In this document: piece by piece, positions 1 through 64,000 of the stretch | Layout of the letters: the number at the start of each line of letters is the position of its first letter | Numbering within the stretch: position 1 is the first letter of the stretch | NCBI RefSeq assembly: GCF_021028975.2 | Contig: NC_059425.1 | Location: 51,584,001 to 51,648,000 of the forward strand | Direction of reading: 5' to 3' | DNA length: 64,000 nt | Origin: Sphaerodactylus townsendi | Lineage: Eukaryota | Notes under the pieces: model-generated | The model's input: only the letters and a program-made list of their open reading frames with translations | What the model was told of the DNA's origin: nothing | The model's database searches: none | Position numbers and translations under genes: made by a program

Positions 1-229
1 GTCTGTGAGCCCTGTTACAACTCTTGTCTCACAGTACATAAAATTGGCAGCCTTGCTTTTTCAAAAATGTCACACAGATTATATACATGATTAACAGACC
101 ACCATCCCCACCCTTCCTGACTCTGTCTTGTTTTCTAAAACGCTATTTCAATAAGTACATGAATCTGAAGAGCTGGGTATATTACAACACAACACCTTTA
201 AATAAACTAAGTTAAAATAAAATGAGAAT

Positions 230-1380
230 AAAATAAAACTACCTACATGGGTCAATGGAGATAGAGAAAGGGAAAATGTTAAAACGATTTACATTTGATT
301 ATCTATGGTCGCTTCAAGACGTGAATGGCTAATTCGAGACGGTAAAACGCCGCCTCCAGGTCGCCATTTTCTCGCCACCGGCGAAAGCTAACGAGTCAGC
401 AGCCACCTCACGCCAAGGCCTCGGCTCGCTGAAGCGGCGTTCCCCAGAGAGCTTCCCAGCACTCTTTAGAAACGCTGCCGTGCGAAGGCCGCTGCTCGGT
501 TTAACGGGTAGCGCTTCACACTGTTTACCTATCTCTCGTTTCGGCGCTGTCAGCCGAGGGACACCTGCCCTGCGCCGCTGGAGCAGGCGCGCAGGGCCAG
601 GGGGGCGTGTCCCCAGGCCTCGGCGACGTGCCGGAGGCCTGGGGACATGCTGGGTCGGCCAGGCGCCGGCTCTCCGTGGCGCCGGCTGCCCGGCTGTTCC
701 CAGGACCGTCCATGCGGACGGTCCTAGTGTCGTCCGGTCGGCGTCATAAACGCCGACCTGGCCGTTTCCGCCTTCGTGCGGAAACGGCCTATAAAATTGA
801 TCAGGAGTAACTTTAAACTTTCTGATCTTCATCATCTGTACTAGAAATGTAGCAACGTCTGTGGTGATCTGGATGTTTATCAGGTGTTCTGAATGTTTAT
901 CAGAGGTCTGTAGGGCTTTGTTCAAATGAGGTTTTATGAACTTGTCTCTTTGGAACATATAGAAGTTACAGTGTAGCATGACATGCTTGATGGTCTCTAT
1001 GTGCCCCTGCAAACATAGACAAAGCCGGTCACTGTATGGAATATTTGCAAGTCTTCCATTATAGGTGGTCAATGGAAGAACATTGAATCTGGCTTGCATA
1101 AAAACTTGCCGGGCATGTGAAAAGGTGAGGTTTGTAAAATATGCTGGAAGGTGCCCTTGTTCTGATGAAAGATTGAATGCCAATGGGGAACAAAATCTCA
1201 TTGCCTGGGCATGGATTAACTGTTTCTCCATATCAACTAATCTTTGCTTTATTATTGCAAATACGTAATGTTTGTTTGAGTTGCTTAGGGAGTCCAAAGA
1301 GATACCAAGAGTTGTTATCTTTTTTGTTATTGCATATACTATGTTGATTGAGAAGATTCTGACAGCATATGGTGTGTAAG
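230..1380 (-). mobile_element. 5'-truncated non-LTR retrotransposon (RTE-X-like; clade uncertain), ORF2 C-terminus plus 3' UTR, interrupted by a MITE
   Basis: Minus-strand ARFNVLP...GR..NIPYSDRLCLCLQGHIETIKHVMLHC (C-terminal CCHC-type finger). Removing the MITE restores ...PDQFYR-stop (TTT TAT AGA TAA). Boundaries are approximate. Confidence 0.7.
307..789. mobile_element. GC-rich palindromic PIF/Harbinger-like MITE
   Basis: Right TIR GTGCGGAAACGGCC, degenerate left TIR GGTCGCTTCAAGACG, 3-bp TSD TAT (304-306, 790-792). Shares the core GGGGGCGTGTCCCCAGGCCTCGGCGAC with the 22.4 kb and 59.2 kb copies. Confidence 0.75.
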
Positions 1381-1566
1381 GCTCTTTGTTTTAGCCCTGT
1401 AATAGAGACAAAGACAGAATTTAAAGGTAAACATTTACATTTTTGTATCCACCAATGTTAGACCAAGTTCATAACAATTGGCAAAGCAAGGCACACATTT
1501 GGGAATGCTAAGAAGACGACGAATGAAGTGGGATTGAATGTGTATATTAACAGTCCTTAGGAATAA

Positions 1567-1770
1567 TAGCATTGCCAACCTCAAGGTGGACCCTGGAGTT
1601 ACGCTGGAACTACACCTCCAGACTGCAGAAATCAGTCCCCCTGGAGGATATGACAACTTCAGAGGGTGGGACTTTATAGCATCACATACCCAGGATCTCC
1701 CTCCCTGCTCTAAACGCTGCCTTCTCCAAGCTCCAAATTTCCAGGAATTTTTCAAGTCAAAGTAGACTCC
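1567..1770 (+). mobile_element. Old MITE of the (AG)GGTTGCCA family (hAT-Blackjack-like); other copies at about 58058-58270 (-) and 59050-59760 (+)
   Basis: Shared body GGAGATCTCCTGGAATTACAACTGAT..CCAG..ACAGAGATC..TTCCCCTGGAGAAAATGG..GCTTTGGAGG..GGACTCTA across three loci. Confidence 0.55.
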
Positions 1771-3737
1771 ATAAATGCATCTTCAGATCAGCTCAAATTC
1801 CTTCACTGCAACTCACACCACCACCATTTAAGAATCAAATTGCTCAGTTCAGACATTCTTCTAGAGGCAATTGGGTGAAGAAGCGTTAGGATTGTGGCCA
1901 ATGACGTATCCCCAACCTCCACACATGAAGCCTATGAATTCTCATCCAATCTTGGATCCTCCATTTTCCATGGATCCCTAATTCATGCATGTTCAGATGC
2001 ATGTGTGTAGGCTCCATGCAGCCAGTGCCCAAGAATACATGCAGGTTAGAGCCTGGGTCAGCAGAAGTGTTTGTGACTTCATCCTCCAAGTGCTCAAGGA
2101 AGATCTGAAAAGGCACAAAGTTGAGAATCAAAAATAACATGTCATCTATGAATAAAATTTGTCCAGTGCTTATCTTAAATCTGAGGAATCCCTATGAAAA
2201 GTTCTGAGAAATTTCAAAGTTCTTCAGAAAACTATTTTAACAGCTTATGAGGAATTGTAGGAACAAGGACAATTTAGAAATCCTTTTCTACCTCCAAAAC
2301 CTTCCCTTTCCAAGACTATATAAGCTTTTAGAGGTTTGAGAAGGTCATATTGGCTGCTACATCTCGTTCTGATTTTATTAAGGACATATATGAGGCTCAG
2401 GGTCAGGGTTAGACAATGCACTGGTAGACAATGCAATTTTCATGCGTTTGAGGGATGATTCATATGATGCAAAGTCATCAGGGTTGTCCAAAGGACCTTG
2501 TATTACATGTGTATTGGGATTTCTGTGCACCCCAGGTATATGGGAGCCACATTCTGATCACAGAATTGGTCATTCAACCAGTAAAAGGTTGTATCCTAAA
2601 CAGTTTTTCCACTGGCAAACACCTGAGTGTTTCTGGAAGTTTTATAAGGGCCTGTATTGTAGACCCAGAATATTTGGCCTTGGTTGTTGAGCTTGAGCAT
2701 TCCTCTTTCCCTTACTAGTGGAAAAACTGGTATGATACAACCCAGTGTCTGGGTATACAAAATGTGAAATATGGACTACATCTTCCTGGGTAAATTGTAA
2801 TCTGAGAAGAAGTCCCCCTGCCTCCAGTCTAGCCTGTTCCTTCTTTACCCACAGATTGGTTTTTTTTTTTTGAACCAGCCTCTAACCTTAAAAATATAGC
2901 TTGGCAAAGTTAGAGGAGAGAGGGTGGTTAAAGAGGTTGACTGGAAGGAACTGGAGCTGCAGCAGCAATTTTGGAAAAAATTATAATAAAATATGTGATT
3001 ATTAATGAAAAACAGTCTCTTAACTTCTGAATTCCTCTCCCTGCCCACACAACAGATCTTTTAGGTTCAGTCAGTGTTTAGAGCCAAAGCCAGTGGGGAA
3101 GAAGATTTTATTTAGCTCAGTTTTTAACAATGACATGACTGACATTGTCAGTACACATTTAGAAGGTAAATGGGATGGAAATCAACTTTTCCACTGGTGA
3201 AAAGACTTTACTGGGATGTATTTATTTATTTGTTGCATTCATGGCCTGCCTTTCTCACTGAGACTCAAGGAGGATTACAGAATAAAAACAGTGGACTCAT
3301 ATCAAATATCCAGTGAACAATGCAATAGGAGTATGGTTGCAGATTTATTTATTTATATTTTACATCTCTATCCCCCCACCACAACAAAGGGGCTCAGGGT
3401 GGGTAATAAAAGTCAAATATACATTTTAAAATAGAAAGTTAAAATAGATTGAAGACCATAGAATACTGCAAATAATAAGCTGACTCCTGCACCCTTATTG
3501 TCAGCATTCTCCTTCATCTCTCTTTCTTACCCTGGGCCAGGCTGTGGCATCAGTGTCCAGGAGCCTCTCTGTGTCTGGCCACATTGGCATTATTATCCAT
3601 GAGCCTCTCTGGCCCCGGAACAGTTCCCAGATGTCAATGCCATCATGGCTGAGCCTGAAGCTACACTTCGTTTGGCATCAGGAAGTCCACTCCAGGCTAC
3701 GCAACACTGCAGCATCTGTGGCCAATAAAATAGTAAT

Positions 3738-4052
3738 GGGAAAGGAAGAGGAATGATGGGGAATATTGACAAGAAGGGGATGGGAGAAATGGAGAGGGAA
3801 TAGGCTGACAGAAAAGAGAAAAGGCAGGTTGGTGGGGAAAGAAGAAAAAGGGTGAAAAAGATGTGGTAGGTAATGTAGGCTGACAGATAAAGGGAAGAAG
3901 AAAATGGGGGAAATGGGGGAAGGGTGACAGAGAAGGGAAGAGATAGACTGATGGAGAAGAGGTGGGGGCAAAAGAGATGGAGGTAGGTTGACAGATAAGA
4001 GAAGGGGGGAAATAGGGGGTAAGAAGAGAGAAGGAAGCAAAAAGAGGAAGGA
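3738..4052. repeat. Purine-rich low-complexity tract; another at about 31500-31680
   Basis: G/A-dominated, with a recurring AGGCTGACAGA motif. Confidence 0.8.
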
Positions 4053-7000
4053 ATATATCCTCTCTGCGAGTTTTTTTGTTAATAATATTAATTAAAAGCA
4101 TTGCACGGCTTTGGTTTTTGTTTCTGATTTAAAAAAAAAATTAAATTTCATTTAAGTACACACTGAAATCTGAACTTCTGTCCATCTTGTACACTTTTTG
4201 CTTTTTTTCAACCCCCCATATTTCTGATGATGTGTCTGATGTGTGGTGTAATATAATATTTGGCAACAGTCAAACTGCTCACCAAAAAGCCCATGAAAAT
4301 GAGTTCAAATTTCAAGCAAAGGCCAGATCTAAAGTCCTAAATATTCACAGGATCATGTGGTTGCTCAGATTAAGAGCTGTTTTGACATGATTTTATATTT
4401 CTTTCTCTACCATCTCTCCCACTGTCTAAAATTTAAATTTTAAGCTTCTTGGGGCAGTGGCCTGAATTTTTCACTGCAGAGCAACATGGGTATTTAGGTC
4501 ACTTGCTTCTTCAAACAAATGTAAAAGTATGGAAAGTGTGCACAAAGCTACACAATCTGTGAAGCTTTTTTTTTTTTTTAAAGAAAGCTTATTTCACTGC
4601 AAAAAGAATGTGTAGGATCCTTACAGTTCACTGCTATCCAGAGTTACTCCAGTCTAAACCCACTGAACCTAACAGGCTTAGACTGGAAATTAGACCGGAT
4701 CACTCTCTGTAGAATTACATTGTGAGAAAGAGTTCCTCCTCTCCCAGGCTCCTTTTGCTCTCCTCTCCCAGCCTCCTCAAGCCAGTCATATGCTTATTTA
4801 TTCAGAAGTCAGCTAAATCCTGCAGCTTTTTTCTTAAATCAGCTTGCATAGGATTCCAGTTTGCAGCTTTTAATTAACAAAGCTTACTACCATTGTGTGT
4901 ATAAAAGAAATTCAGTACAAAATTAAGAGAGCAGTGTAAATGGATAGTATGACTGGGTGTGGTTAGAGGTGGTTGGGAGAAGTAGAGAAGGCCATATTCC
5001 CCTTAAGAGAATTAAGCATGACAACACAGAAGCCTAGTGAATCCAGGTAAGAAACTCTTTTTTAAAATATTATCTGCTCATAAACTTATTGCAAGGGGCA
5101 AAGATGAAAATAAAATCTGAGTTACCTTGCTCTGGCTACACCAACATGCCACTGGTAAAGCATGTAATGTCCTCTCCACATTAGACCTGAAAACCTGAGG
5201 CTATACAAACTGTGGTTTGCATAAGTCTAGGGTGAATTCCGCACAGGCTATATATAATGGATGTAGGGTGTTATACAAACAGTTTGGTGGTAGTGGTGGG
5301 CACTTTGCACAGGTCCTGTCCCCAAAACAAGTTCATCCCATTTTATTCCACTCAGCCCAGGATTTTCAAAAATTGCTAAACCAGCGATCCTTTTGCATAG
5401 TCTTGGATTGGAGGTGCTTCCGCATGAGCACAATGAGCAGGACACACTATGTTTCCCTCCCTTCCACTCATTCACTTTAGGTTCTGCAATTCCACTGCCA
5501 AGGAGAATCTGCCTGCCCGCCATTCTGTGCAAGTCACCCAACATGTTGTGGGGGGTTTCTCTGAGGCCTGACAGGGTACAAAGTCCCCCAAGCACATTTT
5601 CTCCCTGTGGCAGCGAGTACGACTGATCTACACCAACATGTTCATTATTACTCAGCTGTTGCAAGTCCCTTTTTCTTTTTTTTTCTTTTGTGTGTTGCAC
5701 ATGTACAGCTATTCAGGTGCAGCTGATTGAATTGTAGGGCACTTAGCATGGCTGCAAAGATTCATTTTTGTATGCCTGTACAGCTATGCGGGTGGGCAAA
5801 ATGCATGTGAACTTCAGAATAAATCATGGATTGGATAGTTTGTGTTCTGTGGGTTTTTTTTTTTTTTTTTTGAGGAGCCAGAGATGATTTATGGAGCCAT
5901 GACGTTTACTAAGCCTGCTGCCAGTTCCACTCCTGCGAACTTTTTAGGAGGCAATGACTGCTACAGGGACCGCTGTAATATGCACAATCTGAGAGACCTG
6001 AATACTTAACTATCTGGAAGAATCAGGTAAAACTTGGGTTAGTGCAACTCTTTAACAAAACATTTATATAAACCCTTTGTTTTAGTTCCCTTCACAGTCT
6101 TTGAGATGAAAATAGCAACAACTATTGCCAGAAAGCAGTATGTATGCTGTTGAGTCCTAGCTCTGCAAAACTGCTGGAACAGTGGCATCAAGTCTTTTGC
6201 TATACAGCTCTATTGCTTGTGAAAATGAAGTAAAGAAACTGCAGATCTTGTCCATGTTTGGAATGCCTAAACTGGGCCATCTGCAAACAGTGCTGGTTCA
6301 GAAAGCTCTCTAAAAAAAGTTACCAGTTATATTCTTTATTCCCTGGGCAACAGTTGTGATGGCTTGGACCAATGAAGCCTCTTTACTGCTGTGATAAACA
6401 TGATGTTTCCCTCACGCAGAGTTCCTGTCATGAATGACCTTTCATCTTGAACTGCCCTGACCTTTTTAATGCTACACTGTGCAGAAGCTTGTGTGTTTGT
6501 GTGTGTGTGCACATGCATGTGTGTGCAAGGATCTTTCCTTTTCCAACCAATTACAGGGAAAGGACATGATATTGCTCTTGCTTTTAATCCAGCTAATTAA
6601 AATCTGCATGCGCGGAGTGTAACTGAGAATGTAGACTTCGCCCACCACTTTCCCACAGGCCAGGAATAAAGGTCTTCAGTGTGGCAGAAGCTAACCGGGC
6701 TTTGGAAAACAGAGAACAGAGCTCACAATTCATCCCAGCATCTCTTATCAACTCTGTGGAATCCCCTCCCCAATCTTGCCCCCTCCCTTCTGCACCAGCA
6801 ATCTACTGCTACAACAGAATGCCTTACTGTCAGGGTTCTCTTTGCTCGATTCATCCCACCAGAATGGGAGAAAGCTAAAAATATGTCAATCCCTATTTGT
6901 CAGGCTCCAAACAGAATCTCCTTCCAGCAACCATTTCGAACTGGATGTGTTTTGTAGTAAACTTATTTACTTGTAGGCAGTTTATTCTGCCAAGAAATGA

Positions 7001-7710
7001 TTTGAATGGCATGCTTTCGCAGTTCGTCTTTCCAGATGCTTACAGTGTGCAATTGTATTTTTTGAAACTATTTATTAATAAGGAGGCATTAGAAAAAAGA
7101 TGGTTGCAGGGCAACAATAATTTTTGGATCAAACTGTGTAGAAAAGCATGAAAATATTAGTGGAAATGGGGAAAGAAACTAGAACAATCTGAAAGTAAAT
7201 CTCATCACAAACTCACCAGGTAATTCATGTAATCCTTAAATGTGATCTAAACACACCGATTAGTTTATTCCAAATAGTGCTCCTCTATAGTGCTAGTAAA
7301 CATGATCAAACTACAAGGATGTTAAAGTATTTTTGATCAGATTCCCATGCAAAATTACAGCCAAATTGTACAATTGTTAGCACAGGGAATATCCCAGTCC
7401 AGCCTGGAATTCTTCATGGTCCTTGAAGCCGTATTGGGTCTGCCCCTGAGTTGCATCACCATTTTCCCTTTCCCCCGCAGCTTTAAAAAACCGCCAAATT
7501 GGAGGTTCTTTTGAAATGCCCAACTGTGACTCCGCTTGCCTCTGGGTGCTTCCGCTACCGTGAAACACCATGGCAGCAGAACCAGGGCCATTTTTGCCGC
7601 ATCACCACTCCTGCCCACCTCACCAATCAACAGGTGCACCCTGCTTTTCAGACAGAATTCCTGTGTGTGAGAGAGAGAATTGGCGTCCTGCCATTCTCAG
7701 TGCCTGCACA

Positions 7711-8208
7711 TGTAGGGATGCACTGCTGACCCAGCAGCACCGTTGAAGTAGAGCGCTGGCACACCGGCGCTCCTACGGCCTTCTGGTCGCACCGCTCCCC
7801 ACCCCTCATCCCCCGATGAGTCACAGGTCATGAACTACCTGGCTCACAACCACCGGGTGTCCCAGACAAAGGGACAATGGTCTTGCCCCCAGGTGAGGAT
7901 TAGGCCCAGACGCTGATGCTCCCTCTCCATCCGCGACTTGTAGCAGCCAGGTGAGATCATGCACATCACATGATATTGATCTTCTCAGTCTCCCGCTCTC
8001 CCGCTCTCCCGGAATTCCCCCCGTTCCGCCCTTCTACACGCCCCCGCTAGAATCATAATAAAAGGTGCCAGGAACCAGCACGCGGCAGAGTCGCTAGGAA
8101 CACGGGCACCCGCGCTCCCGCTGCTGGCACTCTCCACCAGATGTTATCACGCACAGCGTCTGGAGTCTGCGTTCTACTAAGCGCTGACCTCATGGTCCCA
8201 CGACTACA
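7711..8208 (+). mobile_element. Solo LTR (ERV or LTR retrotransposon) with 6-bp TSD
   Basis: TGTAG...CTACA inverted termini. TGCACA is duplicated at 7705-7710 and 8209-8214. AATAAA/TATA-like motif at 8057-8062. CpG-rich. Orientation is inferred only from that motif. Confidence 0.85.
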
Positions 8209-9174
8209 TGCACACCCATCTTTTCTGACAGAATTCCTGTGTGTGTGTGAGCGAGAATTGACACTCTGCCATTCCCAGAGCCCACACACCCTCTTTTCTG
8301 TCTAAGATCCATGGTTTATCCCTCTGTGGGTTTACTTCCACAGTGAAAGTGAGTGGGGGAATGGGGGGAGAATCAGCCAATCAGAATGCTGGAAATGGAG
8401 GTTGTCCATGCATGTGTGGAAGAGCTTGCGGAAGAGCTTGCGGTGCAAATGGGAAAGCCCTGGGCTCGTGTGGAAACAGCTGGGGCATAACACATCAGCT
8501 CTGCTTCGACTCCCAGGAAGAACTGGGGAGCCATGCAGAATCAGAAACAGGGGGAAAAGCCCCGTGGCACGTAAGATCCAGGATCTACCACAGGGCAATT
8601 TGGCCATGAAAAAACAGCCTTAGTCTTGCTGAATCAGATCAAAGATCCATCAAGGAGGTGGAGCAGGGGCCCTACCAGACAGGCTGGCTACTATCCATGG
8701 AGTAAGAAGAAAAGAGAGCTGGTGAAGGTAGCCGAGGGCAGGGAGGGATGGGAGTAGGCAGATGAGCTCCCAGCCTCGTCCAACTTCTACCCCCTGAAAG
8801 ACAGAATGAGAAGCCTGGAAGACAGTCTAAGTCTCAAGTGGAGGGAAAAGAGACACCAGACAATGGTACCCAACCCCCAACTCTCATAATAGTTAATGCC
8901 CACCCAGGGAGGGACCTGTCTGATTGTACAATGATCAATGGGCCCAGAAAGGAGCCGTGTTTACAAGGGAAGCATGTTCTCAGGGACAGGGCCTTCCAGG
9001 TGCTCCTAGGCAACCCCCACTCTGCACCTGGGCCACTGAGAGGCCCCTTATCCCAAGATGGTGTGGGGTACACTCATGCCAAGATACTGCAAAGGGTTTT
9101 GCCATTCACATATGAATGGGTTTCTCAATGTTGGGAAGGAGCCGCAGGGCTTGCTGAGCTTGGAAGTTTTGGTT

Positions 9175-9840
9175 TTTGAAAATTATTTTTATTAATATTT
9201 CCAAATATAACATAAAAGGAAAAAACAAACTATACAGCACATGTCTCCTACAATTTAGGATAATGGGTTCAGATACATTATTCATTTCCATAAAAATTCT
9301 ACAAGTTATTTAATTTTACATTTATAACATCTCATTTTATAATAACCAAAAAGCTTCCAAAGCATTAACCATAATAACCCTATTATACTAACAGACACAT
9401 AAACAAAAGAAGTATGAAATTTAGCATTCACACTCTACCCTGCCCACCCTTCTCCCCCTTTATTCCATGTTTAATATAATAAAAAACAAATTTTATTCAC
9501 TGACTTTCCCGACAAAATTTGTCATTCAAGGAAATTTTAGACAAAATATAAACTAATAAAACATTTACTGATAACATCCATTGAAATATAACAATATGCC
9601 ATTTTCACCCTTGGAACTGAAAAGAAATAGGATAAAAGAAGGGGAAAGAAACTAAAAATATTTAAAAAATAAAAAGCCACACCAAGTCTATAACATTTAT
9701 ATCTACCTTAAACTTCCCTTTCTCCCCACATACCTTTTCCATGGGTGTTTAATCTTTAAAAAGAAAAATAAATAAATAAATAAAAACTGTATAGAAATTT
9801 CAACATTACTTAATTGGATAGTGGAGTTCAATCATAAAAT
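9175..9840 (-). mobile_element. Probable L1/Tx1-like LINE 3' UTR (AT-rich)
   Basis: Strongly A-rich plus strand. The minus strand ends AATAAAAATAATTTTCAAAAA. No protein motif was recognised. Confidence 0.35.
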
Positions 9841-9853
9841 AGTTACTTTAATA

Positions 9854-10087
9854 TTTGGGCGCTGTGTGGTTTCCGGGCTGTATGGCCGTGTTCTAGCAGC
9901 ATTCTCTCCTGACGTTTCGCCTGTATCTGTGGCTGACATCTTCAGAGGATCTTCAGATGATCCTCTGAAGATGCCAGCCACAGATGCAGGCGAAATGTCA
10001 GGAGAGAATGCTGCTAGAACACGGCCATACTGCCTGGAAACCACACAGCGCCCAAGTGATTCCAGCCGTGAAAGCCTTCGACAATAC
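9854..10087 (+). mobile_element. Penelope-like element terminal repeat, inverted-duplicated (hairpin), with minimal hammerhead cores
   Basis: Inverted arms of about 100 bp (about 9856-9953 and 9957-10055), tail ...GAAAGCCTTCGACAATAC, and a perfect 13-bp TSD AGTTACTTTAATA (9841-9853, 10088-10100). Core is TCCT-CTGAAGA-T-stem II-GAAACGTC-AGGA. Confidence 0.85.
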
Positions 10088-11629
10088 AGTTACTTTAATA
10101 GATTACTGGTTTAATATTAATACAAGACTTTCCCGATAACTAATTGTACCAAGGTTGCCATTTTTCTACATGGGCTCAGCGTCTATTGGGGTAAGTGGTA
10201 ATGGCATGTGAGGCGTCAGTTGCAATCTGAGGGCTACTTGCTGAATGCTGACACTGGGTGATGGTGCATCTTGTGGTCCAGTGTGGATTCCTCAGGAGTT
10301 GGATCGGAGGTAATGGCACCACTGGCCCAGCCCTTATGGGCTCCTGGCCATTCTGCAACAGTCCTGTTTGGTCTGTGCAGCCATACCTTCATTTTCGTTT
10401 CCAGCTGCTCTATGACTGAGGTGCCCTTTTCTACAATGAGATGACATGGTGGTTACTGAAGCAAGGTTTGGGCCAGTGGGGTTGGATTTTCCACAAAATG
10501 GGGGTCACCCAGTTGTGGCGATCATGTCACACATCCCAGCCCCATAAAGCTTCCCCCACCCATGCTCCGAAGCCCACTTTAGCCTTGTTGATGCATGGGG
10601 GAGGCAAACACTCTTCCTGCCACACCCACTGGGCAACCCTGGGCTGGATCAGGCAAGAACAGAACGGCAGCTCACCTGTCTGTGTATTTTTGGCTTGCTG
10701 TTTCCCAGCTGCTTGACTGTACAACTTACCCACATGACAGAGAATGAGTGGATTCTCTGTTGCTATCCAAGTACAAGATAATGGTAGTACAGTTAGATTC
10801 TGTAAGAGCTTCTCTGAATTTTAGGTTTTGATAGAAAGGAACATTCCACCAATTGCAACTTCTCCTGTTACTGGAACACTGTCTTGGGTAAAACTTCATT
10901 TTATCAAATGATCTCCTCTGTGAAAACCTGGGAAAGGTCCTAGCAACAATTAGGAGGCAAATTCTTCTCAGTAGGTGATATACATGGAAATGAGTTCATA
11001 TCTCCTTTTCCTTGGAGCGGAGACACCTGGCTTTATAAACAGGCTGTCAGGCTGAAGTCTGGAGAATCCTTCCTTAAATGTAGTGTACTTTGATCTCCCT
11101 ACTTCTTAGTAGAGAATGACACATTCTGCCACAATTTCCTGCCAGGGTTCAGTGCTTGGAAGGTTACTGGGCCGCGTGAATTGAAAATACAGCCCAAAGA
11201 AAAGACTCTTTTCACAGTTCCCATGAGCAAAGCGTCTGCATGTGAGCATTTCTGAGTGATGACCACAAAGAATTGCTTGAACAGCTGTGTGCTAAGCTTT
11301 GCCTGTACTCCTTTCACATGTGTTTGTATAACTCTGCAGCATCACATATTGGATTTTCTCTGGGAAACTGGCTGCTGCATTGTGAGGTCAAACATAATGA
11401 AAATATTCATACAATGAGAAAGAAAGATCTTTTCTCCCCCAAATTATGAAATTTATGGCATAACTAATCAAGTACCAGATTAAGGCTGCAATCTTAAAGT
11501 CATTTTCCTGGGAGTAAGCCCCACTGAATAACATGCGACTTATTCTGAATGGACCTGCTTAGGATTGCTCCCTAAGATGGGTAAAGGCCATGGTGCAATA
11601 ATACTTTCTTAACTCCTAGCATATTGTCT

Positions 11630-11820
11630 GTGCTGACCTGGATAGCCCAGGTGAGCCTGATCTCATCAGAGCTTGGAAGCTAAACAAGGTTAGCCCTGAG
11701 GGTCCCCAAGAAAAAATCAGGATTGTTATGCAGATGCAAGTAATGGCAAACCACCTCTGTACATCTCTTGTCTTGAAAACGCTACAGGGTTGCCATAAGT
11801 TGGCTGTGACTTGACGGGGT
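11630..11820 (+). mobile_element. 5S rRNA-headed SINE (SINE3) with RTE-like tail; antisense copies at about 26285-26485, 42090-42220 and 49890-50165
   Basis: GCCTGATCTCATCAGAGCTTGGAAGCTAAACAAGG resembles 5S CCCGATCTCGTCTGATCTCGGAAGCTAAGCAGGG. Tail AATGGCAAACCAC...GGGTTGCCATAAGT..GACTTGACGG is BovB-like. Confidence 0.7.
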
Positions 11821-11973
11821 GGGTGGGGGGAAAGCATGTTGTGTCCCATATACAAGAAATTTCTGGTACAGTAGTAATTCTCCTGAGCATAGGTCCTCTA
11901 TGAATATCAGTTTTAGATGTAACACATTTTAACATAATTGGTCGAAGTGGATTGTTTGTATACTTTTCAATCT

Positions 11974-12200
11974 AGTTTCAGGCCTGGCTGTGGAACTGAA
12001 ATAACATGGGTCACCCTAGTGGATGACCTGTGCAGGGAGATGGGCAGTGGGAGGGCAACTCTGAATATTCCTGGACCCTTCAGTGGTTTTTGATACCATC
12101 AGTCATGATATCTTTCTGGGGTCACCTTTGCAGCTTGGGACTAGAAGATACCTTCCCGGTCTCACTTGGAAGGTAGGTTTCAGAAGGTGTTGCCTGGGGA
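11974..12200 (+). mobile_element. Old L2 RT fragment
   Basis: Degenerate SFRPGCGTE.T.VTLVDDL...D.S..FDTISH.I.L, matching L2 QSGFRPGHGTETAL..DLSAAFDT.DH. Confidence 0.7.
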
Positions 12201-13298
12201 CTTCTGCTTGGCTCTCCTTCCTTACTGAGCTGAGGAATGTAGGCCTAGCAATCAAAGAAGCATTTTCCAGTTCCCTATTACTATAGTTGAATTCTGTGTT
12301 GTAGGTAAGCCCATTGTATAAAACTTGATTAAGGGACCAAAATGAAAAATGCATACTTGCCAGTGTAATAATATTTCTTTAAAATAAAGTTTTGGAGAAT
12401 GGATTTGTGATGCCACATAATTGTTTGCATATGATGAATCTGTTTGCCTGTTGTGTAGACATTATAAAATGGATCTGCAATTTCTGATTGCATAGGTTTT
12501 GTGCATTTGAATCACAGAAGTGATACAATTGTTTTCTATTAGCAGCTGTCTAATTGAATATGAGAGTTGGCTTTGGGAGATGCTGAGGTTCTTCACTACC
12601 CACCTCCATCTGTATCTTGTTGTGTTTGGTGTTAAATGAAGGCACATATGATTAAAACTGAGGCTGAGCTAATAAAAATTCTTGCTGAAATCTTGTCTCT
12701 TCCAGTGCAACCCCTGAAACATTCTGTATGGTTCCCAGTCTAGGCAAATGAGTTACACATGCAAGATAAAGCTTATAAAACCATATGTTGCCCAGTCCTG
12801 TTTTATTTTCTTGTGCCAATGAAATGAAAATACTTAGTATTTATAAAACAGTTTAGAGTTTCAAAGCACTTTATTTACATTATCTAAATTATATTTGCAA
12901 CAACCTCATTAGAATGATTATCCACACTAACTAAAGGGCCATCAAGTTTGAGAGGTGGGGGATTTCTTCCTTCTTTTGCACACCCACTGCAAAGTTTTCC
13001 ATCAATTACTGGAAACAATAGATCAATATATTGACATACAGGATTCAATGGAAGCCACTGAGATCAAGCTAATATCTGGGTTGGATCACATGCTCTATCA
13101 GCAGAAAGCATTGATGGTTGTTGCATTCCTCTTCCCCTGGAAGTCTCTTGTGACCTACACAAAGTTGATCCATATGAACTAAGGACTGCAAAGTGAAGTG
13201 TCAAGGGAAGGGGGGGGGAGGAACTTTTTTTTCTGTCTCTTAACATAATAGGAGGATGGAGTGATTTTTATCTCTTTCTCCTCCTTCTTCATCCCATC

Positions 13299-13434
13299 CA
13301 GTGGTGGGACTCAAATAATTTAACAACCGGTTCCAGTGGAGGGATTCAAATAATTTAACAACTGGTTGTTTACAAGCACCATTTTAACAACTGGTTCTGT
13401 CAAAGTGGTGCAAACCTGCTGAATCCCACCACTG
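13299..13434 (+). mobile_element. hAT MITE (CAGTGGTGGGATTC family)
   Basis: TIR CAGTGGTGGGA...TCCCACCACTG with an 8-bp TSD, ATCCCATC/ATCACATC. Confidence 0.85.
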
Positions 13435-13617
13435 ATCACATCCCCTGACACACAGAAACATAGAGCTGGATGGAACGTCAGAGGTCATCTAGCACTTGCA
13501 CAAATAGCAGCAACTGGCTCAGCGGGGGCAGCCATTGCGGCTGGGGTGAGCAGAATAGGCAAAGGGTGGTTGCATGCAAGGTGCAATGCTTTGCAAGGGC
13601 TCACAAGATCTGCAGTG

Positions 13618-13662
13618 ATTGGCTCCCGGCCGTAAAGGTGGGAGGAGCAAGGGTATATAAAG
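13618..13662 (+). promoter_or_regulatory. Putative Ngaro internal promoter (inverted CCAAT plus TATA box)
   Basis: ATTGG at 13618-13622 and TATATAAAG at 13654-13662, about 270 bp upstream of the ORF1 ATG. Confidence 0.45.
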
Positions 13663-13934
13663 CGCCACACCCTGAGCTCGGCCTTCTTGGCTGCCGAGAC
13701 TCAGGACCGGCGTGACGCTTCGTCGAGCGAGTTTTAGGTGCAGGGCCAAGGAGAAGCTGGACTTTCGTCTACTGACGCTGTTTAAAAGGCTGTGATCCCA
13801 GTGAGGGGAGCCAGCCATATTGTTAGCGAACCAAACAATCCACCCCACCCCACCCCCACCCCTCTCCCCAACTTCCCACTCCCTACCCCCCCTCCGCTCC
13901 TGTTGAGGCCCGCGGCTGCGGGAAGCAGAGAGTT

Positions 13935-15401
13935 ATGCCTCCCAAGCGGAGCAAGAGTAGGGAGTTGCCCCCTGGGAACTGGTCCCCCTCGGGATGGGGT
14001 AGACCGCTGCTCAATAGGGTGAGGGCCCAGACAGGCCCGGGTGTTGAGGAGCCGGACCCAGTGGTGGGTAAGCTTGGCGCTGCTGCTGGAGGCGAGGCCG
14101 CACGGAGCGCGGCGAGCTTATCTCTCTCCCCCATTGGCAGGGGGATTAGGTCCAACTTGGCGGCGCGTGCTCTCGCGGCTGCGGAGTATGCTCGGGCGCC
14201 GGAACAGCAGCCCAGCACTTCTGCGGGTGCTGCGGCTGTGGAGCCTGGACCTAGTGGCAGCCTGATAAGGAACCTGGCCGATACTTTAATGCACCTTTCC
14301 CAGGCCCTGGGCGGGTCCTCTTCAGTGCTTAGTCCTGCGCCGGGGGCGGTGGATACGGGCGGCATGGGTTCACCAGCAACAACTTCACCGGAGGATCAGG
14401 GCACAACGGGCTTTCCAGCCCCCACGCACCAGTTTTCACCACCAGGGAGCGCTTCGACGTCGGTCGACGCTTCAGTGGGAACCATGTAATGTGACGGGCG
14501 CCCGAGGAAGCGATCTTTGCGGCGCTCACGGTCATCCCGGCGTTCACCCAGTTCTTCCACCTCTAGTGAGTCCTCTGAGGATGACGAAATGCAGGCATCA
14601 GGGGAGTTCTGGTTTCAGGGGGAGAAGGTGCCTTCCCTTCCCACCTGGCTTGCAAAGCGTAGGCGCATAGGCGGCCAGGAGGTTCCTTCTATAGGAGCGG
14701 CTTCTGATGATACTGGGAACCCTCCCGGGTCCCACTTGCCCAGGAAGCTCAGGGGGAGTGCCCTGGATGGGTACTATACAGATATATTTCGCTGCCTGCG
14801 ACAGGAGGGCGAACAAGGGCTGGCAGGTGGGAAAACCGATAAGAAAAGGAAGGAGCAGCATGCGGCTGACCGCCCTTTTGATAATTGGCTGAGGGGTTAC
14901 AGCGAATACCTGACCTTGATTGCAGCCGCTTACCCCTTAAGGGCATGGCACCTCGTAGCCTACATGATGCACGTTCTGAGAGCCCGCGTACTGGCGGGAG
15001 AGGCAGCTGCCATGGCATATGACGAGGCAGTGAGAAAAAACTCCTGGCACAAGAGCCGCTTTAGATGGGATCTCATCCATGACCAGACATGGATGGTGGT
15101 AGTCCACCCATCCATAAAAGGGGTCAATGACAGTACAGCTGGTGAGGGAATGCAGAGGGATGCCACCCCGGGGAAAGCTCCTGCAAAGAGAACATGCTGG
15201 GACTTCAATAGGGGCTCATGCCAGCGGCCCAGGTGTAAATATGATCATATCTGCTCCAATTGTGCAGGTTTGCACACCAGGGCGCAGTGCACGAGGGCTC
15301 CCCCTTGGCAGCCCTTTCACCAGGGCCGGAACCCTGGCTCCGGCCAATCCCATAAGGACAGCAGCAGCCAGGGGGGTGCAGCTGCTACTCAGAAGAGCTG
15401 A
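13935..15401 (+). pseudogene. Ngaro ORF1 (gag-like), split into two frames (13935-14489 and 14517-15401)
   Basis: Basic MPPKRSK start, low-complexity Ala/Pro/Ser region, then FDNWLRGYSEY..AAAYP.RAW.L..Y...V, AYDE..R...W, and the C-terminal CWDFNRGSCQRPRCKYDHICSNCAGLH...C (CCCH plus CCHC fingers). Confidence 0.75.
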
Positions 15402-15890
15402 GCTTCCTCTCTCCTTGCAAGTTTTAGCCCCATCGCCCATTCGCTTGCACACGCTCTGCCAATGGTTAGCGCATTACCCTGTTAGGGTGGGGGCCGAGAT
15501 GCTGAGAGAAGGCTTTTCATCAGGCTTTCGAATTCCCTATACAGGGCCAAGGAAAGCCTATTTTGCCCCCAACCTGAAATCGGTTGAGGAATTCGCTGCA
15601 GTGGTGGCTGAGAAGCTCAGAAAAGAGGTTGAGGCGGGCAGGATAGCCGGCCCACTTGACAACCTGCCATTGGAGACCTTGTGGGTTTTGCCCGTGGGCA
15701 TAGTGCCCAAGAAGGCCCCAGGCAAATTTTGACTAATTCAACACCTCTCTTATCCCCGGGGCGATTCAGTAAATGCCTTTATTGATCCTGAAAAGTGCTC
15801 CGTGCGCTATGCCACGTTGGACGAGGCTATAGGCCTCATCAAGACAGTGGGCCCTGGGGCGGAGCTCGCAAAATGCGATATTCAATCTGC
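15400..15890 (+). pseudogene. Ngaro reverse transcriptase N-terminal fragment with an in-frame stop
   Basis: APSPIRL..L..WL.HYP....MLREGFSSGFRIPY ... PKKAPGKF(TGA, probably from CGA)LIQHLSYPRGDSVNAFIDPEKCSVRYATLDEAIGLIKTVGPGAELAKCDIQSA. Truncated before the YxDD motif. Confidence 0.85.
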
Positions 15891-17053
15891 CTGGTGTGAG
15901 TCACCTGAAAGGAACCAGCCAACTTTGCTAAAGTTTGCCAGGGATGGCTCAGTGCTGGGGACATCAGGTTCACCTTCAACTTGGTGCCCACAGCATTTTC
16001 CTCTTCCACACACATTTTAGCAAATTTGGTTGGTTCCTTTCAGGAGACTCACACCAGCAACCCTACAGGAAATGCCCCCACTCAGAGCAAGACCCTTACC
16101 ACAGTGCCTCCCATTGAAACCTCTACCACAGAGCCAGCTGGGCATAACAGAAAGCCCCATTGAAGTCTATAATGGGAAAAGTAATTTTTCCCACCACAGA
16201 ACTTGCTGAAGAGCCTGGCAGATTCTGGGGAATTTCTGAGTGTGTAAGCACTGGCTTTACATTTTTGAAGATAGAGGCATCAGACTTTCAAGGTGGCTCC
16301 AAGAGGTCTTGGGTAATAGCATCCAAGCTTGGTGAGCTTTGCTTCTGGAGTGGGGGAGGGGGGCGAGTTGAGAGAGTTCTGAGAGAACTCAGCCCGCGGA
16401 CTTTCATGTGCAGGAGTGGGGAAACAAAATAAGCCTTTTGGGGGCCCATAAAATTGAACCCCCAGAAGCAAAGGTCTCCAAACCTGGATGCTATTATCAG
16501 GAGGGCCACATGAGCCACCTTGAAAGTCTGGTGCCTCTATCTTCAAAAATGTGCGGCCTGCCTACACAGTCAGAAATTCCCCATTGGCTACAATGGAGCA
16601 AAGTCACTGCAAAACAAAGAATCTTGGGCAAATTTCTTGGGGTGCCTGTAAGGGGTGTATTTTTAAAGCTAGTGACACCAAAATTTCAGGGTATCATCTG
16701 GTAACTATTCTTATGATGCCACCCAAGTTTGGTGAAGTTATGTTCAGGGGGACCAAAGTTATGGTTCCTCAAATGGGTAGCCCCCATCTCCTGTTAGCTC
16801 CCATTGAAAACAATGGGGATGAGGCACCCCCTTTGATGGTCCATAACTTTTCTTTCCCTGAACCAAACACCACCAAACTTGGGTGGTATCATCAGGACAG
16901 TCTCTGGACTAACAATGCGCCCCCTGCAGGCCAAAACGTAAAAACACTAAAAAATTTAAAAACAACCCTGAAATGGTGGCGCCCCCCAGGTGACCAAATG
17001 GTGGGTGCCCAGAGACATAGGGTACCCCCTGTCCCTAGTCAGGTACACCACTG
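15891..17053. mobile_element. Long non-autonomous DNA-transposon-like repeat (hAT-like end)
   Basis: Internal motifs (CCCCCTGAACCAAAC..CACCAAACTTGG, GTGACACCAAAATTTCAGGGTATCATC) recur at about 28405-29300, 32205-32280 and 32670-33060. Ends ...GTACACCACTG, similar to the end at about 29299. Confidence 0.55.
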
Positions 17054-17229
17054 CTCAGCAGCCAAGGCATGGCAGTGGTGGTGGGGACCTGTGGCAGGGG
17101 TCCCCATACAACATTCAGGAGATTTCCACTCAGCAGCCAAGGCTGGGCATGCCCAGCAGAAACATGGCGCTGGCGGCTCCCTGACAAAACACAGAAACCG
17201 ACTGTCCACAGAGTTGGTGGACATTACCT

Positions 17230-17964
17230 TTTAGTTAGTTCCTAGGGTTGTTATAATGGGAGGTTAGTATGGAATTCTTAGCTTGATTGTATTATGTTTT
17301 CTCCCATTATGATGTTAGTCTTTTGGTTGTTTTAGGTAGTGTGTAGTTTATTAGTTAGTGATTTGTTATATTGTTGGTAGTTTTTGCAGGTAGTGTTAGG
17401 TATAGGAGTGATGAGATACTGGTTCAGATTAGTTATTAGTTTTAGTTTGCTATGCTGACACCGCAATGAATTACATAGAAATTTAGTCCTAGGTTGCATT
17501 TTGTAATCTGACTATATAATAGAAAGTCACCATCTGAGTTTATTCATGCTGTTAATTATGATGTTATATCTATTGTTATTTCTTGTTGTTTGATGTTATT
17601 ATGTTTATGATGTTATAATCTGTTATGATGTCATGTTGCTATGTTGTTGTTATGGTGATGTTATTGTATTGCTGTTATGAAATCTTATTATGTTAATTAT
17701 GTCCTGACATTTTGATATTTGAAATAGTGTTTATTGTTGCTGCTGCTTGATATTTGATTATTGCTATTGTTATGTTTCTTGATGCTATGTCATGTTGTAT
17801 CATGATTACTGATGTTTTGATAATTGAAATATTGTTTATTGTTGTTGCTGCTTGATATTATGACTATTGCTGCTATGTTAATTGATGTTGTATCATGTTG
17901 TTGTACACCGCCCTGAGCCTTTCCGGGGAGGGTGGTATATAAATTAAATTACCATACCATACCA
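17230..17964 (+). mobile_element. L2-like LINE 3' UTR with long T/G-rich low-complexity tract; antisense relative at about 29445-29630
   Basis: (TTG/TGA/TTA)-rich tract ending TGTACACCGCCCTGAGCC..GGGGAGGGTGGTATATAAAT-(ACCAT)n. Confidence 0.6.
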
Positions 17965-17978
17965 AGTGAGCCAACAAT

Positions 17979-18466
17979 GGCCTTTTGTGCACAAATCTCC
18001 GAAAACATTTGTCAAAGGTTTGTTAAACATTTTCAGTTTCACTTTTGTTCACAATCACCCCCTTGAAATGATTCCTGGCCATCATTTTCTATTTTTCCCT
18101 CTTTGTTCTCAGTATGTGGGCAAGTCAGTGCTTCATGCTTCACAGGCTCATCCTGCAGTTCCCTTAGTCGTCTGTAATCAATGCTGTGAAGATTATGCCC
18201 ACCCCCCAAAAAAATCTCTGAAATGTTGCAAAAACAGGGCATGTTTTTGAAGTGAGCTCACAAAATGGCATCTTAAAGGGACAGCACACAAATGAAGCAT
18301 TTTTGAAACATTTCAGCCAAAAGAATCACTAGAAAAGAAGATGTATTAGAAATGTTTTATAGCTGCAAATAAAACGTTTTTTGGGGGAAACAGTGCAGAA
18401 CTCCTTGGAGGAAACATTTTTTTTTCCTGGTGTAAAATATTTTAAAGCGTCTGTGCAGAAGGAGCC
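17979..18466. mobile_element. Older Harbinger-like MITE
   Basis: Termini GGCCTTTTGTGCACA and TGTGCAGAAGGAGCC. Similar ends occur at about 33450-33860 and 53900-54163. Confidence 0.5.
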
Positions 18467-18768
18467 ACTGTATCATTAAAACTTTTTAAATAAAAACCCT
18501 AGGTCATAAACCTACATTAACAACAACCTGCAAATACCCATGTAAAAAAAAAATCTCTCAACACCCCCTGAAATAGCAACATTTAAACTGCTCTTCTGAA
18601 GGAGAGCAGCAGCCTGATCCTACTGGTCTCCAGCAGCAGTCATGTGATGGATATGCTATGGAATGAGAATGTGAGCGAGTAGTGGCCAAATGTACACACA
18701 AGTTTTGATCAAGGAGTGTCAGGGTTCATATGGATAACAAAATCCATACGAATCCTACATTGGCTCTC

Positions 18769-18967
18769 NNNNNNNNNNNNNNNNNNNNNNNNNNNNNNNN
18801 NNNNNNNNNNNNNNNNNNNNNNNNNNNNNNNNNNNNNNNNNNNNNNNNNNNNNNNNNNNNNNNNNNNNNNNNNNNNNNNNNNNNNNNNNNNNNNNNNNNN
18901 NNNNNNNNNNNNNNNNNNNNNNNNNNNNNNNNNNNNNNNNNNNNNNNNNNNNNNNNNNNNNNNNNNN
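18769..18967. other. Assembly gap; others at 45176-45326 and 56904-57102
   Basis: Runs of N. Confidence 0.99.
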
Positions 18968-19729
18968 CCTATTTTATTTAACAGACATTCGAGATGACTG
19001 AACGATATGTAAAGCAGTAGTGTAGGTTTCTTTAAATGAAGCAGGAGTGGTGGCTGAAGGACCAGCCTGAGAAACAACATATCCAAGGACTTCTGGTGCC
19101 TGGAATGTTGCTGTGTACCAGGTTCTAGGGAAAGGGAGGGAGGAATAGAGGGTGGAGAATAAAAAGAAGAAAAGTTGGTTTTTAAATGCACTTTTCTCTA
19201 CTGGAAGGAGGCTCCAAGCAGCTTATGATCGCCTCCTTTCCCCTCCCCGCAAAGGAACCATGTGAGGTAGGTGGAGCTGAGAGAGTTCTTGGAGAGTTGT
19301 AACTGACTCAAGATCACCCAGTAGGCTGCATGCAGGGGAAATAAACCCTGTTCACCAATTAGAAAGAGAAAGAAAGAGATGTCACTGCTGCTGTAGAGGT
19401 GTAAGGGGTGATAATTTGCTGCCAAGTAACTAAGTAGGAGGGAGCCATTCTTTTCCAACTTGGATGAAAATCCAGACTGGAGTAGGATTTAGGAGCTGTA
19501 ATGTTCACCTCATGTTGAAAGGGGTGGGGACTTGCATTCCAAGCCAAGGCATGTGTCATGATGCCACCAGATACTTCACATGTCCCTGGAATTCAAAGTG
19601 GGATTCTGGGATTGGGTTCCGTCCAGGTCTATGGCTGCATTTCATCAACAGGTCTGCTATTATCAACTATACCCTTTTCAACAAAAAGAACAAAGTAAAA
19701 CTGTAACTTCATCCGCAATGTGCTAGACT

Positions 19730-19865
19730 CAGTGGTGGGATTCAGCAGGTTCGCACCACTTCGGCAGAACCAGTTGTTAAAATAGTGCTTGTAAACAACC
19801 AGTTGTTAAATTATTTGAATCCCACTACCAGAACTGGTTATTACATTATTTGACTCCCACCACTG
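19730..19865 (-). mobile_element. hAT MITE, same family as 13299-13434
   Basis: Reverse-complement match to the 13.3 kb copy, with a perfect 8-bp TSD GCTAGACT. Confidence 0.9.
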
Positions 19866-21360
19866 GCTAGACTGTCTTTGTTTTCGAATGCTCCGCTTGG
19901 GTCTCAGTGCCTTCCTAACAGAACTAGGTTGTCACTGGGACCAAACGGAGCAATTTAAAACAAAGATGGTCCAACATGTAGTGGATAAAGTTATAATTCT
20001 ACTTAGTTCTTTTTGTTGAAAAAGGCATACATGGTTAGAAAGACACGCAAAGTAAGCATAGTAAAAGAGATGAACGCAAGGCAAAAAAAGAGGCCTTTTG
20101 AGGATGTCACTGGCCCAGTTCAGGATGATAGGCATATTCATCATTTCAGCGAAGGCTGGGATTTTCTCCCTGTTAATATGAAATATTCATGGCCGTAACT
20201 GTCTTGGTGAGGCACAGGACTGTTTCTCATTAGCGGGGGTTGTCAGAAAAAATGAATATGCTGCTGAGTGTTCAGTTTCTGGGAAAACGTGGTTGAAACA
20301 TGAGCAGCTCTCTCGATTCTGAGCTTGGAGTCAGATGTTTGCAGATGGGATGTTCCCCATTAAGTAATGACTGAGGGCCATATGGAACACATTACAAATC
20401 AAAATACTGATTGATGAAGTGCCTGTGGTCAACTTTCTACAGAAATGAGAAATTTGAATTTATTATCACATCAGCATGGGGCTGCTCTCACGTACAATCA
20501 CATTCTGTTTGCCTCTGCACTCCCCCCAGCCCTCCTGCCTTGTCCCTTCTCCCAAATCTCAGACCCACTTGTCTCTAACAAACAATGCCAGAACAGAACT
20601 TCTGATTTGCTTTCCACCATTTTGATTACCCTAACAGAACTGGGGGATCAGTCAGGATGCACCATCAGGTAATAATATAACACCGCAACAGTTCTTTCAT
20701 GACATCTTCCGTTATTTTCATATCCAGATTCTTTACATATGGATGAGGTTGGTATAAAATGGAGAAAAGGGGAACCCACTCATTTATATCTCTGTTTTGG
20801 CAATTGGGGTAAGATACAAAGCAAACTTGGTGGGTCAAAGTGAGTTTTTTTCTTCCTTCACAAAAACACTCTCTTTTCACAGACTTAGAGGTTTATTTGA
20901 ACAATTTATTGCCAGAGTTCTTTCAGCCTGGGTCTTCTCTCACTGGACCCAAACCCAACTGAAGGTTCTTTACAAGTTACAATGAACACATGTACAGTTC
21001 ACGTACAATGTACATGTGATTTTCTTTGTACGTGAGTTGAGTAATTCTGTTATAATTAATGCATGCACAACTGAACATATGGTACAAACCTCACATTCAT
21101 CCAAGATAGGGTTGCAAGCTGATGGCACCTGGCATGAATTCAGGAATGGGATGATACCTAGACCAACATTGCAGATTTTCCCTGGAAGTTATGTCACACT
21201 ACATGTGATACTATGATTTAAAAAATTTCTCCTGCTACCCCAAAGAGCAGTGGTGGTGTGAGACTCCCCGACTCACTAGTCCCATCCTCCTGTCTTCTGC
21301 ATGTTGCCCATGTCAGGACAAACTCCTCCAGGCTTCAGAATAGTAGGTTGCATTGCCTTT

Positions 21361-21660
21361 GAGAGCCAACATGGTGCAGTGGTTAAAAGCAGTGGACTCT
21401 AATTGGGAGCAGGATTTGATTCCCTACTCTTCCACATGAGCAGTGGACTCTAATCTGGTGAACAAGGTTTGTTTCCCCATTCCTACACACAAATGTGTAA
21501 TATTTGGCTAATTGCAGTTCTCTCAGGACTTTCTCAGCCCAAAATGCCTCACAATATGTATGCTATGGGAAAGGAAGGGAAGAAGTTTGCAAGTCATTTT
21601 TGAGACTCCTTATGGTTGAGAAAAGCAGGGTATAAATCTAAATTCCTCCTCCTCCTTTCT
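21361..21660 (+). mobile_element. Squam3-like tRNA/CORE SINE; other copies at about 19195-19360 (-), 28185-28405 (+), 35400-35790 (-), 48720-48955 (-) and 57760-57990 (+)
   Basis: tRNA-like head TGGTGCAGTGGTTAA...GGACTCTAATCTGG..GGTTTG.TTCCC, body CTCTCAGCCC.ACCTACCTCACA, tail GGGTATAAAT. Confidence 0.7.
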
Positions 21661-22400
21661 TCTGCTTCCCTCAAGGTCTATATCCTTCCAGAAGGCAGTC
21701 TTGTCCATACCCACCCTTTATCTGGCCTGTCCCTGGAGCCTCTCTTAAGAAGAATTCCTCCCCCACCTCTCCTTTTCCAGTGCCCAATCTCAGCCCTGCT
21801 CATCTGCCCTGGCCAATCAAGAGCTAGGAGTGGGCCATTTGTCAACCTGTTCTGAGGTGTTACTGCCTCAATCTCTCCTCTCCAATCCTGGGGAGGGGGT
21901 GGGGGACACCCCCGCTCCCGGACACCTGGCTTCTCCCTTCCTACCTATGGCAGCAGGCTTATCTCCACTCGCACCCATAGTTGTCCTGTCCTGTTTTGTC
22001 CCTGTCCCTAGCCTCTTTCCTGAGCCACCAGTGCTGGGTTCTGTGATAAAGTAAGTGCACCACACACAGGTAACAGCAAAATGCAACCTTCTATGTAAAT
22101 CAGGAATATTTACAAGGTGAAAAAAAATTAAAAAGTATTCAGAGCAAGATCCAGAGATGCCTGGGTGTCAGTCTATTAACAAACATATCTATAAAAGCTC
22201 AAGTGCATCAACAGTGCTGCATAGTGACAATATTCTTTCAATCAGTTTAAAGAACTTAGTACATTGAAGAACATGAAAATTCCTTATTGAGGATAGTTTT
22301 CTGTTGACACATGAGAGCACCCACTAAACCTAGCGGGCGCCTGTATATAGTCTGACTTCATACAAGACTTTAATACCACCAGTGTGGCATTGTGAGTTTA

Positions 22401-22918
22401 GCCGCTTTCGCACGGCCACGCTGCGGGGTGCATTGGCGTATACGACGTCGACACCCCCCCGGGACTGTTCGCACGAACGGTCCCGGTAAAGACAGGGAAG
22501 ACGGTGCAGTGCTGCGCCGTCGCCCAATCGACTTACCTTCCCTGCGACCTTCTGGCACATCGCCGAGGCCAGGGGACACGCCCCCCTGCCCTGCGCGACT
22601 GCCCCGAAGTCACAGGGCGGGGGGGGCGTGTCCCCAGGCCTCGGCGACACGCCGGAAGGTCGCAGAGAAGGTAAGTCAATCGGAAAAGGGGGGATGGCGC
22701 CTTCCAGCCGCTGCCATTCGCATGGCAGCGGCTGGAAGCAGCTGTTTCCAGAAAACCTTGCTCGAGGAGTGAGGTTTGGAAACAGCGGCTTTGCGCCGCT
22801 GGGGGGCAGCGAGGGCGGCACGGCTGCAATGCAGCTGTGCCCCCCATGTGAACAGCTCCCTAGGGATGGCATTTTTGCCGTCCCTAGGGTGCTGTAAAAG
22901 GCCCGTGCAGAAAGCGCC
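22401..22918. mobile_element. GC-rich palindromic PIF/Harbinger-like MITE
   Basis: Termini GCCGCTTTCGCACGGCC and GGCCCGTGCAGAAAGCGCC. Internal inverted repeat CGCCGAGGCCAGGGGACACGCCCCCC...GGGGGGCGTGTCCCCAGGCCTCGGCG. Confidence 0.75.
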
Positions 22919-25900
22919 CTTCTGACAGACTGCTCACACCAGCACAGTTATTTGGGTTGAGTCTGCTTCAGTTGCAGAACAACTCTCTTACTAGTGCTGA
23001 CATAGATATTGGACATTGATGAGACATACTACTTGCCATTGAAGTCTTGTACAAAGTCGGACTGTATTTGTAGTTTATTCATTATTCACATCATGTGTGA
23101 GCTGTGGGTGTACTTGTACCAATGTTGTATGCAGCAGCATAATATTTAACAGTACAGTCCTATGCAGAGTTATCCCAGTCACCATTTGATTTCAATAATC
23201 TTATATTATAACAGCTGTAGCAGTACAGTCCTAAGTGGGTGTACTCTGAATCCCACACCTTGCTGGTATCTGGAGTGCCTGGCAGCTCTAATCCTACAAC
23301 TGGACTTACTCCCAGGGAAGTGTTTTCAGGAGGGCAGTGCAAATGTTCTTAATGTACTTCACAGACTTTTGTACTTTTATATACTTTTCAGAGTTGCCCT
23401 TCTGATATAGGAAGAAATCTGTATCTCAGCTCTTTATGGGCACTGCTGTACAAACAAGTACAACATTATGAGGAACAAATCATTTGCTAATATAGTTCAG
23501 AAAAATCCATCAGTGAGCATTTACTGAAGTAATTTAAGAACTATAGATGACAATGAAACCTGGGGATACTACTTTTTTTGTCCAGCATCTACAACAAACA
23601 AGCCAATAAGATGGAAATGATGGGTAAACTGATTTAAAAATTCTATATTCAAAATGGCAGCAGTGAGACACAACTACAGTCAATGGCTTGTGAGGAACAC
23701 TTCTATGCTATAAGATCTTTATGGATGAGCTACAGCCTAGCCTCCTCTATGAATGACTGCCACTTCCACTCTGATTTTTTTCTTATTTGGATTACAGTCC
23801 CCTATCTGTTCACTTATGAAATGGTGTACTTTGTCTTTCACTATATGCAGTATTTGTTTCTGACAAATTTCACACATCTTCAGGTGTCTTTCAACCTCTC
23901 CATCAGTTTTCCACGCTCATATTAAAATGTCTTCACTGCTTTGAATCTTATATGATCTTGGAGGTTTTAAATGGAAGTAAATAACCCCATATGGGCCAAC
24001 TATGCACCAGGCATTTGCTGTGTGATAGGGGCAAATGTGTGTCAATGCAAGATTTCTTGTACGGACCTATTTCCTTAAGCCCCACTTTTGCTTTCTATTC
24101 TCCCAGCTGCAAGCGAGACCACTTCTAGCATGAATTTAATTTTGCTTTGCAGCCAGAGCAGCCAGAGTTGCCAGTGACCACAGTTTTGCCCTGGACCTCT
24201 TCTCTCCATCCACACTCAGCCCACCTAGTCTCGCTCCCTACTCCCTTGCACTGCTTTGCACCTTCCCGCTTGTCCTTCTCTCTGTTGCTGACTCCTTCCC
24301 ACTTGTCTAAATGCTTGTATTGATACATCGATAGGAACAGTACAAACAGGGTCTCTGCTTTATTGCTTTATCGCTCCTGCTCTGCTTCTGTCTTCTCTGA
24401 TGGTTGGGAGGGCATTTTCAGACAAGCTTCTATTTTAAAAACAACCTTCTCTCTTTGGCTTTTGCAAAGGAAGAACACAAGTAGGGTGTCTTTTTGTCTC
24501 CACCCTACCTCCCCCACTCTGCTTCCTCCCTTTTACAAGAGAGAGAGATGGGGGGCAGTGAGACCAGCAAGTGAACTTTGGGGCAGGCAGGGAATGGCTT
24601 CTTGCATGTAAATAGAAAAATGTGAGGAGACCCCTCTGCAAGCCCACTGCACACTGTAGAGCCGTAAGGTAAACATTCTGTGTGTAATGGGTCTCAGTAT
24701 AATATACAGCAATGGGGAATTAGGATACTTTGTATTTCAACAGTTGGGTTGATGAGGTGTATCTATTTTTCAACCTTGATTGGAAATGTAACATTATTCA
24801 TGGTGTTACATTAAACAGACAGAAACATTTTTAATGAAATATTTGTTTCTTAATATAGGAATTGCAGAAGTAATTCATCCTTGCAATAGTTGAGAATCCC
24901 CATTATTCTGAAAAGCCACTTAAAAAGCAAACGTATAACCAGCATTAATCAACCCTTTCCAGACTGACTGTCCAACAGAAGAGACTTTCTGATTAGCCTA
25001 ATATGCTTCACAGGGGAAAGCAGTTAAGACCAAGATCTTATAAGGAGCAGTTTTGACTGCAATGATGCCACCAATCAGGTTTCACCATTGTATTTCTCAC
25101 TGCAGGTGGGAAGAGACTACCAATGCCTGTTTGTGACTTCTCCTTCAGCCCACTCCCTCCCTCTGAACTGACCAGGATGAATAACTGAGGGAGGGCAAGT
25201 CCACTGGCACAGCTCCATGGTTCCATGAGTCACTTCAGCCCTCCCCTGCCCTGAATTGGGCTGTCAGAGTCCTTATTTTTCCCATAACTGGCAAAAAAAT
25301 GATGTTCTTCTGTTATTTATGGTACCTTCTTCCATGAGTTCTGTCAGTGAAGTTATGCCAAGTTTCATTTTTTTGGGAAAATACTTTTTACAAAAGAAAT
25401 GTACTATATTCCTTTTTAAATGCTTGTACAAATGTACTTCCTTGGTTTCTTTTTTATCAGTGAATTCAATGCTGAAGTTAAATCACTTCCCTGTTTCATC
25501 TTTCCCTTTCAAACTGCCTGCTTTGAGGTGCTTTTCTTTTTCAGCAACTTGTCCCCTGCCAGCAAGTGACCCTCTAGCTCTAATTTGGAATACCAAATTC
25601 CCACTGAAGTCCTGCATACCTTTGTTACCTCAATTGTAACTAGCTAGCAAGGGCCACATTTGCCATCCGAAGTCAATAAAAGAGAGAGGAGGGGGGAAGC
25701 TTTAATGTTGCTTAAGAGAATGCTTTTCAGTCAAATTCCAGTGGTGTCCCCTCAATTCCCTCTCAGCAACACTGTTAAATGTGCATTTTTTGAAGTGGTT
25801 GGCTGTTCTGGATTCCTTCAGAGATTTGTTAATATACTATCATGCTTCATTTGCTCTCTTTCTCAGAGGTCCCTCTCTCTCTTTTTGGGAAAAAACCTCC

Positions 25901-26689
25901 TCAAATCTTAAACCAATGCCTTCATTGTTTGAAATGTCTTTATTCCAACAATGCTGACCTCAGATATCCTCTCTTATTTGCTGAGGAACTCAGACAGTCA
26001 TTCATATGATAAGTGCATGTAGCGGCCTTAATGTTAATTAAGTAATTTTTATCCTCTATGGGTCTACAGAGAATTTTTCAGTTTTTCATTACAATTTTTC
26101 AGCAGCTGAGTTTATTGGTTACTGATGTTGATAAAAGTGAACAGAACACAAAGTACATGGGGAAAGAGTCAAGAAGACTAAGCTCCATGGACACCTCACC
26201 TTTCCAGTTGCTTTAGGAGCTAAGATAAAACATCAGTGTTTCTTACTCCTGCCCAACAGCAGTTAGGAAAGGAGGGTGGTATGGCAAAGTGTTGTCAAGT
26301 TACAAACAACTATGCTGATCCCGCAGGGTTTTCAAGGCAACAGATGTTCAGAGATGGTTTGCTATTGCCTTCCTCTGTGTAGCAACAACTTCCCTGGTGG
26401 TCTCATATCCAAATATTAACCAGAGACTGTTCTGCTTAGCTTCCAAGATCTGGTGGTTTTGGGCTAGCCTGGGCCATCCAGGACAGGCCAGAAAGGAATA
26501 TATGCCAAAATATGTTTGTTTTTCAGGTGCCACAAGACTCTTGCTTTGGCAGCAGGTTTTGATCTTCAGGCTTTGACCTTAGTTTGGATTATGATTTTCT
26601 CAAGCATCTACTTACCAGAACTTATGTGAAAGACAAAGGTCCATTCCACACAGCACAAAAAAAAAGCCCTTTCTGGTGGTGTAACTTCA

Positions 26690-27895
26690 TGTAAGAGCAT
26701 AAGAAAGAGCCTGCTGGATCAGACCAGAGTCCATCTAGTCCAGCTCACTGCTACTCACAGTGGTCCACCAGATGCCTTTAGGAGCTCACATGCAGGATGT
26801 GAAAGCGATGGCCTTCTGCTGCTGCTGCTCCCGTGTACCTGGTCTGCTAAGGCATTTGCAATCTCGTATCAAGGAAGATCAAGATTGGTAGCCATAGATC
26901 GACTTCTCCTCCATAAATCTGTCCAAGCCCCTTTTAAAGCTATCCAGGTTAGTGGCCATCACCACCTCCTGTGGCAACATATTCCAAACACCAATTACGT
27001 GTTGCGTGAAGAAATGTTTCCTTCCCCCCAGCATTTTCAATGGATGCCCCCTGGTTTTAGTATTGTGAGAGAGAAAAATGTCTCTCTTGTCAACATTTTC
27101 TACCCCATGCATAATTTTATAGACTTCAATCATATCCCCCCTCAGATGTCTCCTCTCCAAACTAAAGAGTCCCAAACGCTGCAGCCTCTCCTCATAAGGA
27201 AGGTGCTCCAGTCCCTCAATCATCCTCGTTGTCCTTCTCTGCACTTTTTCTATCTCTTCGATATCCTTTTTGAGATGTGGCGACCAGAACTGAACACAGT
27301 ACTCCAAGTGCGGTCGCGTCACTGCTTTATATAAGGGCATGACAATCTGTGCAGATTTATTATCAATTCCTTTCCTAATGATCCCCAGCATAGAGTTTGC
27401 CTTTTTCACAGCTGCCATGCATTGAGTTGACATTCCCATGGAACTATCAACTAAGACGCCCAAATCCCTTTCCTGGTCTGTGACTGATAGCACTGACCCC
27501 TGTAGCGTGTATGTGAAGTTTGGATTTTTTGCCCCTATGTGCATCACTTTACATTTTCCTACATTGAACTGCATTTGCCATTTCTTAGCCCACTCACCTA
27601 ATTTATCAAGGTCCACTTGGAGCTCTTCGCAATCCTTTGTGGTTCTCACCACCTTACATAATTTGGTATCATCTGCAAACTTGGCCACCACACTACCCAC
27701 CCCTACTTCCAGGTCATTTATGAATAGGTTAAAGAGCACTGGTCCCAAAACGGATCCTTGGGGGACACCACTCCCTACATCTCTCCATTGTGAGAACTTC
27801 CCATTTACACCCACCTTTCCTTCCTGTTTCTCAACCAGTTTTGAATCCATAGGAGGACTTCCCCTCTTATTCCTTCATTGCTGAGTTTTCTCAAT
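26690..27895 (-). mobile_element. CR1 LINE, 5'-truncated (RT C-terminal half plus 3' UTR)
   Basis: ORF 26879-27850 contains SGVPQGSVLGPVLFNLFINDL, KFADDTKL, W.M.FN..KCKVMH.G, RPHLEYCVQFWSPH and LERRHLRGDMIEVYKI. (TTCTTATG)-type tail near 26690. Confidence 0.95.
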
Positions 27896-28404
27896 AGCCC
27901 AATGGAAGGCTTTCCAATGATGGGGAAATTTCATTTTATTTTTTTGCTTCCTCATGCTGCTGAAAAGCTCTCTGGAGGCAATGGAACAGAGCGGCAGTAG
28001 CCTGCCTGGGCCTCTGGATTGGCTGCCCTGCTATTAAAAGGCTGAGCATGTTCATTTAAGTTGCCTTAGTGACAGGGAAAACATTGAAAAAATATTTATA
28101 TGTTTCATTTCTTATACTATGCACTTCAAGATGATATACATATTATTCCAATGGAATAGCAATTCAAGTATTTCATGTGTCAAAGTGAGTGAATCGTGGT
28201 TAGTAGTTAAGAATGATGGACTCTAACCTGGAGAATCAGGTTTAATTCCCTACTCCACATGAGTGGTGGATTCTTACCTGGTGAACTGGATTTGTTTCCC
28301 CATTCCTACACATGAAGCCTTCTGGGTGGCCTTGGGCTAGTCATAGCTCATTCAGAACTCTCTCAGTCCCACCTACTTCACAAGTCTGTTCTGGGGAGAG
28401 GAAG

Positions 28405-29299
28405 GACCCCCTGAACCAAACTTCACTAAACCTGGGTGGTTTCATCAGGAGAGTCTCCTGAAGATAGCCTAACATTTTGGTACTGTTAGCTTAAACATTG
28501 CTCCCCTGACAGGCACCCTCAAATTTTCCCCAGGTTCTCTCTTTAAATCCACCCACTTTGGAGTGGATTTAAAGGGAGACTCTGGGCTCCCTAGATTAAA
28601 AAAAATTGAAAGTATTGTTGAAGGCTTTCACAACCAGATTCAACTGGTTGTTGTGGGTTTTACAGGCTGTGTGGCTGTGGTTTGGTAGATCTTGTTCCTA
28701 ACGTTTCACCTGCATCTGTGGCTGGCATCTTCAGAGATGTATCACAGAGAGAAGTCTGTTATAAAAGAAGTCTGGACACAGTGTATAACAGACTTCTCTC
28801 TGTGATACACCTCTGAAGATACCAGCTACAGATGCAGGTGAAACATTAGGAACAAGATCTACCAGACTACAGCCATGCAGCCCAGAAAACCCACAGTAAT
28901 CAACATTGAAAATGATGCTGTTTGGGGGGTGGGTGGGGAATCTACCCTGAAACTTTTAATGTTATTTAAACTAGGGAGCCCAGAGTCTCTCTTTAAGGTG
29001 GATTTAAAAGGAGAATCTGGCATCTCTAGTTTAAACAACATTAAAAGTGATGCTGTTTCAGGGTGGATTCCCCCCCTTCAAAAATTAGCATCAATTTTAA
29101 TGTTGTTTAAAGTAGGGAGCCCTGGGTGTGTTCAGATTTGTATGTTGGGGGCATGTTCTATAATGTGATGGTGACTTTGAGATGACCTGATGCAAAAAAA
29201 TGTTGTTTGGTCGTGGTGGGGGAGGGACGATGCCCATATGGGGGGGGACGCAAAACTCAGATTTTGCCCCAGGCTCCATTTTCCTTAGCTACACCACTG
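28405..29299. mobile_element. Non-autonomous hAT-like repeat hosting a Penelope insertion
   Basis: Homologous to the 16-17 kb repeat. Ends GCTACACCACTG. The terminal 170 bp are also repeated at about 58555-58711. Confidence 0.55.
28613..28897 (-). mobile_element. Penelope-like hairpin insertion (second subfamily) nested in a hAT-like element
   Basis: TATTGTTGAAGGCTTTCAC terminus and inverted arms around about 28778. The motif CTCTGAAGATGCCAGCCACAGATGCAGGTGAAACGTTAGG lies on the minus strand, with a variant on the plus strand. Confidence 0.8.
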
Positions 29300-29639
29300 G
29301 ATCCAACTCTCCCAGATAGTTACACAATGACACTGTAAAAGGGTGAAGGGAAAGAGTTGCTTTCTTTTCTTTACCCTCCAAACTTTGTGGGGACAGAAAG
29401 AATGCTGTTAATGTAGGTATTGCAAAAGGGCAGGGAGAAAGAGTTGTATTGTATTATTCTATTTGTGTACCGCCCTCCCCCGAAGGGTTCAGGGTAGTGA
29501 ACTACAACAGCATAACAGCAAACATCAGGAATTATAACATCAAGCAACAAAACATCGATAAACATAGCATCATAACATTATAAACATAGCATGATAAACA
29601 ACAAGAACATCAATAATCATAACATCATAAACTTTAAGG

Positions 29640-29747
29640 CAGTGGTTCTCAACCTTCCTAATGCTGGGACCCTTTAATACAGTTCCTCATGTCGTGGTGA
29701 CCCCCAACCATAAAATTATTTTCATTGCTACTTCATAACTGTAATTT
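29640..29747. mobile_element. SPIN/URR1-like hAT terminal segment
   Basis: CAGTGGTTCTCAACCTTCCTAATGCTGGGACCCTTTAATACAGTTCCTCATGTCGTGGTGACCCCCAACCATAAAATTATTTTCATTGCTACTTCATAACTGTAATTT matches the recalled URR1/SPIN end almost base for base. The partner end was not found. Confidence 0.8.
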
Positions 29748-29836
29748 GTCATATAAAATACAATATCAACAATTTTCATATTAGTAATAATGCATTTGAG
29801 CATAAATTCTACTGAGATCCAGAGAAACTGGCCTCC

Positions 29837-30061
29837 ACTGTACTGTAATATTACAATCATTTCCCAGGGACCAATACAAGCTTGCAGTTCTGTACTGTAC
29901 TGTAATATTACAATCATTTCCCAGGGACCAATACAAGCTTGCAGTTCTGTACTGTACTGTAATATTACAATCATTTCCCAGGGACCAATACAAGCTTGCA
30001 GTTCTGTACTGTACTGTAATATTACAATCATTTCCCAGGGACCAATACAAGCTTGCAGTTC
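29837..30061. repeat. Perfect 57-bp minisatellite, about 4 copies
   Basis: Unit ACTGTACTGTAATATTACAATCATTTCCCAGGGACCAATACAAGCTTGCAGTTCTGT, starting at 29837, 29894, 29951 and 30008. Confidence 0.95.
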
Positions 30062-30482
30062 ATGCCATTCATCCAATGAACCACGGACAAAACTCCTGTG
30101 TTGTTTTAGGAATTTTAAAATGATATACTTGCAGCCCAGGCCAGATACCCCACCTCCCGGTAAAATGCACTCGTCTTCTCTCATGGCCCCATGCTTGTGT
30201 CCTGACCACAGCTGAATAGAAATATATATGTAAAGTGAATGTTTAACTTTACACAATAAAATATCATAATTTCCTTAACCACTGTTCATTTCTGCTCTTC
30301 AGGCATTCCCAGACAGACACATTTTCCCAATACAGGGTGATACTCTGCCCAGGAAATTCTGCTGCAGATGGCTAGGAGTGGCAGAGGGTGGCAAGGGTTG
30401 TGGGGAATAGCAAGGGGTGGGAGGGTAGGCCTCTGCCGGGTCCCCGAGGGCCCAGCTGGCCTTTGGGGGGGGGGGGACACAA

Positions 30483-30826
30483 GACAGATTGACTTCATCA
30501 AGGAAGCCTTGCACACACACAAACACACCCCATTTGCAAGACATAAGTGGAGCTGTTAATGACAGAATGTTTTGGAGGTGGTTAATTCATAAGGTTGACA
30601 TAAACTGGAAGATACTTGGCTGCACATAATGCACACAAAGATCAAATCAAACCTGAATCCTTTCTAGCAGCTAAGAACGACCAAGCTGAAGCTATTGACT
30701 TTGGCCATATCATGAAAAGACAAGGCTCAGTGGAAAAGATGAGAAAGACAATAATACTTGGAAAAGCAGAAGGCATCAGGAAAAGAAGACCCAGCATGAC
30801 ATGAATTAACTCTAAAAAGGAAGCCA
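30483..30826 (+). mobile_element. Two tandem RTE-BovB-like 3' fragments
   Basis: IDFIKEA...LQD...AVNDRMFWR.LIH.V plus tail (30483-30637), followed by QIKPE...FGHIMKRQGS.EK..TIILGK.EG.RKR.RP (30638-30826). Confidence 0.75.
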
Positions 30827-30833
30827 GGATCTC

Positions 30834-30922
30834 CTTCTCTTCTCTTCTCTTCTCTTCTCTTCTCTTCTCTTCTCTTCTCTTCTCTTCTCTTCTCTTCTCT
30901 TCTCTTCTCTTCTCTTCTCTTC
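30834..30922. repeat. (CTTCT)n microsatellite
   Basis: Perfect pentanucleotide run. Confidence 0.97.
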
Positions 30923-32367
30923 ACTCCACCTCCTCTCAAAAACAGAGCCTGGTGCACTGGGACCTGGCTAGGCAGGGTCCCCAAGCAGCAGCCCCCTTAG
31001 CCTCGACCTCTTCCTTGTGCTTGGAGCAGCTGTCCCCCTCCCTTCAGCCTTGTTGCAAAGATATGACTAGGAAGTAACTCATGGAACATGGACTATATTT
31101 CAGGAACGGATTCTGTTTTGAGCACCACCACAGATCTAATTAAGTCAAGGCGGTGAGATTGGCCCCAAATCCAAACAAAAACATCCACTCCTTTATACAC
31201 CAAAGGTGCTTTTGTAATGATGAACAAAATATTGATATTATACAAGCCTGCATGGTCCAAGGTTAGGGGTCTATGTGGCATTTGGGAAAAAGGAGCCTTC
31301 CATCCCCACCCACCCCTCTTCATCACCTTGCCCCAGCTATTTCTATGTATCTCAACAGGATGGAGGTTCTTCTCTCACCCACTGGATGTTCCCTTTCTGT
31401 TTCCCACTCTGACTTGTGGGAAAACCAGCAGCTTTTTCACTATGGAATCAGACATAAACAAGTGTGTGTGTAGGGGGGGGGGGAGATCTAACAGATGCAG
31501 AGGGGCCAGGGAAATGAAAGAGGGGGGGGGATAGAGGGAGGGAGGGAGAGGGAGGTAGATAAAGATGATAGAGACAGAGAGAGGGAGGGAGATAAAGAGA
31601 AATAGGTAGGTAGGTAAGTAGAGAAAGAGAGAGAGATAAGATAGAGAGAGGGGAAGAGAAGTGGGGGAGAAAGATGATATAAAAATCACAAGCCCCCTGT
31701 TCGGGGCCAGATGAGACAGACCCAACCTCGCCGTGGGAGGGGGATGAGAACCACCCCAACTCACCAGTGAGGAAGAGCCAAGAGGTGGGAGGGTGCCCAG
31801 ATGACAGGGAAAGCTCAGGAGTTCAGGAGAGGCCGGGATAGCCAGCAGAAATGGCAGTGCTACGAGCCCACCGACAGCAAGGTGGGCAGAGCCAGGATGC
31901 CTTGCTGACCCCACACCTGCAGCGCAGCAGCGACGCAACCCCAAGTGGGGGGCGGGGCACAGTTTAAATGTCCCGGCATTCACCCCCTGGAGCCTGAGGC
32001 TGGCTGCAAAAAGGCAGGGTCAGAGGCAAGCCTTGGGGATTGGTGGGAGGGCTTGAAACAGACGGGAAAGTTTAAAAGTGGGAAGGATGGAAGGCAGGGG
32101 ACGGGTTGTGTGGAAGACAAGTTTGGAGGTGGAGAGGCGGTGAAACGGATGGGGAGGCTAGGAAAAAGTGACTAGTGACTAGTCTCAGCCAGCCTGTCCT
32201 CAGAAGCCCCCCTGAACCAAACTTTACCAAAGTAATCCTGATGATACCCTGAAATTTTGGTGTCACTAGTTTTAAAAATATTGGTTTGTATGTTTCACCA
32301 CTCCTTCACATGAAGTCTGCTGGGTTCCACCATTGTAACAATGGTAGGCATGAAGCCTTCCTTCCCA

Positions 32368-32600
32368 GTAGACACAATGTATAACAGACTTCTCTCTGTG
32401 ATACCCCTCTGAAGATGCCAGCTATGATGTGGTGGTGATTTTGGGGTGACCAAGAGAAAAAATCATTAGGGTTCCACAGGTGCAGGCCAAACTACAGTAG
32501 CAGGACCTACACGGCCACACAGCCTAGAAAACACACACAACACTTGCAACTGTTGGTTGCTCCTACTGTTTGACCTGCACCTGTGGCTGACATCTCCCGA
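32368..32600. mobile_element. Degenerate Penelope-like terminal-repeat fragments
   Basis: ACAGACTTCTCTCTGTGATACCCCTCTGAAGATGCCAGC and GCCACACAGCCTAGAAAACACACA match the 28.6-28.9 kb copy. Confidence 0.6.
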
Positions 32601-35533
32601 GGTGCTTGAAGGTTAGGTGACCTAAGCCGGCAACAGTAAGAGGCTTGTGTGACCAAGCAACCTACCCATGGCATTGAACCCCCTGAAGCAAAGTCCCCCA
32701 AACCTGGATGGTGTCATCAAGAGACTCTCCTGAAGATACCCTGAAAGTTTTGTGACTGTGCCTTCAGAAATGTGCACTCCTCAGACACCCCCCAAATTTC
32801 CCCATTGACAGCAATGCAGCAAACTCAATGTAGAACGAAGAATCTTGGGCAAATTTGGGGGTGCCTGTCAGGGGTGCAAGCGTTAATCTAGTGACACCAA
32901 AATTTCAGGGTATCATCAAGAGGCTGTCCTGATGATACTTCCCAAGTTTGGTGCAGTTTGGTTCAGGGGGACCAAAATTATGGACCCTCAAAGGGGTAGC
33001 CCCCATCTCCTTAGCTCCCATTGGAAAGAATGGGGGATAGGAGCACCCCCTTTGAGGGGCAGCTATCTTGGGCAGCTGGTGGAACTCCTGTTGTAACTGC
33101 CAGATGCCACCCCCTGCAGGTGTTTCCAATGGGGATGGACTCTCACTCCTTCCCATGGGCAGCAGGCGGCAGCTCACCAGGTCGGCTTCTGCGTGGTTGA
33201 CTGCAGGCAAACCAACAGGAAGGCTCTGTCCCAGGCAGGGCTGAACAAGCTGGCTCAATTCTCTTCCCTCCATTCAAGCAGGTTGGGGACAGAGGCAATA
33301 ATTCTTAGCTCCCAACTGCAAAAGAGAGAGAAGAAAGCTTTTTTTCCTTTGCAGCCTGGGCTCAAAGCTTGAGGTGCAGAAAAAGGAAATAAACTAATTG
33401 TCTGACTTCTGCCCCTGCCCCCAACAGCAAGTCAGGGAGGCAGCGCAAGTCCTTTCTGCATAACACAAATATAATGTCTTGTTATAAAAAATATTTTGGG
33501 GAGGAACTCCATACAGCTATCTTTCCCAAAACATTTTCTTGTTGTTTTATTTCCCTCAACCTGGGTTTTTCAAAAATCGCTAAACTAGATCACACATGCA
33601 TGAGCTGCTAGCAGAAACCTCTATGAGAAACCTTCAGCAAATGACTGGTGGGCTGGAGAATTTCTGCAGCAGCACACAAAATGGCGGGGGCAAGAAAATG
33701 AAACTGACAAGCTTCAGTCAGCTAGTGGCAGTGGGGGGAAGTTGTAATAGAAGTATTTTGACTGGCAATGCTTTTTTTGTTCTCTCTGTGCAGACACACA
33801 AAAAGTAAAACAGTTTTTTTAATGTCTGCAAGACATTTTATTTGTGCTGTGCAGGAAATGCCAAAATTTGCAGGAGAAGGAAAAAATTGATTAGCTGAGA
33901 GCTGGATTCTTACTCCGCCCCCCTCAAAAAAACCTTTTCTGGGTACAGAGCAGAAAAGTCCCCAGCAGGAGAATAGAAGCCAACTCCTAGGCGATCCCTT
34001 ATCAACCGGCATTTGGTTTCTGATGGTTGCAAATAGACTGTTCCTGCAAGTACAAATGAACAGGTTGTGAACAGCCAAGCAGCCCAGTGATTGATTGGCT
34101 GCCTGATCACCACTGGCAAATGGGACATAATCCAAACTGGCAGGCATTCAAGCATCCCTACTACAAACTTGAAGATTAGGTTCAGGAATCTTTGCTTTGG
34201 GAATTATTTTCTATAGGGCTGTAACAATCTAGACCAATGCATAAAGAGATCCTTATCTACTTGAGAACACTGAAGAGTGGCTGCCCATCAGAGTAGCAAA
34301 TACCGATCTAGATCAATGAAATAAGGCAGAACTCATATGTTCAAAATCACAAAATAATTTCAGACCAAGTTTCTGAAGGTGATGACTTTTTGAATCCTAA
34401 CATTTTTTTAAACAAGGTTATTCTCCAAAAGTGTGGTTTTAGTGTAAGCATGTATTCATAAATAATCATTTAATTTCAGTACTGACTTAGTTTGGAAAAT
34501 GAAAGAAATATAATTAGTTAAATTTTATTGTCTCTTTGTTATACTGGTCATCATACTTCTCTGCATTACATTTTCTAAAGAGAACAGCAAAAATGTTATC
34601 AATCGCATTTACTTTTTTCTAAAAAAAACTTATGGAAAATTATGAAAAACCAATCAAATGGCTAATTTTAACAGGCTTATGAATAAGCTGATCCATTATT
34701 AGAAATCCAGTTTAATTGATACAGCTTATTTTCTTTGATGAAACTACTTAGGGTACATATTTAGATGTAGTCATTAGCATAAAAGGCCTTATTGTTTATG
34801 TCTTTTGATCACTGTTGCTTTCTGGCAGAAAGCCACATTTCAGTATTCTTGAGAGGGATGAGTAGGCTTTTGACTGCCATCCAGAGCTTTTGTCGGTAAC
34901 AGTATATGTCTATGATCCTCAAGATGTGGGTAGATACCATCTTATTTCCTCTCATCAAATGCTTTCATAATAAATGCACTTTTTGTTATGTTACGCTATA
35001 CCCTGTCCAGTGAATTCCTGAAGAAGCAAATTACTCAGAGAGGAAAGAAAGAACACACTCTTTCTTTCCCCCTCCCTCTGGATAGCCCAAATCACCTTAG
35101 GCTGCTCAGATTTGCAGAAGAAATCATGCCGAGAGATGTAGATAATTTGTGACTGAAATGGTGAGTATTTTACCATGACCTGTGGCAGGAATAAGCAATT
35201 GCTAGACCGCAAGCCAGATCTGACCCCTGAGGGGGGCCCTACCACATTTTTAAATAAAGATGTGGTTTTGAAAAAAAATGCACTGGTTTTCACTTGAGTG
35301 GAAAATAGAATTGTTTCCAAATGCTGTGAAAATTCCACATGTTAATATTATCTTAACTTTTGTATGCAAAATGCCTTGACAGATGACTACTTGAAGAAGT
35401 ATTTTTATTTACTTCATTTATACCCTGCCATCCCTAATGGGGACTGCAAACAGATTACATTATTCTCATTTCCTCTATTTTATCCTCTCAACAACCCTGT
35501 AAGATAGTTTAGGCTGGGAGACATTGACTAGTC

Positions 35534-35694
35534 CAGGGGTAGGGAACCTGCGGCTCTCCAGATGTTCAGGAACTACAATTCCCATCAGCCTCTGTCAGCA
35601 TGGCCAATTGGCCATGCTGGTAGGGGCTGATGGGAATTGTAGTTCAAACCCGTCCCCTCGAACATCTGGAGAACTGCAGGTTCCCTACCCCCTG
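35534..35694. mobile_element. Palindromic hAT MITE inserted in a Squam3-like SINE
   Basis: CAGGGGTAGGGAACCTGC...GCAGGTTCCCTACCCCCTG, nearly fully self-complementary, with a perfect TSD GACTAGTC. Confidence 0.9.
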
Positions 35695-36194
35695 GACTAG
35701 TCAAAAAAGGTATTCTACAGGTTTATATGGGCACAGTGGGGATTCAAACATGGATCACAGATCCTAGTCCAACACCCTAACCCACAACACCTCTGGTGAG
35801 ACTCTCATGAATTTCATATAAATTGTATGGTTTTCCATTTCCTCCCATCTCCATCATTGACTTTATGCTACCAAAGCTGTGTTCTGTAACTATTGGGAAT
35901 GTATTTATTTAAACATTTATAGCTTATCTTTCTCAGCATATCTCCAAGATGGATCACAGAGTACAAAAGAGGGAAATGTAATCATATCTTGATGAACAGC
36001 TGCATGCCAAGGAATTGTCCCAGTCATGAATCCCTTGATTGATAGGGAGGGTGAATAGAATTCTGAGGGTGAAAATTTGAGAATTCTGTCCAGTTGTGAA
36101 CTCACAGTTGATTTGGAAGGGGTTAACGGGCAGTGCTTGGGGAACAGTGATGCAAGCTGTCTGATGGAGGATTCTCATCTGGAGTGAAAAGGGA

Positions 36195-37070
36195 CATAAG
36201 AACATAGAACATAAGAACAAGCCAGCTGGATCAGACCAGAGTCCATCTAGTCCAGCTCTCTGCTACTCGCGGTGGCCCACCGGGTGCCTTTGGATGTGAG
36301 CGCCAATGGCCTTCTGCAGCTGTTGCTCCCGATCACCTGGTCTGTTAAGGCATTTGCAATCTCAGATCAAGGAGGATCAAGATTGGTAGCCATAAAATCG
36401 ACTTCTCCTCCATAAATCTGTCAAGCCCTTTTAAAGCTATCAGGTTAGTGGCCATCACCACCTCCTGTGGCAGCATATTCCAAACACCAATCACCGTTAG
36501 CGTGAAGAAGTGTTTTCCTTTTATTAGTTCTAATTCTTCCCCAGCATTTTTCAATGTATTGCCCCTGGTTCTAGTATTGTGAGAAGAAATGTCTCTGTCA
36601 GCATTTTTTCTACCCATGCATAATTTTATAGACTTCAATCATATCCCCTCAGCGCCTCCTCTCCAAACTAAGAGTCCCAAGCAGCACCAGCCTCTCCTCA
36701 TAGGGAAAGGTGCTCCAGTCCCTCCAATCATCCTCGTTGCCCTTCTCTGCACTTTTTTCTATCTCCTCAATATCCTTTTTTGAATCGCGTGACCAGAACT
36801 GGACACAATTACTCAAGTCGCGATGCACCACTGCTTTATATAAGGGCATGACAATCTTGCAGTTTTATTATCAATTCCTTTTCTAATGATCCCCAGCATA
36901 GAGTTTGCCTTTTTTACAGCTGCCATGTATTGAGTTGACATTGCCATGGAACTGTCAACCCCTAAGATGCCGAAATCCCTTTCTAGTCTGTGACTGATAG
37001 CACTGACCCCTGTAGTGTGTATGTGAAGTTGGATTTTTTTGCCCTATGTGCATCACTTTACATTTTTTTG
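36195..37070 (-). mobile_element. CR1 LINE 3' fragment, same subfamily as 26.7-27.9 kb
   Basis: High nucleotide similarity to 26690-27555, a CATAAGAA-type tail at 36195-36217, and many 1-bp indels. Confidence 0.9.
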
Positions 37071-37119
37071 CTACATAAGAACTTTACACTTTAAGAACTT
37101 TACACTTTACGCTACATTT

Positions 37120-37293
37120 TGAACATAAGAACTAGCCTGGATCGACAAGAGTCCATCTAGTCCAGCAGCTGCTACTTTACTTGATGGCCCACCAGGTGCC
37201 TTTGGGAGCTCATATATGCAGGAATGTGAAAGCAATGGCCTTCTGCTGCTGTTGCTCCTGAGCACCTGGTCTGCTGCTAAGGCATTTGCAATC
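37120..37293 (-). mobile_element. CR1 3' UTR fragment; another lies at about 38580-38722
   Basis: GAACATAAGAACTAGCCTG..GGATC..AGAGTCCATCTAGTCCAGC...GGCATTTGCAATCT. Confidence 0.8.
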
Positions 37294-40200
37294 TGATGGA
37301 CACACTTTGGGTTTGGATAGGAAGAATCATAAGCAGTTATCTAGGATTACAGTTTTAAAGATTGATAGAGTGATGATCCCCTAACAGTTTAATGGGAAAT
37401 AAGCTCTGTTGAAGAAAGAAAGGAGTGTTCCTAGGCCAGTTTAAAAGGAGAAATTAGCAAGGGATGTATTGAGAATATTCCCTAACTCCTCAGAAAAAAG
37501 CAACTTTAGAAACAAATCCAGTAGCTTTGCCGAAATCACTCTCAGTAGAAAATAAACGTTTAAACAGTAGTATGTGAACCACTTTGAAACATTTGGAATT
37601 GCAATATATCACTTGAACAAGGAACCATCTCAAATGTGTTTGTCTTTCTGGATCATGGCCGAGGCTTGTGCTTTTTTCAGATCTGCCCTACTAGGTTTGG
37701 TGGCGGACTTCTGAATACTTGAATACCTCTAGACTATGTTTGACTACACTAGCTATCGCTTGCCTCAAGTGCCTACCTGAACCAAGCAAAAGCATAGCGC
37801 TACAGTCTGATATAGTATAAGCAGTGCAGAATGTGGGATTAGAAGATACAAGGCAATGCAATACCCACCCCTACTTCCATATGAAGGCACTCATCTGGAC
37901 TGCCAGATCCTAATTCCATTTACAGGTGTAGCCTCTGAACTTTCCTGCTTTGTACATTTTTGAAGAATGACAGGCAGGCAGGCTCATATTATAAAGAAGT
38001 AAAATTACACTTCCAGCCCTCCTCTCCCAAATGCAATTGTTAGCCACTGTTGGCTTACAGCTATAGTGCTGGACTTGTAGTAGATACGAAAGTTTAGACC
38101 GGAATCCCCAACTTTTGAGGCTTCTGGGCACAATGGGGATTCTGACACATCATGGTAAGGCTAGGCAACAAAATTACTGCCGAGTGACTGCCACAGGAGG
38201 AAGGAGCCAATCACAAAATTATTGCCACAACTTAAGTTCTTATAATTACATTTATACAACCTTGTGCTGTGGTGGCTGCTGCTGGCAAAGCAACTTTTAA
38301 AAAATAATCTGCTGTAATCAAATCTCCAAAGTCAGTAGAAAGGAACCTACCTGGCCCCACCAGCTTCCTATAAACTCTTGGCAGGTGACAGAAAAGGTGT
38401 TGGTGAGGGCCGTGAACCTATGGACATCATGTTGGGGCCCTGGTACAGCCTGAAATTCAGCTACAGAGCATGCTGCTGTTCCAATGAAATATGAATCATA
38501 ATGACAGCCTGTCAAGCCATTCTCAGTCTAGAGCCAAGGGTGCCGTTGGCGCCAAGGATGACTGCTGGATTAAAATTAATAAGAACATAAGAATATAAGA
38601 ACTAGCCTGCTGGATCAGACCAGAGTCCATCTAGTCCGGCACTCTGCTACTCACTTGTTGTACAAGAGTGCCTTTGAGACTCACATGCAGGATGTGAAAG
38701 CAGTGGCCTTCTGCTGCTGCTGGGGAGTCATTACAAATGGTGAGGCTTCATGGAACTACAATCTCCAGTGACTCCATAGGGAGAAGACAATGATGTATTA
38801 TGTTCACTACTTGCTGGGAGATAGTGGAGGCAAGAGACTTGTGCTGTGGAGGGTGCAATCATGATTCATGGTATAATGAAGCAAGTGACATGACCTGGAA
38901 GTGTGTTGGTCTCGATCCTTGAATCAATAAAGCGGACTCTGGAATGTTGATCAGCAGCGTTTATTGGAAGGCAATGAAGCACCCAGATTGTAAAAAGCCG
39001 GTTCTGATGAACCTGACTTTTGCTATCTCCTTCATTCAGAAATAACCTCCCCTCCCATTTTCCCAAAGAATGTGAGAAAGTTACTTTGGAGCCCAGGTGC
39101 CCCAAGTCACCTGGACTTCTGCCCCAAGGAGCAATGGAAACATGCCGTTTCCTTTGAGAGAGAGCTCTCGGGGATAAAGCTAGTTATCTACAAAGACTGT
39201 GAAACCATCAAAAGGAAAGATCAAAGGGAAGAATGGTAACATAAAAAAGCAGGCTGAGTACGCCATATCTTGTAACTGTTTCATTGACGAGATGCCATCT
39301 CAATCTCCCAGATACAGTCACCGTCCATATTTCATGTTGCCTTCAAATTGGAGTTAGGAATGCCACTTCCAATCAACTAGGTGCCATCCTGACAAAGTGA
39401 TAGCATTATTGCCATGGGCATTTGTCACCCAGTGTGATGATGTCACTTCTGGACCATGACTGCATTTGCATCGCGTGCTGCTGGGGATGCCAACAAAACC
39501 TAATGTTCAGCTGTATATTTATCTCCCACTTATGCTTAGCAATGACCTATCATTATTATTGTGGTCAGTAGAACAATGCCAACTATACACACTGCCATGT
39601 GAATGCAGCCCACATCAATTCAGCCCAAATTCATACTAAAATGACCTGAGCATAACACAGCTGTCTTCCTTCTGCTGCATATCAGACCTAGGAGCTTCGG
39701 TTAGTTTAGGCAAATGTGTGCAATCTGGACTATGACTCATAAGCAGAACAAAAGATCATTGACAAAATGATAAAGCTCTTTTGTGCAAGTTGGGAAAAGA
39801 TACTTAGACCTTGGATATAGTGGAATCATACAGGAGAATAATTGCTCAAAAGCAGTCACAGTGATTCAGCAGTAATATTGCTGCTGGAATGCTCATATGG
39901 AGATACAAATATTACAAATGATCCCAGTCACTGTATGATATCACTCAAGAAACAGAAGTGAGTCCAAAGGAGTAAGGAAAAGAGTGATGATATCTACCAA
40001 TCCATGCAGGTCTGGCAAAGAGTCAATTACAGGCAGGCAATAATTCCAAAAGGTAAAAAGAAGGAAAGCACAGCAAGAAGCATGAAGTAGGGTGTTGAGC
40101 TGGAAGCCTTGCTGCTCTCCAAGACGAAGGTAAGTCCTGGGCAGATTCAACAAGCAAAGCAAGCTGGGACACATTCTTCTGACTCCAGTTATAAGGCCAT

Positions 40201-41894
40201 AGGCTTGTTGAGCTCTGGAACAAAATATTATTTTCAATGTTAACTGGGAATAAGAGGATGGGGCCAGGTCATCCGAGCCTTGGTTTGCTGAAGGTGAAAG
40301 GAAGAGATCTGGGAAAAAAACTTTAAATAAGGAAGAGAGTAGTGAAGAAGAGGTGTGGCTGGAGGCGATCCTAGTTGCTATCATATGGAGTTAGTTTTTC
40401 ATAGAGATTGCATAATCCAAATTAACTATTACCCTGGACTAAGACACAATCTGTTAGTATGGAAATAATAATACGCGGCTGTGAATTTTTTCCTAAGGCC
40501 TGAATGCTAAGGCAGCTGATTGCTTTGTAGTAAAATACTGGCTGATTAATTACTGTGGTCTCAGGGCTAGGGAAAGGGTTTGTTCCTCCCAAAAAAAGGC
40601 TTCTGTTATTGCTAGGGAGAACAAGATCTGAAGTGATGCTCGATCCTTTCCATCTCTTTGTTGGTTCTCATCTTATTTATCAGAGAAGTTCATTTTCTAG
40701 GCTGAATGTGTGATGGAGCAGAGAAAAGAAACTTGTCTTGATCACCAGGATGGAGGCGTGAGAGAGAAACCAACAAAATAGAGGGGCAAGACTCTCTTTG
40801 TCAACACACCATTATATAATCCCTTTACTGTCTCTGTTCTAGAGATTGATGCGCTTCAAGCTTAATGAATTTTTAGGGGTTTTAATTTTTTTAAGGTATT
40901 GATTATGGATGTAGTTGTTGTAAGCTGCCTACAGAGTCCTTCAGGGGATGAGGGGGGTCTTTGAAATCAAATAAATAATAATAATAAATATTAATAATAG
41001 AAATACTGAAATAATTAGACCAAATTCATATAGGGTATAGTCTCCAAATGGTTATCCCCAGAAATGCTAACTTGCATTTCCTCTTTAGCATGTTACATAG
41101 CTCTTTCAGTGTTCAAATGCTTCACATGAATCAACACAGCCTATATTTACAACAGTCTTGTAAAGCTAAGCCAATACCTTTATCCCCATATTACACTCAA
41201 AGCTGGCTTACTAAGAAGTCCCCTAGTAGGTGAATGTCTAGTTTGAACCAGCACCCTCCTGGTTCTAGCAGCTCATTCTCATAGCAACTATACAACAATC
41301 TCACTTACTCTCTTTGATACTGAAGTCTGAGTGCAAAGTAGCAATAACACATTTCCCTTATTTCCTGTTTGTCCCTTTTCCTCTTGGATTCCTTAAATTT
41401 TTTTACCCACCCCCCCCCAGCATATAACCTCCAGCCTGCAGGTGCATCAATGTGTGTTTTGCACCACAACCCCACAGTATTATTGAACACATAAGATCCA
41501 ATGACATAATCTGTTGAAACTAAGCAATTCTGGGTCTGGTCAGTACCCGAATGAATGTGGACCTCTTGAGAGGAACCCTCTCATCATGTATGCCACCTTG
41601 AGTTCCCTTCTAAGTCTATAAATAATCCTTCTAAAGGGAGAGAATAAGATCAAAAAAATCCTCTACTCCAGACTGTATTCACAATGCCTGTTATTGTGTC
41701 ATGTCAATCCATCATGCCATTGAAAATTCAGCTAGGATTTGCACCCCTGTAGCTGTTGCATTGCTGGGACCTCATGAAAAGTGTGAACAGTTCTGCTGTA
41801 CCAACATATGCTGCCTCTCAGGAATCTGCCCAATGTGGCTGGAGGTGTAAAACATATAAGTGTACGCAATCAAATTACAAGCAATATGGTGACT

Positions 41895-42087
41895 ATGTAT
41901 TGTCGAGAAGGCTTTCGGCGAGGTTGAACACTTGGGTGCTGTGTGGTTTCGGGCTGTATGGCGTGTTCTGGCAACATTCTCATCAGATCCTCTGAAGATG
42001 CCAGCCACAGATGGTAAGGCTGGCAACGCCACAGGAGAGAATGCTGCTAGAACACGGCCATACAGCCCGGAAACCACACAGCACCCA
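41895..42087 (-). mobile_element. Penelope-like hairpin insertion, same family as 9854-10087, degraded
   Basis: Shares the arms CTGTGTGGTTTCCGGGCTGTATGGC and GCTAGAACACGGCCATACAGCCCGGAAACCACACAG. Near-TSD AATATGGTGACT/AATATAGTGACT. Confidence 0.8.
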
Positions 42088-43569
42088 AATATAGTGACTC
42101 TGGCAAGGGGTCTTCTAAAGCAAATGAGAAGCACAAATGGCTTGCCACTGTCTTCTTCTAAATGCTTTCCTTGCTGATCTCCCATCCAAATACTGGGCCT
42201 GCTTAGCTTCTGAGATCAGCTATACCATCCCTCCTTCCCTAACCCCATGTGGCTCACAAAATAATAAAAACAAAACATTAAAATATATTAATTAAAATCA
42301 AGCATTGAAAACCTAGCCTAACATGAATAAATGTTAAGCATGATGCTTATGGTGCTGTTTGAGGTATGGAGACCTTGCTAAGGTTTCCCCAACTCTTTTC
42401 CAGTCTAGGTTGCACCTAGCCATCCACTCAGCAGTCAAATGTGTTTTGGAGAGGAGACCACAGATGCAAGGAGGAGAAGATGCTGGCCATGATAGTGTTT
42501 GGTGCTTGCTATGTGGCCTCCAGCCAGATCAAGAGCCAAATGGTATCCAGCAGCACATTGTGGCCTTATCAAGAGCAACTGCAATGCATATGGATGAGAT
42601 TTGGAGTACTCACCATGTAGACAGCCTGAGAATACTGAACTCTGCCCTCATGTTGTAATTAGCTTGATAAATTATATAGAATAATTGTTGCTGCCAGCTG
42701 GAGGAGCACAGCTAAAATCTGGCAGAATGTGTGAATTCCATCAATGCTACTTCGGTTTCTTGAATCATGTGCACCAGTAAAATTTGATCCAGAAAATGAA
42801 TTAGAGCACAGTTTCACAGGCATGAATCAATGAACGATAAGGCAGGATTGTTTTCTCTATGGCAAATGCATAGAACAGTTTTTAGAATTGCAGAGTTAGG
42901 AGGAGCAAAACAATGTTGCCCACTACCCCCTGTGATGACACAACTACTCCAAAAGGCTTAACATGATGATTTTTGAATTTCAAGTTTGAAGTGCGCCTTG
43001 AAAAATAAACAAAGCCGGAATATTCCCTGCCTTTCCCACTGTTACCGTTTGTACTTTGGAAACCAGGGTCTGATATAGGAAAAAGCATCTCTGATGTCAT
43101 AGTTGGTATTTTTTCTTCACTGCATATATATTTTGATTAAGTAAATGGTGTCTTGATGGTTACTAGGGTGAGTTTGTTAGAATCTTTGGGGAAATTAGAA
43201 GGAGTAATAGAGAAGGAGAGTATGGAGAAAAGCTGAAATGTAAGCTTCATATGCAAAGGCTGTGTATGTTGGAATGCCACCTGCTTGGGGTTCACAGTGA
43301 GGGCAGCTGCACCCTTTGTGCAATGTTTATTGCTTTCACAAAAACAACTGGATAACCATTGAAGGAAATATAATGCTGAACTAGATCAGTGCCAATGTCA
43401 AAGTTTGCCTAGGCTGCCCAAAAACCTTGAGCCCTCTTTGAATGGTTAGGAACTGAAAAGTTTGGGAACCACTGTTCTAGTCTATACCCACTGAATGGGA
43501 AAGCCCAAATGCAGCAGAAATCAACTTTGTCTCTGTCAGTAAACAGTGATAAAAACCAGATGTAGCCAA

Positions 43570-44900
43570 TCTATATAAATAAAAAGCAAAGTGTCCGTTT
43601 GTTTCTTATCGTTGCTCTCTGAAACTACTGGACAGAATGCTTTGAAATTTTCAGACAATGTAGGACTCACATCCAAGCATGTCTTTAGATGTTCACATAC
43701 CTGAAATTTCACACCTGGCCCAGGTAAAACATCTTTTTTCAAAAACACCAGTGCCACCTGCTGGACTGTGACGCAACGCGCGCTGTGGTTGTTAACGCAG
43801 TGCACACTGCTGATGCTACCGCAATGCGACCCACGCTGTGATGTGTCTTGGACAATTTGTTCTTCGAACACCCACAGATGAAGTTGCCACTTCAAAAATA
43901 ACATTGTCAAAAGAGCTGTATGCTTAAACTAGGGATGGTCCTTTGTTGGGCTGCACACTAGAATTGCCTCCAAGCAGTGCTGTATTAACCTGGTAGCAAC
44001 AGTACCATATGCTACCGGCTGAAGCAATCCAGCCTGCATGTGTCAGTAACCTAGGGAGACAGCAGGAAAGGCCACCTGAGGCCTTCTGAGAGAAAAGGAG
44101 GGAAGGCGGCTGAGAGAGAGAGAGCCCGGCGAGCAGGAGGGATATCTGCAGATGCACCGGGCAGCACCGTGTTGGACCTGCAGAATCCGGATCGGCTCCT
44201 GCGGGTGCTCACCTCCTTCCACGGGGAGGGCCGAGATCCCCATGCACACCAACATCTTGGCCGCCGCCAGCCCCTACATCAGGTGAACCCCCCTTCCCTT
44301 GGCCCAAGGTGGAGTGGGGTAAGGCAAGCCTTAACTCAGCCTTGGGGCCCGCTGCCAGCGGGGAGATCGTCTGCCGAGAATCTTGGCACATTTTGGGAGT
44401 CTGGCTGCCTCCAGGCTGCAACACCATCCGCTCGCAGCGAGGCTTACTCTGGAGTAAGGTAGGGGTATGGTTGACCCGCTGCTGGAGTGCCAACTCCGAA
44501 ACAGAGCTGGGCAGGTAGTTCTAATCTGAGATCTCTGAAGTAACCCAACCAGCGGTACGTGCCTGCTCCGAAGTAACGTTGGGTTTGCCCTGACCATTGA
44601 GGAGTGGTTAGACAACGGCTGCTGCCACCAGGCTCTGTCATTGTGTACTCCAAGGTAAATTAGGTCTGAACTGTCAGTGCCAACCTGTGTTGGATCATCC
44701 CTGAATTCTACTAAACAAACTACAAACCATAATACAACATTGTGAATCCAATCTGCTGTTGAAAAGGGAAAGAGGAGTTCTATTTGACCAGCCCAAAGGG
44801 CTATGCTGGGAATCATTGGACCTGCATGGACATCTGTGTGGGTTGCGGACTGTGATGAGGAGGAAATTTGCCACAGCAACGCGTGGCCGGGTACCACTAG
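43570..44900 (+). mobile_element. Complete non-autonomous Helitron carrying captured host sequence
   Basis: Starts TCTATATAAATAAAAAGC directly after an A (43569). Ends with the GC hairpin GCCAC-A-GC-AAC-GC-GTGGC (44870-44887), then CGGGTACCA-CTAG (CTAG 44897-44900), directly before a T. No TSD and no TIRs. These are the canonical Helitron termini and A|T target. Confidence 0.9.
44142..44282 (+). pseudogene. GAN: Decayed copy of gigaxonin exon 1 (BTB N-terminus) inside the Helitron
   Basis: Translates (I)SADAPGSTVLDLQNPDRLLRVLTSFHGEG, then after a frameshift AEIPMHTNILAAASPYI-R, ending ATC AG|GTGAAC. Recalled GAN N-terminus: MAEGSAVSDPQHAARLLRALSSFREESRFCDAHLVLDGEEIPVQKNILAAASPYIR, with the exon-1 donor at the same point. 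Start codon reads ATA, and the RFCDAHLVLDG segment is deleted. Confidence 0.88.
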
Positions 44901-44993
44901 TGATATAATATATAGGTGCAGACAATCTCAGAAAAATTCTCACCTCTTAGACAGGTCTATATTCTGCCTAAGAGTGGGATACATCAACTAGGC

Positions 44994-45490
44994 CAGGGGT
45001 CGGCAACCTGCAGCTCCAGAGTCTCATGCGGCTCTTTCGTCCTCGTACTGTGGCTCCACAGCAGTGATGCCAATGACAGCAAGTTACACTTGGGACGCGG
45101 CAAGCACGTTTCCTTCCCCACCCCCGCCTCCCTCCCTCCCTCCAGCGTCCCTTCCCCTCCTTCCCTTGTCTGGTGNNNNNNNNNNNNNNNNNNNNNNNNN
45201 NNNNNNNNNNNNNNNNNNNNNNNNNNNNNNNNNNNNNNNNNNNNNNNNNNNNNNNNNNNNNNNNNNNNNNNNNNNNNNNNNNNNNNNNNNNNNNNNNNNN
45301 NNNNNNNNNNNNNNNNNNNNNNNNNNGCGCTCGCCACATCCCAAGTGCAACTTGCCATCGTTGGTATTGCCGCTGCTGTCTATCCCGCCCGCTTGGCTGA
45401 AGACAGGGCTTGGGGAGGCTGGGGGCAGGGGTGGGGCTTGGGGAGGTGGGGCCAAATGGCTGTTTGGGTGCTAAAGGTTGCCGACCCCTG
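44994..45490. mobile_element. hAT MITE spanning an N-gap
   Basis: TIR CAGGGGTCGGCAACC / GGTTGCCGACCCCTG with a perfect TSD AACTAGGC (44986-44993, 45491-45498). Confidence 0.9.
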
Positions 45491-46589
45491 AACTAGGCTA
45501 TCCTGCACTTACAAAGAGGTTGCACAGTGCTTCAAATTCAGAATATGATTTCCCGTCATAAACAAACCTATCAGATACTGAGAGAGCAATCCTAAACAGG
45601 TTCACTATGAAGACTGTGCCATTTTGTGTGTTTGTGGGGGGGGGGGGACTTCTCAGGAAAGTGTTCTGAGGAACGTACCCTGGATGTTGATGAAATGCTA
45701 TGATTATATGGGGTCCATGATCAATCCGTGTAGCAATAATGTTGCGTTCCCTAGAAACTTCACTAGCTAGCAATTTCAGGTAATGGCTCCATTAACACAT
45801 CAGAGAAGCATCAGAAAACTAACTTTGCTGCAGAAAGTGAGAGGGGAGCATTTTAATGGTGGAAGACATGTGCTTCATAGTGAATAGTGATGTCTCAAAG
45901 TCAAATGAGATTGCAAGGGCAACTTTCAGATATTTGTGGATCAGTGGAAGTTCTTTGAACGAAACGGGTCCGCGCTGCACTAGCTGTAATAATGTAATCT
46001 CTGAGCTCTCTAATTCAATGCGATCATATAGCCAGGAAAGAGGTAACCACCACTCCCTCCCCCATTGGTACTGAAATAGTTGTAGTTCAGAGTAGCAAAC
46101 TGGTTGAGTGGGGCATGGGGGAGAAGTTGAAGACAGGGCTGCCAGCAGTAGAACAGCTGGGGAAAACAAAAGCATTGGGAAGGGAATATGCAGCACGCTG
46201 ATGCTGCAGTGTCACTTCTGGCACAACCCTGGAAGTAATGTCATGGTGTCAGAACATTGTGGATTTGTATATCCCAGCACCTGTACATCTCCTGCCAGTT
46301 GCCAGTACTTGGCTGGCAAACATAGTAGAAGACCATTTTTGATTGCCTGTGAAGTGTTATTGTAGCACATGTGCTGCAATTGTAATTAGCATGTTTGACT
46401 TGACGAACAAGGATTGTTTGAAAGTCTTGTTAAAGGTGTAAAATAGAACGTTGAATAGAATGCAAGAATGAACAACTGGTCCAGGTCCAAGAGGAATTGA
46501 ATAAATATATGAAGTCTTTTGATTTGATTTCTGTTCTCTTGGTAATCCTGTCCAGACTTGATTGTCTTCTTTTCTTTGTCTGGAACTTT

Positions 46590-46868
46590 AGGAGCCCCTT
46601 GGCACAGAGCGGTAAGCTGCCGTAATGCAGTCAAAGGTTCTGCTCACGAGCGTTTCCTGTAGCCAGTTCAATGTTGACTCAGCCTTCTACTCTTCTGAGG
46701 TCAGTAAAGTGAGTACCCAGATTGCTGGGGGTAAAGTTGTCTCTTGATTGATGACTGGGAAAAATGACTGGGGAAGGCAATGGTAAACCACCCTCTAAAC
46801 AAAGTATTTTGTGATGGGATATCACCCCATGGGTGATGACCTGGGCTTGCACAAGGGATTACTTTTAT
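46590..46868 (+). mobile_element. tRNA-derived SINE (Squam2/Anolis-SINE2-like)
   Basis: GGAGCCCC..GGCACAGAGCGGTAAGCTGC head, GTTGACTCAGCCTTC..CTTCTGAGGTCAGTAAA.TGAGTACCCAG core, and GGGAAGGCAATGG.AAACCAC tail. Confidence 0.65.
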
Positions 46869-49800
46869 GTAGGAATTACCATATACCGAGATTGCTTGAT
46901 GTAACACTATGAAAAAAATTGCTTGTAAAAATCAAAATTTATATTCTAATACACTGACTATTTCCTTCCATCACACTCTTATATGGATGTTGGAATGAGG
47001 CAGTAAAGAAAATAAACTAGATGTAAAAATATTTAGTTTGGCAAGCTGATACTTTGCCTGGTAAAGTTCCTTCCTTGGTTTATTTTAAACCTTCCTGTTT
47101 AAAGCATAAGACAAACATATTCCTCTCTAGACTTTATCAACTGGACCCTTGGACCTTCCCGCCAGAATTAACATTACCATCAAAATTTCAAATTCCAAAT
47201 ATTTATTAAATTTACTTGCCAGTAACCTGAACAGGTAAATATTTCACAGCCATGTTTAATTTCTAAAAGAAGAGGGACTGGTCTAGATCTGTTCTTTGAT
47301 GTCCAAATCTCCATCTCTTTCTATGATTGCACTGTCATCAGCAATTGACACTTTGAAAGAAATTGAAGATTTGTTCCAGGGAAGAGCTTAGGTCAAATTA
47401 AGACCTGGTTCTTTTTCCACTTCTTTCATGTAAAAGTTCTCCTTAATATTTTTTCAAATTAGATTTTTAAAAATTAGTATAGTAAGAGTAAATCTAAGAT
47501 TAGATGAAAGGCTAGACCAAGGATTTTCGCAACACCCCGCCTCTGCAACCTTGCAATTTCATTTGACTCTGAGACATCACTACTCACTATGAAGCATATG
47601 TCTTCCACCATTAAAATGTTCCCCTCTCACTTGGGTGTCCTTCTGCAGCAAAGTTAGCCTTCTGTTGCTTCTGCGATGTGTTAATGGAGCCACTACTTGA
47701 CTGCTGTGACCTGGCATGTGCAGAGCAGCCACAAGCTAGTTCCCCCACCCCGGCCCAGGTGTATGCCCCTTGATCCAGGCATACACAATGCTGGGCAGGC
47801 AAGGGACCATTGCTGTTTGCCAAGTGGTACGATGTGAGCATCTGTCTGCTTTACTTCTTCTCTCCCTCCCTTCATTGAGGGAATGGGCCAAGGGTGGGGA
47901 AGTCAGGCTGGACAAGCACACCCTGCTCCACATCAGAGCTTTCGATCATGCAGTGCATCTGGGTAGTGCGGCCTAGGGCTGCCTCTTCCCATAGCTGAAC
48001 TGGCTCCAGCAGGACCTGCCATGAGCCCTTTTTGGTGTTCACCTGTTCCATCATCCTAGGCAATTACTTAATAGACAGGCTACCTCTTAGTAGATTAAAG
48101 ACCCACTTTACATCAGAAGAGCTAGGTTCGAGTTCAGTAGTACTTTAGAGACTGACAAGATTTTTGAGGTATAAGGTTTAGAGAGTCAAGGTCCCCTTTT
48201 CAGTCTTAAGTGTTGCCAAATAATTCACAGGAAGAGGTGATCTCTGTAGAGATTCAGATATGAGCCAACTGCAATTCTTCCAGACTGCGATTGAAAGAAC
48301 TTCCCAGATCCATTCTACTAATGAACCCTTCATGTTCAGAGAGAAGATGCCACTGAAAACCAGTTTCTGGAAGGAATAGTGGGGGAGAGTTACTGCCCTC
48401 AGTGCTGCTTATTGGATTCTCAGCTATGTATTTATCCAATGTGAGAAACAGGATGTCAGACTGGATGAATGTTTGGTGTGATCCTGCAGGTTTCTTCTCC
48501 TGTTCCTCCTAACCCAGCGCTATTTGGTTGACCCTTGTGTCAATCACAAAGCCTCTTTTGCTCTTTCTCAGAATGGTTTTTCAGTATACAAATTGATTGT
48601 TCGGGGTTTTTAAAGAGTAAAATAAACCACAGAACAAACATTTAAATGTGAACTTGTTGAAACACACACACAAATACAGCAGACAGCCTGCATGGAGGAT
48701 GCATGAAAGGACAACAATCCGCATTGTATTTATCTGTTACATTTTGTTCTGCCCCTTTTTCAAGGAGCTCAGTAATGCAGACATAGGTCTCTTCTCCTCT
48801 GTTTCATATTTGGCCATAGCCAAATGATGCAGGTTAAATTGGACAGTGTGAGAGGGACAGTGACTGGTCCAAAGTCTCACATTATGTTTCACAATGCAGC
48901 ATGAATTTGAACCCAGATTTCCTTGATGTTAGTCCGATATTCTAACTACACAGGTGTTGTCCATGTGTTTTTTTCCCAAGAGAAAACTGGAAAACCCACC
49001 CATACTAGCCCACAAATAATGTCATTGCCTGCTCATCTCCCTACACCCATACAGCACCATGTCAGTTTGAATTGGGAGAAATTGATGCTAAGTCACCACA
49101 GTCTTCCCTCAAGTGAGTGGACTAGGAGGTCTTTGTAAGTGTGCCTAAGAGGAATGAAAATATGTTTTCAGGTGATGAAGGGGGAAGAAGAGAAGGACAA
49201 TGATGAAGTGATGTTGGCTGTGTCTGAGCGATAATACAGATTTCAAGTTGTGATAACAATTCGACATCTGTTCTCCCATCATCCCCACACCCCTCTTACT
49301 CTGTATTATAGAAGTCCAAGATCAGCAGCCAACATGCTGATCAATTCAAGGATGGGAACTGCCAAGGAAGTGGCTGCATAACTTTCTGTACAATATTTGT
49401 ATCACTTGCAATGAGCATTAAAGCTGCTGTCTGCAGAGGAACAGCATCTTGTTGAGAAAATAGGAAGCTGGTGCTAGACATAATTAACTCTTTTGCTGTC
49501 TAGGGGATCAAATTGCTTTTACAGAAATTGAGCTCACACCCAATGAAACAGAATATTGGTTCCTTTTCCTTTTTGATCCCCTCCCCCTACATTTTGACTC
49601 TCTATCCTAAATGATTTTCATGTTCCCTTTGCTGGTTTCAAACAGGCAGATACCTTCTCTGGCATCATGCAGCAGTCATAGAGAAGGGCAGAAGCTTGCT
49701 TCATATATCCTGTGTATCAGAACCAAAGATTCAAAGGGCAAATCTGGGACCCATATGAGTTCCAAGTTAAGGAAATGGCTATTTAATGTTATTGAAGGGT

Positions 49801-52800
49801 TTGCCTGCTTTTGAGCAGAGGAAAAGGGCAGGGGGAGCGCCTAGTGGGACATAAAGTAGTGATATCATTTGGTGGTACAAAGTGTCATCACATTGCAGCC
49901 AACTGATGTCAACCCCAAAGTAACTGTGGCCTTCCATAGTGGTCTCCCATCCAAATACCAACCTGCTTGGATTCTGAGATCTGATATGATCTGGTTAGCC
50001 CAGGCCATCTACAACAATGATTAAGTGCTGTCAAGAATGCAACTAACATATGGTGACCCCTCATGAGGTTTTCAAGGAAGGAGGTAAGAAGCTGTTTGCA
50101 ATCGCCTTCCACTGCAGACCAATCCTAGTCTTCTCAATGATCTCCCATCCAAATACTGACCATTCTGGACTATTCAACCTGCTGATACCATTTAGATGTT
50201 TTCATATCAAGGACTCTATGCTGAATATCAGAATATGTGGAGGGTCAGGCTGCACATTCATCTATTAACCAATGCAAAAATGAAACAAAACAGTACCTCC
50301 TGTTATTGTTACTACTGTAATCAAACTGCAGAAGAACACTAATGACATTAATTGATAATAGTTTTGGCATATGGCTTTGTAGTTTACAGGATTCAAGAAT
50401 TCAGATTCAGTGAAAAAGAGCCAGAAGAGAATGAAACTGACATGGAACTTTACCAATCATCACAGTCAAAACATTTTTGCAACCAAAGAGGTTTTTCCTT
50501 ATAGGTTTTTCTTTCTACAATGTGTTCATTAATCCTTTCTGGTTTTCCTCTAATCTGCAAAAGCAGTTACTTTCCTTTCCTGCGATATTTGACTCTAGTC
50601 ACAATATTGGCCTGCCTACAGTGTAGGCAAGTGGGAAAGTGTCTCTTTTTCAATTAGCTGGTGGAAATGTGGGGATGTCTGAAGCAGGCACAGCATAAGT
50701 CGCGAATGGTGGTAGTACACAGTAACTGAAGTAGGGATTTGTTTTTCAAATGAATGCAGACATGAAAAGTTATGTTGCCAAGCTGGGCCTCCTTTGACTT
50801 GGAGTTTGCGCTTAAGGCTCTCTTCTTCCTCCTCTTCAGTTTACCAGTTGCTATGGAGACAGTGGTAGTGGTAGCAGGCAAGAATCCCCACATCACCAGG
50901 CATCTTGGACACTGCATGTTCTGGAAACTACCTTTCCTTGGGTGCATTCAATACCATGGCTACATAGCACAGATGACTCACAGCATCCAAGCCTACCTAT
51001 GAAGTTTGGAAAATGTAGTTCATAGAATGTTTGATATCAGATCATTGGCATCCAAGGCATTGGGTGGGGAGTGCAAAGCAAGAAGGAGGGTGAGAGGAAG
51101 GAAGATTTTTCTGTCCTAAAAGTAGGAAGCAACAGAAAGTAAGCATGTGTACTATGTTGTGTGTATGAAAGATAGGTCTAGGAGTACTCAGAACCCCATG
51201 AGTGCTTGGGGTTCCAAGCATTTTTGACTGGTCATGATCATCTTCGGAATAACATGAGCTATGGGTCATCTGTACCCAGTTTGTAGGAGAGCTGGGCAAA
51301 GGGGAAATCACCCAACAAGAGTATGTCTATTGGGGTATTCAAGGACGATGAGTTTCTTGTATGGTAGCAACTTGGGTAGCTGTCTCAGTAAACTGAATGA
51401 AATATGTTCCAGTCACTGTCTGTTGTCTACCAAACATAGCTGCTCTGCATTCTACATTCATTTCAGTGAAGATTTCAGTCACTGGTTAATTTTATTTTTG
51501 ACTACACAGCACTTAACTCATGCTTTGTAACATTAATGCAAAACTGGTGGCAATATCTGCAAGAGGAATCAGCAGATAGTGAAGGAGTCCTCAGTTCTAT
51601 TTATTTATTTCCTGAAAATCACTCCCTGCCCTGGGTTTTGAGACTGAAGAAACTTTCCTGTGGTTTTTTAAAAAATCCCAGGCAGGAGAAATCTGCCAGG
51701 GGAGAATTGGCTAGTGCAGGAAGGCTGAAGACTCCTCCCATTGGCTGACCTCCCTTGCCAATTTGCCAGCAGCCACATTTGAGAAACTAGCGCTTGCTGG
51801 TATGATGTGTAGTTCTGCCCTTAGAGAATTGTTGTGCATGACATCTCTCTGCTGGGATGCCAGACTGAAATGACATTAAATAAAGTTTGGCACCACTCTG
51901 TGCTTTCCTCTCCTGAAAGGCCAGTTCTCAGAGGGTGCCATTTGCCTCCAAAGCCAAAAGAAACAGAACTATATTACACAATTTTGTCTCGTACTGAATA
52001 CTGAACAGACTCCCAACTGCATTCTCTCACTCTCAGGCGGCCACTCTGCTCCGCTTGTGGACCCCTTTTGTTAAGAGTCGCCAGCTTGTATTCTTAATAT
52101 CCAACCATTGATTAATTCGTGGTCCTATGAGAAAGGTTAAAATGAAATAGAATGATCCCCCCACCCACTGCTCTTTCCTCGTGTGCTTCTCTTCCTGGAA
52201 CCTGGCATTTTTCTTTTGCTGTATCAACTCAAAAGCAATGCAAGGAATTAGGAAATCAGTAACGTGGCAGGCTAGCAAATTGCAGACACATACCTTAATT
52301 CTATGGGAAAACCATGTGAGAAGCTGTGAGTCAGCGATAGGGCACATGCTTTGCATGCAGAATTTTTTTTGGTTCAGTTCCCAACATCTCTGTTGAAAGT
52401 ATCTCAGCAAAAACTTGAAAGCGGGCAAGTGCTGGGAAAGATATTGCTCTGCTTCAGAACTGTAAGCATTGCTTACAGATGGACTAATGGTGTGACTCAG
52501 TATAGTGTATGGGGTATGTCAGTACAATGTACGGGGTACATGAGATCAAGAGTTCAGTGTACAGTATAAGCTTGATTCATCTGGATCTTCTGCATTCAGA
52601 TGCCCGAGCAATCATATTACTCAGAACGTAAGAGCCCCACTGGATCAGACTAGTCATCTTTTTCTCTCAGAGTGGCCAACCAGTTCCTTTGGAAGTCCAA
52701 AAACAGGGCATAGACGTCAAGACCTCAAGACTTCATGTTGCCTCCTGGCACTGGGATTCAAAGGCTGACTGCCTCTGAATGTGGAGGTTCCCTTTAGTCA

Positions 52801-53118
52801 TCATGGCTAGCAGCCACTGATAGACTTATCCTCCATGGATCGGTGTAGTTATTTTTTAAAGCCATCTATGCCTGCTGCCATCACTACATCCTCTGGGCTG
52901 TTAATTCCAAATTTTAAATCACTCGCTGTATAAATAAGTATTTTTTTCTCCGTCCTCATTCTACTGCCCATGAGTTTCATTGGATGTCCTGAAGTTCTAG
53001 TAATTGTAAAAGGGAGAAAAAATTCTCTTTATCAACTCTCTCCACCCATGCATAATATAAACTTCTATCATGACCCCCCCCCCTTTAAGTCATCTCTTTT
53101 CTAAACTGAAAAGTCCTA

Positions 53119-53654
53119 GGCCATTTCTGCACGGCCTCCATTCGCCCCTATCTTCACGCCAAGAGTTCTTGGCGCGCGTAAGAGGCTCAAGCCAGCATGC
53201 AACGTCATGGCTAACGGGCTGGCAGAGGCCGACAGGACGGCGAAGCGGCTCCGCACCGAGCCGCCTCTTCTTCTGCAGCCCCACTCACGTCGATGCAACG
53301 CACAGTAGGTCAGCCTCGCTGGTGCTGAAGTTCGACGCTGCCCTCCGTAACCCCCTGGAGGTCGGAGGACAAGTGTGGGCGGGGTTGCGACGCCTGGCAG
53401 CAGATCGCATCACTTAATGCAGTGACATCGCGTGAGTGGGGCGCAGAAGGGAGACAGCGTCTTCCCCAACAACCACCCTTTGAAGGGTTTGTTGTTTGTA
53501 GAGGCGACCTGGAGGTCAGCCTCTGGGGGGGGGAGGGAAGCGGAGTCAGGTCGCCGCTGCTGCGTTGCAGCAGCGGCGCCTGTGCGAACGGCGGCCTGGG
53601 GGCGGCATTTTTAGTGCCCCCAGGCCGTCGTTAATGGGCCGTGCGGAAACGGCC
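53119..53654. mobile_element. PIF/Harbinger-like MITE inserted in an old CR1
   Basis: TIRs GGCCATTTCTGCACGGCC and GGCCGTGCGGAAACGGCC, 3-bp TSD CTA (53116-53118, 53655-53657). The CR1 sequence rejoins across it. Confidence 0.85.
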
Positions 53655-54447
53655 CTAGACTCTTCAGCTTTTCCTCATTGGGAAGGTTCTTCAACCCCCT
53701 AATTTTCTTGATGGCCCTTTCTGTAAGTTTTTTTAGCTCCTTTGTGACATATGTTTACCAGAATTGCATACACTATTCCAAATGAGACTGCACCATACAG
53801 GGGCATTATGATATCGGCTGTTTTATTTTTAGTCCTTTTCCAATAAACCCTAACATAGTTTGCATTTTTCACTGCTGAAGTATGTATGGTTGACACTTTG
53901 GCTGATTATGCACAGGTCAAATAAAATTAGTTGAGGCTCTTTTTAAAAGTGTCTCTGTGTGTGTGTGTGTGTGGGGGGGGGTGTTTCCCCACAGAACTCA
54001 CCTCCCAAATGCTTCTAACATGTTCTATGTGCCAGAACTCAGGTTATATAAAAGTCACTTAATTAGTGATTTTTTTTTCTTTAACCCTGTTTTCAAACAC
54101 TTTCTGCTTGACTGTGAGAACTACAGCAAGCATGGATTCCATGTTGCCTGTGCAGAATCAACCTTTCACTGAGCAATCTACTATAATCCCAGGATCTTTT
54201 CCCTTCTCAGCCTCAGCATGTTCAGACCTATTAACCTATACTTGAAGTTGAGATTTTTTGTCTCCGTGTGTATCGGCTGAACTTCATTTGCCACATTATC
54301 ACCCACTCAAACAGTTTGTGGAGATCCTCCTGGAGCTCTTCACAGTCACCCTTGGTTTTCACCATCCTGAATAATTTTGTGCCATCTACAAACTAGATCA
54401 CTATGCTATGCACAGAGCCCCTTGGGCATGGGGTGGTTTATAAATCG

Positions 54448-54478
<31 letters not shown>

Positions 54479-54716
54479 TTAGTCCCTAGCTCCAGATCAT
54501 TTATGAACAAATTAAATTATACCAATCCTTGTGAGGCCCCGCTGCGTACTTCTGCCCATTGAGAGAACAGTCCATTTATTCCTACTCTTTGCTTCCTGTC
54601 ATTTAACCAATTTTTAATTCATAAGAGAACCATCCCCTTATCCCATGACTGCTAAGTTTACTCAAGAATCTTTGGTGGTGTACCTTGTCAAAAGCCTTTT
54701 GAAAGTCCAAGTATAT

Positions 54717-55795
54717 AGTATGCTGATGACACCCAGCTTTTGTTCACAATGGAGGGCCACCCGACCTCGGCTCCTGATGCTCTCCAGCATTGTTTAGATG
54801 CTGTGGCTGGTTGGTTGAGTGCGAGTCGGCTGAAGTTGAATCCTACAAAGACGGAGGTCATGTGGCTAGGTCGAGGGGAGTGTCCGGCGGCCTTTAGTCT
54901 GCCTACGCTGCAAGGCGAGGCATTAACATTAGCCTCGTCCGCCAAAAACCTCGGGGTGATACTGGACCCATCACTATCATTGGTTGCCCAGGTCACCCAG
55001 ACGGCTAAGGCAGCATTGTATCATCTGCGGCAGGCTAGACAACTGGCCCCCTATCTCTCCCGATCTGATCTGGCCACAGTGATCCATGCCACGGTCACCT
55101 CTAGGTTAGACTACTGTAACTCGCTCTATGCGGGCTTACCTTTAGCCATGATCCGGAAATTGAAGCTCGTACAAAATGCAGCAGCCAGGTTGCTTGCGGG
55201 AACATCTATTAGGGACCGGATTACTCCGGTCCTGCACAAACTACACTGGCTGCCGATCGAGTACCGGGTCATGTTTAAAGTTTTGGTTTTGACCTTTAAA
55301 GCTATTCATGGCCTTGGACCAGCATATCTACGGGACTGTCTCTCCCTATATCACCCTGCTAGGCCCCTCTGCTCCTCGGAGGCGGACCTTCTGGTGATCC
55401 CTGGCCCCAAAGTGGTCCGGCTGGCCTCCACAAGGGTCAGGGCTTTTACGGCCCTGGCCCTTCCTGGTGGAACAGGCTCCCAGGTGAGATCAGGGCCCTG
55501 TGGGACATACAGAGTTTCCGCAGGGCCTGTAAAACGGACCTGTTCCGCCAGGCATTTGGCCAGCCGGGATAACATCACACCTCTGTGATAAATATCTGGC
55601 CTCTGTGGGTGCAAGAATGGGGCAGGGGAAACAATTTTCATCGCCATCTGATTTTTTTATTTTTATAATTTATATAGGGTTTTAACTAGGATTGTGAAAT
55701 GGATTTTAACTGTTTTATATAATTGATGGACACCACCCTGAGCCCTTTAGGGAAGGGCGGTATAGAAGTTTAATAAAATAAATAAATAAATAAAT
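54717..55795 (+). mobile_element. L2-clade LINE, 5'-truncated at the YADD motif, with (TAAA)n tail
   Basis: YADDTQL...LKLNPTKTEV, SRLDYCNSLYAGLP, LVQNAAARLL, ITPVL.KLHWLP...FKVLVLTFKA.HGLGPAYL. 3' end CACCCTGAGCCC..GGGAAGGGCGGTATAG-(TAAA)n. Confidence 0.92.
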
Positions 55796-58700
55796 ATCTA
55801 TTAGATCACCATTATGTACATGCTTGTTTACTTTCTCAAAAAACTCCAAAAGGTTGGTGATGACTTCTCGTTACAAAAGCCATGCTAATTTCTTCTCAGC
55901 AGCCTTTGTTCCTGTATGTGCCCAATAATTCTATCCTCGATTACAGTTTCTAATAATTTGCCTGGGACAGATGTTGAGCTGACTGGCCTGTAATTTCCTG
56001 GCTCCACTTCCATCTTTTAATTAATAATCTGTGCCACTTGCAGCTTTTTGTGTTCTGTCTTCAGGGCTAGGCCTTCACAACTATGCCATATGGATAAATC
56101 CTTACGTGGATGATCTCAGGAGCTTTGTCTTATCATAAGTACAATAACCTCAAGAAAATACATGGAAATATTTTAACAAGATGGGCTGCTTCACCTAAAA
56201 ATTAGTATCTGGTTATCAAAACAAGGGAAAGGTTTGGAGAGAAGGACCAAACATGATTTATTTTTATTCTCATACTTTCCCCTTTCCAGGATATTTGTTC
56301 CATACAGTTTTCTTTCCTTGGCTTGTATCTAATAAAAAGGGTGGGTAGGAGGTAGATATTTTATTGGAACCACCACCGTTTGTTTCCATAAATGTTTACA
56401 TACAAAAAGCAGGCATTCTGTGGGAGATTTAGACTAGCTAGTAAAACCCTTTTCACCCCCATAAAAACTTTAGATTTGGTCTGAATTTGGCCAAGGTCCC
56501 AGAACTTGTCATAACTTAATTTTATTTTAAAGCTGTAGTTCTGCTAGAGTGCAGCTCACTCCACAACAACCAGCCTTTACCTGTAAATAAAATCATGAGC
56601 ACTTTTTTTTGGTTCATGCTTTGAACATAGTTTGCATTTTGAGAGAATTACTATTAGAAAACAAAATGATTTTGAGGATTTTGAGGATTAGATGACCTCA
56701 AAATGATTTTAAGGATTAGATGACCATCACTGACCACAAGAAAATAAATGGTGTTATATGTAATTTATAAAATGATATATTTGCAATTCAGAAGAGACCA
56801 CAGATGACTAATCATGTAAACAATGAGATTGCTATCCCACAATCATTCTTTGAGTTAATGAGAAAACTCAAGCACATAATGCTAAAGAAGAGGCAGAAGA
56901 TCAANNNNNNNNNNNNNNNNNNNNNNNNNNNNNNNNNNNNNNNNNNNNNNNNNNNNNNNNNNNNNNNNNNNNNNNNNNNNNNNNNNNNNNNNNNNNNNNN
57001 NNNNNNNNNNNNNNNNNNNNNNNNNNNNNNNNNNNNNNNNNNNNNNNNNNNNNNNNNNNNNNNNNNNNNNNNNNNNNNNNNNNNNNNNNNNNNNNNNNNN
57101 NNATTGTAATTTCTGAACTTGAAATAGTATTATACACATTATATAGAAATCCAAAAGGGAGCCCCCTGAGTTTACCACTTTCCTCTGCAATATCTAATTT
57201 AATTTACCCCATATCTTCAACATCATTGTATTGCTTTCTTTTTCATCCTCAACTGGGGCATCCAGTATTACAGAGAGAGACATACATATTATAGTAGTCA
57301 AATACCTCATTTTCTCTCTCCTTAACAGCTTCTCCTTCATCCATCTGAATGGCTGTTGGGGACAAGAGTTGCTATATCAGAATTATTATTTTGTCCATTG
57401 TAGTCTATATTAAATTTTATTATCATTTTATCTATTTAGTTATTTAGATTATTTATTCTTTTCTTATTCCTTTCCATTGATTTTAGTGGGAAATACATTT
57501 GCATCTGTAACTTTCTTGTTTTCCACCCAGAGAGTGGAAATCTTTATATGCAGGTTGAGAAAAGCTATTTCACATTTGGCTATTTCACATTTGGAGCCAA
57601 AATGTGACTGTAATGCTGACAAGGTTCTAGCAGCCTAGTAGTAAGAGAGCCTGCTCTGAAGTTTTGGTGCTAAAGGACCAGATCATACATTAATAAAGAA
57701 TTCTCAGTTCAATCTATTTATCATATGTAGTGTCACTCAGTGTGCGTGAGTATGTGTGTGGCATGGTCATTAAGAGCAGTGAACTATAATCTGGACAACC
57801 ATGTTTGATTTTGCACTCCCTCACATGAAGCCTTCTGGGTGACCTTGGGTTAGTCACAATTCTCTCAGAACTCACTCAACCCCACCTACTTTGCAAGGAG
57901 TCTGTTGTGGGGAGAGAAAAGGGAAATGATTGTAAGCCTTTTTGAGATAGAGAAAAGTAGGATATAAATCCAACTCATAATCTTGTTCTTCTTGAGAGAG
58001 TTTTCATTTCATTATTGTGGAGAGAGGAAGTATTTCGTTTGTGATCCCTGTGAGCCCAGTTACCAGGGAAACCAGCCCTCCGCCTCCCAGGTTCACTGGC
58101 ACTGGATTGGGGGGTAGGGAGGATGGAGTTTGAGGAGGATAGAGATCTCATTGGGGTACAATGCCACAGAGTTCACCCTCCCAAACATCCATTTTCTCCA
58201 GGAGTATTGATCTCTGCCATCTGCAGATGAGCTGTAATTCTGGAGGATATTTAGGTCCAGACGTGGGATCCAGCAGATTCTCACCAGTTCCCGAGAGTGG
58301 GTTACTAATTATTTGTGTATGCCAAGAGAGGGTTACTAATTGGGTCCGCTTTTCCATCTCCACGCCCTTGCCTCCCCAAGAGGCATACTGCCTTTGAACG
58401 TGAAGGTTCCATATAGCAATTGCGACTAATAATGTAACTCCCTGAACTGTGTTAATCCCTTTCAGGTACTGCAATTCATTGATTCTCAGCCTTTCGTACC
58501 TTTTATCTCACCTGTCTCTATCAAAGAACCTGTGTGTTTCACCATTGCTTTGTTCAGATTTGTGAGTTGGGGCATTTTCTATAATGTGATGAAGATTTAG
58601 AAATGACCTGGTGCAAAAAAAATTGTTGGGGTTGTGGTGGGGTGGCTGCCCATGGGGGGGCATCCAACTCAGGTTTTGCCCAGGGCTCAGGTTTGCCTAG

Positions 58701-59170
58701 GTACACCTCTGCCCCCTTTGCTAAGGGGGGGCTGGCGAGGGAACCTGTTACTAAAATTTTTGGATTCCACCACTGTTTAGGTTCCACCTGGAGATTGACA
58801 TCCTACCAATCACAGGGCAACCAAACTGCCTCTCAAAGTGGCGAGCAAAAGCCTAGTACTCTGCTTCTATCACTTCAGTCTCTGCAGTCCTGATAGGATC
58901 AGCATGTGCAAGACTGTATGTACAGTTTGCTAGGGATGTGAGATAGTCTTAGCTCTGTTCTTACCCTGCCCCCCCACCTAAGTATCTCTCTCTTTCTCCC
59001 CTCAGTCTCAGTGAAGTGTTATTTGCCTGCTTGTATTTTTAAAAAGCTCAGGTTTACATTTGCTAAATTTCCAGGTGAGGCCTGGAGATCTCCTGGAATT
59101 ACAACTGATAACCAGGCTACAAAGATCCATTCCCCTGGAGAAAATGGATGCTTTGGAGGTTGGACTCTAG

Positions 59171-59680
59171 GGCCCTTTCCACACGGGCACTGAGCGGGGG
59201 TGCTTTGGCATAAATTATGCCGATGCACCCCCCTCCCCAGACTGTTCACACAGACGGTCCCAGTAGGGGTGTGCCTTCCCCAACCAGCTTACCTGCTCCT
59301 TCTGGCTCTCGTTGCGTTGTGGAGGCCAGGGGACATGCCCCCCTGGCCAGAGCGATGGTGCTGGAGACGGAGGCCAGGGGTCATGTCCCCTGGCCTCCAC
59401 AACATGACGGGAGTCAACAGGAACAGGTAAGCCGGCTGGGGAAGGTGGGAGGGAAACACCGCTTTCCAGCCACTGCCGTTCGCACGGCAGCGGCTGGAAG
59501 GTGCCCCTTTTGAAAAGCCTTGCTCGTGGAGCAAGGTTCAAAAGGGGTGTTTCCATGCCACTTGGGTGGCGCGAGCATGGTGCTGCTGCATTGCAGCAGC
59601 GCCTGCTATGCGAACGCCTCCCCAGGGACGGTGTTTTTGCCATCCCTGGGGCGCTCTATTCCGCACATGAGGAAAGAGCT
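59171..59680. mobile_element. PIF/Harbinger-like MITE nested in a hAT-like MITE
   Basis: Left TIR GGCCCTTTCCACACGGGC, degenerate right end. The body is clearly homologous to 22401-22918. Confidence 0.7.
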
Positions 59681-59902
59681 TCCTCCTCTCTGCAAGTACC
59701 ACATTCCCCAGGTATCACCTGCAATTTTCCAGGAATTTCCAAGCCTGGAGTTAGCAGCCATATTTATTATTAATAACATTGTGACTGCACATTGAATTGT
59801 ATATTCTGAGTAACTGAGGACTGTTGAAATAGAATCTTGTGTGTTGCTTGAAGTCTCAGTTTATGTCAGAGCAGGAGGCATCATTTTAAAATAAGAGACA
59901 AA

Positions 59903-60349
59903 GGTGGATTCTGCACAGCATAAATATAATGTCTGTAGGGCATTATAAAAAGATCCATTTTGGGATTTTGTGTTGCCACAGCACAGGAGAACACAAGTGT
60001 TGCCATCCAAAACAGATATTTTTTTCCTGCCTGCTGCATGGAGTTTTTGCCTGTTTCACAGTGGCACCCACCATTTTGTGTGCTGCAGCAAATTCTCCAT
60101 GGAGATTTCCCATGGGAGTTTCCTTGGCTTACAGTTCATCCATTTGCTATTTTACTGAAAAAGTAGAAGAATGAAGTTTTTTTAGCCTAGTGATCCTATG
60201 CATGTGTCTTTTTTTAATTTTTTCTGTTTTGAAGGGGATGTCTGTGAAGCTTCAGCAACACAAACATGTGCAATTGTAGCTTCTCTAATCATGTCACCAT
60301 AGCTTCACAGACATCCTCCTCCTCCTCCTCCTCCTCCTCCTCCTCCTCC

Positions 60350-60389
<40 letters not shown>

Positions 60390-60759
60390 GACACATGTAC
60401 AGGATTGCTAGGCTAAACAAACTTTATTCATCAACTTTTGGAAGTGAAATAGCAAACAGATGAGCTGCGAGTTGAGGAAACTCCATGGGGAATCTCCATG
60501 GAGAATCTCCTGAAGCACACAAAATGGCAGGTTCGAGTGGCAGGAACATTTGTGCAAAGAAATAAAGCATTTCCTGCTTGCCAGCATTTGCTCAGCATAC
60601 AGGACTTGTCTTCAACTCGGGTTGGGGGGAAAAGATTGCTAGTTTAGCAATTTTTGAAAAACCCGGGCTGAGAGAAACATAACTGGCTGAACTTGTTTTG
60701 GGGAAGAGAGCTGTGCGAAAGTCTTAAATATGTTATATTTGTGTTGTGCAGAATCCACC
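59903..60759. mobile_element. Long palindromic MITE (Harbinger-like), about 860 bp
   Basis: TIR GGTGGATTCTGCACA / TGTGCAGAATCCACC with AAA on both flanks. Internal inverted arms (for example TTCTCCATGGAGATTTCCCATGG versus CCATGGGGAATCTCCATGGAGAA) and a central hairpin at about 60235-60316. Confidence 0.75.
60314..60386. repeat. Compound (CCT)n(GA)n microsatellite
   Basis: Direct observation. Confidence 0.95.
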
Positions 60760-63700
60760 AAAGAGAGTTATCTCTGAAAAATGGTGTTACAGCTAAAACG
60801 GGTTGGGCATAATTTTAATATACACCTTTTTGAGGTGTATTTTCTTCTGCCACTTGTATACAGATAAAACATTCTCCCTTTTTTACCTCAGTATATCAAA
60901 AGCAATCACTTACAGTTCATTTGGTAAATACAAGTAATAAAATACCCATTTATGAAAAACAATCTGGTATAGGGGTTAGAGTACTCTGACATTAAGATGA
61001 CTTTCCACCTATCTGGTGGGGCCAAGACTCGGGTAGAGCACTGCTTTCTACACAGAAGACCCCAGATTCAGTTCCTAGCATAAGTGTTAAGTAGAAGCTG
61101 AGATGAATGACTGAAGTCTCTGGAGAGCCATTGCCAGTCAAAGTGCATAATACTGGCCTTGATATCACAGTAGTCTTATTCGGTCTAAGATAATTGGGAA
61201 TCTCCAGTCTTTTATAGCCTGACCTACCTTACAATGTTGTTGTCAGTGTCACTTGAGCTATATACAGTGTCCTGAGTTCCTTGGAAGTAATGCAGGATAA
61301 AAATAGACAAAAACAATTTTGTGATCTTTTAACCAGCAGCAATAACAAAAAACAGCATTCTTCAGATGTTGAGTTGAGTGTTTTCAGCCAGAAATAGTAT
61401 GATATCCCGCTTATAGTCAAGGATATTGAATTTGAAACCCACTATTTCTTCAACTTCTGTTCCACAAAACAGATTTCTTTTTTTAGCCTTATGAACCCAC
61501 ATCTGATTTGTGTCCCCATGCTGACACCCTCAATATTAAGCAGAGAACTGGAATATTAAATGCACCCCTCGTTGATACAAGCCATGCTGTGTGGATTGGT
61601 TAATTAATGTACCACATAGCCCCTTAAGGAAAATTTCCAGGGTCATGTTTTTGCTGCCTCAGCAACCCAGGATGTTTCAGCTGCTAACCAGTTTCAGATG
61701 CTTTCTGTCTTTCAAGAAAGAACAGCCATTTTGTTCTCAGGGAAAAAAATAATAGTTTTGGAAAGATCTGGCCTTTTAACCAGCTGCTTTGTATTGGGTT
61801 AATGGATGGCTGGAGTGAAGGATTATATCCTCCAAATTCTTCTAAAGTGGCAAAATATTTATTCTGAAGCTGAGATAGCTGACTTGAATGTGTCTTTTGG
61901 GCTCCATCATTTTTATTGAACTGCTGATTGACTCGACTTGATTTAACCTCAAAGTAGCTGTTCTGGCTGAGAAACATCAAGTTAGAGGTTTGTACGTATG
62001 TATACAACCTGCCTGGCCTCCCAGGAGTTGACATAAGTCATATTTTAAATATTTGTAAATGGGACAACTTAGCTGGAGGGATGAAATCTGAGTCTCCAAC
62101 CCCAGTGAAGGCAAACAGAAGGTCTGCTTAATGCAACAAAGAGCAAATGCCACAAAATGGGAGGAAAGAGTTTGCATAAAGAGAGTGGCATATCTGTGAA
62201 TGAAACTGCTTAATGTTTAGGCAGTGTGGATAAAAAACTACATTCCTTTCCTTAGGCCAAAGTTCATCAAGATTTTTTTATATATATTTCTAAGGGCAAA
62301 AAAAATAACTAAGATAAAATGATAAAGAAGTAGAAACCTAATTAGATTTTATTTACCTAGCAGAATGAAATTACATTTCCCCAGACTATTTTCTCCAGCC
62401 AACTAGAAGGAGCAATGGTGGCTTTCGTAAGATGTATGTCTAGTATTGCTGTTTTTAATTTCTAAACAAATGCTGTAAAATTCTGTTTAGTGATATTGCC
62501 AAAGTACATATTTCCTATGTCAGACCTCAATGTCCACTAATAATCTGAGGCAAGCTGTAAAACTTGAGAGTCATTCTGCAACTAGAACTATGGCCCTTTC
62601 CCCACTCACCTTTTGTTGCGCGCTACTCAGGCCAAGTAACGTGGGGTTCCGCAGCACTCCCCACTGCATCCATGGCGGCAACGCAGCCACCCTGATTCTG
62701 CTGCCCTCCTTCTCCCTAACCACGTGTCTTTTCTAATCCTGGAAGAAACTGCAGCTTTTACAAAACCCCGCGCAGAGCGCAAAGCTGTGGGGAAGTCCAG
62801 GGGTGACACCGCATTTCAGGTTCCTGCCACTGGTAGTGACGTGGAGCCTTTTGCCCAATAAGGAAGTAGCTGGGGGGTTTTCCAATTCCTTGGAGGCTGA
62901 GCTGAGGGGAGGGGGCGGAGAGGGGGAGGCGACTTCCATTCAAACATTGCATGTCCGCTCGACCGACTCCGCAGGCACAGCCAGAGTCGCTGCCCCAAGG
63001 AGGCACAAGCAGCCCTGTTTTCTAAAAGCACAGTACATATGCTTGGGTGGGCGGGCGGCTCTCCTTGCAGCCATTAATCAAGTCATTTCGCCTGTCCGCA
63101 GCCGAGGCGAGACATTGGGGTCTTTCTCACTGCAAACTCTTACACAACATTTGCAAAAACCTAAACGGAAAGCTGGGGGGGGGGGTTACAAGCAAAGAAG
63201 AAGCGGCACGCATATAGTAGATACGAGAGATGAATTAGTTTGGGTTAATAAAAACTGTTCTTTCCATTGGTGCATGGTGCATTCAGGAGCGGAGCGAATG
63301 GGGTGCCTAAATTGGGGGCGGGCGGGGGCCTTTTTTCAAAACCGCGGCTGCAAAGCCCCTCTCCTGAAAACGCAGAACCGAACAAATGCCATCCGAGTGT
63401 TTCGTGGGATGGGATCCAAAAACTGACAGTTAAAAAAAGGGGGCCTTTGCGAGGAACCACAAAGAGGCTATTGTGGAGGGTGTGCACGGATGTCTACATG
63501 CCCCACATGTTGCAGTGCCGGCCTTTCAGAGCTGGGCCTCCTGGCTCAGCCCTCGACGAGCCGCCTTGGAAGTAAGCGCGGGCTGCGGATCTCGGCCCTG
63601 CTGGTTTTCCACGGGGGCCAGTCAAATGGAGACTCCGCTGCAGCCTTCCAAATATTGACAGTGGCCGTCGGGCCATTCCCGTTTTCGTTGCTTCCGTACT

Positions 63701-64000
63701 TGTTGTGCAACGAAAAGCTGCCGTGAGAAGCCCAGCAGCCAGCCTCTAACGGAGTTTCTGGGGGTCAGGCAGGGAGGAGGGGGAGCCACATTGGCTCGCA
63801 GGCGATGCTCCACCCCAGGGTCCTTCGCCCGTCCACCCGTCCGCAGCCCCTTCAATTGCTCTTCAGTGGTTGAGCTGCGGAGTTAGGCAGCGCTTCCCTC
63901 ATTCCAATCAGCCCCATTCAGGAGCTCCCTTTGATGCTATTTGTGCTGGAAGGACTCGCCTAGTTTGCCTGCAGCATGATTAATTGAGATGGGGGGCCCT

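Follow-up and report, generated by a model that had tools for sequence, protein, structure and literature searches.

Helitrons that carry pieces of host genes are known from several lineages. In maize, host gene fragments lie between Helitron termini and were captured at the DNA level, according to the work cited in PMC2997563 and PMC12001565. HelibatN3 of Myotis lucifugus, as cited in PMC2997563 and PMC4224331 (Pritham and Feschotte 2007), contains NUBPL's promoter, its 5′ UTR, its exon 1 and a portion of its intron 1, and bat Helitrons generally favour the 5′ ends of genes (PMC2997563, PMC4224331). The same tendency is seen for Heli1Xen1 of Xenopus laevis, in which 17 of the 19 captured coding fragments are gene 5′ ends, at copy numbers from a few to 17; this family is also found in the squamate families Lacertidae and Cordylidae (PMC12001565). 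Our literature searches returned no description of a gigaxonin-carrying Helitron or of Helitron gene capture in a gecko or other squamate. This agrees with the preliminary description of the DNA studied here, which took the case to be undescribed in reptiles, though Helitron capture is well known elsewhere.

Here we describe a locus in Sphaerodactylus townsendi, within a stretch of 64,000 nt that was analysed as a whole and is hereafter referred to as the window. We conclude, with a probability of roughly 0.8, that positions 43570-44900 are an old, dead, non-autonomous Helitron copy that carries a 5′ piece of the gigaxonin gene (GAN), captured at the DNA level and amplified.

Element structure and recurrence of its parts

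By sequence inspection, the Helitron is 1,331 bp long (Table 1). Its 5′ end is the TC at 43570-43571, preceded by a host A at 43569, and the start is TA-rich, as has been described for the left ends of canonical Helitrons. The 3′ end is the CTAG at 44897-44900, followed by a host T at 44901. The flanks of the target site (..GTAGCCAA to the left and TGATATAA.. to the right) have no direct repeat in common and thus show no target-site duplication, and no terminal inverted repeats were found in the element. A hairpin at 44870-44887, 13 nt before the 3′ end, consists of a stem of 7 bp, interrupted by one bulge, and a loop of 3 nt. Its folding energy is −5.7 kcal/mol with a z-score of only −0.88, which makes it weak by energy alone; identical hairpin letters are present in the loose-end consensus of other copies (run X5, place 44861). 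An exact scan of metagenome and viral contigs for this conserved hairpin gave 0 matches. No Rep/helicase was detected in the element or the rest of the window, and we therefore describe the element as non-autonomous. Within the window, neither terminus and no other part of the element turned up a second time.

Table 1. Parts of the element and its target site, in window coordinates.
Feature	Position	Strand	Basis
Left target-site flank, ending in A (..GTAGCCAA)	43562-43569	+	Sequence; unique-depth flank contigs
Helitron 5′ terminal module, TC and TATATAAA-type start, very high copy	43570-43801	+	Sequence; contig depth
Interior at low copy, preceding the start codon; putatively GAN upstream region and 5′ UTR	43802-44141	+	Depth; GC
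GAN exon-1-like coding piece	44142-44283	+	Peptide match; ATA start, 35-bp frameshifting deletion at 44232/44233
Intron-1-like sequence beginning with GT donor	44284-44426	+	No gigaxonin similarity after 44283; X7 contig
Second interior module, of other origin than the GAN piece	44427-44755	+	Depth step
3′ terminal module of the Helitron (hairpin 44870-44887, CTAG 44897-44900)	44756-44900	+	Sequence; fold; depth
Right target-site flank, starting with T (TGATATAA..)	44901-44908	+	Left flank not repeated

Nine public sequencing runs contain this region. We used the contigs of four of them, from four organisms (X1, X4, X5 and X7), placed on window positions 42000-45175 at a likeness of at least 85%. 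The depth of unique flank DNA is 62 in X1, 20 in X4, 10 in X5 and 38 in X7. Summed contig depth does not measure true copy number, and the ratios given below are to be read as orders of magnitude only. In X1, summed depth reaches 1.7e5-5e5 over 43590-43801 (with similar ratios in X4 and X7) and 1.1e6 over 44756-44861, compared to 62 for unique DNA; between the terminal modules it is only about 800-1,700. Taking the contigs of the four related organisms together, the 5′ module lies in the order of 3,000-8,000 times and the 3′ module in the order of 18,000 times unique depth. Both ends are present at very high copy and repeat edges coincide with the termini, which makes these the ends of a very abundant family of canonical Helitron form. 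By contig depth in the four runs, thousands of other elements share them. The hallmarks listed in the preliminary description (the A/TC start, the subterminal hairpin, the CTAG/T end and the lack of a target-site duplication) are borne out by these results, both ends being edges of high-copy repeats.

The interior is far less abundant. Over 43802-44437, X1 has 13-28 times the depth of unique DNA, X4 has 12-30 times and X7 has 8-13 times, with a lower value in the thin run X5. In X1 the depth steps up at about 44438, to some 60-135 times unique depth over the second interior module. At single variant places over the exon-1-like interior, 5-20 distinct contigs per run carry another base, and the interior contigs listed diverge by 9-15% from the window. 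We estimate that the GAN-bearing segment is present in about 10-30 diverged copies per genome, in order of magnitude. That the captured segment had spread within the genome was an earlier suggestion, which these 5-20 distinct diverged contigs per run, at about 9-30 times unique depth, uphold.

The diverged contigs tile 43701-43901, 43903-44084, 43970-44275, 44000-44365, 44314-44508 and 44566-44821. Because this tiling is collinear with the window, the joins of 5′ module to GAN piece, of GAN piece to second module and of second module to 3′ module appear to recur in other copies. Two diverged contigs, record 8 of X1 and record 24 of X5, bridge 44426, suggesting that this junction, too, is common to other copies.

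These contigs bear on a different account of the locus, in which the GAN fragment would have been multiplied by segmental duplication or by another transposon and would lie between Helitron pieces only by nesting. In its favour, the interior comprises at least two modules of different depth, another repeat family contains 59 nt of the 5′ module, and no single contig ties the GAN piece to both termini in a further copy. However, the bridging contigs at 43701-43901, 44314-44508 and 44566-44821 indicate that the junctions recur in other copies, the ends are clean and canonical, and we saw no insert flanked by a target-site duplication inside 43570-44900. We consider nesting unlikely and favour capture by the Helitron itself; every GAN-bearing copy presumably has both termini.

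Several further features of the element and its surroundings were recorded. The 59-nt piece, at 43680-43738, occurs in the other repeat family with conserved flanks of that family's own on both sides (consensus agreement 0.8-0.97 in X1, X4 and X7). The second interior module, 44427-44755, contains loosely repeated motifs of about 25 nt (44487-44511 and 44559-44583 are 72% alike). Antisense stop-free stretches run through both element ends, at 44334-44927 (−, 198 codons) and 43539-43928 (−, 130 codons); neither has a Pfam match, and both may be due to chance. A hyper-abundant repeat, probably a SINE, occupies 42000-42105 and 44988-45175 (in X1 its summed depth is 7.75e6, where unique DNA has 62). 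In several runs, joints lead from 42086 straight to 44986-44994, which indicates that the sequence just right of the Helitron continues the same repeat family. No host exon is obvious in the window, most of which consists of transposon debris, including remnants of LINE-type reverse transcriptases at 26882-27874 (−), 54719-55585 (+) and 332-1390 (−) (RVT_1, E 1e-12 and 7e-5; weak zf-RVT). Runs of N are found at 18769-18967 (199 letters), 45176-45326 (151) and 56905-57102 (198), the second of them 275 bp right of the Helitron.

The gigaxonin exon-1-like interior

GC content over 44001-44426 is 58-64%, compared to 44% for the window, with a CpG observed/expected ratio of 0.43. Upstream of the start codon position, at 43802-44141, GC rises to 58-61% with a CpG ratio of 0.36-0.43, and depth in X1 is in the order of 13-20 times unique depth, the same as over the exon. 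We regard the GAN origin of this upstream part as putative.

From 44142, frame 2 translates as ISADAPGSTVLDLQNPDRLLRVLTSFHGEGR, a peptide that includes ..LQNPDRLLRVLTSFHGEG... Frame 3 then reads EIPMHTNILAAASPYIR, with a stop directly after it, within AG/GTGA, where the splice donor GT occupies 44284-44285. We searched the two peptide pieces separately against PDB. The second matched three gigaxonin sequences only, with 15/18 residues identical (E 0.004 among 177,635 PDB sequences). The first, searched alone, gave no significant GAN match in PDB. Its matches there to TAL-effector repeats were rejected as an artefact of summed sub-threshold repeats, no single stretch of which passes.

We compared the arrangement of motifs with that in human gigaxonin. 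In chain 2ppi_A, PQHAARLLR lies at 28-36 (RLLR at 33-36) and EEIPVQ.. begins at 57 (EEIP at 57-60), leaving 20 residues between RLLR and EEIP. A copy in X1 that lacks the deletion of the window copy, read by hand, has RLLR, 20 residues and HEIP, which is the human spacing. The RFCDAH motif restored in it presumably fits human gigaxonin as well. Judged by these comparisons, the match of 44142-44283 to GAN in particular is real, and collinear with the human protein.

An origin from another BTB-Kelch gene, or from a paralogue of GAN, might be considered, as the comparison spans no more than about 50 residues and the first piece by itself lacks significance. We find it very improbable: BTB-Kelch proteins are numerous in PDB, but none besides the three gigaxonin sequences was matched, and the motif spacing and presumably the restored RFCDAH fit gigaxonin.

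No gigaxonin similarity was detected in PDB after 44283, the third frame stopping at once, and 44284-44426 is probably about 140 bp of GAN intron 1. In the literature we found nothing usable on the boundary of GAN exon 1. A scan of all six frames of the window for short gigaxonin motifs, which counts as weak evidence, gave only the exon-1 motif at 44254. Neither such motifs nor PDB matches revealed GAN exon 2 or any later exon in the 64,000-nt window. Since the similarity ends at the donor GT, with no residues of exon 2 after it, the captured piece fits genomic DNA and not cDNA. The preliminary description had held that the GC-rich middle encodes the gigaxonin N-terminus up to AG/GTGA, that it matches GAN, and that it was captured at the DNA level and is not a retrocopy. 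The two-frame translation shows the first statement to be accurate to the base, the second passed the similarity check with the gigaxonin-only PDB match, and the third is supported by the end of similarity at GT and the absence of exon-2 residues.

Other protein searches returned no matches. The three stop-free frames of the element have none in Pfam, which we attribute to the fragments being too short. For the 60-aa and 135-aa stop-free frames no homologous proteins of similar length were found, within a length window that excludes full-length GAN, and a 106-aa query against protein representatives gave 0 matches.

Age of the insertion and decay of the studied copy

Flank contigs of unique depth run into the element for 33-36 nt in X4 and X7 and for 26 nt in X1 and X5, stopping at 43595-43605, the place at which the high-copy repeat must start. 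The X4 and X7 organisms are 0.7% and 2.4% diverged from the window. Because their flank contigs cross the 5′ junction, the insertion is older than the split of those organisms; it is common to related organisms. Among the joints listed, none corresponds to the empty site (43569 joined to 44901), and in each related organism the flank contigs run on into the element.

The parental locus may be represented in X7. A 543-nt contig of unique depth (record 31) is 95% alike over 44216-44426 and no longer resembles the element thereafter. This contig is probably the parental GAN intron, a reading that would place the 3′ capture breakpoint near 44426, with the exact breakpoints on both sides remaining putative.

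In the window copy, the start codon position, 44142-44144, reads ATA. Most other copies have G at 44144 (5, 14, 4 and 9 contigs, run by run), giving ATG. Between window places 44233 and 44232, one contig of X1 contains a further 33 letters. Read by hand in the first piece's frame, they give RFCDAHLVLEGH (R-FCDAHLVLEG-H) and lead straight into EIPMH in one frame. As that contig reads through EIPMH in a single frame, the window copy is, by comparison, a version with a 35-bp frameshifting deletion at 44232/44233, between two GAGGGCC repeats. With an ATA start and a 35-bp frameshift, the studied Helitron copy is dead.

The broken exon here, and the unbroken version elsewhere in the same run, indicate that this is not the real GAN gene. 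In line with this, the question raised earlier of whether the only exon 1 lies here was answered by several exon-1-like contigs in each of the four genomes. That the animal's true GAN exon 1 lies here, flanked by unrelated Helitron fragments by chance, is hardly credible: the GC-rich, CpG-island-like setting with a start codon position and a donor would suit it, but the exon is broken at its start and in its frame with an undeleted version elsewhere in the same run, the segment is multi-copy, and no downstream GAN motif or PDB match was found.

Under the preferred reading of a captured and amplified GAN piece, the Helitron interior would have taken up host GAN DNA, probably part of the upstream region and 5′ UTR, the entire first coding exon, the donor and some 140 bp of intron 1. 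The capture would have been made by this Helitron lineage, through filler-DNA repair or end bypass, two modes that are indistinguishable here. Rolling-circle transposition, with transposase acting in trans, would then have copied the composite to some 10-30 sites prior to the divergence of the related gecko species. The studied copy inserted between A and T and has since lost its ATG (now ATA), 35 bp of its exon by microhomology deletion, and many CpGs.

Significance and comparison with known captures

If this reading is right, Helitron capture of gene 5′ ends, known from maize, bats, insects and Xenopus, extends to the gecko lineage, with a new host and a new gene. The process is a known one, and the view of how Helitrons work is unchanged. 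The locus would add a further example of the bias toward capture of promoters and first exons, and the gecko genome seems rich in Helitrons. The insertion common to related species provides a dated marker, and the small family of GAN-exon copies provides candidates to screen for chimeric transcripts.

NUBPL-bearing bat Helitrons have been shown to act as portable promoters and first exons. The founder of the subfamily may have carried an intact cassette, with CpG-rich upstream sequence, the GAN ATG, a 59-codon exon and the donor. If the founder cassette was intact, some of the 10-30 dwarf-gecko copies might still serve as portable promoters, or as first exons spliced to host genes in their neighbourhood. 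We hold this to be doubtful; if true, it would be the first reptile case of Helitron copies acting in this way.

Among the known systems, Heli1Xen1 shares with the gecko element its layout and a left end of TC followed by a TATATAAA-type start (PMC12001565). The 3′ hairpins differ, however, being CCCGTTA..TAACGGG in Heli1Xen1 (PMC12001565) and GCCAC.GC..GCGTGGC in the gecko element. We rejected membership in Heli1Xen1 on this ground, since a different 3′ hairpin marks another family by the 3′-end rule. Heli1Xen1 is also young, whereas the gecko copies are 9-15% diverged, and the study that describes it reports no capture in reptiles (PMC12001565). Maize elements, in the accounts cited in those sources, often carry pieces of several genes, whereas the gecko element has one recognisable gene piece.

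A close parallel is HelibatN3, as far as the cited accounts describe it. The gecko element differs from it in its host and its gene, in having tens of copies where HelibatN3 has more than 1,000, and in that the copy studied is decayed and known from DNA alone. Like HelibatN3 with NUBPL, it is a non-autonomous element that took, as genomic DNA, the 5′ end of a host gene that is conserved and single-copy, together with the donor and the start of intron 1, and was amplified with it.
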